A model generated the notes under the pieces. That model saw only the letters and a list, made by a program, of their open reading frames with translations, made no database searches and had not been told where the DNA came from. The position numbers and the translations under genes are program-made. DNA of 64,000 nt from Mobula hypostoma. Its lineage: Eukaryota. How positions within the stretch are numbered: position 1 is the first letter of the stretch; each line of letters begins with the position of its first letter. The stretch covers positions 139,254,001 to 139,318,000 of the forward strand of contig NC_086097.1 in assembly GCF_963921235.1 (NCBI RefSeq), in the 5' to 3' direction. Shown one piece after another: positions 1 to 64,000 of this stretch.

Positions 1-2278
1 GCTCCTCTCCCTGTGGCCACCCATCACTCATTCTCTCTCAGCTGCTCACCAACTCCATCTCAGTTCTGCTGCAAACCCTCTCCCCACAGTAAGAGGTCAT
101 TTACAATGGCAAATTAACTTATCAACCTTGGTCTTTGAGTTATGGGGTGGGGGAACAAACACACAGAACTAACTCAGGGAGAAAGTGCAAACCCCACATG
201 GGCAGTGTCCTAGGTCAGGGTTGAACCTGGAGCCCTGGGGATGTGAGAGGGCAGCACTACCTCCTGCACCATTTTACTGCTCTACTCCCTTCGACCTGTC
301 ACTCCCCCAAATGAATGGACTTGTGAATCCCCTGCCCGGTATAACCAGCTGCAGGATCCAGGCCTGAGCTCCCAGTGAGTGCTGGGAATCTCGGCAGGCT
401 CCTGCTCTGCCATTGGGCTTTGAGGAAGATCTGGGGCGAGAGTGCAGCTGGGACACAGAAAGGGGTGAAAATGGGAGGTGGAGGCAGGAAGAGGAAGGAC
501 AAGGGATGCTCCTGAGAGACCTCAAAATGTGGGAGTGCTCTGGAGGTTATGCGTAACTAAATATGCAGACATATATTTGGGAAAGGTTATTAGCTTTCTT
601 AATTTACTTCAAGTTTGGCAGATTTATTAGGCAGCTATAAAAATACTTATTGGTTGAAGGTACAGAGGTTTTGTTTGTGAAATAACATCAAGAGTCAGAA
701 AAATTCCAGCAGAAATATAACTAGTGGTAAAAATGTCATCTGGGTAATTGGATTGAAGCAGCTGCTGTAGTTAATGGTATCTGAGCCTGCAGGCAGAGAT
801 GTGGTTCCATGTCAGTCACTGCTGATAAAGAAATACAAACCTACAAAGATCTAGTTCACTGCATCATTCCCCTTTCTCTCAGGATCCACAGAGAATGTTT
901 TATCAACTCCTGTTTAAAGTAGCTAATTTATCCCCAAAAATCCACTGAATTGGGACTGGTATCCAAAGTCAATCTTGTGTTCGATATCAGAACGTGTGAG
1001 GCTCAGGCAGGATCTGATCAACATTGATCTGTTCAAAGAACCAAAATTTTATAACTTCTCCCCCAATGTCATCCACTGAGGTTCTGAGCTGTGAGCAGCA
1101 ACATTCTAGGCTGCCTCCTTCCGGCAAACTAACATGAAATCAAGTTGTTTCTCAATAAGCACTACACTTCCAACCTTCACATTATTATTGAATCTAAAAA
1201 CAGAGCTGAAGATAGAATCACGGTGTACCATAAGTAGGCCAAGGGCTTTTGGAAGAGGAGTTTTGGTCTTCCTATGTGATAGTTGGGACAGCATCTCAAC
1301 TGCTGAAGTTTGCTTACTTTTCCCTCTGGAAACTTCAGTAGCTTTCTAAAGGCAGATCTAAATCCCAAAGTCACAGCGATCCTTGCAAGCGTTGAAGTAG
1401 GGAGCTTGGTGGAGGAGTCTGAAATTAGGAAGCAATAGGCTGAGAGTAGGAATCAAGAGTAGTGAGCATAGATATATGACCAAATAGCAGAACATCAGGA
1501 CTGAGAACAGGAGAGACAGTGGTATGAAGATAATGTCCAAATACTGACCAGTTTATATTGAAACTCAGAACTGGCTGGATGTTTGAAGGACAGGATCAGT
1601 GAATGTGAGCCACACCATATGAAAGGTGAGTACAGTTTGAGCTAGGTGGCCTGTTCCTGTGCATCTTCCTCCACAAGGCCCAATATGTCTCCCAATCCCA
1701 ATACTGAAAGCCAAATATGCCGCAGGTGTTCTTGCATCAATGGATAGCTGTGGCTAATCCATCTCCAAGCATCAGGCCAGAGGAAAGGCCATTTGCAATT
1801 ATTCTATGAGAGGAAATTATCTGCCACAGCAAGCAGACCATGTGTTTCTGTGTCTGTCTTTTGTGCTGCTGTCCACCTCTCTTGGAATGTTTCCGGAAGT
1901 TTCTCTGTTGATTTCAGGATCTTAGCATTTGTAACACTGTGATTTTTGTCAATCTCAGTCTCCTTCTGGATAAGTTAGTTCCTGAACTGAGGCCGAAGCC
2001 AATTAAATGCAATATAAACAGAACAAAATTCTGCAAATGCTGGTATTCTGAAATGATAACTCTCTAATGAAAGGTCAGTAACCTGAAATGTTGATGCTTC
2101 TTCTTTCTCCACTGCTGCTGCCTGACCTGTTAAGTATTCTCAGAGTTCAGTTTTCATATGATTGCTAAATCTAAAGAGCAAGATATGTTTTTGTTTTAAT
2201 TATATCATTTATAGTTTAGAATGAAAGAAGATTTGATATGTGTTGGTGATGTTAAATGCTGCATTTCTTCCTTCGAAG

Positions 2279-2389
2279 AGATGACTGGCATCTACCTGTC
2301 TGAAGGGAGTATAGAAGGAGGCACTCGGCTGACAGTGAAAGGGAGGTTCTTTGATGAAACGGATGCCCCAGCCAGAGTTACTGTGGCAG
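2279..2389 (+). CDS. PKHD1L1: exon 1 (window-relative), IPT/TIG
   Basis: aag|AG...GCAG|gtatgt; EMTGIYLSEGSIEGGTRLTVKGRFFDETDAPARVTVA; phase 1-1. Confidence 0.88.
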
Positions 2390-2496
2390 GTATGTACTGG
2401 GGAAGCCAGAACAGTGCCGAGACACTACCTACAGTGCCCTTGACAACGTCAGAACCACACAAAACCCTTTTCCAGCTTTTTGGGTGCCACAGTCAC

Positions 2497-2780
2497 GTAG
2501 CGGTTAGTGTGATGCCATTACAGCTTGGGGTGTTCCGGAGTTCGGAGTTCAATTCCGCTGTCATCCTGTAAGCCCTTACAGTGTGAGGAGTCTGTGTACA
2601 TCCTCCCTGTGGAATGTGTGGGTTTTCTCCAAGTTCTCTGCTTTCCTCCCGCAGTCCAAAGATGCTGGTCATTGTAAATTGTTTCATGATTAGGCTGGGG
2701 TTAATCAGGTTTGTCGGGGGTTGCTAGGCCAGCATGGCTCGAGGGGCTGGAAGGACCATATCGCTAAATAAAAATACATA
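2497..2780 (+). mobile_element. tRNA-derived SINE
   Basis: A-box-like gtagcggttagtg, B-box-like gagttcaattcc and an A-rich tail; similar copy at ~46050; boundaries approximate. Confidence 0.6.
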
Positions 2781-3488
2781 AAATACGGCAGCCAGTTTTG
2801 CAGAGCAAGCTCCCACAAGCAGCCATGTAACATTGGTTCAGGAATAGTTAGTGATTAAGGGGAACCCTGCTCCTTCTGTTCTCTGGGGTAATTCAGTGAG
2901 CAGATGATGCTTGACTAATAACTCGTCAGAAAAACAGAACCCTTGAAAGATGGTACACATCACCATCAAAATGATACTTCAATGTGGAACGGAGGTGTAG
3001 TGCTCCCCCAGTACCACACTGAAGCATCACTGAATTGTCTGAACAGGGAAGATTCCATAACCTTCTGGCTCAGAGAGACGAATGAGAGCAATGGCATATG
3101 TTCCATTTATTGACAAGTGACTGTGGTAGACAGATCAACGTACCTGGGAGTTTGCATCCAATGGAAGGAGTCATAGACTTCTGAAACCAACTGCATATTA
3201 AATTTGACCCTGTTGACTCAGTCCACAATCTATTCTATTGTGCAAGCTTCATTTCTTAAATCTAGCATTGTTTTAACACCTTTCACAATTTGAAAATTAT
3301 AATATATACAATTACAGAGAGGGCAATTTATAGCTAGTGATGTTAACCATTCATTTGAAAATATTCGTCCTGTGTGCTCAACCTATCATCCACTGTACTG
3401 TTCAGCAAAGTGCATTCAAGCTGAATTTAGATTTAAAATCTTTCTGATATTTTTGAGTTATTTTTGTTTTATTCTTTGTCTTAAACAG

Positions 3489-3578
3489 ACCAAACCTGTG
3501 AGATTCTCAGGCTCAACGCAAGTCAAATAATCTGCCAGGTGCCAAAAGAAAGCAATTTTTCCAGAACAGTTTTCCTAG
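3489..3578 (+). CDS. PKHD1L1: exon 2
   Basis: cag|AC...CTAG|gtagtt; DQTCEILRLNASQIICQVPKESNFSRTVFLG; phase 1-1. Confidence 0.88.
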
Positions 3579-4039
3579 GTAGTTTATTTTAATTAACATA
3601 TTTTCATCAAAAATGTAATATGGTAAGTATATCAAATTATTAATATATTCTTAGCTGATGTTAAATGACATAAATATTAAAGTATTGGTTAATGACTAGA
3701 TATGATTGTATTAAGCATAAACAGGACAATGTGTTAGATATTCACGGTACTATAACTGGCCACTTATTTCTAATCTAGTTCATGTGGTTGGTATCCTAAA
3801 CTAGATTAATTCTATAATATTAATTATATCAGCACACTTAATCTCAGTCACCATGGCACACAATCCTACACAAACCCCAACTACTTGGCTCGAGCTTATG
3901 TTGGACAAATTAACTAAAGAGAAGAGCCGGGTGGTTCAAGTGCATCTAACCTGCAAATACTCTTCCTCAGAAATAGTTAACATTTTCCAGCATACACAGG
4001 CATATCCTTCCTCCATCTTCTACCTCCCTCTGCTTTCTG

Positions 4040-4180
4040 TAGGCAAGTCAATTCTCAATCCACGCAGTGATGTATCCCTGGATTCCATGCCTCCTGACTT
4101 TCTGAATCAATTTAATGAGGGTAATCTTGTCAAACGTCTTACTAAAATCCCTATACACCACATCCATTGTTCTACCTTCA
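4040..4180 (-). mobile_element. CR1 LINE RT fragment
   Basis: DEGRTMDVVYRDFSKTFDKITLIKLIQKVRRHGIQGYITAWIEN resembles the CR1 RT at 25955..27310. Confidence 0.7.
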
Positions 4181-5749
4181 TCCATTCCCAAAATTATCCC
4201 TATTATCCTTCTTAAACAAATGCATAACATTTGCCAATCTCCAATCATCTGGTAATTCAAGTGGTATGACAAAAAAAGACATGTCTAGGAGCAATCTGTA
4301 TATTATCAAGAGATGGAGTGTTTTATGGCCAACTTAATATTTTCAATGTCATAGCAACTTCCCTTTCCTCCACCATTGATGGCAATGCCTTCAGCTCTGC
4401 TTCAAGACATTGCTTAATCCCTGATTGGCTGAGCCTTTGGTCACCCATCCTCATCTCCCTGCATGGGATACCATTTAGTCTCATATCTCTCCAGTGAGAT
4501 GCTTTGGGGAGTTTGACGCTATTAAATGCTCTGGATGTTTTTGTAATGGAAACATACATAACAACAAACCTATTCAGAGAACAATCCCAGAGGTGACCGT
4601 GCCATAAGTGATCTGATTAATGGTGTAACCAATTGCTTAATATAATCCTCTGAATCATTCAAGTCCATCTTATTGAATAGGTCGTTAGTTTAGCATCTCA
4701 GACAACCTGACCTTCCTTCAACTATAGGCCTATATTCATGTTTCTGGAGTAACCTGACCTTCTGAATCATGTGTTGCCTATGAGCTAAAGTGCCACTTGC
4801 ATAGTAGGCTTGTCAGACTGATTTGTAGACTATCCTTATGGTAAGTGGGCAGCATTCAGTTCAGTCCCTTGAATAACAAGGCTTCACAACATTTTCCATT
4901 AGATAAACTTTATTAATCAGAATCACATCCTACATTCAGATATAGCTTAAGTTGGACAACAGGGATTGATTTTACCATCATGAGTACAAATTAAAATTAT
5001 AAATTCTGATCTGTGAGTCCCTGAACAACCTCCTCACCTTGACTAATGCTGTCTCACATGCATGGTGGGGAAGGGAGTCTTCTATTAGACCAATTCAAAG
5101 TTTCTTCTATAAACCCTAAAGGAAAACAAGCTTTTCTGCAGTACCTTTCCTAGCCTTACGATGTCCCAAAGAAATATGGATTCAATCAGATATTTCTGAG
5201 TCTAGCTCCAAACAAACATTTATAGGTGCCTCTACCAATTAACAAAGATGACAAAAAAAAAATTCTAAACAATTCACTGGAAGGAGAAAATAAGACACAA
5301 AGCTATTTCATGTGGTTTGTTTAACAAGGAATTCCAAGGGAGCAAGCAGGAATCAATCAACAATCTAATTAATCACACCAGTCCCTTGTTGCTGTTACCA
5401 CAATGCACTCTCTTCCTGCAGTTAAGTGGTATCAAACTAAGTGTGTCAGCTGCTCTCCAGTCTAGTGTAGGGATTCATTCATTGGTTTCAATCTGAACTA
5501 GTCAATTAGTTGGGGAAGGTATGATGGAACAAACCCATGAGATTTTAGGACTGAGAACATGTAGGTGGGTCAGTTAGCTTCTTCTGTATCTGGAAACAAC
5601 AAGGGCAGCACCACACAAGCTAATCATGCTTCTGTTCTGAACAACATGTGTGCTCTTGGATTAAACAGAGTAAATGCAGCTTTATGAAAGCAAAATGGTG
5701 TTTGATAAAATGTTCTAGAGGTCTTTGAACATTGTAACAACTGAGAGGG

Positions 5750-6695
5750 GGCATAAAGATGATCCCATTGATGCGATCTTCTTGGATTTTAGAAAGTATT
5801 TGATAAATTGCCACATGAAAGTTAAGATAAGAGGGCAAAGTTGGCACAATACAAGAGAGTGGCTAACAAGGAGAAAATGGATTCAGGGGAAGTTGATTAT
5901 TTGTAACCTGTAGACCAGTCATTACTGGGATGCCAGAAGAATCCCTAGGAACACTCAGGATCCTCAGGAACACACAATGCATGAAAATAAATTGGATAAA
6001 GGGATTGAGCGTACTGTGGTGAACATTCCGGTGGTATAAAGGTAGTAAGTTGTGAGGAGATACAAAAGGATAGGGGTAAGCTAAGTGAGTGGTTATGAAA
6101 TTTGCAAATGAAATACAATGTGGCAAGATGTAAAGTTATCCACTCTGCAAAGAAGTTGTTAGGAAGGTTAACTGGGTGTTGGCTCTATTGCAAAGGGGGA
6201 TTGAAAATGGGGATATTTTGATGCAACCGTATGATATTGTCTCCATGCTTACATTGGATATGGTGCCAAGAAGGTTCAACTGGTTTATTTCTGGGGAGAA
6301 AGAATAGGCATGCCTTTGAGATGTTTATCGGAGATTAGAAGAATGGAAGTTATTTGTATTGGAACTTTTAGTATTCTGAGGTGAATCAGCAGGCTGGGTG
6401 TTGAGAGAATGGTTACATCTGGAAGGGCATGGTTTCAAAATAATGGTCACCCATTTAAGACTGAGAAGAAGGAATTTTTTTCTGAAGTGTGAATCTTTAA
6501 ATTTGAGTGTGGCGGTGGAATTAGTGAATATATTGATAATAGTGATTGACATACATTTCAACTAAATAGGAATTGAGGGATGGGGAGAGAGTGGGAAGGT
6601 GAGTGTTGAGGCCAATATTGGATCGCTCATGGCCTTATTGAACAGCAGATTAGACTGGAGGGGCTGAGTGGCCAACTGCCTCTGTTTATATATTC
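5750..6695 (+). mobile_element. old degenerate CR1 LINE 3' portion
   Basis: PIDAIFLDFRK motif and scattered CR1 RT and 3' UTR-like segments; boundaries approximate. Confidence 0.6.
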
Positions 6696-7139
6696 TTGAA
6701 TGAAAGGGATCATTGAAGACTGCCTTGATGGAGTTCTTTAGAATTAGGAGTACACATGCTGAAGTTTTTATTTCTGGGGAGTAAAAACATATGAGGCATA
6801 AGCATAAGGTAGTTACTTCTAAATCAACTGCAATTCTGCACCTTTAGTCAATGGGCAGGAGTGGACTTGCTGCCACAATGTGAGATGAATGAGGGAGGCA
6901 CATATGGGCAAAGTATTCATTGGAAAAAGGGAAGTAGGTGGAGATTTGCATAGATCCTTGAGTTAAATTATTTTCTCTCTGCTGCTATTACTATGTACTA
7001 GTTATCCTGCCTAGTTACTACAATCTCCTCCGATGGGAAGCTTTAAGGCAAGGTGGCTGTTTTTATTGTAAGCACACACAGCTTAATATGTTGGGTGACT
7101 ATCCTGGGCCCAGCATACAGTTGCAGTCATAAGCAAAGT

Positions 7140-7690
7140 GTGCCAGTGTCTTAGGAGGTTTGGTGTCATCACCAAACACTGTAACAGACTTCTGTAGATA
7201 TACTGTTGAAAGTATACTGGTTGCTTCATGGCCTGGTATAGCAATTGGATGTGTAGGGCTTTAAGCTGTAGAGAGTAGTAGACCCTGCCCAATACATTCA
7301 GGGTACATCCCTCCCCACCGTTGGTAGTAGCTACAAGAGGTGCTGCCTCAAAAAGCCAACGTCCATATCAAAGACCCCACTAAATGAACTACGCCATCTT
7401 TTTACATCTTCTATTGGGCAGAATGTACAGAGGCCTGAAGTCCCACACTGCCACGTTCAAGAACAGCTACATTCTTTCAAATATTCAGCTCTTGAACCAA
7501 CAGGCCAAGCTCTGATCACTACAGTTTGCATGACAAGGGACTTTTTTTAAAATTGTGTACTTCTTTGTAAAGCTTCTGTATAATTTGTTTCTCTTGTGAC
7601 TGCTGCTTATATGATGCAATGTGCCTGTGATGCTATGGCAAGTAAGTGTTTCATTGCACCTGTGTATACGGCCATAAACTTGACTTTGGT
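7140..7690 (+). mobile_element. degenerate Rex1/Babar-type LINE 3' fragment
   Basis: Resembles the 15615..16260 copy; ends in ataaacttgacttt. Confidence 0.55.
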
Positions 7691-8151
7691 TGCTTCAGTG
7701 ACACTTGGAACAAGTAAAACATTTGTCATCAGACACTGTGAATTCTGAAACTGACCCAGTTCACCGCTACAGGAGGCTTTTGAGCCATTGTAACATGACC
7801 CAGAGATATTTAATGACAGTCCATCTAGGCTTCAGTAATTAAAGAAAATTAAATGTATGTAATTTAAACACTTTAATGTGCCATATTTTAACATTAAAAT
7901 GAAGTATATAAATAAATTCAGACACTTTTCTGAGTATTTTCACCTGGAAATGTACGTTCCCTAAGTTACAATAAAGCTGAGGGGCCATGTGTGAAGTGCA
8001 TCCGGCCTCAGAATTGTACATTTGTACTCTGATGCTTGCGGTATGAACTCTACAGGGCCAATAACTGTTTACAGTACTGCTACTAGTAGGACATAAACTA
8101 AAATCAGTCTTTCTTTGCAAGTATTGACTTTGTCAATTATCTGTTGTTTAG

Positions 8152-8408
8152 GAGGAAGAGGTTTGAAGGTGGAAACTTGGAAGGGTGGTACCCTGAGTGA
8201 CTTGCCAAACTACAATGAAAGTAGTGTGGGATACTCAGCATCATGGGTTGATGAGGCCTTTTATAAATCCTCCACAGCATGGAGTCCATCTGTTACCCGT
8301 CTTAGTGGATTCTTTGTTGCTCCAGTGACTGATGATTACCGTTTCTACATCAGAGGGAGCGGTGTATACGAACTTTACCTTAGCTTAACCGGGCATCCTC
8401 AGGATAAG
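8152..8408 (+). CDS. PKHD1L1: exon 3, PA14 domain
   Basis: tag|GA...AAG|gtatat; GRGLKVETW...RLSGFFVAPVTDDYRFYIRG...HPQDK; phase 1-0. Confidence 0.92.
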
Positions 8409-8964
8409 GTATATAAAGAGATATTTTGTAATCATGCTTGAATGTTCACCGATTCTGTTGGCTTTCGTATGAATTTAACAACAGCCAATAGATCCTTGTG
8501 AATGTTGAGGTTTCATACATGTGAACGATAGTGACGAGAACTGCTATCAGTTTTAACAATGTGACTATAGCTGTGAGAATGGGTGAGTCTCCCTGACACC
8601 AGTGAGACAGAGTCATATTCAATAACAATGCAGGTCTTCAGTAAGTTGCTGCAGATGTGCGTGACTGGGAATGGGGTTACAGAATTTTGTCCCTCAGGTA
8701 TCCTGATAAATGTGTATATTTGTGGAAAATAAATTTTAAAATGAAGCACTTCCAATCCTGAGCAAGTAATTTAGAAGCATGTATCCAGTGGAGTTGAATC
8801 TGTATTTTGGGAAAATATCTTCACCGGGATGCTATTGAGAGACAGAGTGGACAAGGATGGTAACAGATTGATATAGAGTGCTAGATTGTGAGATTGCAGA
8901 TAGTTAGATTGTGGAATGACTGCATAAAATACAGGAGCAGTGAGGGCTCTGAAATCCGTAGCAG

Positions 8965-9290
8965 TGATGCATCTGAGCATTTGCCTCAAAGCAAGAGAGA
9001 CCTGGGTTCAATCCTGACCTCTGGCACTGTCTGTGTGCAACATGGATGTTCTCCACGTGACCATGGGGGCCTCTTCCAGGTGCTCGAGCTTCCTCCCACT
9101 TCCCAAGGACAAGCAGGTTAGTGGATTCATTGGTTGCTAGTGTGTATGTGAGGGGTACAGTCTAGGAAGAGTCGGTGGGAATGTGGGGAGAATAAAAGTG
9201 AGATTTTTTTTAGGATTAGTGCAAATGGATTATCCAATGTCAGCAGGGACTCGATGGGCTGAAGGGCCTGTTTTGTTCTGCATCTTCGTG
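8965..9290 (+). mobile_element. tRNA-derived SINE
   Basis: gcctca...cctgggttcaatcct B-box, body, and CR1-like 3' tail gatgggctgaagggcctg. Confidence 0.6.
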
Positions 9291-9604
9291 TGATGCTGAG
9301 CAGCTTGAGGTCTGCCTTGATTTAGTTAGAGAGTCACATTTTACATGTTCCTGAGTACTCTGCAGTAAAGCCATACATGATGTTTCTTTGAGCCCAGCAG
9401 TAAACTGACAGTGAGGGGGAGGGGGCACATCCCTGTTTCACTGGAAAAGAATGACTTCAAATAATGACGTCTGATAAGTTGCATGCACACAAACTGGTCA
9501 CTTTGACAACATTTGAGAACTAGTAGATGCTGCCTCTAATTAGAAATAAAGAAGGAACTTGTGTAGACTAATAACATATGTTCCACCTTTGCATCATTCC
9601 CTAG

Positions 9605-9696
9605 GTTAAAATTGCCTATGGCTCCAGGAAGACCTGGAGTTACACATGGTTCTCCAGCCAAGCCTCTGATATACTGCAACTAGAAGAAAGGAAAGA
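9605..9696 (+). CDS. PKHD1L1: exon 4, PA14 domain
   Basis: tag|GTT...AAAGA|gtgggt; VKIAYGSRKTWSYTWFSSQASDILQLEERKE; phase 0-2. Confidence 0.88.
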
Positions 9697-10856
9697 GTGG
9701 GTATCTAACTCTTCAAGTCTTCTAAAACTTCCATATTAACAATTGTGAAATTACAAACAAAATATATTCACACAATTAAAATAGTGAATACAATTTATAT
9801 CTGCCAATTTGCAAGTGGTGCATTGATCACATTTAGCTAATCATTTCCCCTCATAACTTATGCATACTTCATAAAATTTACATCAATGAATTGTTGGATT
9901 ACATATTTACGTGTATTTTCCATGTTTAACTGAAAATTTGTATATAGTCTATTTTAAGATTAAAATTAAGAAATAGGAAATTAAAATTTCTTTGGAAATA
10001 ATAACTCTGAAATCTTGTTGAGAATGCTAAGGAATCACAGCATACCAAGGAGAGGAATTGAGTATACTTCAACCTATAAAACCATCAGCTGATGCAAAGT
10101 TCAAAACAGCAGAATGTATTTGTCTCACTCTCACCACATCATGTATCCCCCCACCCCACTCCACTGTGCCATTCTGTGATTAAAAACTGGGCAAAGCCGT
10201 CATCAGATTTTGGTCCTTGGATATTAAAATTGTTGATAATTGTTTCTAGCTGCTTCACACGGTCGCTAGCTGGTTGTGCTCCTCAGTGGGTCAATGAGCT
10301 TGGGCCTGAGTAAGTAAGATCCCACAACACATGTTAGAAACAGTCCTTGAGATCTCACTCATGAAAGAATGATAGTCATACAGCAAAGAAACCAGCCCTT
10401 TGGCCCAACACTTTCATGCTGATCATATACTGAGAGGTGCAGGGACATTTCAATACAACATCACTTTCCCAAAATTGAGGCCAAAGGATGATATAGTTTA
10501 CAAGTCTACATCAAGCCTAACTTTTGAATAAACAGAATGTCGATCAGAACTTCTTTTTGCTGTGGGAGAACTGGCCACAGGAAGCAGCATTTAAAGTGAG
10601 AGCCCCCATCCCAGTGAACATAAACTGCTCTGCCTGCAAAGTCCTCAAGAGCTGAGCAGAAATGTGTGACTGGGAGTGAGAGAGGCTACTCAGTCCCTCA
10701 CAGCTGTTCTGACATTCTGATCTATGCTGACCTCAACTCTTCTGTGCCAGCTGTCCATCACCCTCAATTCCTGATCTTCCTTTCTCGGTTTGTCTACCCC
10801 CACCATAAATATTTCTAATGATCTGCCCACCGCCCTCTGAGACAGAGAATCTAGAG

Positions 10857-12069
10857 CAGGGGTCCCCAACCTTTTTTGCACTGCGGACCGGTTTATTATT
10901 GACAATATTCTTGCGGACCGGCCGACCGGTGGGGGGGGTTGCCAACAGACAAGAGTAGCTGTCAAATACGTTGGGTTTACCCAAAGTAAGACTACAATGA
11001 CCATGAAGCCTTGCGCGGGCACCAGTGCGCATGCGTGCCTTGTGCATGTGTGTACATGCCCATTTTTTTCTACAAATCGTCTTTTGCGATTCTGGTTGCA
11101 GGGGGGGTGTCGGTGTTAATCACGACCGGAAGACAGTACTGTATAGGTGATAAGTGGCTAATACACTCAATTTCGTTTCTAAAAGGGTTTATCTAACGAA
11201 TTTAATATTAAACACATAGCGCATATTTTCCATGCATGAATATAGTGATAAGTCAATTATCAGGGGAGGACAGGGGAGCTTGAAGTAAGTGTTGAATGAA
11301 CTTCCAGTAGAAGTGGTAGAGGCAGGTTCGATTTTGTCATTTAAAGAAAAATTGGATGGGTATATGGACAGGAAAGGAATGCAGGGTTATGGGCTGAGTG
11401 CAGGTCGGTGGGACTAGGTGAGAGTAGCGTTCGGCACGGACTAGAAGGGCAGAGATTGTCTGTTTCCATGCTGTAATTGTTATATGGTTATATAAGTCAT
11501 TTATAAGTCAATAGCATCGTAACATTTTAAGTAACGTTTGGATATTAAACACACAGCACATAATTTCCCCGTATGAACATATAAAATATTGCAACACACC
11601 AATATTGCTGAATCAGTGGGAGCCCTGGGCTTGTTTTCCTGCGACAACACAGTCCCATAGAGGGGTGATGGGAGACAGCGATACTCGAAGGGGGTTCCTT
11701 ATGTCTAGTCTATTCTGCAATTTAGTTTTCGTTGCACTCATTGCAGAGATATGTTGGAAATGGAAGCAACATTTTCAGTGCTTCCGTAGCTATTTCAGGA
11801 TATTCAGCCTTGACTTTGATCCAGAATGCCGGCAGAGATGTTATGTCAAACATGCTTTTCAGCCCGCCGTCATTTGCAAGCTCGAGGAGTTGATCTCCTT
11901 CCCGCGCTGACATGGATGACGCGTGGGTAATGAGCTCGCGTGCGTTCAAGCTCAACAGTGGCCGTGACAGGGAATGAGGAAAGGTGCATCTGACTCCTAT
12001 CGCCAAATCATATTGTTTCCTCGCGGCCCGGTAGCACATGCTTTGCGGCCCGGTGGTTGGGGACCGCTG
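10857..12069 (-). mobile_element. non-autonomous hAT (Charlie-type) DNA transposon
   Basis: TIRs caggggtccccaacc / ggttggggaccgctg; perfect 8-bp TSD atctagag (10849-10856, 12070-12077); minus-strand transposase C-terminus LLELANDGGLK...FWIKVKAEYPEIATEALKMLLPFPTYLC. Confidence 0.93.
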
Positions 12070-12648
12070 ATCTAGAGACCTGCCACCAGCCACTCTCAAA
12101 GAAGTAAGTTCTAGATTTCCCAGTTTGAAATGACCGATCCCTTCTGGTTGTATCCCCTGTTGAGACTCTCCCAACAAAGAAACTACAGCCACAACCACAA
12201 TTCTAGGTGCTGCATTGGCATGTCAGCCTGGATGATGAGCCCAAGGGTTGATGGAGGGGTCGTGGGGGGAGGTGGGAGCCCAAGGGTTGGAGGGAGTAGG
12301 AGATCGAAGAATCAGAATTCTCTCCCCTATGTCTATGCACAAAGGTGATAGTTTTCAGTCCTGTGGGGAAACCCAACCAACCTATAATAATAGTGGAATT
12401 GGGGGAAGTAGTGTGGCCTGTTAAAGATAGGTCCATTTTCATTGCTTCTCAGCAGTAGCTGAGGGGCTATCAAGTCAAAGTAAATTTATTGTCAAAGACC
12501 ATGTATTTTACCTTTTTCTACACTCAGATTTGTTTTCTTGCAGCAAAATAAAGAAATACAATAGAATTTATGACAAACTATACATGACCACAGACTGGCA
12601 AGCATCCAATGTGCAATAGATTGACAGGAGGAACTGTTTGCTTCACAG

Positions 12649-12808
12649 ATATTACATGGAAGTGCTCCTGCAGGAAACCACATCATCATCCTTTGTATCT
12701 GTTGCTGTGTACCACAACACTACCTCTTACACCGAGCAGCAGACAGCTGACTCCATCAATGAACAGCAGTACATCAGGTCACTCTCCCAGGTTGTCTATG
12801 AGAAGCAG
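12649..12808 (+). CDS. PKHD1L1: exon 5
   Basis: cag|ATAT...CAG|gtcagt; YYMEVLLQE...QVVYEKQ; phase 2-0. Confidence 0.9.
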
Positions 12809-12879
12809 GTCAGTTCTGAACCATGAGTATCCTGGGGCACAGCTCCCATTAGACCAGGCAATCAACCACTGATACTCGT

Positions 12880-15535
12880 GACTGCGTGTGGACTCGGCGA
12901 GGCAGCCAGTGGAAACACTGGACTCAGGTTAAAGCAGTCTCAGCATGGTCTTAAGGGCGGTATAGCCTGTTGTTAATGGATATGATCCACTGGGCTTAAC
13001 TGGCCATATAGGCGAGTTAGCAGTGGCTGCAATCTCTCTGAGTATCCCCTGATGTTTTTGTTCCTTCACTATACCCTGGACAGCTGTCAGTGTGTCAGAT
13101 TTTATAGGCTACTGCTTATGGGGTTTATACAGGTCCCCATTTATTTTAATTGTGTTTATGTTTACTTCACTACAATATTGCTTGTGTCTAGCCCACACAA
13201 CTGGGAACTGCTGGTTCCACCACAATCTTCGTGATTGGGGCAGCTGCGACTATGCTAGTCAGGTTGTGTATTCTGTTGGTTGTACCCGTTCGTTGCCCCT
13301 GACTGTCCATGTTATTTCTCCCTTTCCCAAATCGATTACGGCCCCTGCTTCCCTTAGGATGTCAATTCCAAGGATGGTGCCCTCATTATTTGGACATACC
13401 CAGAAATACACTGGAAGCTGCACTCCCCCAATTTCGAGTATTTGCGACTTGCTTCTTTCTGCTTTTCACTTTTTCCTCCCACACCCCTAATAAAAATGGC
13501 CTGTCCGGTTATTGGCAAGGGTAGGTCTGCTATTGATACCGATGCCCCTGTGTCCACTAACATACTGCATTGCCCGCCCCCCCAACAATGCTGTTGTGTA
13601 CATCTGTGGGTCACCAGCGCTGGCAGTGGGGCTTGCCGCCACATCGTTTTCCTGTCCTAGGAGCCATCTTTTCTAGCTCTATAATCTGATCGGCAGCCAG
13701 ATTGTTCAGACTGGGCACCGGTGGGGTGGGAGATTGTGTGTCTGCTGTGATGTTCACCTGTTTTTCTTCCCTCTTTTTTTTTTGGACATTGCCTCCAACC
13801 AGGTCCCAGTAGGCCACACCTGTAGCATATCAACTCCTTTACCCTCCCACGTCTATTTCAGCAGTTCCTTGCTTCATGCCCTGGTTGCCGGCAAACAAAA
13901 CACTCTCTCTGGGACATCACAGCTGCTGCATCCACTATAGTCACTTTATGATCTCTCTTGTACCTTCTTTGGTCTACCTCCCTAGCCCATGAAACTATCG
14001 CAGAGTGATTCGACCCCACTGTTATGCCTAAATCTAAAACTTCCTGGTGGGCTGAGCTCAGGCCTTCCTTCAGCATTTTCAGGAAGACTTGGTCGTCCCT
14101 CCCTGGATTATCCAACCCAGAATACTCTTCATACACTTGATATTTATGTTCTGCATAATCCATGGCTGTCTCATTAGCTTTTTGAATCATTGCCATTATC
14201 ATTCCCCAATTACTCTTACCTCCCCCCAGTCGCTGCCTCACTTCTCCTTGAAAAAAGCGATATCTTTCTTCATTGCTGGCTTTCCCAGTAGTTGCCCATG
14301 TACCATCCCGCACCCCCTGGGCAATACTGTCCCACATATTCCTCAGGCACTTCGCTTTTACCAACACGTGTATATCTTTAGGGTGTATCTGGTGAATTTC
14401 AACCATTTCCTCGAGCTTACACCAGAATTGGGAATTCCCACATGCGACTTTAAGTGAGGGCAACTCTGACAAAATGCTCTGTTTCTCCCCGGGGTGAAGG
14501 GCTTATGAATAGTTGTAATCATTGTCAAGGGCTGGCTTGGATCATCAGGGTTCTCAGCCTGACGTTTCTTGATCTCAATAGGTGCCATCGCGACATATAT
14601 ATCCGGGTAAAACCTCTCCCTGAAATACCTCCACATTAATTCCCACACTACGCAAAATACCAGTTAAACAGCACATACTTAAACCTGCAGAGTATGTACT
14701 CTGCAATCTGCCACTTTTGAGCACCTGAACTCATGATGCCTGCGGTTTTCCTTTGCACCACACTGGCAAAACGTGTACGCTAAACTGCAGCTCCCCGAAT
14801 GGTATACACGCCCCCACTCTGACGACCCGAACAGTCGGCAACTACCCTTCACAACTGGTGGCTCCGTCTGAGCAAATTAACACTCAAAGTTTCCTTGCTT
14901 ACATAAACACACATGCACACGCACACACTACTTTTATATCTACCAGTTCAGCTCTCTGCGTTTGTGATACTTCATGTTCCCGTGTACCACCGACCCGAAC
15001 AGATCCAAGTGTGAGTGCTATATTAGAAAATACTCACCCACTTAGAGTGCTAAGAAGGCTGGCCACACGGTTGGTCAGAAAGGTATCCCACTTCTGACAC
15101 AAGATGTTGTTACGTGAATGAAATCGCCGGAGAAAATTACTGGTAGATACAAAGCAGCTTCTTTGTTCGACAAAACAAGGTACAGCTGGCATCATACGGA
15201 GACGCTTTCAGTGTTAAGGTCTGCTGGCCCAACCTGGGGCTTGATATTAATTTGCTAAACACAAAGGACAATTCCATATTTACAAAGTATAGACAATGCT
15301 TCCTTTTGAAGCTACATGCAAACTTCACACCTTCTGGTTCGCATCCATCCCACAGATGCCAGCAGCATCTGGACTGGGATTCACAGCATTTAGGAAATGC
15401 ATTGTTCCAAATTAAATCCACAATACATTGTCAAGGAACAGAAGACTGGTAGCCAAAGCCATTTGCTAAATGTAAATGACCTAAACCCCAAAAAATCACT
15501 CTAACAGGCCCCTAGTTTTTGCATGGGTCTGTAAT
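12880..15535 (-). mobile_element. decayed, 3'-truncated ERV-like LTR retroelement (putative 5' LTR, PBS, gag, protease, start of RT)
   Basis: gag-like ORF 13858..14472 ending in CCHC knuckle CFVCRQPGHEARNC; protease LVDTGASVS..IRGVGG (13354..13644); RT start GILREIAATANSPIWPVKPSGSY (~12960-13050) preceded by an in-frame stop; LTR extent ~15105-15535 is uncertain. Confidence 0.85.
15085..15102 (-). promoter_or_regulatory. primer binding site, tRNA-Leu type
   Basis: Minus strand TTGTGTCAGAAGTGGGAT matches 17/18 to TGGTGTCAGAAGTGGGAT and lies just downstream of a putative LTR end (...aaca). Confidence 0.75.
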
Positions 15536-15614
15536 GGTTGGGCTATCATGCAGTGAAGGAGCAAGCAAGTTGTGTTATATCAGTGTGGGAGAGGTCCACC
15601 CACAGGTCTGAATT

Positions 15615-16262
15615 CAGTCAGTTCACTCAGCCCAACCATCCTGAGCAGCTGCATCACAGCCTGGTTTGGAAATTGTACCATCTCGGATTGCAAGACCCTG
15701 CAGCGGATAGTGAGGTCAGCTGAGAAGATCATTGGGGTCTCTCTTCCCGCCATCACAGACATCTACACCACACGCTGCATCGGCAAAGCAAACAGCATAA
15801 TGAAGGACCCCAGGCACCCCTCATATAAACTCTTCTCCCTCCTGAAATCTGGAAAAAGGCACCGAAGCATTCGGGCTCTCACGACAAGACTATATAACAG
15901 TTTCTTCCCCCAAGCCATCAGACTCCTCAATGCCCAGAGCCTGGCTTGACACCAACGTACTATACCCTCTACTGTGCCTACTGTCTTGTTTATTATTTAT
16001 TATTATTTATTGTAATGCCTGCAATGTTTTGTGCACTTTTTGCAGTCCTGGATAGGTCTGTAGTCTAGTGTAGTTTTTGTGGGGTTTTTTCTTGCGTAGT
16101 TCAGTGTAGTTTTTGTGGGTTTTTTTCTTGCGTAGTTCAGTGTAGTTTTTGTGTTGTTTCATGTAGCACCATGGTCCTGGAAAACATTGTATCATTTTTA
16201 CTATGTTCTGTACCAGCAGTTATGGTTGAAATGACAATAAAAAGTGACCTGACTTGACTTGA
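15615..16262 (+). mobile_element. Rex1/Babar-type non-LTR retrotransposon 3' end
   Basis: ILSSCITAWFGNC...LQRIVRSAEKIIG...NSFFPQAIRLLN; 3' UTR with an internal tandem duplication and aataaa(gactt)n tail. Confidence 0.85.
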
Positions 16263-16778
16263 TAAGTGCTGATCATAAATGTTTCTCAGCTCTCTCAACG
16301 GTAGCTGAACTGTTCCCCACTGCACCCCCTGTCACTTTGGAGAACCCTCTCCCAAGTGGGCTGTACTCCGAGGCTGGAGAGCAGTCAGCATCTTTACAAA
16401 GTGAGCCACCCAGCAAGGATCATTCGATATTGGACTGCACTAACAAAGCTAAGTTGTCATCTCCAGTCGTGGTCACTCTGTCACTCCAGGGTGAGGGTTC
16501 AGTCCTCGCTCTGGAGTGATGCTGAAATCACTGCCTTGCACCAGTGTATCTCAGTAGTCCTGGATAAAGAGGATTTCATTGTATCAGGAAAAGTGAGTTG
16601 TTTGGCAATTGGTTTTTACAAACATTTTGCAAACTAGTGCCAAACTAGATTCTGGCAATGTGTATTTTATGGAGACAGAATGGAAGCAAATTATAATCTA
16701 GTATTCATTTGTTGAAACACTTTGTACAAGATCATCTGGCAGGATTTGATTTAACACCCTTTTATCTTGCAATTTTAG

Positions 16779-16914
16779 GTTGTAACCCTGGAGAACTGGA
16801 CAATAGGAAGAGCGGTCAGTGAGGTTCAGCAGGTCACCATCACCAGTCCTTGCTGGGACTCTGACTCCTGCTCATTCCACTGGTTTCGGCTCATCTACAA
16901 CCAGGAGCTCACAG
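16779..16914 (+). CDS. PKHD1L1: exon 6
   Basis: tag|GTT...ACAG|gtatgc; VVTLENWTIGRAVSEVQQVTITSPCWDSDSCSFHWFRLIYNQELT; phase 0-1. Confidence 0.9.
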
Positions 16915-18328
16915 GTATGCCAGCAGGAACGTTCAAGTGAGAACTAGAAAAATTGTGGAAAAGGAATAATTACGAGACTCTAGGGATGGGGAAGTTATTT
17001 CAATAAATCAATACCTTTAGTGGAGGAGGGTATTCAGCCCATTGAATATGTCTCCTCTTTCAGAGAGTAACACAGCTAATCCAACTCAGCAGCTTTCTCC
17101 AAGTCCCTGCAAATTGTTCTCCATTGTGTATCTGTTTTTGTAGGTTACAAATGAACTAGAAGCAGCCCACAGTCAGGTAAATCATTCCAAAGGTGAGCCC
17201 CTGTGATCCTCATTTTTAAATTCATCCCTGTTTGGAGTTAACTGTCTTGCTTGGAACAGTGTAACCATCGTCACATTGAGCTAGATATTATTGGGGTCCA
17301 GTTGGACTCTCCCACCAGCAACCTCCAGAATATGTCTTTGTGCATTTTTATAGAAGAAGTCCAGTGAAACGCCCATAGTTGTTTCTCTGATATCTGGGGT
17401 TTAACTATTTCCTATCCAGATTCTGGTCCAAATTAATCCTTTTACATCTGTATGACCTTGCCAGTAAGCATTGTCAAATGCTTCCAACTGTTAATGTCAC
17501 TGTTAATAGATCAAATCCTAAATAATTGCATAATTACTGAGGACAAATTATAGAGACTGTAGATTTCAAATGATGCATTGATTAGCTATCCTCTGGTCAT
17601 GTTGTGGTGGTAATCAATAGACCCATCTCAATTTCATTGCCCATATTTAAGGACTCTTGTGGCAGGTACTGGAGGCTGCACTCCACATGTCTGGCTCTCT
17701 GATAGAAGTTGTGGGTACAGTATTCTAACCCAACACGTGAATTAGTGTCTCTCTTGTATATGTGTTGTATAAGCAGGTTTACTTATAGACTGGGGGAGCA
17801 GGGCAGTATTCACCCCATGTCCTGCTCACTAATCAGCCTCCAGTCATGCCCATTTGGTCATAGCTAAAATATAATCTGGGTCAGGCAGCGACTGCGATGA
17901 GTGAAACAGATTCAGGTTGGTGGGCTTTCGTCAGAAGTTGTGACCTTTCTGGACGTGCTGTTTTGGGTCACTCTGTTTCTTTCACCACAGATGCTGAGTA
18001 TCTCCACGTTTCCTGTCTAATTCAGATTTCCAGTGGTTGCAGAGTTTTTAATTTCTGTATCTAGTCACAGATCCCTTTCATCCTTTGTGAAAACTTGCGC
18101 TGTACGAGTTGTCATATTTGCCAGAACAACACCTGAAAGTGATTTGTGTGTTGTGACGTGCTTTGGGATGTTCTGGAAATATGAATAAATGGTCATTTTT
18201 TTTCTTTACATATGCTGAGTGTAACAATGCCTTTCCTTGAACAAGATTTAGGTCAGGGACAATGGTTTGGGGATCATTTCCTTACTTTGAGTTATTGACT
18301 CTTGACTATTCCCCACCCACCCCCCCAG

Positions 18329-18472
18329 GACTTCTTCCCACAGATGCTTCGGGTGAACAGATTGAGCAGGCTTTAAATGATCTGTGGTCGATTAAACCTG
18401 ATACAGTGAAAGTGTCAAGCACAGCAATCAGCCAGGGCTTTGCCCACACAGTGACTTTCATCTCCACAAGAG
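18329..18472 (+). CDS. PKHD1L1: exon 7
   Basis: cag|GA...AGAG|gtaaac; LLPTDASGEQIEQALNDLWSIKPDTVKV...VTFISTRG; phase 1-1. Confidence 0.92.
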
Positions 18473-19007
18473 GTAAACAATGCTTCAACATGCACAAGCG
18501 TTCTCGGCGGTGAGTAAACTGGCCCAGCCCGGCTGACAAATCTCTTGCCCACTCCTCGTTGAGAACACTCCCGTGTTGGCTGAGAGGTATTGTCCTGGAA
18601 GCATCCCTCATCCTGCCCACCTCCTCCAACCTAAAGCTGCTTTGCTCCCAGGTCTGAGTGACCACCTTCCCCTCGAACTAATTTATGACCATGTCCACAA
18701 ACACACTCATGCACCACACATCCATACATTTACGTGCACGTAAACATATATTGACACTGGTCCAACACAGCCACAGCACACGCATGGATGCATGCACAAA
18801 CATATTCCTGCTCCACATACCCTTCCCTACACTCATGCCCACACAGGCACAAATACACATCTCTATACATGGGCACACACAGTCGTTTACACACCTCTAA
18901 TTCTGTGCACTCATACTTCTACAGGGAGAATGCAGAGCAGTGGAATCCAATCAATGTTAAGGAATCTCTTGCCTCTTTAACATTGCTTTCTCATTGTTCC
19001 TGTGAAG

Positions 19008-19165
19008 GGGATTTTGATTTACTCCAGCACGAGGCGTTGGTAGGAAGCAAAATCACCATCGAAGTGGTGGAGCAAGTCAAGGGGAGACCCAGTATGGACA
19101 CTTTCACACTGAGGCTGGACGGGATCAATTCCAGGCCCCTTCCAAGTGCAGCTACTGCTGATGAG
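19008..19165 (+). CDS. PKHD1L1: exon 8
   Basis: aag|GG...GAG|gtgcgt; DFDLLQHE...KGRPSMDTFTLRLDGINSRPLPSAATADE; phase 1-0. Confidence 0.9.
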
Positions 19166-19612
19166 GTGCGTCACATCTCGTTCAGTACACTTGTATTTGT
19201 CTGTGTATTATTCCACTGCGGTCGTTGCTATGGAAGAGATCTGCCATGTGGGGAAGTGGGAACACAGGCTTGGACTGACTGGGTACAGAGTGGAGATTTT
19301 CATAGGAGGTTAACATATCGCTTACCAACCAATATAACTCGTGCTGCAAATAGCGAAAATTTGGAAATCATGGCAGTCCCATCCTTTGTCCTAATTATTG
19401 GACAATTGTATGTGGTAACAGCCAACACCTTAAAGCTCATTTTGAATTTGGTCACCAGTGTGTGCATTTGTGAAGAACTAAACCAGGTTTTTTTGGAAAT
19501 AACTTGCCTGAAATGATGTGGTAACTATGTATACTCAGAAAAGAAGCAGAGAGACTAAGGGTGGTTTGCCAATAGGTCAAGGAAAGGAGTTTCATCAGTC
19601 TCTTCCCCACAG

Positions 19613-19717
19613 GTGAAAGCTGCGTTAGAAGGACTGGTGGGTGTGAAGTGTCCTGAACACATTGCTGGCTATAGCAGTGGGTATGCAGTCAAGTACTTTG
19701 ATGATTTTGAAGATGGG
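19613..19717 (+). CDS. PKHD1L1: exon 9
   Basis: cag|GTG...GGG|gtacgt; VKAALEGLVGVKCPEHIAGYSSGYAVKYFDDFEDG; phase 0-0. Confidence 0.88.
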
Positions 19718-19992
19718 GTACGTATCCTAATAAGAATCATCAGCCAATCGAATTGCACTTTCAGTAAGTTTCACTTCATGCTGAACATAACTTTCTTGTA
19801 GTTTCCAGGCAGAATACTGGTCTCTTAGTCCCAGAGTTGTGTGTTTGTGTGAGGCACAGCTTGCCTGGTCAGGAAAGCAGGTGAATCTCCCAACAAACAA
19901 CAGGAATTCTGCAGATGCTGGAAATTCAAGCAACATACATCAAAGTTGCTGGTGAACACAGCAGGCCAGGCAGCATCTATAGGAAGAGGCGC

Positions 19993-20028
19993 AGTTGACG
20001 TTTCAGGCCGAGACCCTTCGTCAGGACT
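19993..20028 (-). ncRNA. second minimal hammerhead copy (stem I mismatch)
   Basis: Reverse complement reads agtcctgacgaagggtctcggcctgaaacgtcaact. Confidence 0.7.
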
Positions 20029-22510
20029 AACTGAAGGAAGAGTGAGTAAGGGATTTGAAAGCTGGAGGGGGAGGGGGAGATGCAAAATGATAAGAGAAGA
20101 CAGGAGGGGGAGGGATGGAGCCGAGAGCTGGACAGGTGATAGGCAGAAGGGGATACGAGAGGATCATGGGACAGGAGGTCCGGGAAGAAAGACGGGGGGG
20201 GGGGTGACCCAGAGGATGGGCAAGAAGTATATTCAGAGGGACAGAGGGAGAAAAAGGAGAGTGAGAGAAAGAATGTGTGCATTAAAAAGAGTAACAGATG
20301 GGGTACGAGGGGGAGGTGGGGCCTAGCGGAAGTTAGAGAAGTCAATGTTCATGCCATCAGGTTGGAGGCTACCCAGACGGAATATAAGGTGTTGTTCCTC
20401 CAACCTGAGTGTGGCTTCATCTTTACAGTAGAGGAGGCCGTGGATAGACATGTCAGAATGGGAATGGGATGTGGAATTAAAATGTGTGGCCACTGGGAGA
20501 TCCTGCTTTCTCTGGCGGACAGAGCGTAGATGTTCAGCAAAGCGGTCTCCCAGTCTGCGTCGGGTCTCACCAATATATAAAAGGCCACATCGGGAGCACC
20601 GGACGCAGTATATCACCCCAGTCGACTCACAGGTGAAGTGATGCCTCACCTGGAAGGACTGTTTGGGGCCCTGAATGGTGGTAAGGGAGGAAGTGTAAGG
20701 GCATGTGTAGCACTTGTTCCGCTTACACGGATAAGTGCCAGGAGGGAGATCAGTGGGGAGGGATGGGGGGGACGAATGGACAAGGGAGTTGTGTAGGGAG
20801 CGATCCCTGCGGAATGCAGAGAGAGGGGGGGAGGGAAAGATATGCTTAGTGGTGGGATTCCATTGGAGGTGGCGGAAGTTACGGAGAATAATATGTTGGA
20901 CCCGGAGGCTGGTGGGGTGGTAGGTGAGGACCAGGGGAACCCTATTCCTAGTGGGGTGGCGGGAGGATGGAGTGAGAGCAGATGTACGTGAAATGGGGGA
21001 GATGCGTTTAAGAGCAGAGTTGATAGTGGAGGAAGGGAAGCCCCTTTCTTTAAAAAAGGAAGACATCTCCCTCGTCCTAGAATGAAAAGCCTCATCCTGA
21101 GAGCAGATGCGGCAGAGACGGAGGAATTGCGAGAAGGGGATGGCGTTTTTGCAAGAGACAGGGTGAGAAGAGGAATAGTCCAGATAGTTGTGAGAGTCAG
21201 TAGGCTTATAGTAGACATCAGTGGATAAGCTGTCTCCAGAGACAGAGACAGAAAGATCTAGAAAGGGGAGGGAGGTGTCAGAAATGCACCAGGTAAACTT
21301 GAGGGCAGGGTGAAAGTTGGAGGCAAAGTTAATAAAGTCAACGAGTTCTGCATGCGTGCAGGAAGCAGCGCCAATGCAGTCGTCGATGTAGCGAAGGAAA
21401 AGTGGGGGACAGATACCAGAATAGGCACGGAACATAGATTGTTCCACAAACCCAACAAAAAGGCAGGCATAGCTAGGACCCATACGGGTGCCCATAGCTA
21501 CACCTTTAGTTTGGAGGAAATGGGAGGAGCAAAAGGAGAAATTATTAAGAGTAAGGACTAATTCTGCTAGACGGAGCAGAGTGGTGGTAGAGGGGAACTG
21601 ATTAGGTCTGGAATCCAAAAAGAAGCGTAGAGCTTTGAGACCTTCCTGATGGGGGATGGAAGTATATAGGGACTGGACATCCAAGGTGAAAATAAAGCGG
21701 TGGGGGCCAGGGAACTTAAAATCATCGAAAAGTTTAAGAGCGTGAGAAGTGTCACGAACATAGGTCGGAAGGGATTGAACAAGGGGTGATAAAACAGTGT
21801 CGAGGTATGCAGAAACGAGTTCGGTGGGGCAGGAGCAAGCTGAGACAATAGGTCGGCCAGGACAGGCAGGTTTGTGGATCTTGGGTAGGAGGTAGAAACG
21901 GGAAGTGCGGGGTGTGGGAACTATAAGGTTGGTAGCAGTGGATGGGAGATCCCCTGAGCGGATAAAGTTGTTGATAGTGTGGGAGACAATGGCCTGGTGC
22001 TCCTTAGTGGGGTCACGATCGAGGGGTAAATAAGAGGAGGTATCCGCGAGTTGTCGCTGTGCCTCGGCAAGGTAGAGGTCAGTACGCCAGACTACAACAG
22101 CACCCCCCTTATCAGCGGGTTTAATAATAATGTTAGGATTAGTGCGGAGGGAGTGGAGAGCAGAGCGTTCCGAAGGAGTGAGGTTGGCATGAACATTGAC
22201 TTCTCTAACTTCCGCTAGGCCCCACCTCCCCCTCGTACCCCATCTGTTACTCTTTTTAATGCACACATTCTTTCTCTCACTCTCCTTTTTCTCCCTCTGT
22301 CCCTCTGAATATACTTCTTGCCCATCCTCTGGGTCACCCCCCCCCGTCTTTCTTCCCGGACCTCCTGTCCCATGATCCTCTCGTATCCCCTTCTGCCTAT
22401 CACCTGTCCAGCTCTCGGCTCCATCCCTCCCCCTCCTGTCTTCTCCTATCATTTTGCATCTCCCCCTCCCCCTCCAGCTTTCAAATCCCTTACTCACTCT
22501 TCCTTCAGTT

Positions 22511-22546
22511 AGTCCTGACGAAGGGTCTCGGCCTGAAACGTCGACT
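22511..22546 (+). ncRNA. minimal type I hammerhead ribozyme (Penelope-associated)
   Basis: agtc CTGACGA AGG-gtctcgg-CCT GAAA CG TC gact: intact core, stem II, palindromic minimal stem III, GUC site and stem I agtc/gact. Confidence 0.8.
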
Positions 22547-22884
22547 GCGCCTCTTCCTATAGATGCTGCCTGGCCTGCTGCGTTCACCAGCAACTTTGAT
22601 GTATGTTGCTTGAATCTCCCAACAAGTGCACCACACACAGAAGACAACACCACCGACATGGTCTGGAGTTCAAGTTGGCACAGAGTAGCCAAGGACAGCA
22701 TGCTCTTAGATGGCTGGATCTTCACCATAGCTAGCAGCCCCCAAGGCTGACGTCACCCTTTCTCCCGGGCCTGACCCGATTCTACCCAAGGCCTGAACAT
22801 TTATCCCCACCAACTTTGAATCCACATGCTCCAGATTCTCACCCTGGTCAGTTAATAGAATATAATCTGCTCTTCCCCTTGCAG

Positions 22885-23019
22885 GGCTACAGCTATCATA
22901 GTGGCCAGGTGACGGTGGAGACTGATGCCTTCTGCGGACGACACTCTGTCAAAAACCCGTATTATCTGTTTGACTTTGCTCAATCCCATCGGCCTGTCCT
23001 GTTAAACACCTACAATCAG
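22885..23019 (+). CDS. PKHD1L1: exon 10
   Basis: cag|GGC...CAG|gtgaga; GYSYHSGQVTVETDAFCGRHSVKNPYYLF...TYNQ; phase 0-0. Confidence 0.9.
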
Positions 23020-24026
23020 GTGAGACCACAGCTACTTTATCTCCTTCCATTTGATTTGTAGAGCTTCAAAATCATTGGTCCTTGGTAGTGTGAGGGTTCA
23101 GCCCAGTTTAGGAGCAGGTCATGCTGCTCCTTTCTGCTCTGTCATTTCCTAATGTCATGGTTGATCTCAATAACTCTTCTCTCCCACACTGTCCCTATAC
23201 CATTGATCCATTTAACAAATGAGAACAAATAGCATCTGGGATAGGAATCACATTGATATGCTGCCATGTGAACATAGAAATTTCTCCTCATCAGCATCTT
23301 AAATCCGCCATTCCAAGATCTCCAGCTAGGCTTAATGTCTTCTCATCTTCTACCCTTCTGAGAAGATTGCACATCAGCAAAATGATTCCAAACTCCACAG
23401 TAATTGGATTCATTTTATGTTTAATATATTGTAGCCTGACTAAGTAGTTCTGTGTTTTGTCTGCTGGAATACACTGAATTCTTGGAAACTGGGTCACTGT
23501 TTACTCTGTAACTGGATTCCTAATAATTGCTGAGGAGTTGAGATCATCTCTTGTAAACACCCCATCAGTGTTTGGTATCCAGTCTCTCACATGGAGAAAA
23601 ATGTAAGTGCCATGGGGAAGGGCAAGGACTGGAGAAGAAGAAAGGAGTTTGAGAGAAATGGAGGAAAATTCTGAGCCAGAATTGATGTTTCAGGCTCTTA
23701 CTTCACACTCTTGTTGAAGATAATTCCCCTTCTGCCAGTGTTCTAAAGAGATTAGAAAGGTATTCAGCTGTAGCTCTGAACTAGGGTCAATGTGGATGTA
23801 TTTCCAAAGGAAAAATTTCAAGACTCTGCAGTTAAATGCTTGCAAACTATGTATGATTTTAAATATGAATTAATTTAATCAGGTGACAGATCTATATTCT
23901 ACTCTAGGGTTAAGTCCCAATTACCAGATGCACATAGTAATTTATTTCACATTTAAAAAGCAGATTCTGAGATAAGAAATAGCAAAAATAGAAGTGTAGC
24001 TAATGTGAGTTTAACTATGCTTTCAG

Positions 24027-24148
24027 CTTTGTTTTGCATACAAAGGAATCTTGAGAAATTATATTTGGCTCTCATTGAGTTATGAAGAAGAAAGCAAAAC
24101 ACTAACCAAATATTTTTTGGTATCGTACAGCTTTGCTCAGGGGAATCA
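24027..24148 (+). CDS. PKHD1L1: exon 11
   Basis: cag|CTT...AATCA|gtaagt; LCFAYKGILRNYIWLSLSYEE...YSFAQGN; phase 0-2. Confidence 0.9.
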
Positions 24149-25847
24149 GTAAGTATTTCTTAAATTTTAATAATTTGGGATTAATTTTACACATTAAGTG
24201 TTACAGGTAATAACATAACTAATCATTTAATAAATTGCATGTTCTAAATGCTATTTACAAACAGTAAAATGATTTGAGATTGTTGTCCAGCCATTGAGAA
24301 ACAAAGTTATTATTTTTATAATTGGGTTGAAATCGCCATGGGTATTGATAGACAGTGAAAAACTTTATTTGCATGTCATCTAAACATTTAAACATCTAAA
24401 CTTCTTATCATTACGACTGTGCATTGAGGTAGAACAAGGGGAAACAATAACAGAATGCAGAATAAAGTGTTACAGTTACAGAGAAAATGCAGTGCAGGCA
24501 GACAATAAGGTGAAAGGTAAATTGTGATGTCAGGAGTCCATCTTAGTGTATGGGGACCATCTTATAATAGTGGGATTGACTGTCCTTGAGCCTGGTGGTA
24601 CATGCTTTCAATCATTTCTGTCTTTAGTCTGATAGAAGGGGAAGAAGTGAGAATGTCTGTGGTGGGTGGGGTCATTGAGTACAGGTAAGTTTACAACAAC
24701 CCTATTAGCATGACGGCCCACACAGTAGGATTCCTGATAGACTCAGCATTAGACCCAAATTTCCTCAAAAAGACTTATTGACAATTAGTTACTCTTTCTC
24801 ACTGGGAAATGCACCATAACAAAACCAACAGTTCTAAAAAAAAGGTTCCCCTCAGGAAACTGCAGTCTATAACCGGTACAGAAGGGGTAGCACACTTTCA
24901 GAGATGCTGTCCTTCAGATGTGTCATTGAATTGAAGCCTTGCCCAACTCCCATGGCCTTGATCAGTGAACAGCAGCTGCTGCCCTCCTGGATTCCCAGCC
25001 AATATTATGCCTCAGCCAAGTAAACCCACCCCAAACTGACATGGAAATAAAGGCCAGGTCTAACTCCTTGAACTTCATCTACAAACTCTGAGCTGCAGAG
25101 TTTCTAAAATGCACCATTAGACCTAACTCCTCCAGACAGTTCTTTTCCTTAAATCCGTCATTCCTATTGGGGCAAAGGCCATTGACAACAGTTCACAGGA
25201 GCTCCCTATCCTGGGCCAGTCTTTCAATTTATCCCCAGCAGTAGCCCATCTTTTTGATGCATCCTTCCTCTTCCAGGCATGAGGTCTTTGGAGCTCTTGT
25301 TGCTGTTTCTATAGTTCTGGGTTTTTACGGGATGGTGTTGCTAACTCTGTGCCCAAACCTCCTCCTTTCACCGCTGGGCTTGGGATCATCCATGGTGGAG
25401 TTCCAGGACAGTTAAGGAAGGGCAATAAATGCTGGCCAGATCCCAAAAATGATCATAAAACTGGCCTGGGCTTTTGGTTGTGTACCAAGGCACTGTGTGA
25501 GTGAGCATGCTCTCTATACGATGACTACTGTGGAAAACATTATCAGCTGTAAAGTTCTCCAGGACAACCTGAGTCTGTGAAAAAGATTCAGAACAGAATC
25601 CATTTCAAATAGCCTTGTATTCCTCCAACTGTAGAGAATGCTTCCTGAATAATCACTTGAAAAACTCACTGGATAGGCCATCAATCTCCAGATGAAGGAC
25701 TCTCCCTGATCTTTCTTATACAGTCTTTCTTAGAGATGTAAATCACAGAAGCATGCCCTTTGACGAAGTCTATGCTGACCAAGTTACTTACCTGAGCTTG
25801 TTTATTCTGTATACCTGCTCATTAATGCAAATTTCTCACCAGTCAAT

Positions 25848-27295
25848 CATAGAAACATAGAAACATAGAAACATAGAAAATAGGTGCAGGAGTAGGCCAT
25901 TCGGCCCTTCGAGCCTGCACCGCCATTTATTATGATCATGGCTGATCATCCAACTCAGAACCCAGCCTTCCCTCCATACCCCCTGACCCCTGTAGCCACA
26001 AGGGCCATATCTAACTTCCTTTTAAACATAGCTAATGAACTGGCCTCAACAGTTTGCTGTGGCAGAGAATTCCACAGATTCACCACTCTCTGTGTGAAGA
26101 AGTTTTTCCTAACCTCGGTCCTAAAAGGCTTCCCCTCTATCCTCAAACTGTGACCCCTCGTTCTAGACCTCCCCAACATCGGGAACAATCTTCCCGCATC
26201 TAGCCTGTCCAATCCCTTTAGGATCTTATACGTTTCAATCAGATCCCCCCTCAATCTTCTAAATTCCAACGAGTACAAGCCCAGTTCATCCAGTCTTTCT
26301 TCATATGAAAGACCTGCCATCCCAGGAATCAATCTGGTGAACCTTCTTTGTACTCCCTCTATGGCAAAGATGTCTTTCCTCAGATTAGGGGACCAAAACT
26401 GCACACAATACTCCAGGTGTGGTCTCACCAAGGCCTTGTACAACTGCAGTAGTACCTCCCTGCTCCTGTACTCGAATCCTCTCGCTATAAATGCCAGCAT
26501 ACCGTTCGCCTTTTTCACCGCCTGCTGTACCTGCATGCCCACTTTCAATGACTGGTGTATAATGACACCCAGGTCTCGTTGCACCTCCCCTTTTCCTAAT
26601 CGGCCACCATTCAGATAATAATCTGTTTTCCTATTTTTGCCACCAAAGTGGATAACTTCACATTTATCCACATTAAATTGCATCTGCCTTGAGTTTGCCC
26701 ACTCACCCAACCTATCCAAGTCACCCTGCATCCTCTTAGCATCCTCCTCACTGCTAACACTGCCACCCAGCTTTGTGTCATCCGCAAACTTGGAGATGCT
26801 GCATTTAATTCCCTCATCCAAGTCATTAATATATATTGTAAACAACTGGGATCCCAGCACTGAGCCTTGCGGTACCCCACTAGTCACCGCCTGCCATTCT
26901 GAAAAGGTCCCGTTTATTCCCACTCTTTGCTTCCTGTCTGCTAACCAATTCTCCACCCACACCAATACCTTACCCCCAATACCGTGTGCTTTAAGTTTGC
27001 ACACTAATCTCCTATGTGGGACCTTGTCAAAAGCCTTTTGAAAATCCAAATATACCACATCCACTGGTTCTCCCCTATCCACTCTACTGGTTACATCCTC
27101 AAAAAATTCTATGAGATTCGTCAGACATGATTTTCCTTTCACAAATCCATGCTGACTTTGTCCGATCATTTCACCGCTTTCCAAATGTGCTGTTATCACA
27201 TCCTTGATAACTGACTCCAGCAGTTTCCCCACCACCGACGTTAGGCTAACCGGCCTATAATTCCCCGGTTTCTCTCTCCCTCCTTTTTTAAAAAT
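25848..27295 (-). mobile_element. young 5'-truncated CR1 LINE with open RT
   Basis: ORF 25955..27310 NYRPVSLTSVVGK...GVPQGSVLG...KFADDTKLG; (tatgtttc)n 3' tail at 25848-25878. Confidence 0.96.
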
Positions 27296-27680
27296 CATGA
27301 GGGACTTCAATGCATAAAGACTTGGTCAAGAGGTTCAGTTACTGTTCCAACCCAACATCAGAATGAAAAAGAGATGTGATCTAAGTGACTTTGTCTGTAA
27401 AATGACTGTTAGTACCAGACAGGGTGATTTGAGTATCTCAGAAAATGCTGATTTCCTGGAATTTTTTTATGCACATCAGCCTCTGCAATTTATAGAGCAC
27501 GATGCAAAAAAACAAAAGTCAATGAGAGGTTATTCTATGGGCGTAAACACCTTGTTAATGAGAGAGGTCAGAGGAGGAGAGGAGGATGGCCAGATTGGTT
27601 CAAGCTGACAGGAAGATGACTGTAACCCAAATAACCATCTGTTACAACAGTGGTGTGCAGAAGAACATCTCTGAATATCA
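27296..27680 (+). mobile_element. Tc1-like transposon fragment
   Basis: MARLVQADRKMTVTQITICYNSGVQKNISE resembles a Tc1 transposase HTH region. Confidence 0.65.
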
Positions 27681-27981
27681 GATTAAAGTTTTACTATTCA
27701 GGTACCCATCCAAATGCCTTTTAAATGTCGTAATTGTGCCCTCCTATACCACTTCCTCTGGCAACCCTTTCCATCTATTCACCAGCCTCTGTGTGGAATA
27801 GATTGCTCCTCAGGACCCTCTTAAATCTTCCCCCTTGCGCTAAACCCTCTGTTCGTTAATAACACTTTGTGCCCTATCGACCGGTTGGAGACTGCCCGCT
27901 TATCGTTGCGGCTGTGATACGGGGTAGGGATGGATTTTAAGTCTAACAGTGAGACTCATAACAGAGTGCTCCTGCTTACAG

Positions 27982-28145
27982 GTGGTCCTATACCTGCATC
28001 AATTTGCTCACGTCTGTACAAGCCATGTTTCCGAAAGGGAGCAACTTCTTGCTGAGAACGATCCATCTGGGGAGGGAATCAGGCCAGGATTTCTTTGTGG
28101 ATACTGTTTACATCGGGCAGCATGCTGCAACCAGCAGTCAAGAAG
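27982..28145 (+). CDS. PKHD1L1: exon 12
   Basis: cag|GTGG...GAAG|gtactg; WSYTCINLLTSVQ...QDFFVDTVYIGQ; phase 2-1. Confidence 0.9.
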
Positions 28146-28679
28146 GTACTGGTATTTTGTATTTACAAACCTGAATGACAAACTAATGCTGGACAGAGTA
28201 GCCACATAATGCAGAATTCTAGTAGTATATGGTTAATGTTAATAACAAACCCTGGCCTTAGAAACACACAACAGGAGCTTCAAATACAGAGAGTCCTGTT
28301 GCTCTCTGCCATGTGCATGGTTCATCAGCTAAAGCACAGTTCCATCATCCATGCATCCCATGGTACAGGATGAGGGACTGACCCTGTGGTGTTGGGTCAG
28401 AGTATCCCGGGAATTATACTAAAGGTGGGTGAATGGAATATACCTTCACATCAGGCATGGTCTAATAGAGTGTTGAAGCAAGCTCAAGGGGCTGAATGGC
28501 CTCCTGCTATCCACCAGCTGCTGCCATGGTGTGGTTTGTGGACTGTTGAGTCCTGTCTGTGTTGGGTGAGCGGAGACCATGGTGCTCACAGCTGCCATAT
28601 AGTGTTCCTGTACAGAGGCCCACACTTCGCGAGCTACCTTGTCTGAAGTACCCAATTCACAGTTTCATGATTGAGATGA

Positions 28680-28990
28680 AACATCATCGGGTGCAGAGAC
28701 TGGCCCTTCAGCCCAACCAGTCTCTACTGACCATTAGCCCCCCCAACCCTAAATTTACTCCACATTCCCATCAACTTCCCCAAACTCTACCCCTCATCTA
28801 TTCTCAAGAGGCAACTTACAGCAGCCAATGAACCTTTCAACTTCCATGAGATGTGGGAAGAAATTCAAGCAGCCAAGAAAAGCCCATGTGATCTCAGGAG
28901 TGAAGGTGAAGAACTTGCAAGCCACACACAGCACCAGAAGTCCGGAATGAACCTGGTCCTCTGGTGCTGTGAGATGGCCGGACTACTGAC
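28680..28990 (-). mobile_element. degenerate SINE
   Basis: Reverse complement of the SINE family seen at 8965 and 52760. Confidence 0.5.
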
Positions 28991-29078
28991 GATGTTTCAC
29001 CATGTGCTCCCAGTTGTGCTGTTACCATGTTTCTGTTGGTATACTGTGCTGTTGGTGAGTGCCATTTTTAACTTGCAG

Positions 29079-29251
29079 ATTCTCCGATGAGAACACTCCC
29101 ACCACTGATTGCCGGAGGGATTATTATTCAGAAGTTCATCGTGACAGAGAATAGAAACATGAATGACGGTTCATCCACTGAATATGAGATAACTATGGTT
29201 CCCTTCAACTGTAGCTTCAACTTTCCTTTGCTAGAGATTGGCTTTGCTCAG
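29079..29251 (+). CDS. PKHD1L1: exon 13
   Basis: cag|AT...CAG|gtgagt; ...YEITMVPFNCSFNFPLLEIGFAQ; phase 1-0. Confidence 0.9.
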
Positions 29252-29672
29252 GTGAGTTTGACATGGACCCTATGGAAACCACAAAGCTCAGGTTTAAGAT
29301 GAGCGATACTTCCTACTTGCTTCTAAGTGTAGCTCTAACACTCTAACACAGCAGCTGCATTTACACCCAAAACTTCCGCTCAGTGGCTATACTGTGTTAC
29401 ACCTACAGCACACACCATCGTAACTTACTTCGCCAACACTGGGTTGCAGAAAGTGCAGACACAGCAGGAACACCTCCCAGACCTGCTGCCTCTGTTAGGT
29501 AAAGGGAACATCATCACCTGCAGGGATCTCTCCCCCCACCCCCACCACCACCAACAACCCATGCAAGTATATCATCCTTCATTGTTACTGATCTGAACTC
29601 TGCTCCACAGCATGTGGGAGCACCTTCACCTGAACTGCAAAACCCAAGGCAGTAGCTCCATGTGCTCCTGAA

Positions 29673-30530
29673 GTAGCTGATACTAGAGTCAATGGGACTA
29701 GAAACTCAGTCCTGTCTGTTACTGGAATTGATGGGTCAAGAACCTCGCTCATGACCATTACTGGAGATGATGGGACGAGAACCTCACTCATGACCGTTAC
29801 TGGAGATGATAGGACAAGAACCTCATTCATGACTATTACTGGAGATGATGGGATGAGAACCTCACTCATGACCATTACTGGAGATGATGGGACGAGAACC
29901 TCACTCATGACCATTACTGGAGATGATGGGACGAGAACCTCGCTCATGACCGTTACTGGAGATGATGGGACAAGAACCTCGCTCATGACCATTACTGGAG
30001 ATGATGGGACGAGAACTTCATTCATGACCATTACTGGAGATGATGGGACGAGAACCTCACTAATGACCGTTACTGGAGATGATGGGACGAGAACCTCACT
30101 CATGACCATTACTGGAGATGATGGGACGAGACCCTCACTAATGACCGTTACTGGAGATGATGGGACAAGAACCTCGCTCATGACCATTACTGGAGATGAT
30201 GGGACGAGAACCTCATTCATGACCGTTACTGGAGATGATGGGACGAGAACCTCACTAATGACCGTTACTGGAGATGATGGGACGAGAACCTCACTCATGA
30301 CCATTACTGGAGATGATGGGACGAGAACCTCATTCATGACCATTACTGGAGATGATGGGACGAGAACCTCACTAATGACTGTTACTGGAGATGATGGGAC
30401 GAGAACCTCACTCATGACCGTTACTGGAGATGATGGGACGAGAACCTCACTCATGACCATTACTGGAGTTGGTGGGTCTAGGGCAACTCTCCTGTTTGCT
30501 ATTGGAGTTGACAGCTCCAGAACCACCTTC
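29673..30530. repeat. 39-bp minisatellite, 18 near-perfect units plus ~4 degenerate flanking units
   Basis: Unit atgaccattactggagatgatgggacgagaacctcactc; core 29751-30452 = 18 x 39. Confidence 0.97.
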
Positions 30531-31376
30531 CCATCTGCAAACTCCATTTTATCCCAGCTCCTTCTAAGCACTGCCATGGACTTCTGATTACTCCATCCGC
30601 TGCTGGTAATCATCTTTTTCACTAAAATTAGTCCTACCTTTCCTCTTTCCTATGAACTGCTTCCCTATCAATCTCATTTCCAAGAGAAGTTGTTTTATGA
30701 ACAAAATTTCCATGGCTATGAAGCTGTTAAATCTCTGAGCAGATTTCCACATTATACTCTTCTTGTCTACTCACCTCCAGAATTAACGTGGCAGGGTGGA
30801 CCATGACATACTGTAATCCTCTATGATCCTGTGATTCCCCCACCCCAATCTCCCAGCTAACCCCTGTAAGGTGGAGACTCCTGGGTGAGCACAGGAGACC
30901 TAACAGGGCCAGGCCTACATTGTACACCACAGACTGCACCATTTTACACTCCTCTCCTTCTGCCAGAGGGCTCTGAGTTGCACTGGCAAAGGTGGAGGAG
31001 AGTTGCAACTGTTAGACAGTTCTCTGCAGCGGACTGCTGGGATTATCCTGGAGCTGGTGGATGCAGGGTGCATTTTGGGACAGGAACCGTAAAATGTGTC
31101 TGCCAGCCACTGATGGTGTGCATGACATGTTGGTGTAAGAGTTCCGTTCTGATTCCAGTGTTTCGTTGCATCCTCCCTCGGAGCAAAAATTCCCAGGACA
31201 TTCCCTATTATCTTACTGCTCCCCTGTGGATCTGTGCAACATTGGTATTATTGGCTGTGACAGACTGCGGCTCTCAGGTTTTCCCACCTCTGTTTGAGTG
31301 GAGATTGGGAGAAGCCCTGGACAGGGTCAGAATTCTGTGTTAGGAAGTATAACACATGCAGCTACTGTTTGTCTAG

Positions 31377-31524
31377 ATTGCATTCAACAGCTCTAAGGAC
31401 AGGGCTGCCTACAGGGGATCCACCTGGCCAAGTGAGTCCATTATAAGAGTGTGGAGAAGAGAGGCAGCATCTCCTCCCATCACTGGCACCATGGACATTC
31501 AGGCCTACGGTCAGCTGCTGAAGG
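31377..31524 (+). CDS. PKHD1L1: exon 14
   Basis: tag|ATT...AAGG|gtgagt; IAFNSSKDRAAYRGSTWPSESIIRVWRREAASPPITGTMDIQAYGQLLKG; phase 0-1. Confidence 0.88.
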
Positions 31525-31598
31525 GTGAGTTATGAGGGCTGGAAGGCTTTGGACACCAGCTCTGAATCTGCTTACCTGCTGGGAAACCTTGTCACATG

Positions 31599-31800
31599 GC
31601 AAACTGTTGAGGCCAGTTCATTGGCTATGTTTAAGAGGGAGTTAGATATGGCCCTTGTGGCTACAGGGGTCAGGGGGTATGGAGGGAAGGCTGGGTTCTG
31701 AGTTGGATGATCAGCCATGATCATAATAAATGGCGGTGCAGGCTCGAAGGGCCGAATGGCCTACTCCTGCACCTATTTTCTATGTTTCTATGTTTCTATG
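31599..31800 (+). mobile_element. CR1 3' end, same young subfamily as 25848..27295
   Basis: ~3 mismatches by eye versus the reverse complement of the 25848..27295 element's 3' end; (tatgtttc)n tail. Confidence 0.93.
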
Positions 31801-32984
31801 TTAAGTCTGGGATGTTCCATTGGTAAAGTCCCACACCCTGGGATAGTTCTGGATCTGCAGGTAAACTGGCGTAGTGGAGTTACAGGGTCATACAGCATGA
31901 AGACAAGCCTCTGACCAAAGTGCCTCCTTCAAGCTCACCTTATTTCCCAACATTAGGCCTATAACTTTCTAAGCCTTCTCTGTCCATATACCTGTGCAAC
32001 TGTCTTTTAAAAGTTATTGTATCTGTCTCAGCCACTACCCCTGGCAGTTCATTCCACGTACCTATCATCCTCTGGGCCTGTGGGAGGTGTGTCCTGTCAC
32101 ACTCAGCCAGCGATGTTTATGTCTTGTGGACGAAACCAGGACACACACAGCAGTTTACAAAGGAACAGCAAACAAGGTCTATTTGCTTTGTTTCCTGGTA
32201 AAACCTCAGAGATATTGGCTTCAGTTTTACCTTCTGCCTCACTTCAGAACAGCCTTGCCTGTCTCGATCGCCCGCTGGGGTTCAGGCTTGAAATCTGATC
32301 CTGTTCCCTGACGTCTGAGCCTGTGCATTGTTAGTTCAATTCGTACTCCTGAAACTTGTGGTCGCTGTCCAGGCAGGTTGTGGTCAGTGCTTGCAGACTA
32401 GTCAGACTATAACCCAGCTAAGACTACAGAGTGAGCACCCACCCCCAGCACACCAGAGAACCCTCAGCCTGGACAAACAGCATGACAAACTGTCCAGTCA
32501 GTCCTTTGCCATGAAAGAGGGAATAGGTGGGGCCACAGTCTCAGCAGATACCCCACCCACCAACTCAACTACTGGAGTTACCAGAGGGATCAGGTGGAAT
32601 GGAGAGGGAGAGAAAGAGTGCTCAGCCCTCTGGGAATGGGAAGATATTCTAGCAGGTGATTGGATGGATAGAACCTGTGTTAGGTGTCATTTTAGGATTG
32701 AACGGTTGGCACTAACAACCATGAGGACCTTTGCTGTTCCTGAGAAGGTAGTAAGTAAGACAAGGTGAGGGGGAGAAGAACATTTCCAACGGCAAACCCC
32801 AGCTCACCAGCTGCCAGGACCAGAACAGACACTTCCACAGTGGGAGAGTGACTGGAGGAGAGGGTGCTGGTCACTGGGGAGCTGGAGAGATACTGGAGGA
32901 GAAAATACTGGGCTGTAGAGGAGATGCATTGCCATACACTCCTGGACCTCTGTACCACTCTGATGTCTGTTTTTGGTTTTGAAG

Positions 32985-33139
32985 GATTGCCAGTCAATAT
33001 CTCTACCCTGGAAATGCAGTACAGCTTGCAAAGCATTCCTGAGATTGGGACTGTGGCCGTGCAGGGGGGAGGCAGCTGCTCCAGTTACCACTGGATAGTG
33101 ACGTGGCTGAACAAGGTTGGAAATCAGCGCTTGCTCCAG
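32985..33139 (+). CDS. PKHD1L1: exon 15
   Basis: aag|GA...CAG|gtgaga; LPVNISTLEMQYSLQSIPEIG...WIVTWLNKVGNQRLLQ; phase 1-0. Confidence 0.9.
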
Positions 33140-33274
33140 GTGAGAGGCAGACCCAGGTGGGACAAAAACAACACATCGTCCAATCTCCTGTTCTGACTGC
33201 AGTGGAACCAGGTGACAGGCAGATCTGGACAAGGGTCTGAGTGGCTTCATCCTTGTCACATCCCTGTTGTGTTC

Positions 33275-33697
33275 AATAGACAATAGGTGCAGGAGTAGGC
33301 CATTCAGCCCTTCGAGCCAGCACTGCCATTCACTGTGCTCATGGCTGATCATCCACAATCAGTACCCCTTTCCTGCCTTCTTCCCATATCCCTTGCCTCC
33401 GCTATCTTTAAGAGCTCTATTTAACTCTTCCTTGAAAGAATCCAGAGAATTTGCCTCCATTGCCTTCTGAGGCAGAGCATTCCACAGAACTACAACCCTC
33501 TGTGTGAAAAAGTTTTTCCTCAACACCGTTCTAAATTGTCTACCCCTTATTCTTAAACTGTGGCCTCTGGTTCTGGACTTACCCATCAGCGGGAATATGC
33601 TTCCTGCCTCCAGCGTGTCCAATCCCTTAATAATCTTATATGTTTCAATCAGATTCCCTCTCATCCTTCTAAATTCCAGTGTATACAAGCCCAGTTC
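33275..33697 (-). mobile_element. CR1 3' fragment
   Basis: LYTLEFRRMRGNLIETYKIIKGLD...FFTQRVVVLWNALP. Confidence 0.9.
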
Positions 33698-34278
33698 ATG
33701 AACTTCTCAACACTGCCCAATGTTGCAACTGGTCTGACCAGATGTATTGGATGTGATTGAGGCGGGAGGGTGGGGATAGGTTTTTAAACACTGGCCATAA
33801 CTGTGAGGGTCCTATTTGGCCCCTGTTCACTTTAAGTGAGTCACGCCACTGTCACTTCTCAATCGTGGTTCTCCATCCTGTCATGTGTCACCTCTTGATC
33901 CATGGTTCTCCCACTTGGAGAACAAGACAGCTGGTGCTCAGGTATCCGTTCCCTCCGAGTCCTTCTGCATATTGGCCATTCCTTCACCATCACTGAGTCG
34001 AAATCTTGGGATTCCGTACCTGATGGCATTGTGGGAGCACCTTCGCCTGAAGGGTTCCAGCAGTTCCAGGAGGCAACTCACCCTCACCTTCTCAAAGGCG
34101 TCAAGAATGGGAGTCAATGCTGGCCTCACCATAAATCCCCAGATCCTGATTATGGGAATGTATGGGGCTGCTGCCAGGAACTCCTGGTGGAATTTGTTGG
34201 ATAAAATCAAATAACCACAATTGGATCGCGACACTAAAAGTGTCAGATGTTGAAATATCTGCTGATCCTGTGTTGCAG

Positions 34279-34401
34279 GTTAATGATTCAAATGTTCACG
34301 GCGTCGATGCAAGAATCACCGTCACTGAGAATAAGCGCGGAGGTCAGTTTAGTCAGCGGCTGATTGGAGACCTGTTCCGCACACCACACGCTCTGCCCCA
34401 G
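34279..34401 (+). CDS. PKHD1L1: exon 16
   Basis: cag|GTT...CAG|gtaaac; VNDSNVHGVDARITVTENKRGGQFSQRLIGDLFRTPHALPQ; phase 0-0. Confidence 0.92.
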
Positions 34402-36429
34402 GTAAACTCAGCAACCTCGCCACACAAAGGCAGGGAACCTCGGCAAGTTGAGTTTATTGTCGTGTGTGCAGACACGGGGAGGTACAGGTACAGTGGAAAA
34501 CCTGCTTGCAGCAACACCACAGGCACAGAGGTGTAGACCACACACAGAACGTAAACCGTACCGAGCAGTAAAGAGAAAAACAAAGTATTAGTACAACAAA
34601 AAGCAGGCAAGTCCTTGGTAGTGCAGTGAGTGGTCTGTAGTGTTCTGTTGCTGAGGTAGGGTTAGAGTTGTATTGTCCTTCAAGCCTGCTTTGTAAGGAG
34701 ATATGGATATACGTATATTTGTGCATCCTCTCCATACACCCTCTCGTCGCACACCATCCCCGCCTAACCATCAAATCCCTTCACCCTTCGAAGATGCAAA
34801 GCACAGCACCATACAGCTGTGCACACCTCACACCCGAAGCAACTGGGAGCTGAGCGTTTCACTTCCATTTGTTGCCATTGTTTCCCATAGTGCAGAAAGC
34901 ATGTGTCGCCTTACCACGAACTAGGTCAGTGTCCTCTAAAACTGCAGGGTTCTAATAATGCTCTGAGGTCTCCAGCAATGAACAAGAACATCCACGTGCA
35001 CACACTTTGTCCTTCTCTCAAATTCAGAAACACTCAACAGACCGGCAGCAACTTTGGAAAGGAAGAATGAGCTGACGTTTCAAGTTCTACGAAAGATCTT
35101 TGTCTCTCCACAAACACTGCCTGACCCGCTGTATGTTTTCAGTGTTCTTTTCTCTTTCAGATTGCCAGCAGCTGCAGGGTCTGCTTTGGGTTACATTTCC
35201 TGGATGATCTGGTGGATCATAGTTTTAACTGTTGGAAATAATCCTCATCCCAAACTGGCAAGGTCTGTGTTAGATCTACAAATCAGGTTTCTGAGTTGGG
35301 AAGCAGAGGTTTGCAGTCCCTGCAGGGGAGTTCACCAGTTCTACCCATCTCTGAACATTCACCATGACCAGCTCACCTTCCAGTCTCACAGAGAATACTC
35401 CATATCTCCTTACAAAGCAGAAAAGCCCATTTGGTCCAATAAACACATGACAATACCCAGAGCAATCACATTCCTATTAATTATCCCTGTGAATTATTTT
35501 CCCTTCACTTCTATCAACTCCTCCCAGATTTAAAGTTCAAAGTAAATTTATTATCAAAGTTTGTATATGTCACCATGTATTACCTTGAGATTCATTTTCT
35601 CGTAGGCATTAGAACAAAGGAAAACAATAGAAACTACACACACAAACTGACAAAGAAACAATATGCAAAAGAAGGCAAACTGAAAAAAGCAACAAAACTA
35701 ATAATAAGTAATTAAGTAAATACAGGAAATAATACTGAGAACATGAGTTGCAGAGCCTTCGAAAGTAGGTCCATTGGTCAGAGTTGAGATGAGTGAAGTT
35801 ATCCATGCTGATTCAGGATGAAGGAACTTATCCTGAACCTGGTGGTGTGGGACCTAAGGCTCCTGTAACTTCTTCCCAAAGGCAGCAGTGAGAAGAGCTT
35901 GGCCTAAATGGTGGGTTCTATCACCCACCTGTACACTAGGGCACATTAACCCACCAACATGTTGTTGACATGGGGGAGAAAATGGGAGCACCTAGAGGAA
36001 AACTCAGGGAGAACTTGTAATCTCCACACAGGCACCACCAGAGGTCGGGATCAGACCCAAGTGTCTGAGCTGTGAGACAGCAGTGCTCACCGTCACAGTG
36101 TGAGTCAGTGGTGAACGCAGCTGCCCCACAGGAATGCCAGCTTCATAACAACTAACACACAGAAATTCCTGGAGGATCTCAGCAGGCCAGGTAGCATCTC
36201 TGGAGGTTAATAAACAGTCGATGAAGAGTTTTGGCCTGAACCGTCACTTGTTTATTTTCCTGCATAGAGTCTGAGTTCCTGCGGCACTTTGAGTGTTTTG
36301 CTCAAGGTTCCCAGCATCTGCAGAATCTCTTGTGTCTCTTCACAACAACTGGGCGCCTGTGAGCTTCACTGTGCAGTGACGCAAACTATCAGGACCACCT
36401 GGTCGTTCATGTCCTTTCCTTCCCCACAG

Positions 36430-36535
36430 GTTCAAGTTTTCATCAACAGCATTCCCAGCAAATGCTCTGGAGATTGTGGATACAGATGGACTTCTGCGAA
36501 AACCCCCGTCATTACAGGCATCAGCCCCAGCAGAG
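36430..36535 (+). CDS. PKHD1L1: exon 17
   Basis: cag|GTT...AGAG|gtatgt; VQVFINSIPSKCSGDCGYRWTSAKTPVITGISPSRG; phase 0-1. Confidence 0.93.
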
Positions 36536-37203
36536 GTATGTGTAAATTCAGGGACTGTCCAAAGGCCTGTTGTGTCTGAGCTACTCGCAGCAGGTGTACC
36601 CTTAAAACACTGGTGACTGCCATAAGGGATGGGGGTGGGAGAGGCCAATTTTCCCCTGTAGATTCCACCACTCAATTAAACCATGGCTAATCTGTCGGAT
36701 ACCGCTATTGTTTCACAGCACTAACACCTTTTCTGATCAATAATCTGCCTCTTGCACCTGTCCCAGTGGGTTACCCCAGATTTCGGCCCTACTCTGTGTG
36801 ATGAGCATACAGGACATGGAACGGTACAGCACAGCACAGGCCATTCGGCCCTGTGCCTCTCGAACTAGGGGCAGGATTTCAGCAGAAGAAATCACCTATT
36901 TCAGCTGGAGAGGAGGTGGAATTTCTCGTCTCAAAAGGGTTGTGAATCCTCTGCCCAGAGAACAGCGGAGGAGGGGCCAGTGACTGATGTTCTGGGGGAC
37001 TGTGAGGGGAGACTGGCATTGCAGTCATGACCAGATCACTGGAGCAGACTTGGGGGCTGAATAGACTACTCCTGTCGTGTTTCCTCTTATTATGTTCCAG
37101 CTCCAGGTTCATCGCTTTCCACCGTGGGCACAACCCTCAGTACGGCCCCCTCAAGCCTGCAGTGACTGTGACCAAAGAGTAATTTTGCCCTTTGCTCCCA
37201 CAG

Positions 37204-37323
37204 GTTCCTCTGTTTCAGGCACAGTCCTGACTATATCAGGCTTCCGATTCGCCAACAGTTCAAAGACTGACACCACCCGCGTTCTGGTTGGAGGAGCCGA
37301 ATGTCCAATCACAGGACTGACTG
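37204..37323 (+). CDS. PKHD1L1: exon 18, IPT/TIG
   Basis: cag|GT...ACTG|gtgagc; SSVSGTVLTISGFRFANS...VLVGGAECPITGLT; phase 1-1. Confidence 0.9.
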
Positions 37324-38528
37324 GTGAGCTGGTGCTTAAAGCTAATGAAACCACTGGGGTGAGTGGGGGTAAATCCTGGAACTGGTGTCTCACCACATAC
37401 AGGAGTCGGTACAGTGGATCCTTCCTCCTGTGGGACAGCTGCAAGTCTGGGATGGTAAACTCTAGGCAGCTCTGGAAGGAATTGTTCCTGGGTTTCTTTA
37501 GAAGCACAGGAAGAGGCCACATTTCCATCAGTCAGCTGCCTTTAGTGATCCCATGCCCCCATGCTGTCTGCATCTCATTGAACCCCAAATGTTTTCAAAT
37601 TCCCATTGAAGGTGTGATTGTCCCTGACTCTCCCTGTGGCAGATCACACCATTCACACTCGGCCTGTGAGTAACAGTGTTCCCCCACTCCCCCTCTGTGT
37701 GTATTGGTGAGCTCAGGATCAGGTGAGCGGAACACTGGGATTGAGGAGTACGTTATTGGGTTTGGGATTGGGCAAGTGGATCACCTGGATTGGGAGTGGA
37801 TCGCTGTGACTGAGGGGTGGATCTTTGGGTATGGGATCAGGCAGGTGGATTACTGGGGCTGAGGAGTGGATCGTTTGGGTTTGGAATTGTGGAGTGGGTC
37901 ACTGGACAGGTTGGTGATGCTCTTCAACTCACTTATTCAGCCATTCTTGGAGGTCCTTTTATAATTGGTTCATGACTTAAACAAGTGACTTTTTATGTGG
38001 TATGACAGCACACTTCATCAACAAACAGTGAATATACAGGGATTGCAACTGAGCAAAACATACCAGAGAGGCTAAGCCAGATACGATGCGATCCCAAGAC
38101 GCATTGTGGGTATTAATAGAGACTTGTGGCTTATTCAAACATGAAAGCAAAGTCCTGCACTTTCTGTAAATCTGAAGTGAAGCCAGAAAATGTTGGGAAT
38201 GCTTGCAGACCAGACAGGGTGTCTGCTGAGACAGAGAATTACCGTTTCACGTCAATAACTTCTCATCAGAACTAGAGCTAAATTGGAGATTAACATGCAG
38301 AGAAAGAAGTTAGGGAAGAGCACAAGGGGAGTTCTGTGACAGGCTAGAAGACAAGCGAGAGACAGCTCAGAGGAAGGTGCTAAGGGGGCAGTAGTGTTGG
38401 AAATCAGACTGGGCAATTAAATAGCTGGAGTAGCACTTGAATTCACTCTGGAGGGTTATAGTAATGGGAAGAATCACCTCTTGTTGATTGATTTTGATGA
38501 CCTGATTTCTCTTTTGTTTTACCATCAG

Positions 38529-38693
38529 GTACTGAAATGACCTGTCTGATCGGGCCACCCAACATCACAGTGGCTCCAGTTACTGTCTACATCACCGCAC
38601 TTGGCTTGGCAAAGCACTCAGGCAACCAGACATTCACTTTCACCTATGAGCTGGAGGTAGCCGGCATTTCCCCTTCCACAGGCAGTGCTGAAG
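38529..38693 (+). CDS. PKHD1L1: exon 19, IPT/TIG
   Basis: cag|GT...GAAG|gtagtg; TEMTCLIGPP...FTFTYELEVAGISPSTGSAEG; phase 1-1. Confidence 0.9.
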
Positions 38694-39919
38694 GTAGTGA
38701 CAGTAAAATAAATGAGCAGCCAATTAATTCACTGTTCATCAATACTTATACCTCTGCATGAGTGGTGCACAGCTACTTAAGTTGACCAAAAATTATTAAT
38801 ATTGAGTTTGAAGTTTCCAGCGGACTACATTTTGTGTGAGGTTCACCTGTTTTCATTGGACTTGCTGGAAGTATATATGGCATCTGGCAGCTTTTGTGTA
38901 AAAATTTCGATAACACGAGCTTTTTATTTCATTCTGATTGAGGCATAATTCTAAGATAACAAGTACACGAGTTGCTCTCACTTGGGCATCAGATTTCACT
39001 GTGAAACAGAGCAGCAGTTTAACAAGGTGGCTAAACTTGCAACAAATAGCCAAAAAGTGGACAATTGATGTCTTGGATAGGGACCTTTCATCTCAACCTA
39101 TAAAGTCAACGGTCTATTTCCCTCTAGAGGTGCTGCCTCGCCCATGGAGGCTCTCCAGCATTTAGTGTGTGATACATGTAGTTACCGAGTGTGCCAAGGA
39201 TCAAACCATGCTAGACGTTGTAATAAATCTTCCAGAGGATGAACTTCAGAAACCTCAGTGTTGTCTTGCTGTATACAACCAGTTTCACTCAAGCTAATAT
39301 TTACTCATCCATTAACATTTTATTGAATACAAAAACGAGGAACTCGGAAGGTTGAGCAGCATCTGTGGGGGTGAGAGTTGGGAAATGCATTGTCAAAGTT
39401 TTGTGTTGAGACCCTGCCTCAGATTCTACTGTAGTAAATGTGCTTTAAATGGATGGCCTTTTTAATTGTGGATTTAGGTGTACAGGGTACAGGTGATTAA
39501 TTACAGGCAGCAGAAAGGTACAATCAGAGTGTTGGTCTTTCTATGACTCCTGGATGTCTGTATCTGCCTGTCCTGTCAATGACTACAGATGCCTGTACCT
39601 AGCCTAACCTGTGTGTGGCTACTGGTTCCTCCACTTGAATAACTGCCATTAATGGGTCTTATCCACTGAGGCCCAGGCCCTGACCCAAAAAAGTGATTTT
39701 TTTAAACATGTAGATTGTTTTCCCAATCATGAATAAAGCTCACAAAGACCTGTCCTTTACAGAGTCATTACTGGCCTCCAGATCTCAAGTGAACTCTGCA
39801 GACAACACCACAGTATAGCAAACTCACTGTGCAGAGAAAGATGTGATCTTAGTGCTTTGATGTGCAGCCTGTCCCATCAACTCCAGCCTGGGGTTACTCA
39901 CACTGATGTCAGAGAAGAC

Positions 39920-41310
39920 TAAGATCAAGTTTAACTTTATCTCCATGGCATACAAACCCAGGTGTATAAATGCTGTGAAAATTAGCTTTTGCAGAACATT
40001 ATAAACACAGCAAACAGAAGTTAACATAAATTATACACATAACTTAATGATATAATAAACAATCACACTTGTGTAAGACTGAGGCAGAGAAGAAAGAAAT
40101 ATAGACCGAGCTAGTGTTAGGGTTTTTCAAGTTGGTTCGAGAAACAGATGGTGGTGAGGAAGAAGCTATTGTTCAACTATCATGTGTGAGTCTTCAGGCT
40201 GTTGTACCTTCTGCCTGATGGCAGCATTGAGAAGAGGGCGTGGTCTGGATGGTGCCTCTCTGAGACATTGGCTCTTGCAGATGTTCCTGTTGGTGGGGAG
40301 ATCTGTACCAATGGTTGAACTGGTCGTGTCCACCACTCTCTGTAGCCTCTTGCATTCCTGTACATTGGAGTACCCATGCCAAGCTGTGGTACAGCCAGTC
40401 AGAATGCTTTCCACTGTACATTTTGTCAGAGTCCTCAACGACAACTGGATCTCCTTAAGCAACATTTCCCTTAATGTCAGAAAAACTAAAGAAGTGGTCA
40501 TTGACTTTAGGAAAAGGGGTGGTGCATGTGCTCCTGTCTCCATTGAAGTTGAGAGGGTTGAGAGCTTCATGTTTCAAGGAGTAAACATTACCAATTGCCT
40601 GTCCTGATCTAACCATGTAGACACCACAGCCAAGAAAGCTCTCTAATGCCTCTAATTCCTTAGAAGGCTAAAGAAATTTGGCACGTCCCTGTCGACCCTT
40701 ACAAATTTCTATTGACGCGCCATAGAAAGTCTCATTGGCATTGGAGTTGGTTCCTTATTGTCCATGTACTGAGATACTGTGAGCAGCTTTTCTTGCACAC
40801 TATTCATACAGATCAATTCAAGTTCTGGATGATTAATGTCTTGGTGTGGCAACTACTCTGCAAGTGACCACAGAGAGTTGTGGACACAGCTGAGTGCATC
40901 ATGGAAGCCCTCCATATCCACACTTCTCTCTGCCTCAGTAAAGCAGTCAACTTAATCAAAGACCCACCCACCCCAGCCATTTTCATTTTCCCCTTCCATT
41001 GGAAAATAGATGTAAAAGCCTGGAAGCACGTAACACCGGACTCAAGGACAGGTCTACCCTGCTGTTATAAAAGTTTTAATTAGTTCCCTGGTAAACTTTA
41101 AATGAGAAACCTGACCTCACAAGCTACCTCATTATGAGCCTACACCTTATTGTCCGCCCGCACTGCACTCCCTCCCTATCTTTTTACTCAGCATTGTCAT
41201 TCAATTACCTTGTTTACAACACACTGTGCAATGAATGTGTCTGTATGAACAGTGTGCGAGAAAAGCTGCTCGCTGCATCCCGGCAAGTGGACAATAAGGA
41301 ACCAGTTCCA
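39920..41310. mobile_element. two divergently oriented Rex1-type LINE remnants
   Basis: Minus piece CTVESILTGCTTAW...LQRVVDT (to ~40425); plus piece LNVRKTKEVVIDFRK...FLRRLKKFG (from ~40455) with stops. Confidence 0.7.
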
Positions 41311-41748
41311 ATGCCAATGAAACCTCTAAGGAAGTGGAGATGCTGATGTGCCATCTTCATGGCTGACAAAGACAGATGCTCTGAAGTTCTCACCCACCCC
41401 CAGGCACATGAGGCAGCTCACTCTTTCCACTGCAGACCCTTCTCAGTGTTGGCCTTCACTCCGAGGTGGTGGACATCTGGACAGTCCCGAAGTGATGGTT
41501 AATTAATGGGGGCTGAGGGTCAGAGTGATGCATGTCTGGGTGTTAGGTTGGTAATTTGTTTGTTACGTGTGGAGATTGGAACACAGCCGGAGAGTGGATC
41601 ACTGGAGTGGGTCCAGTACGATGACAGGATAGCTCAAAGGGCTGACTGCTCCCTACAGCACCAACCCCTGGATGGGCCGTGAGTGGCAGCACTGGTATTT
41701 GAGCCCAGGCTATCATCAACTCTGCTGGCCTTTCTGTTTCTGCTCCAG

Positions 41749-41870
41749 GTGGGACCGTCCTGACGATATCCGGCTCCGGTTTCCCTCCCGGTGCAACAGT
41801 TCTCGTCGGAAAGAAGCCCTGCCGCCTCCTCACGCTGAGCCCCAGTGAGATGACCTGCAGTACGCCGGCT
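41749..41870 (+). CDS. PKHD1L1: exon 20, IPT/TIG
   Basis: cag|GT...GCT|gtgagt; GTVLTISGSGFPPGATVLVGKKPCRLLTLSPSEMTCSTPA; phase 1-0. Confidence 0.92.
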
Positions 41871-43056
41871 GTGAGTGGTCCGTGGCCCCTGGAGGCAGTG
41901 GAGGAGTGGGTCTGGATTGAGTGGAGGAATATGTGTGTGCTGGAGTGTGACTGGCTTCTGAGTCTCACTATGCCTGCTCCCCTTTCCCCCTCGCCTGCTA
42001 TGTACAAGTGAATGTTGTGTGTAAACCGGCTCCAAGCCCCTACAGCATCCCTTCTCCAAATAGAGCAACCTTGCCAGTTCACAATCCCACTGGGATGCAG
42101 ATATAGCATCCCCATTGTTTACATCCTTTCACTTACTAAGAGTGCATATCTGACTGTAATTTATTGATGTCATTCTGGAACACAATAGACACATTCCTGT
42201 CTATGTAATTATATCGAATGATTGCGATTTTAGCAATGAAATGAACCCATTTATTTTTGGGGGATACTCCACTTATCAACGAAACGTCAAAGAAGGAGGG
42301 TGCCCACCTGATGACCCCAATGACGTGCCTACCCTCCCTCCTTGTCACCACTCCAAACCCACTGCCAACATCAAGAGTGCCAATTTACCATAGGGGTTGA
42401 AACATCGAGTCCTAGTAGCTCTACTTCCTGTAACGGGCGTACGTGGAATTTCACACTGACATTTACCTGGCATTCACTCAGTGTTACACAAGGACAGAGA
42501 ATGCCTTGGATAAAGAGCCCCGTCATCTCAGGATGACTCTCTGTAATAGCTAGTTTCAGCCCTGTTAGAAAATGTCTGGAATGATATAATTGTGTCGAGG
42601 CATAATAAATGTTAGCTCTCGTGGGGAGCTGCAAGGGGAACTAATTCCGTTGGATGTCATAAATTGCAGTCACAAGCCATCTGCTGGTCCTTAACTTCAC
42701 CCGAACACACAATCCCTGAAAGCATGCTCAGAGGAGTTATAAATATTTAATAGTGTGAATTACAGGTTCTGCTGGAGTTCCACTAACCTTATGTAAGATT
42801 CATGAGAACAATTACCAGGTAGACTGACTAATGCGCACAGCCCGGGTTTCAAATTAGGTGCCAGCACTAATCCTAGGATCAAATTTCCTGGTGTAGGCTT
42901 CATGTTAATTATAATGCAACATGACTTCGTGTGGTAGTTGAAGTTATTCAGGGTTTTATTGGAGCTTACTAAACTTGCCATTTTGATTACATTTCATCTG
43001 CTCGGAGAAAATGACGAGAGAGCTTTTAATTCCCTTTCCTTCCTTTTTCTCTGCAG

Positions 43057-43189
43057 GCAGCGGCTGGAGTGGCCAATATCTCTGTGTTCACCGATGAAAC
43101 ACATAGCACGTTGCCCTTCAATTTCACTTACACCGAGGTGAAAATGCCGGCAATCTTGAAAGTAACTCCCACAGCGAGCAGTGTGGCAG
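43057..43189 (+). CDS. PKHD1L1: exon 21, IPT/TIG
   Basis: cag|GCA...GCAG|gtacgt; AAAGVANISVFTDE...NFTYTEVKMPAILKVTPTASSVAG; phase 0-1. Confidence 0.9.
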
Positions 43190-43589
43190 GTACGTCTGTC
43201 ACTTGCATAGGGTCCGAGGTCTGTCGGTGGCTGGCCTTAAATGTTTCAGGAGCTCTGAAGAGGTGGCAGAGGAGAATCACCAGGGCATTCAGTAATGAAG
43301 AGTGTGGCCTGAGGCAGTGTCTTCACCCGAACGATCAACAATTCTCCCATCCCCACAGATGCTGCTTGACCCACTGAGTCCCCCCCGGCAGATTGTTCCT
43401 TCACATTCCAGCATCCGCAGCCTTTTGTGTCTTCAGGAGGTTGTTACCTCGACTGGAGGACTTTCGTTATGGGGAAAGACGGGATAGGCGGGCCTTGTTT
43501 TCCCTGGAGCAAAGGAAGAAGTGGGCTGATTTGACAAAGGTGTATGAGCTGGTGAAAGGCATGGATCGGGTAGTTAACACACACAAAGA

Positions 43590-44790
43590 ATACTGCAAGA
43601 TGGGAATAAGCAGGTGACTGCTGTAGGGGTAGATGTGGCACTTGCTCCACTTGCAGGGTTCAGTAATGCCAGGAGGGAGGAAAGAGGGAGACATGTAGAG
43701 AGAAGTCCCTATGGAAAACAGAGAGTGGTAGGGAAGAGGATGTTGTGCTTCGTGGTAGGGACCCATTGCAGGTGGCAGATGTTACAGCGAATGGTGTGCT
43801 GGATACAGAGGCTTGTGGGTGACTAGGTAAGGACAAGAGGAACCTTATCCCTGTTACGGCAGGAGGACGATGGGTTCAGGACAGATGTGTGGGAAATGGA
43901 AGAGATGTGGGCAAGAGCACCACTGATGGTGGTGTGGAAACCCCATTCTTTCAAGGACGAGGACATCTCAGATGTTCTAGAATGGAAAACCTCATCCTGA
44001 GAACAGATGCCGTGGAGACAGAGGAACAAAGAAAGGGGAATTGCATTTTTACAAGTGACAGGATGGGAGGAGGTATAGTCAAGATAGCTGTGAGAATCAG
44101 TAAGTTTATAAAAGATATCAATAAATAGTCTGTCTCCTGAGATGATCAAGAAAAGGAAGAGGGATCTCAGAGATGCACCAAGTAAATTTAAGGGCTGGGT
44201 GAAGTTGAGGGAAAAGTTGACGAAATTGATGAACTCTGCATGGGTGCAGGAAGCAACACCAATGCAGTTGTCAATGTACCTTAGAAAGAATTGGGGAGCA
44301 TTACCAGTGTAGACTTGGAACATGGACTGTTTCACAAAGCCAACAAAAAGGCAGGCATAGCTGGGGCCATGCAGGTGCCCACGGCTATACCTTGGGTTTG
44401 GAGAAATTGAGAGGAGCCAAAAGGGAAATTGTTGAACGTGAGAACCAGTTCTGGCAGACAGAGGAGGGTGGTGGTGGAGGGGAACTTGTGAGACTGTTGT
44501 ACAGAGAGAAGCGGGGAGTTTTAAGGTCTTTCTAATGGGGGATAGAGTGCATAGGGACTGGATGTCCATCATGAACATTAGGCAATCAGGGCCAGAGAAC
44601 TTAAAGTGCTTGAAGTGATTGAGAACGTGTGAAGTGTCATGGATGTAGGTAGGAAGGACGTGAACCAAGGGGGACAAAATGGAATCAAGGTATGTGGACA
44701 CGAGTTCAGTTGGCAGGAGCAAGCAGAAACAATAGGCCTATCCGGATAGTCCGGTTTGTGGATCTTAGGTAGGAGGTAGAAGGTAGGGGA
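43590..44790 (-). mobile_element. older degenerate Penelope-like RT fragment
   Basis: PTELVSTYLDSILSPLV...GPSYACLFVGF...FLRYIDNCIG, homologous to the 20323 element, with frameshifts. Confidence 0.9.
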
Positions 44791-45262
44791 AGGAGGTAGG
44801 GCAGATGGTCATTTTCCCATGGTAGGGATATCAAAAACAAGAGGTGTGGATTGAAGTTGAGAGGAAGGAGATTTAAAGGGGATTTGATGGGTATATTTGT
44901 TTTGCACAGATTTACTGTGGTTGCTATCGGGAATTTGCTACCAGAGGAGGCTGAGGAATAAGACGTTTAAGAGGCAGTCAAGCACAGAGTTAAGTGGGCG
45001 AGGCATATTTGTGTATTGTCCTAATGCAGACAAGTGAGGATAGTGTGGATGGGCCAAAGGTCCTCTCTCTGTGCGAGGATCGTGTGGATGGGCCAAATGT
45101 CCTCTCTCTATTCTGTATCCCATGACTCATGCTTGCAATCAATTTTGTCTGCTCTCCAATGAATTTGAGTTTTTACCTTAAGAGGGAGCAAGGAGCCGAG
45201 GGCGGGAGGCTGCAGAGTGGGAGGTTGAGGTGAGAGCAGAAAGCCAGGAGTAGGGTTCAAAG

Positions 45263-46044
45263 CCTCAATTTAATGTCAGAGAAATGTATACAATATACAT
45301 CCTGAAATGCTTTTTCTTTGCAAAACATCCATGAAAACAGAGAAATGCTCCAAAGAATGAACCAAAGTTAAATGTGAGAACTCCAGAGTCTCCCCCAGTT
45401 CCCCCCTCCGCGCGTAAGTGGCAGCAAGGCAACGAATCCCCCCTCCTCCAGCAAAAAAAAAGTGCACCCGTTACCGAGCACAAGTGTGAGCTGAGCGATA
45501 GCAAAGACAGCCCTTGCAGTTATCCCAAAGACTAGCACATTTCATTTGGCATTCGGCAACCCACAGGTTCTCTCTCTCCCTAATAAGGAAGAGGGAGGTG
45601 ACCCCCATTTTCACAGTGAGCGGGAGACATAACAACAACCCACTGGTTTACGATGTTAAAAAGTCCATTTTATCTCTTTTTCAAGCTCTGTGCCCGAAGA
45701 TCACAAAAATCTCAGGTCTTCGGGCCCACAGCGAAAGATTTTCCAATCTCCCTGATGACACACGAGTCTCCTGCCGTGACACCCACCCTCGATCCGCCCG
45801 TCCCCAAGATCTTAGGCTTCCAAACAGTAGGCCGCCTCTCAGGCCAAACACTTGGCTTGCCAAACATCGGCCGGTCCTGAAACCCTGAGAATGGGTCCAA
45901 TTCCCGCAAAGTGCTGAAGTCTGCGTGTAACTCCAGGTCAGGGTCTTCAAAAGAACCCTGAAAGGGAAAAATAAAGATATTAAAGATGGAAATAGAGCTG
46001 TTTGCAAAGATGCAAGTAAAGGAGTCGCTGTTTAGCGCCATCTT
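45263..46044 (-). mobile_element. probable non-autonomous retroposon
   Basis: Minus strand begins aagatggcgc and ends tgtatacatttctctgacattaaattga; CpG-rich relative to flanks; no recognisable ORF. Confidence 0.45.
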
Positions 46045-46049
46045 AACTC

Positions 46050-46310
46050 TAATAGGGTGCCACTATTACACCTCGGTGTCAGAGTTCAGAGTTCAATTCC
46101 AGTGCCCTCTGTTAGAAAGTTTGTACGTGTGCATGTGGGTTTCCTCCGCGTACTCCGTTCCCTCACAGTCCAAAGACATATCGGTTCGAAGGCTAGCCGG
46201 TTGTTGTAAGTCGTCCTGTGATTAGGCTAGGGGTTACATCAGTGGGTTGCTGGGAGGCGCAGATCGGTGGTCAGAAAGACACCATGCTGTATCACTAAAT
46301 GAAATAAATC
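46050..46310 (+). mobile_element. tRNA-derived SINE
   Basis: gagttcagagttcaattcc B-box; body shared with the 2497 copy; A-rich tail. Confidence 0.6.
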
Positions 46311-46322
46311 AAAGTGAGGGGC

Positions 46323-46675
46323 CTGGGATAGGGTCAGAGGTCTGGGAGGAAGAAGGGAGCAGGCCAGGAGACTGCGGAAAGAAGACATCAAACTGGGATA
46401 GGCTTGGGGGTCTGGGAGGAAAAGGGGATCAGGCCAGGAGACTGCGGAAGGAAGACATCAAACTGGGATAGGCTTGGGGGTCTGGGAGGAAGAAGGGAGC
46501 AGGCCAGGAGACTGCAGAAAGAAGACATCAAACTGGGATAGGCTTGGGGGTCTGGGAGGAAGAAGGGAGCAGGCCAGGAGACTGCGGAAAGAAGACATCA
46601 AACTGGGATAGGCTTGGGGGTCTGGGAGGAAAAGGGGATCAGGCCAGGAGACTGCGGAAGGAAGACATCAAACTG
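46323..46675. repeat. 70-bp purine-rich tandem repeat, 5 units
   Basis: ctgggatagg recurs at 46323, 46393, 46463, 46533 and 46603. Confidence 0.95.
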
Positions 46676-46776
46676 CGGTCAATAGGTGCAGTGATCTCAG
46701 GGGTCGCTGATGGACTGATCACCTTTGAACCAGGTGAAAAAGAGCAGCCTAACCACATTAATAATTGCCTTGATAG

Positions 46777-46940
46777 GTGGTTCTAGTTTGACGATCCATG
46801 GGCAACCGATCTGGAGCCAGTCGTGTATTCATTGGGAACTCTGAGTGTCCGATCCTCCAGTGGTGGACCAACAACATCACCTGCCGGCTGCCCAGCCTGC
46901 CCCCCGCAGTGTACACCGTACAGACACATGCCCCTGACAG
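46777..46940 (+). CDS. PKHD1L1: exon 22, IPT/TIG, frameshifted near 46800 as sequenced
   Basis: tag|GT GGT TCT AGT TTG ACG ATC CAT G (GSSLTIH), then another frame reads GNRSGASRVFIGNSECPILQWWTNNITCRLPSLPPAVYTVQTHAPD AG|gtaggt. The 164-nt length is incompatible with the required phase 1-2. Confidence 0.8.
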
Positions 46941-47693
46941 GTAGGTCAGGCCTTCGGATTCTCTGTAGGAGATAAGCAAAATATCAGACACATTCTACAC
47001 ACGGTGCATTTAGAATCCCCATCATCTCCAACCCCAAACACATACTCTCACCTTCCGTCTCCATCCCTGCATACACTTCCTTCCTTCCCACTCTCTCCCC
47101 TCCCATCTTCTTGATCCTCTAGATCCCCAGCCTCTGCAATTCCTGTCTCCCCTATCTCTCACATTCCCCCCTCCCAACAACATCCAGCCCCGCTTCAGAG
47201 GGATGAGACCCTTCACTCGACTATAGATAAGCTAATTCATCACAGCTTTTGGCTGCAAGGACGCAAGCAAGAATGGTTCGAAACCTCCTGAACCTGGCTT
47301 CTGTATCCCAGCAGAATGCTTCCATTTGGTTTTATACTCATTTTCACCAATTTTGAGTACAAATTACCCCCTCTCCCAAGTGCTGATTGACACTTTGACT
47401 GAGACTGGCGTGTTTGTGACGAGCCTTTTTGCGGTTCACACAGCACAGGATTAGCACCTTCACACAAATCAAGGTAGAACCTCACCCTGGGGTGCAAAAT
47501 ATTGAATGTGTGACGCAGGAGTAATTGTGTGTTGTACCATGTCAGTGGAAACAAATTTCAGAATTCAGGTACTGTTCCTCTCCACCACCAGTACACATGA
47601 AACATGAATACTACCCCTTTGTCTTTAAAGACTCAAAGGGCCAAATGGCCTAATTCTGCTGCTATGTCTTAAGGTCTTTATCTTTCTCCACAG

Positions 47694-47836
47694 TAACGTT
47701 ACAAATGTTTCCATTAAGTACATCCTGTGCGTAACAGGAATGACACCCCGGCTGGGTTCACTCTATGGGGGCACAGCAATCACCATCTCTGGGGCTGGTT
47801 TCAGTGCCACCCCAGAAGAGAACACTGTCCAGCTTG
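47694..47836 (+). CDS. PKHD1L1: exon 23, IPT/TIG
   Basis: cag|T AAC...CTTG|gtaagt; NVTNVSIKYILCVTGMTPRLGSLYGGTAITISGAGFSATPEENTVQLG; phase 2-1. Confidence 0.92.
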
Positions 47837-47984
47837 GTAAGTTTGTGAGAAGCTGCTCTATTTCTCAGTGAAAGCTTCTCACCGGGCTGTTTTTATTCTG
47901 TTAACCTGAATTTCCACTTTAACCCTGTTCTGATAAAACCTAATCTCATTGTTTTGTTCTGTTCTGCATCGCTGATGTTTACAG

Positions 47985-48089
47985 GCTCCGTTCAATGTCC
48001 TGTTACCTTTGCTTCACCCAACGTGATTGAGTGTGTTCTTGGTCCAACTGGAAGAACTTTCATCATCACCAACAATGGCAGCCATCCAA
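47985..48089 (+). CDS. PKHD1L1: exon 24
   Basis: cag|GC...CCAA|gtatgt; SVQCPVTFASPNVIECVLGPTGRTFIITNNGSHP; phase 1-1. Confidence 0.92.
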
Positions 48090-48379
48090 GTATGTAGTAA
48101 CATCGCGAGGGTTCCTGTCTAGCCCACCGTCTCTCCATGTTCTAACTAGGAGCAGTGCAACAGGTCACTCCACCTTCACCCTATTCTGTAATTCAATTAG
48201 GTTTTGGCGGATCTAAATCTTAACTCCACTAGCCTGCCTTGTTGACTCCATTGACTCTAATAACTTGTCCTGTTGACACCACTGATCTGCCTTAGTTCTG
48301 CAGCAGTTAATTTACAAGAACCTAATAACGTTTACTCCCACTGGTCGCCTGGACTGACAACCCATTGGGGAGAGAACAC

Positions 48380-49600
48380 AGAACAACATTAGAAACAGAA
48401 GCAGGAGTTGGCCTTTCAGCCCCCAGAGCCGCCGCCTCATTCAGATCTCCCGATTCTCTTTCTCAACATCACTCTCTTCACTTTGGTTCCCTGAATATCC
48501 AAAAACCTAACGATCTCGGTCTAGAACTTACTCAGCAACTGAGTCTCTGCCGCCTTCTGTGGGAGAGAATTCCAAAGAATTCACCAACCTCTGGGTACAG
48601 AAATGTCTTCTCACCACCTGAAAGGTCCCTGATCTGACATCCCTGCGAGGGTAAATACCATCCTTGCACCTACATTCTCGAGCTCCTTAAGAGCTTTGTA
48701 TACTTCAGTGAGATTTCCTCTCAGACTTCTATAGAAAACCGGATCAGGGTCTGTTTAATGCGTGCTTACATGACGAATCAGATAGCTCAAGAATCAATCT
48801 GGTGCACCTTCATGGCTCTCCCTCTATCACAAACGTATCCTTCTTCAGGTAGGGACAGCTCATCTGTACACAACATCGTTGGAACAGTTTCACTTGGACT
48901 CAATATAATCGGAGCAAGAACTTTCTCCTCTTGTACTCAATCATCTGCTATAGTCCATTTACCTCCCCAGCTGCTTGGCGTATCTGTGCGTTAACTCCCT
49001 GTGATTTGTGTACAAAGACACCCGGATCCCTTTGAAAACCAGCACCTTGCAACCTCTCACTTTAAATGTGCACTGTTCTTAAATGTTCCTCTACCAAAGA
49101 TTTACATTTTCAGATTATTTTCCGCCTCCGTGAATTTAGCTATTCACCGCCTCTCTATATACTCCAAACTATCTATTTTCCTCACAAGCCCTGCCTTCAC
49201 TCTGCTCTATAGCATTGTAAGTCTAGAGACACCACACCTGGCCCCATCATTTCATCTCATTGATTGTGAACAGTTAAAATTAAGAGGCATAGATAAGGTG
49301 CATGATACCCATCTTTCCCCCAGGGTAGGGGGTCCTAGGCACAGGCTTAGGGTAAGAGGGAACATATTTAAGAGAGACCTGAGGGGCAACTTTTTCATGC
49401 AAAGAGTAGTGAGCATATGGACTGAGCCACCACAGGAAGTGGCTGAGGCAGGTATGACTTGGGAAACACTTGGATAGGTACTGTACGTGGAACGGCAGGC
49501 TGAGGGGACCAAGTGCAGAAAATTGGGTCTAGTTGTTGGGCACCATGGTCGACATGGACTGGTCGGGTTGACCGGCTGCATTGAACTGTGACTCTGTGAA
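48380..49600. mobile_element. degenerate CR1 remnants (minus, then plus)
   Basis: Plus piece LRGIDKV...RHRLRVRGNIFKRDLRGNFFMQRVVSIW; upstream minus piece with CR1-type tail. Confidence 0.6.
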
Positions 49601-50312
49601 TCTATGATAAGAGCCGAGCATTCAGCATGAATCTGTGACACCTGCTCCCAGCCTCCCAGCCAGAAAGTGACCCATTCATCCACACTCTCAGTTTTCTATC
49701 CTTTAACCAGTCCTCACCCTGTGCCACTCCGATGTCATGTGCTCTGTGTGGCACCTTGTCAAAGACTTTCTGAAAGCGCAGTTACACCCTATCCACAAGC
49801 TTCCCATGTATCTATTCTGCTAGTTACAACCTCTAGAAGCTCAGATCAGTCAAACATTATTTCCCTTCTATCAAGCCGTGTTGACTTTGCTTAATCCTGC
49901 TATTATTTTCCAAGTGCCCTGAAATCACTTCCTTAACAACATTCTCTCTTCTACTGAATCAGCCAACTGGTTGGTAACTCTCTCTCCTTCCTTCCATGAG
50001 TAGTGGGGCTCCAGATTTGCATTCTCTCCTACCTGGGTAAAGGTTTGAATCGAATTCAAAGACCATCCCCTCACCTTCTGGATTCCATAAAATCAGCTTG
50101 GTGACAAGTGTCAAAAAAAAATGTGTAATCTGTTTAATGTGATGTGTTCTGTTTCGGAAGAGAGCCCTTGCACTGAGAGCTATACAGTTCTCTCTACTGA
50201 AAGAAAGTTAGAGATTAAGGTTAAAATTATGCAAATTCTGATTTGCTAATCCTATTATTCAAATTGGTTTTATCTCTTGAGCTACTCTGCTGACTGCTTT
50301 CCTTTTGAACAG

Positions 50313-50501
50313 CCCTAGGAGTTGGGTACAGCTGGAATCCATCAGCGCTCAATATCCTTGTAGGGGACACAATCCACTGGCGGTGGGAGGCCGCACCTCT
50401 CGTCCAGGGCTTGAGCTACCGAGTCTTCAGTGTCTCCAAGTCCTGTGATGTGAATTACAAAGGCAGGGGCTTTATAAGTGGAAATACCGGCACTCCATCA
50501 G
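50313..50501 (+). CDS. PKHD1L1: exon 25 (GC donor)
   Basis: cag|CC...TCAG|gcaagt; LGVGYSWNPSALNILVGDTIHWRWEAAPLVQGLSYRVFSVS...GFISGNTGTPSG; phase 1-1. Confidence 0.9.
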
Positions 50502-50585
50502 GCAAGTACCCCATCTGTGCATTTAATCTAACTGGTATAACCCAGCTGATAGGGCCTTGTCATATGTCTAAAGTTCATCTTTGTT

Positions 50586-51220
50586 ACACACACAAAATTC
50601 TGGAGGAACTCAGCAGGTCAGGCAGCATCTATGGAGGGAAACAAACAGTCAACATTTCAGGCTGACACCCTTCATTGGGACTGGAAAGAAGCGGGGGTGC
50701 ACAGAAAGCCAGAATGTGAAGATGGGGGAGGGGAAGGAGTACAAGCTGGCAGGTGATAGGTAAAGCCAGGGGAAGGGGATGAAGTGAGAAGCTAGCAGGT
50801 GAGAGGAGGAGAAGGTAAAGGGCTAAAGATGAAGGAATCTGATAGGAGAGGGAGAAAGGGAAGGAGGAGGACTCCAGGGGTAGCTGTTGGGCAGGTGGGA
50901 AGACAAAGGGCAAGAGGGGAGCCAGAATGGGAAACAGAAAAAGGGAGAATGCTGAGGGGATAGAAATACTAGAAGTGAGAGAAATTGATGTTCATGCCAT
51001 CAGGTTGATATCAGACAGAATATGAAGTGTTGCTATTCCAACCCGAGTGCGGCCTCATTGTGGCAGTGGAAAAGTCCATGGACCGACACATCAGAATAGG
51101 AAGTCAAATTAAAATGGGTGGCCACCAGGAAGTCCTGCCTGTTCTGGCAGATGTTCCCTTCAGCATTTTATGTGTGTTGCTCTGGATCTCCAGCAGCCTC
51201 AAAATCTCTTGTGCTCACCT
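50586..51220 (-). mobile_element. Penelope-like 3' end remnant
   Basis: Similar to 19900-20520 (gcagcatctat, purine-rich tract, atgttcatgccatcaggttg). Confidence 0.75.
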
Positions 51221-51786
51221 TGGTTACTTTTTCAGATTTAACAGCATTTCTTCTGGGTGTTCTAATAATTTCATTCACACTGTGGAACAAAACTGAGCTG
51301 GGACATGGGGAAATGTTTCAGCAGGGACTGGCCTTTCTCCAGCACCTAACATAGCCTCGGGATGTCCCAAAGAACTTTCCAGCCCACAGGGTCCTTCTGA
51401 AGTGTAATCACTGTAGAGAACAGAAAAATCTCTCAAAGGGTGTTGTGGAAGTGAGTTGATGATCAGTTGAAGTGATGTTGGACGGGGAATCAGAGCGTGG
51501 GGAGAACTCTCCTGCTCCTCTTCAAGCACTTAGTCTCTGCACCAATCCTACACTCATTTCCTTTTATTCTCTTCATGTTCCCAATCAACTCCTACAGTCC
51601 TTAGGGTCTCCTAAACTTTTCTACCCTGCTTCCCACATTATCACAATGTCTACTGCCAGAAGACCTTCACTGGCTGTCAATTGCTTGTGAAGATCCGGAG
51701 ATCACAGAAGGTTATACATAAATGCCCGAGTTTTCCTTTCTTTATGCTGGTTAAGCTGACCAAGAAATCTCCCTTTTTCCATGTAG

Positions 51787-51957
51787 GCTTTTTCTCCCAC
51801 CGCTTCACCTCCCCTGGCTCGTTTTTCTACAGCAGTGGTTACATCGACCAGAACAAAAAGATCTTCCTACAAGGCACAGTGCATGTGAGGGCAGCAGAGG
51901 AGAACTCCCTAAACCTGCACGTTTCTGTGGCTGCAATTGAGGCAGAATACCTATCTG
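51787..51957 (+). CDS. PKHD1L1: exon 26
   Basis: tag|GC...TCTG|gtgagc; FFSHRFTSPGSFFYSSGYIDQNKKIFLQGTVHV...EAEYLSG; phase 1-1. Confidence 0.92.
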
Positions 51958-52759
51958 GTGAGCTCATCCACTTTCAGTCTGCAGATTTTCAGGCAGTACC
52001 AGGACCAGGTTAACAGAAATCCAAATCAGGTTTATATGTCTTATATGATATGAAATTTGTTATCTTACAGCAGAGCAAAGACATAAAATTACTATAAATT
52101 ACAAAATAAATCAATGGTGCAAAAAATAATGAGGTCATCTTCATGGATTCATGGACCATTCAGAAATCTGATGGTGGAGGGGAAGAAGGTGTTCCTAAAT
52201 CATTGAGTGGGGGTCTTCTGGCTCCCTAATGCTAGTAGTGAGAAGAGGACATGTCCCAGATCCTCTCAGCTCCCTGGCTGGGTTAGGTTTGTTGCTATTA
52301 AAGAGGTCACCCATTAAGTGAGGCACTAGTATTGCCCAATAGATATCATTGCTGTTCAAGATGTGGCTAAAACTTCTTTGAGCAAAAAATGCTAACTTCG
52401 GGAGAGTATACATTGTAGATAAGTGGACCAATGTTCTCCAATCATGAAGTTCCCTGTCATTACAGCTGTTCAGTGACCAAGGTAGTGGCGAACAATTATC
52501 AACACGTATTTGCATCCATTGTATCTGCTGTGTTTTACCATTAATAGGAAACGCAATGAAGCAGAAAGAAATCTCAGAGTACACAACCAAGCATGAGTGA
52601 ATCTAGGGACGGGGATGACAGGCCCCTCACTGTAATCTGTCAGTCAATGATTTTTCCAGAGAGTGTCTGGGTGAGAACAAAGGGTGTAACCTGTGAAGTA
52701 GGGCTTCAAACAGAGTCTTCCTTTTTCAAATATCTGCTGACCCTTATTCAGCATTAAGC

Positions 52760-53160
52760 ACATGAGGTGGGTGACACTGCCTCACAGACTCAGTAGCTCA
52801 AGCCCTGGATGAGAGGTGGGGCCTTCCACCGCCAGTGGATTGTGTCCCCCACAAGGATATTGAGCGCTGATGGATTCCATTTTCAGTCCCAACCTCAGGT
52901 GCTGTGTCTGTGGAGTTTGCAAGTTCTCCCTGTGACTTCTCTCAGCCGCTCCACTTTCTCTCACCCTGAAGGCGTGTGGGTTGGTGGGTTAATTGTTCAC
53001 AGTAAATTGCACCTGGTGTGGGGGCGAGAGCTGAAATCCTGGGGCATGGGGAGCTGATGGGAATATGGGAATCAAAAAATGGGGTTAGTATAGAATTAGA
53101 GTAAATAGTGTTTAAAGTGTTGGTGTGGACTCAGTAGACAAGTGTTACCATGCTGTATAA
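52760..53160 (+). mobile_element. tRNA-derived SINE interrupted by an inverted PKHD1L1 exon fragment
   Basis: cactgcctcacag [insert] ...ggtgctgtgtctgtggagtttgcaagttctccctgtgac SINE body. Confidence 0.7.
52786..52879 (-). repeat. inverted duplicate of exon 25 segment 50333..50426
   Basis: Ungapped reverse-complement match, 89/94 nt by eye. Confidence 0.95.
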
Positions 53161-53322
53161 GACTGAGACAGCATAACCGTCGAAAGCAATTAAACAGTAA
53201 GAAACTTTAAACAAAATTCTCCCATATTACCTTTCCTTTTATAGCTTGATGTAACTTTGTGCAAGGTTAAAGAAGGTAATGGATGTGTCTCTTGCACAGA
53301 ATATCTGTAATAAATGTAAATG

Positions 53323-54085
53323 CAGTGGATTCTGGTTAATTGGGCCATTGGTTAATCAGGGAAGCCATTTATTTGGGACAACTCTTAAAGAACAAAAATA
53401 ATCTAGAAAATAGCTGGGATTCCTTTCATTTATTTGGAATGCTATGCCACTTAATTGGGGTAGAAGATTGCTACTAAACAGTTTCTAACTAGTGTCAGAC
53501 GACTGCACTGATGTGGCCATTAGATACTACACCTACCTTAGAATGAACAGATTTTAAATAGTGTCGGTTGGGTACACGTGTTCCAAAAGCAGTGATTTTT
53601 GTCACTGATAGTTGGCAAGAAATAAGCAACAAGACAATTCAGAGCTGCTTTGCTCAGTGCAGGTTTCAAGCATTTAGGCCGGGAGTGAAAATGAAACAAT
53701 TTCATTACTTCAGCAGATTACAAACTATAAATAATTTGAAGGTATTAACAATCACCTTGAACGCTACAATGAAAGTGATGATTTGGAGGATGCAATCATC
53801 AAATCGCATTATGTGAAGGCAATCCATTACCTACACAAGGTGTATGCAGCATACAGATATACTGGTTGAATTTAGAATTTACGATTCCTCCGTCGATAAC
53901 AATTGGGAATTAATACACAGCTTTATAGTACTATACTAGTATTGATGGTGCTTTAATTTGTTCTGTATTTCACTTAAGTACATAATTTGTTACTTTTTCC
54001 GTGAAACTTCGGCTAATTGGGACAGCTGTTTAAATGGGCCAAAATGTATTGGTCTCAATGTGTCCCTATTAACTGGAATCCTGTG
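53323..54085 (+). mobile_element. Tigger/pogo-like non-autonomous DNA transposon
   Basis: Imperfect TIRs cagtggattctggttaat / attaactggaatcctgtg followed by TA; AVIFVTDSWQEISNKTIQSCFAQCRF resembles a pogo transposase C-terminus. Confidence 0.7.
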
Positions 54086-54589
54086 TATTGTAAATTTATC
54101 TGTAGTATGAGATCCCCCAGACCAAAGAGGAACATTCTCACATCATTTACTAGATTGGCATAACATTTTGGAAGACAATTTCAGAACTGTAGACCCAGGC
54201 AGCTGAAGCTGCAGCCACCAGTGACTGAAATCCAGGGTGATCAAGAGGCCCAACTGCTACAGTGCAAGTTTCTGTATGAGCCACAGCTCCAAAGCCATTG
54301 GGCCCTGCCAGTTGATACTTTCATTTGTGATCCATTTGAACTTCCTCCTGCCTTTCTGCATCTAAATCTGTAAGTGTTCCTCCCCACTCATGTATGTGAC
54401 CATTTATCTTGATCCCTCCCAATAGGAGCGTGTCCCATGTTCTCACTGATCTTTGGATGGAGAAGTTTCTCCTGAATTCCCTGTGGGATTTTGTGGTGAT
54501 CATCTGACAATGCCACCCTGCAGTTCAGCACTTTCTAACATGTGGAAACTTGCTCTCTACATCCCCTCCTTTAGAATCTTCCATGATTC

Positions 54590-55137
54590 TTGGAGTACCG
54601 TGTTCAGTTCTGGTCATCTCACCACAGGAAGGGTGTAGATACTATAGAAAGAGTGCAGAGGAGATTTACAAGGATGTTTCCTAGATTGGAAAGCATGCCT
54701 TATGAGAATAGGTCGAGTGAACTTGGCCTTTTCTCCTTGGAGCGACAGAGGATGAAAAGTGACCTGATAGAGGTGTATAAGATGATGAGAGGCATTGATC
54801 ATGTGGATAGCCAGAGACTTTTTCCCAGGGCTGAAATGGCTAACATGAGGGGGCATAGTTTTAAGATGCATGAAAATAGGTACGAGGGGATGTCAGGGGT
54901 AAGTTTTCACACAGAGAGTAGTGGGTGCATAGAATGCGCTGCCAGCGACAGTGGTGGAGGTGGATACAATAGGGTCTTTAAGAGACTCTTAGATAGGAAT
55001 ATGGAGCTTAGAAAAATAGAGGGCTATGCGGTAGGGAAACTCTAGGCTGTTTCTAGACTAGGTTTCATGGTCGGCAGAACACTGAGGGCCAAAGGCCTGT
55101 AATGTGCTGTAGATGTCTATGTTTCTATAGTTCTATG
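54590..55137 (+). mobile_element. CR1 3' fragment
   Basis: LEYRVQFWS...ERVQRRFTRM...LGLFSLE...DLIEVYKMMRGID; ctatgtttctatag tail. Confidence 0.9.
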
Positions 55138-55649
55138 ATGAGCTATGCTATACTCCCAAGTCTCTGTTCTGACAGTCAGCAATCTTTTCTGCTGCTGCTT
55201 CTAACTTAATATTCATGATCATTTGTCTAATCTTAAAAACCTAGATAAGTTCCATCTACTGTTTCACCTTCTGTTACTTTGAGAACATAATATGGTAGAC
55301 CAAAACTTCCCACCTTGAAACCTATTGATTATTATACTTTTCATCCCTAGACATTCTTCTACTCTTTAGTGGCACTCTGTTATCTTTTCCATCACCAATG
55401 TTTGCTGAAGGGTCAATAATTCTTTGGACATATTCTGTCCCCTTTCTGAAGCACAGGTACTACCTCAGCTATCCACCAGTCCTCTGTCTCTGCCCCTGCG
55501 AACAAATTATTCAATAAATGCACTGAAACACTTGCTACCACTTCCTCAGATTCTTTGAAATCTGTGTGTGTATGTGATCTTTCTGAACCAAGGTTTGTAA
55601 TCATCTCTGAATTTAACTCGCTTCTTTGAAAGCAACTATGCAGTGAAGA

Positions 55650-56235
55650 AAATAGTTGAGAGAGGTAAATGGCATGTTGACTTCCAGAAGCCTTGAGCTC
55701 AGGAGTAAAGATGTGCTTCTACAGTTATGCAGAGGCTTGACACCTGGAGTACGGTGCACAGCTTTGGTCTCCTTATTGAAGGAAAAATAACCTTGCCATG
55801 GAGGGAGTACAGTGAACCAGACTGGTTCGTGGGATGATGGGACTTTTGTATGAGGAGAAATTGGGTTGACTCAAATTGTATACATTAGAGATCAGAAGGA
55901 TAATTTGGCTCTCATTAAAATACTTGACAGGGCTCAATAGTTTGGATGTGGGGAGAATGGTTTCCTGCCTGGAGAAGAGAGCTGGTAGAGGTGGAGGGTG
56001 GCTGGGTCATGGTCTCAGAATTTCGTACCTAGAGGATTTCTTCACCAGAGTGCGGTACACTTAGAGTTCTCTCTCACATTTGGCCAGGTCAGTTTATATA
56101 CATAAGGAGGTGATAGAGCTTTGGACTCAAGGTCTTGGATGTTGAGATAAGAGGATTACCCATGATCATATTGAATGGTGCAGAAGATTCAAAGGCCAAT
56201 TGTCTTTTGGTGCTCCAGTTTTTTGCTATTTCTTG
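55650..56235 (+). mobile_element. degenerate CR1 3' fragment
   Basis: cacctggagtac...tttggtctcc and YTLEIRR...YLTGLNSLDVGRM remnants. Confidence 0.6.
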
Positions 56236-56559
56236 TTGCCAGGTCAGAGGAGCTGCAGGGTGCTATGGAGATGGGAGACTGAGGGAAGGAGTCAACAGGA
56301 CAGGCAGCACCTGTAGAGGGAAATGGACAGTTGCAGGTCAAGATTTCAGCTGCACTGAGAATTGTAGAAACAAGGACTTGCCAAACTAGGGCAGGTAGAG
56401 TTCACCCAGCAAACTTCTAGAAAGGACACCAGCAGACTGAGGAAATGGAACCATTCTGGACAACTGCTGTCCAGGAATCCAGCTGGAGGTACTGGTCTCG
56501 ACGTATTGCTTTCCTTGTACCCCACTCCCTGGGCTGACAACATATTCTTCCGTCCCCAG

Positions 56560-56789
56560 GACACCTGGAGACGGCACAGTCACAACAAGATCATGGTGGT
56601 GACTGTACAGCAGCCAAGCCCACCTGTCCCCAGTCGGGCAACAGCACTTCAGACAGCGATGGATTCACGTTTCTCCTGTCTCCCTGCTACTCCCCCACCA
56701 TCAACAGCATCACGCCATCTAATGGTACTATATACAACAAACTCACCATCGTGGGCACTGGATTCAGCAACGTCACCTGTGCTAATGAG
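56560..56789 (+). CDS. PKHD1L1: exon 27
   Basis: cag|GA...GAG|gtaatt; ...FTFLLSPCYSPTINSITPSNGTIYNKLTIVGTGFSNVTCANE; phase 1-0. Confidence 0.9.
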
Positions 56790-57322
56790 GTAATTCAATA
56801 TCGTTTCACCCTTACTCCTTCCTCGGCACTGCAGGCCAGACCAACATCTATTGTCCGTCCCCACTGGGTGGGTCACCTTCTCAAATGTGTGACCTGCTGC
56901 TGATGATTTTCCCATGGTTTGCTGGGAACAAAGTTCCACACTTTCAATTCGGTGCCAATGTTGTGTTTTAATGTACAACCATTCACAACAAAATTTTAAT
57001 TTAGCCCCTATTTATCAATGTAACTACCAGGGCGTTTATCTCTTTAATTATATTGCACTGAAGGAAACATCCAGAATCTTTTACAGTCGGTAAAATAATT
57101 CTCTCTCTATCTGTCAATGTTTTTGCCCTCCCCGCTCTATTTCTCCATACTGTTCATCTCACTGTGTCTCCCCACTTCTCGTTCTCCTCCCTGCCTTTAA
57201 CATCTCCTTGGGTCAGGCCATTGCAGATTGGAACATACCAGCATTGAGTTCAGTCGGACAGTGCAGGTTGGAAGTTTGCTGCCCGGCGTGAGCCCTCATT
57301 CAGCTGTTCTGTCTTGTTTCAG

Positions 57323-58310
57323 GTGAGAGTTGGGCAGCACCGTTGCATCATTGAACACAGCACGGAGTGGGAGATCCTGTGCCATGTGGATGTAGAGGAA
57401 GGGATGGAAGTTGGAGTGGCAGCTCTGGTGTCAGTGAATGTCCACAATCATGGTTCTGTCATCTCCACGCCTTCTGACGAATTCAGCCGCCACTTTGTGC
57501 TGCTCCCTCACCTGGACAGGGTGACCCCCAGCCTGGGCTCCACCACAGGACGGACCAGGGTCACCCTCACCGGCTCAGGCTTTGGAAAGTCCCCCAGTAC
57601 CATCCAGGTGCAGCTGGCATCTGTGCCCTGCACGGTTGTATCTGTGAATTACACGCATATCTCCTGTGATTCATCCGCCTCCGTTGTCTCCAGTGGGACC
57701 GTCAGCATTTGGGTACGAGGTCTCTTGGCCACGTGTACCGGCTCCTGTAACTTCACCTACACTGAGAGCATCACACCAAGCGTGCTGACTGTCTCCCCAG
57801 ATGTCCTGGACACTGTCTACACTGATGTGACCATAAGTGGCCGAGGATTTGGCAGCCAAGTCGAGATGGTTTTTATTTTAGTTGGCACTGCCAGCTATAG
57901 ACCCGCTGATGTTTCAGACACTAGCCTGTACACGACTGTGGGACCCCTGCCTGTTGGTCAACACTCCCTCAGGGTCTTGATCTTGGACAAGGGTTTATCT
58001 GCCGAGACTCTGTGGCTCACCAGTGCTACCACAGCTTCTCTGCTCCCAGCCTCAGGAGGGATTAACGGAGGCACCACGTTGTCCATCACGGGGAACGGTT
58101 TTGTCCGGGGTGCCACCACTGTGACGGTTGATGGCTCCACTTGCCGCATTCTCACCAGCACCCCGGGAGAAGTCAAGTGTGTCTCCCCGGCCTGCGGCCC
58201 AGGCACTGTCCAAGTAAAGGTTACAGTTCATTCCACGGTGTACCCACTCCTGACCTTCACCTGCAACCAAACGGAGACGCCCACTATTCTGGCTGCCTCT
58301 CCAACCACCG
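57323..58310 (+). CDS. PKHD1L1: exon 28, large 988-nt exon with several IPT/TIG repeats
   Basis: cag|GTG...ACCG|gtgaat; ORF 57314..58456 with repeated P.GS..G.T.VT.TG.GF motifs; phase 0-1. Confidence 0.95.
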
Positions 58311-58689
58311 GTGAATGCTCATTGGAACATCTTCCTCCAGTGCCCAGTTCAATACCAGCCCAGTACACTGCACCCATTCCACACCACCCCCTTCCATTCA
58401 CAACCATCCCACCCTTAGCCAACACTCACCCATCCAATCCACGCCATCCCACCTGATCCCAAACCATCCATCCCAATAAAGTACAACCTTTCTCCAACCA
58501 TCCTCAACACCCGTTCACCCCATTCTCACCTTTCCCCAATACCCACCCGTTCACCCCATTCTCGCCTTTCCCCAATACCCACCCAATTCATTGGGTCAGA
58601 TCTTTGCTGTCAGTGGCCTTTCACTCTAGAACTTGAACTCGCCCTCGAGGACCTAGCTGGAGGTATGAACTGGAGGAGGCAGAAGCTAT

Positions 58690-60074
58690 GCAGGATGATG
58701 GGGTTGGTTAGAATTACATAGAGTTTACACACAGAATTAGACCATCCTGCCCAGTGCAGGGTGATGGGTTTGGTTAGAATCATATAGAGGTTACACACAG
58801 AATTAGACCATCATGCCCAGTGCAGAACGATGGGGTTGGTTAGAATTACATAAAGTTTACACACAGAATTAGACCATCCTGCCCAATGCAGTATGATGGG
58901 GTTGGTTAGAATTACGTAGAGGTTACACACAGAACTAGACCATCTTGCCCAATGCAGGATGATGGGGTTGGTTAGAATTACATCAAGTTTTCACACGGAA
59001 TTAGACCATCCTGCCCAGTGCAGGATGATGGGGCTGGTTAGAATTACATCAAGTTTTCACACGGAATTAGACCATCCTGCCCAGTGCAGGATGATGGGCT
59101 GGTCAGAATTACATCGAGGTTACACACAGAATTAGACCATCCTGCCCAATGCAGTATGATGGGGTTGGTTAGAATTACGTAGAGGTTACACACAGAATTA
59201 GACCATCCTGCCCAATGCAGGATGATGGGGTTGGTTAGAATTACATCAAGTTTTCACACAGAATTAGACCATCCTGCCCAGTGCAGTATGATGGGGTTGG
59301 TTAGAATTACGTAGAGGTTACACACAGAATTAGACCATCTTGCCCAATGCAGGAGGATGGGGTTGGTTAGAATTACATCAAGTTTTCACACAGAATTAGA
59401 CCATCCTGCCCAGTGCAAGATGATGGGGCTGGTTAGAATTACATAGAGGTTACACACAGAATTACACCATCATGCACAGTGCAGGATGATGGGGTTGGTT
59501 AGAGTTACATAGAGGTTACACACAGAATTAGACCATCTTGCCCAATGCAAAATGATGGGGTTGGTTAGAATTACATCGAGTTTACACACAGAATTAGACC
59601 ATCCTGCCCAATGCAGGATGATGGGGTTGGTTAGAATTACATTGAGTTTACACACAGAATTAGACCATCCTGCCCAATCCAGGGTGTTGGGGTTGGTTAG
59701 AATTATATTGAGTTTACACACAGAATTAGACCATCCTGCCCAATGCAGGATGATGGGGTTGGTTAGAATTACATTGAGTTTACACACAGAATTAGACCAT
59801 CCTGCCCAATGCAGGATGATGGGGTTGGTTAGAATTACATTGAGTTTACACACAGAATTAGACCATCCTGCCCAGTGCAGGATGATGGGGTTGGTTAGAA
59901 TTACATAGAACTTACACACAGAATCAGACCATCCTGCCCAGTGCAGGGTGTTGGGGTTGGTTAGAATTACATAGAACTTACACACAGAATTAGGCAATCC
60001 TGCCCAATGCAGGATGATGGGGTTGGTTAGAATTACATTGAGTTTACACACAGAATTAGACCATCCCGCCCAAT
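58690..60074. repeat. 66-bp minisatellite, ~21 units
   Basis: Unit gcaggatgatggggttggttagaattacatagagtttacacacagaattagaccatcctgcccagt; period 66 (e.g. 59821 to 59887). Confidence 0.97.
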
Positions 60075-60215
60075 GCTCTGCATGAGCTCACCACCACTCT
60101 CCTTCCTCACAACCCATCTCCAAACTCTTCACAGCCTGTTCTTAATGATCATTCTACATCCCCTAGATCAAACTGAACCCAGGAGATGTTTTAACAACTC
60201 CGTCATTTGTTTTAG

Positions 60216-60464
60216 GTGTAAGTGGAACAAGACTCACCATTCTTGGGCAAAGCTTGGGATCTGTTGTCTCTGAGGTCATGGTGTCAATCGATGGCGTCCT
60301 GTGCAGTGTGACCACGGCTAATGAGAGCTGTGTGGAGTGCACTGTAGGACATCACGCTGGGGGCAACTTCCCAATCCTGCTGGAACATGTCAGGAGAGGA
60401 TACGCAAACTCTGGCTTCTCGTTTCAGTACCAGCTCAACATAACTTCTGTCTCTCCAGCTGAAG
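60216..60464 (+). CDS. PKHD1L1: exon 29, IPT/TIG (GC donor)
   Basis: tag|GT...GAAG|gcatgt; VSGTRLTILGQSLGS...FQYQLNITSVSPAEG; phase 1-1. Confidence 0.88.
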
Positions 60465-61274
60465 GCATGTATAGATACTTGAATCCTTTTAATGCTTTGA
60501 ACAGGTAAACTAAAAGCAGAAGGAGGCTATTCTGCCCCTCAATCCTATCTCATAAGATCGTGGCTGATTATTTGGTAACTTCAGTTCCACGTTTCTGTGT
60601 ACACCCAGTTATCGTTCATCCCTTGTTCATCAAGATCCTGTCACTGCTGAAAATTATCCAAAGCAGACTCCCACCACCCACTCAGGGAGAGAGCTCCAAA
60701 GACTCAAGACTCCCCAAGAGAACATTTGCCCTGTATAGATGATCCCTTCTTTTTTAAGGTGATTTCTTAAGTCTTCCATTTAACAAGGTGAAACTTCCTT
60801 TCCAAATGTCTCTCAGATTATTTGTTTCAATCAATGGCCCACTTACCCTTGTATTCCTTGGATACCAAATAACCCATGTAGTCAGATGGAGAACATCCCA
60901 ACTCCACACAGCCAGCACCAGGGGTCAGGATTGAGCTGGGGCTATGAGACGGTGGCTCTACCACCGATGGAGATGTCCGTCTGCACGTCCCTGAGCCAAC
61001 CCGGTGATTTTGTTCCGCACCTCCTCCAGAGCTTCACGTCCTGATGCTGCTGAGCACCCGTTCTCCATCTGCAGCTAAACCAAGAGTTTGTTCAGGGTAT
61101 CCTTGCTCTGTGCTGCCCTGAATTACAAAGACCAGCACTCTCGCACTGGTCTGTGAACCCACTCTGCCCTGTGAGTATCTGTTCCTGCACCCTCTCTAGG
61201 GTTGGACACAGCAGTGACAATAGATCTTGTTTCTGGAGCCTCATTTTAACCATGCACATTCTCCCGGTTCCCAG

Positions 61275-61424
61275 GCAGCTTCGGTGGGGGCCTGATCCTG
61301 ATGGTGAAGGGCACTGGATTTGACATACAGAAATCGCGAGTGTTTGTGTGCGACGGTGAATGCAGGGTGGAGCCAGCAACCTCCAGTTCCAGCAGCCTAC
61401 ACTGCCACCTGCCTCTGAATAATG
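61275..61424 (+). CDS. PKHD1L1: exon 30, IPT/TIG
   Basis: cag|GC...AATG|gtgagg; SFGGGLILMVKGTGFDIQKSRVFVCDGECRV...LHCHLPLNNG; phase 1-1. Confidence 0.92.
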
Positions 61425-61644
61425 GTGAGGACCCACACACCACAGTTCAGAAAGATGCCCTGGGTTTGGTCCACTTCAGACTGGGAATCCCACCACAGAC
61501 TGGCCTCTTGCACTTCTGAGGAGGGGAGGGGGAGTGGATTCACTCCCTCCGTCCCTCCCCCACCCCCACACCAATCAATCTGCTTCCGCAGCTGCATTAT
61601 CAATTCTGGTTGGACACAAATCTGGAAATTGTCCATTCATTTGT

Positions 61645-61820
61645 GACACTTCCTCAAGTACTGCCCCTCCCACAGTGTGGCATTCCCTCAGTGCCACCCC
61701 TCCCACTGTGTGCCATTCTCTCAGTGCCACCTGTGCCACGGTGTGCCGTTCCCTCAGTGACACCCCTCCCAGAGCGTGGCATTCCCTCAGTGCCACACCT
61801 CAGTATGGCACTCCCTCAAT
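61645..61820. repeat. degenerate ~33-bp tandem repeat, ~5 units
   Basis: Recurring cattccctcagtgccacccctcccacagtgtgg. Confidence 0.75.
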
Positions 61821-62344
61821 ATCACACCAGAAAGTCTAAGTATTGCACTTAATGCTCTGGGGTTAGCTGTGGCATGACCCTCTGGTCCAGACCTTGGAGA
61901 ATGCAAGATCTACTGATCCAAACACTTCATGTCTCTGCCAGCACTGTTAACATCCCTTACTTCCCACAGCAGGTCTGTGTCCACAGTGCACGAAGCGTTT
62001 CACTGGTGCAGAGTGTGGTGTGTGGGGTGGAGGGTTCAGCAGAAATAAGCTCGTTTGTCAACATTGCCAATCTGTGTTGGATCAGCTTCTTCCTGCACAG
62101 CCGCTGAGAGCACAGGCACAGGTCACACCACACCTCGAATCACATCAACCTCCGAGTGAAGGGAGGAGGTTTACACTCAATTCTTCCAACACGTCACAGA
62201 ACAGCAGCATGTTCTGGGAACCCACAAATGTGGCTGCGGATGGTGACGGGGTAGTTTTGGTTATTTAGAGAAGATGAGAATGCCAGTGATCAATGAGGTT
62301 GGGTACAGTGATGTGGACTGACCCCATGTCACCTGCCTGTCCAG

Positions 62345-62519
62345 GAACTGGGCCTCAGCAGCAATGCAGCGTGACTGTTGTAAACAGTGAAAATTCAATC
62401 CAGCTGCTCAACGCCTTCACCTACACGTCAGCTTTGACCCCCGTGGTGACCGCCGTTGAGCCCAGGCAAGGAGGAACAGCAGGAGGCACCAAACTGACCA
62501 TCACGGGATCGGGCTTCAG
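62345..62519 (+). CDS. PKHD1L1: exon 31, IPT/TIG
   Basis: cag|GA...TTCAG|gtgagt; TGPQQQCSVTVVN...FTYTSALTPVVTAVEPRQGGTAGGTKLTITGSGF; phase 1-2. Confidence 0.92.
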
Positions 62520-63204
62520 GTGAGTGTAGGTTCCAATCCAATTGGATATCGCATTCGGAAGAACCTGTCCACTTTTGTGTCATTCTCAGAAGACATGTTA
62601 CTTTTCATTTCCAGGTATAATAATTATTCTTAAACAGCATACTTTTGTTGTATGGAACAAAAGGGATATCATGTATTATGGAACGACTGTTCCCACTGAC
62701 TATCTTGTTGCTGTGATACGTTTCCACTTTGCTACCCAGTGCCTCAGTGTGAGTATCCTTAGCCTGACCAGTCCTCACACAAGCTCTCACTTGTAGGCGT
62801 GAGATAGGCAGATCAAACTTATACTGCCATCTCTGCATCACTCTCCGAACAATATCTGTAGGGAGTCTGGCAATGCCAGTTTAGGTTTCTACTCTCATCC
62901 CTGAGAAATTTGATCCATGTTGTGTGGAGAGTGAACCCTAAACAAGGAGAGGAGTTAGTGGACCTCCAGCTCTTGCAATAATCTGCCCTTGAATAGTGAT
63001 TCAGGGAGTCCCTATTGCCCAGAAGCACAACTGAACCAGGAACACAAAGACTGCGGCTGCAGGGGCAGGCCAGAGACAGGGTATTTTCCAGTGCCCCCCC
63101 CCCCCCATGTGGAGACTGTGAAGGAACGTTCAGTGCCCATTGAGTGCAGCTCCAGCAACAGTCAAGACACTCAACCCCAACCAGTTCAGAGCAGCCCAGT
63201 TGAT

Positions 63205-63812
63205 TAGGTTATGAAGTCATGCAGTCCTCTTTTATTGTCATTTAGTAATGCATGCATTAAGAAACGATACAATATTTCCTCCGGTGTTATATCACAAAAC
63301 ACAGGACAGACCAAGACTGAAAAAAAACCAAAACCACATAATTATAACATATAGTTACAACAATGCAACAGTACCATAACTTGATGAAAAAGTCCATGAG
63401 CACAGTAAAAGTTCAAAGTCTCTCAAATGTCCCATATCTCACGCAGACGGGTGAAGGGAGGAAAACTCTCCCTGCCATACCTGACTCTGAGTCATCCGAA
63501 AACTTCGAGCTCTGATCAGCTCTCCAACACCGAGTACTGAGCGCCATCACTATCTGAACGAATCGACCTCCTTCTCAGTCGCCAACAGCAGGCAAAGCCA
63601 GGGATTTTGAGGCCTTCCCTCAGAAAGATTCCCGACCGCGCAGTAACGACAGCAGCGAACGAGCGTTTCAGAAATTTTTCCAGATGTTCCTCTGTGCTTT
63701 CACACCCCTCTCTATCAAATCAGAATTGTCCACGGCCCCTATTTAATGGATACAATATCATTTTTCACTGGGGGGCTGCACACGCACGGTGCACTGCTTT
63801 CTCTCCTCCCGC
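63205..63812 (-). mobile_element. probable non-autonomous retroposon
   Basis: Minus-strand 3' end tgcattactaaatgacaataaaaagaggactg resembles the Rex-type tail at 16230; CpG-rich body. Confidence 0.45.
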
Positions 63813-64000
63813 CTATCACCAGAAGACATTGCATATCACCAGAAGACATTGGAGCAGAAATAGGCTATTTGGCCCATTGAATTTGCTCTGCCATTCACTC
63901 ATGGCTAATTTATTATCCCTCTCAACCCTAATCTCCTGCCTTCTCCCCATACACCATCCACCACCCTAAACACACACTCTCTCCACCACCGACACACAGT

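What the first reader, a model, noticed from the sequence alone, without database searches (positions are those of the whole stretch)
52786..52879. Antisense copy of part of a PKHD1L1 coding exon, embedded in a SINE in a downstream intron
Seen: 52786-52879 is an ungapped reverse complement of exon 25 positions 50333-50426 (89/94 nt; two of five differences are CpG-type transitions). It replaces the region where the B-box of the surrounding SINE should be, which suggests a templated insertion or repair event copying from 2.4 kb away. Inference: both strands are in the same pre-mRNA, so a ~90-bp exon-intron duplex can form that loops out exon 26 and the exon 25 GC donor. This matches the known architecture of an ADAR editing-complementary sequence and of structure-driven exon skipping. 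It would be a recently arisen cis-antisense regulator of the host gene.
Basis: partly seen in the sequence, partly recalled or inferred. Interest (0 to 1): 0.72.

Follow-up and report, generated by a model that had tools for sequence, protein, structure and literature searches.

The report
Backwards exon copy in ray PKHD1L1
A 94-base backwards copy of part of a PKHD1L1 exon sits 2.4 kb downstream in an intron of two related ray species; it is predicted to pair with the exon in the RNA, but it is likely a DNA-repair scar of a kind found every few hundred kilobases in this genome, and no effect on the gene is shown.

Summary
52786-52879 is an ungapped reverse complement of PKHD1L1 exon bases 50333-50426 (89/94), and the genome search found only these two copies. 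It replaced about 15 nt of an old tRNA-type SINE, just before a largely kept B box.

A close relative carries the insert and three more distant ones lack it, so it is neither a misassembly nor very young. Both SINE flanks resemble the exon's flanks in register (joint p about 0.002, post hoc), which points to homeology-primed template switching during repair. Six similar local copies lie in 1.6 Mb of sampled genome, so roughly 180 exon-templated inverted copies are expected genome-wide.

A -195 kcal/mol exon-intron duplex is predicted, and a flanking helix would also cover the exon's splice acceptor. But mismatches have accumulated at or above the neutral rate with no clear compensation, the best ADAR-type site is silent, and Alu editing at 2.4 kb is about 20-fold reduced. 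No RNA covered the locus.

Verdict: likely a tolerated repair scar; a selected regulator is about 7% likely. The scan noted similar scars before, in this genome (TMPRSS6) and in other cartilaginous fishes.

The parts
50313..50501 (+).
   Evidence: tblastn with shark and ray PKHD1L1 proteins; splice sites read from the sequence
50333..50426 (+). Template of the insert: begins 20 nt inside the exon and ends 75 nt before the donor
50309..50329 (+). Acceptor CAG and exon start, imperfectly complementary to SINE 52886-52905 (flank helix predicted at -24 kcal/mol)
50428..50437 (+). Exon stretch complementary at 9 of 10 nt to SINE head 52770-52779 (candidate priming homeology)
51787..51957 (+). PKHD1L1 coding exon B (171 nt), inside the predicted loop
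52770..52787 (+). Degenerate tRNA-type SINE head, ending in the 2-nt AG shared with the template; present in relatives C, D, E
52786..52879 (-). 94-nt inverted copy of exon A, 89/94 identical; present in species A and B, absent in C, D, E
52880..52881 (+). Two bases (TT) that match neither the template nor the SINE majority
52882..53038 (+). SINE body from the B-box core onward, 86% identical to the majority of 28 copies (old element)
   Evidence: nhmmer E 1.9e-42 against a profile of 28 genomic copies

Best explanation
The 94-nt copy is likely a tolerated scar of one homeology-primed template switch during repair of a break or stalled fork in an old intronic SINE. Inferred steps: the broken SINE end annealed through a 2-nt AG and a nearby 9-of-10 match to the coding strand of the exon 2.4 kb upstream. 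It copied 92 further bases, came off, and re-annealed to the SINE's other side, helped by a second imperfect match; about 15 nt of SINE were lost and 2 bases were added. Shown: the copy, its two-copy status, its presence in species A and B, and the flank similarity. Inferred from contigs: its absence in C, D and E. Predicted: the copy can pair with the exon in nascent RNA. Because it is made 2.4 kb later and in another gene segment, it would pair on a minority of transcripts, giving at most low-level, unselected editing or skipping. The pair is drifting apart.
For: 1. Empty sites in relatives. Contigs of C, D and E match the window up to 52785-52787, then run on for 40, 44 and 68 letters that do not fit. 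They have no depth at 52831, and their exon contigs are unbroken. B has contigs over the insert and a 39-nt double-depth unitig shared by exon and copy.
2. Junction anatomy. About 15 nt replaced (22 of 28 copies), AG overlap on the left, 2 extra bases on the right, no poly-A tail or target duplication.
3. Flank homeology. p 0.025 left, 0.008 right, 0.002 jointly (90 of 42,572 slid placements). Microhomology and 'microhomeology' mark MMB-TI events, which accumulate as germline variants (PMC8421209, passages).
4. Background class. 6 unique-arm local copies of 53-84 nt, 89-96% identical, 184-2188 nt apart, in 1.6 Mb (4 inverted, 2 direct), against 0.6 expected from low-copy repeats. In 5 of the 6 tested genome-wide, the only full-length partner is the local one. 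About 180 exon-templated inverted copies are expected if coding DNA is 35 Mb (assumed).
5. No sign of constraint. 5 mismatches in A, against 0.7-2.6 neutral changes expected in the copy alone. B's copy differs from A's at 5 of 113 nt including junctions (at least 2 of 94 inside the insert), against 1.4% in flanking intron. The exon changed Pro to Ala at 50393 in A only, creating a G-G mismatch.
6. Distance. Human Alu editing falls about 20-fold at 2400 bp and is weaker across gene segments (PMC4066801, passages).
Against: The predicted duplex is very strong: -195 kcal/mol, 91 of 94 paired in a 2.65-kb fold, and 2 of the 5 differences remain G-U pairs. The flank helix extends it over the acceptor CAG. 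An inverted exon duplication accompanies exon skipping in human CHM (PMC8756506, passages). Five mismatches are too few for a powerful test of neutrality. At 50402, B's exon and both copies are inferred to share A, which could be compensation or conversion, though it is a CpG site. The template is only rank 26 of 2803 candidate priming sites within 10 kb, the homeology test was post hoc, and 0 of 8 background pairs show significant flank similarity. The letters of the empty alleles were not seen.
Confidence: 0.8

Rival explanations
1. The scar has been recruited as a cis-acting RNA switch. The stem, extended by the SINE flank over the acceptor, would hide exon A's 3' splice site and make some transcripts skip 63 or 120 amino acids in frame, or would guide ADAR recoding, and selection keeps it.
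For: Predicted pairing covers 50309-50329 and 50333-50426. Both exons keep the frame. Exon A has a GC donor, generally weaker than GT (established knowledge). The insert is in the two species sampled that descend from the event. The genome encodes several A_deamin-domain genes. 13 of the 19 adenosines in the exon arm would recode. CHM precedent (PMC8756506, passages). Some glutamate-receptor editing-complementary sequences lie nearly 2 kb from their site (recalled).
Against: Mismatches accumulate at or above the neutral rate. The one A-C mismatch in a UAG context, the preferred ADAR setting (recalled), is 50362, and editing it is silent (Val to Val). The CHM duplication is 1,752 bp, starts 693 nt after the exon and covers both splice sites. 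In-frame exon loss in human PKHD1L1 is linked to hearing loss (PMC10593026, passages), so strong skipping would probably be harmful. Copies like this are expected by the hundred.
Confidence: 0.07
2. Same neutral scar, but copied from RNA: a retroelement reverse transcriptase copied part of the nascent PKHD1L1 transcript into a nearby break.
For: The copied piece lies wholly inside the exon, so an RNA template cannot be excluded. Young CR1-like and Penelope-like elements are abundant in this genome.
Against: No poly-A tail, no target duplication, no retroelement sequence joined to it, and no exon-exon junction in it. The background copies cluster within 2.2 kb although 30 kb was allowed, and come in both orientations, as DNA template switching predicts.
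Confidence: 0.1
3. The SINE head drives a short polymerase III transcript that ends at the T-run 52880-52883 and acts as a trans antisense RNA.
For: The insert lies between the SINE's A-box and B-box regions, on the strand antisense to the mRNA, and four T follow it.
Against: The head barely matches the SINE profile (2.9 bits). The B box has lost its leading GG, has G at the A that is invariant in tRNA B boxes (recalled consensus), and lies behind the T-run. No Rfam match in the window.
Confidence: 0.02
4. Assembly artefact.
For: None beyond the prior for inverted repeats.
Against: Five differences from the exon. In an independent species, one contig bridges the right junction with 85 and 48 letters, and another reaches 30 letters into the insert across the left junction, one short of the tool's 31-letter bar.
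Confidence: 0.01

Closest known systems
Microhomology-mediated templated insertions (MMB-TI / MMBIR, FoSTeS-type template switching; PMC8421209, passages seen)
   Same: Short insertion copied from a nearby template, with local loss of bases, junction microhomology or microhomeology, and persistence as a germline variant.
   Different: That study searched for templates within about 100 bp; here the template is 2.4 kb away and is a coding exon. A report of human deletion micro-insertions templated from 2-6 kb away (Abyzov et al. 2015) is recalled only; it was not held.
Human CHM exon-12 intragenic inverted duplication (PMC8756506, passages seen)
   Same: Inverted copy of exon sequence placed in a downstream intron by a microhomology-based replication error, predicted to form a pre-mRNA hairpin.
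   Different: CHM: 1,752 bp, 693 nt from the exon, covers the whole exon and both splice sites, skipping observed, pathogenic. Here: 94 nt, 2.4 kb away, another exon in between, carried by two species, no RNA evidence.
ADAR editing-complementary sequences (such as GRIA2 Q/R; search listing and recall) and inverted-Alu editing (PMC4066801, passages seen)
   Same: Intronic sequence complementary to an exon in the same pre-mRNA.
   Different: No editing shown, no conservation or clear covariation, best-context site silent, and the distance lies where average Alu editing is about 0.15 percentage points above baseline.
V-SINE / HE1-like tRNA-derived SINEs of cartilaginous fishes (label recalled)
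   Same: tRNA-like head with B box and a conserved central body, many diverged copies.
   Different: This copy is old (86% to the local majority), interrupted and probably inactive; family membership was not tested against a reference.

Membership tests
Locally templated insertion (MMB-TI / template switch) | Insert absent from the ancestral allele | tested here: met
   Contigs of 3 of 3 distant relatives stop matching at 52785-52787 and run on unlike the window; 22 of 28 SINE copies have 15 nt there. Empty-allele letters were not seen.
Locally templated insertion (MMB-TI / template switch) | A unique nearby template | tested here: met
   2 matches in the genome, 2,359 nt apart
Locally templated insertion (MMB-TI / template switch) | Microhomology or microhomeology at the junctions | tested here: met
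   AG on the left; flank similarity joint p about 0.002, post hoc. The right junction itself has 2 unmatched bases.
Retrotransposed (RNA-templated) insertion | Poly-A or repeat tail, target-site duplication, or spliced junction | tested here: not met
   None at the junctions. The insert is internal to one exon, so a spliced template could not show.
ADAR editing-complementary sequence | Intronic complement able to form a duplex with the exon | tested here: met
   Predicted only: -195 kcal/mol, 91 of 94 paired
ADAR editing-complementary sequence | A-to-I editing in the paired exon that depends on the element | not testable with these tools
   2 RNA-labelled contig sets were laid and 0 records covered the stretch; no raw reads were offered
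ADAR editing-complementary sequence | Conserved pairing or compensatory changes across species | tested here: not met
   5 mismatches in A and at least 3 inferred in B; absent in C-E; one ambiguous site at 50402. Low power.
Structure-driven exon skipping (CHM type) | Duplex covers a splice site of the exon | tested here: inconclusive
   The copy itself covers neither site; an imperfect SINE-flank helix is predicted over the acceptor
Structure-driven exon skipping (CHM type) | Skipped transcripts observed | not testable with these tools
   No RNA coverage
V-SINE superfamily | Match to the ~120-bp V domain | not tested
   No reference sequence on hand; label recalled. PMC6887750 passages describe the domain only.

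The most novel reading that the evidence does not exclude
The homeology that let a broken SINE copy this exon also makes the SINE flank pair with the exon's splice acceptor, so one repair accident built a roughly 115-bp stem that masks a 3' splice site. It became a lineage-specific switch that yields a PKHD1L1 isoform lacking 63 or 120 amino acids, or an edited form, in the sensory tissue of two ray species: a splicing or editing element caught being born from a DNA-repair scar.
Probability: 0.07. Interest if true: 0.65.

Novelty: new member of a known kind. Interest (0 to 1): 0.22.

Why it matters
As read here it matters little for PKHD1L1. It is a clean, phylogenetically bracketed example of a kilobase-range templated insertion with homeology on both sides. 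The background count (about 2.5 inverted copies per Mb, 95% interval 0.7-6.4) tells the scan that exon-antisense intronic copies are expected by the hundred in such a genome and should not be read as regulators on sight. If skipping or editing were shown, it would be a rare case of an editing or splicing element with a known birth, in a gene needed for hair-cell stereocilia in mammals (PMC6707252, PMC11527881; search listings only), with insert-free relatives as natural controls.

Tried and rejected
RNA: no RNA holder was listed. X22 and X24 (RNA is the tool's guess) were laid on 52600-52898, where exon contigs would also land, and 0 records were laid. This is no evidence either way.

Empty allele: the letters were sought, but C's SINE-side contig was not returned.

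Other inverted pairs: the two other near-perfect ones in the window were first suspected to be the same process. They are ends of young, many-copy retroelements and were rejected.

Background scan: one search timed out on a satellite block. That block (20 of 180 fetched stretches, contig C21) was dropped, leaving 1.6 Mb. Of 362 local pairs, 22 passed the filters: 12 with unique arms (including the finding) and 10 with repeat-derived arms. I left the 10 out of the count, and also 2 Tc1-like terminal-repeat pairs, 1 LTR-like pair (both labels from recalled end motifs) and 2 pairs of 30-31 nt.

'The exon was the best local match for the broken end': rejected, rank 26 of 2803.

No hits: Pfam had no family for either exon peptide, PDB nothing significant, Rfam nothing in the window.

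Literature: (PKHD1L1, exon skipping, RNA editing, shark) showed no paper on this locus among 10 listed of 1,435, which is a weak search. One search returned nothing.

Age in years: not attempted. The only rate seen (7e-10 per generation, epaulette shark, PMC10587355 passages) is from another lineage; it suggests only that 0.7-2.8% divergence is old. No supplements were opened.

Full report
Observation. Positions 52786-52879 are an ungapped reverse complement of 50333-50426 at 89 of 94 nt, E 1.8e-35. A search of the own 3.48-Gb genome with the exon returned two matches, the exon and this copy. The host gene is PKHD1L1 on the + strand. Among 19 full-length homologues compared, the nearest is from Mobula birostris (88% identity over HSPs that include intron overhang; 94% in this exon), then Hemitrygon, so this is a myliobatiform ray. 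The template lies inside a 189-nt exon (50313-50501, GC donor), starting 20 nt after the acceptor and ending 75 nt before the donor. A 171-nt exon (51787-51957) lies between template and copy.

Insertion site. The copy sits in an old tRNA-type SINE with many genomic relatives. I aligned 28 of them. Between two anchor motifs, 22 of 28 have 15 nt and the window has 94 nt: 92 templated bases plus TT. The SINE profile resumes at 52882 with the B-box core (E 1.9e-42), so the B box is clipped, not replaced. The left junction shares AG with the template. There is no tail and no target duplication.

Relatives. Of 24 runs listed I laid 6. Organism B (introns 1.4% from A) carries the insert. One contig bridges the right junction (52795-52927). 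Another runs from 52180 to 52815, 30 letters into the insert, one short of the tool's bar. A 39-nt unitig of double depth is shared by exon and copy. Organisms C, D and E (C is 5.6% from A) appear to lack it. Their contigs match up to 52785-52787 and continue for 40, 44 and 68 letters that do not fit, they have no depth at 52831, and their exon contigs are unbroken. I did not see those run-on letters. So the event falls between the A/B split and the split from C, and misassembly is effectively excluded.

Fate of the pairing.
- 50393 changed in A's exon only: B-E have C, and 14 of 14 cartilaginous-fish proteins shown have Pro there. It creates a G-G mismatch.
- 50387 changed in the copy before the A/B split.
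- 52831 changed in B's copy only.
- From where B's unitigs break and from the per-record difference counts, I infer that 50420 is a CpG decay in A's copy and that 50362 differs in both species.
- By the same inference, B's exon and both copies share A at 50402 while A's exon has G. This site is a CpG and its history is ambiguous: parallel decay, an ancestral allele or conversion.
Neutral expectation is 0.7-2.6 changes in the copy alone, and 5 mismatches are seen. B's copy differs from A's at 5 of 113 nt including the junctions (at least 2 of 94 inside), against 28 of 1,972 in flanking intron. Nothing suggests selection to keep the pairing, though power is low.

Mechanism of origin. Both SINE flanks resemble the template's flanks in register: 52770-52779 matches the complement of 50428-50437 at 9 of 10, and 52888-52904 resembles the complement of 50310-50326. 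With the template slid over both strands of the window, p is 0.025 (left), 0.008 (right) and 0.002 jointly (90 of 42,572). The test was post hoc, the exon was only rank 26 of 2803 priming sites within 10 kb, and 0 of 8 background pairs showed the same. Even so, the anatomy fits microhomeology-primed template switching as described for MMB-TI events, which persist as germline variants (PMC8421209, passages). An RNA template is less likely but not excluded.

Background rate. I scanned 1.6 Mb in 8 blocks, after dropping one satellite block, for pairs within 30 kb. Apart from transposon terminal repeats and two 30-31-nt pairs, six pairs had unique arms: four inverted (75, 62, 58, 53 nt; 288, 427, 2188, 849 nt apart) and two direct (84, 78 nt; 1650, 184 nt apart), 89-96% identical. 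Low-copy repeats would give 0.6. Five of the six were searched genome-wide: four gave only the two local matches and one gave four further short partial matches. That is 2.5 inverted copies per Mb (0.7-6.4). With 35 Mb of coding DNA assumed, about 180 exon-templated ones are expected in the genome, and about 0.025 in a window like this. The finding is thus an ordinary member of this class whose template happened to be an exon. Earlier notes of the scan describe similar cases in this genome and in other cartilaginous fishes; these are unchecked AI notes and I count them as leads only.

What it could do in RNA. The duplex is predicted at -195 kcal/mol, with 91 of 94 positions paired in a 2.65-kb fold; two differences are G-U pairs. 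The genome has several A_deamin-domain genes, and 13 of 19 adenosines in the exon arm would recode. Against a real role: the one A-C mismatch in a UAG context (preferred by ADAR, recalled) is 50362, whose editing is silent. Human Alu editing decays with an 800-bp scale, is about 20-fold lower at 2400 bp and is weaker across gene segments (PMC4066801, passages). The acceptor is made 2.6 kb before its partner. In-frame exon loss in human PKHD1L1 is linked to hearing loss (PMC10593026, passages), so a strong skipping allele would be unlikely to persist in two species. The CHM precedent is 1,752 bp long, closer, and covers both splice sites (PMC8756506, passages). The same pre-mRNA already holds stronger intron-intron inverted pairs from young retroelements (-941 and -422 kcal/mol). 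No RNA data covered the locus, so function is untested, not refuted.

Verdict. Real, dated relative to relatives, and mechanistically readable, but likely a tolerated repair scar (0.8). A recruited splicing or editing switch remains possible (0.07). New member of a known kind; interest 0.22.

Noticed in passing
window 19920-22619: Young Penelope-like element in a PKHD1L1 intron. It has a 619-aa ORF on the minus strand ending in a GIY-YIG-like motif (recalled label), an inverted 437-nt terminal arm (98.6% identical) joined at its 5' end, and a hammerhead-like core motif in both arms (20024, 22515). 39 listed copies elsewhere are 98-99% alike.
   Followed up: partly
window 25854-26057 and 31599-31802: Two young CR1-like 3' ends (family label recalled) in opposite orientation, 98.5% alike, flank three PKHD1L1 exons; predicted duplex -422 kcal/mol. 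Identical copies exist elsewhere, so they are independent insertions.
   Followed up: partly
window 50393: Pro-to-Ala change in this species only, at a position that is Pro in 14 of 14 cartilaginous-fish proteins shown; zebrafish also has Ala.
   Followed up: partly
window 50402 / 52810: Organism B's exon is inferred to share A with both copies, while A's exon has G. Parallel CpG decay, an ancestral allele or copy-to-exon gene conversion; unresolved.
   Followed up: partly
window 58688-60076, 29681-30524, 46323-46675, 61664-61801: Intronic minisatellite arrays; offsets between self-matches suggest units of about 66, 78 and 70 nt for the first three.
   Followed up: no
L096:5727-6164, L210:1281-1831, L137:99-2402, L144:2936-3890, L124:1516-3333, L132:2369-2708: Six further local templated copies of 53-84 nt in 1.6 Mb; their narrow size and distance range suggests one recurrent repair process in this genome.
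   Followed up: partly
L174-L190 (G000:C21, about 100.01-100.18 Mb): Long satellite arrays of at least two unit types; dropped from the background scan.
   Followed up: no
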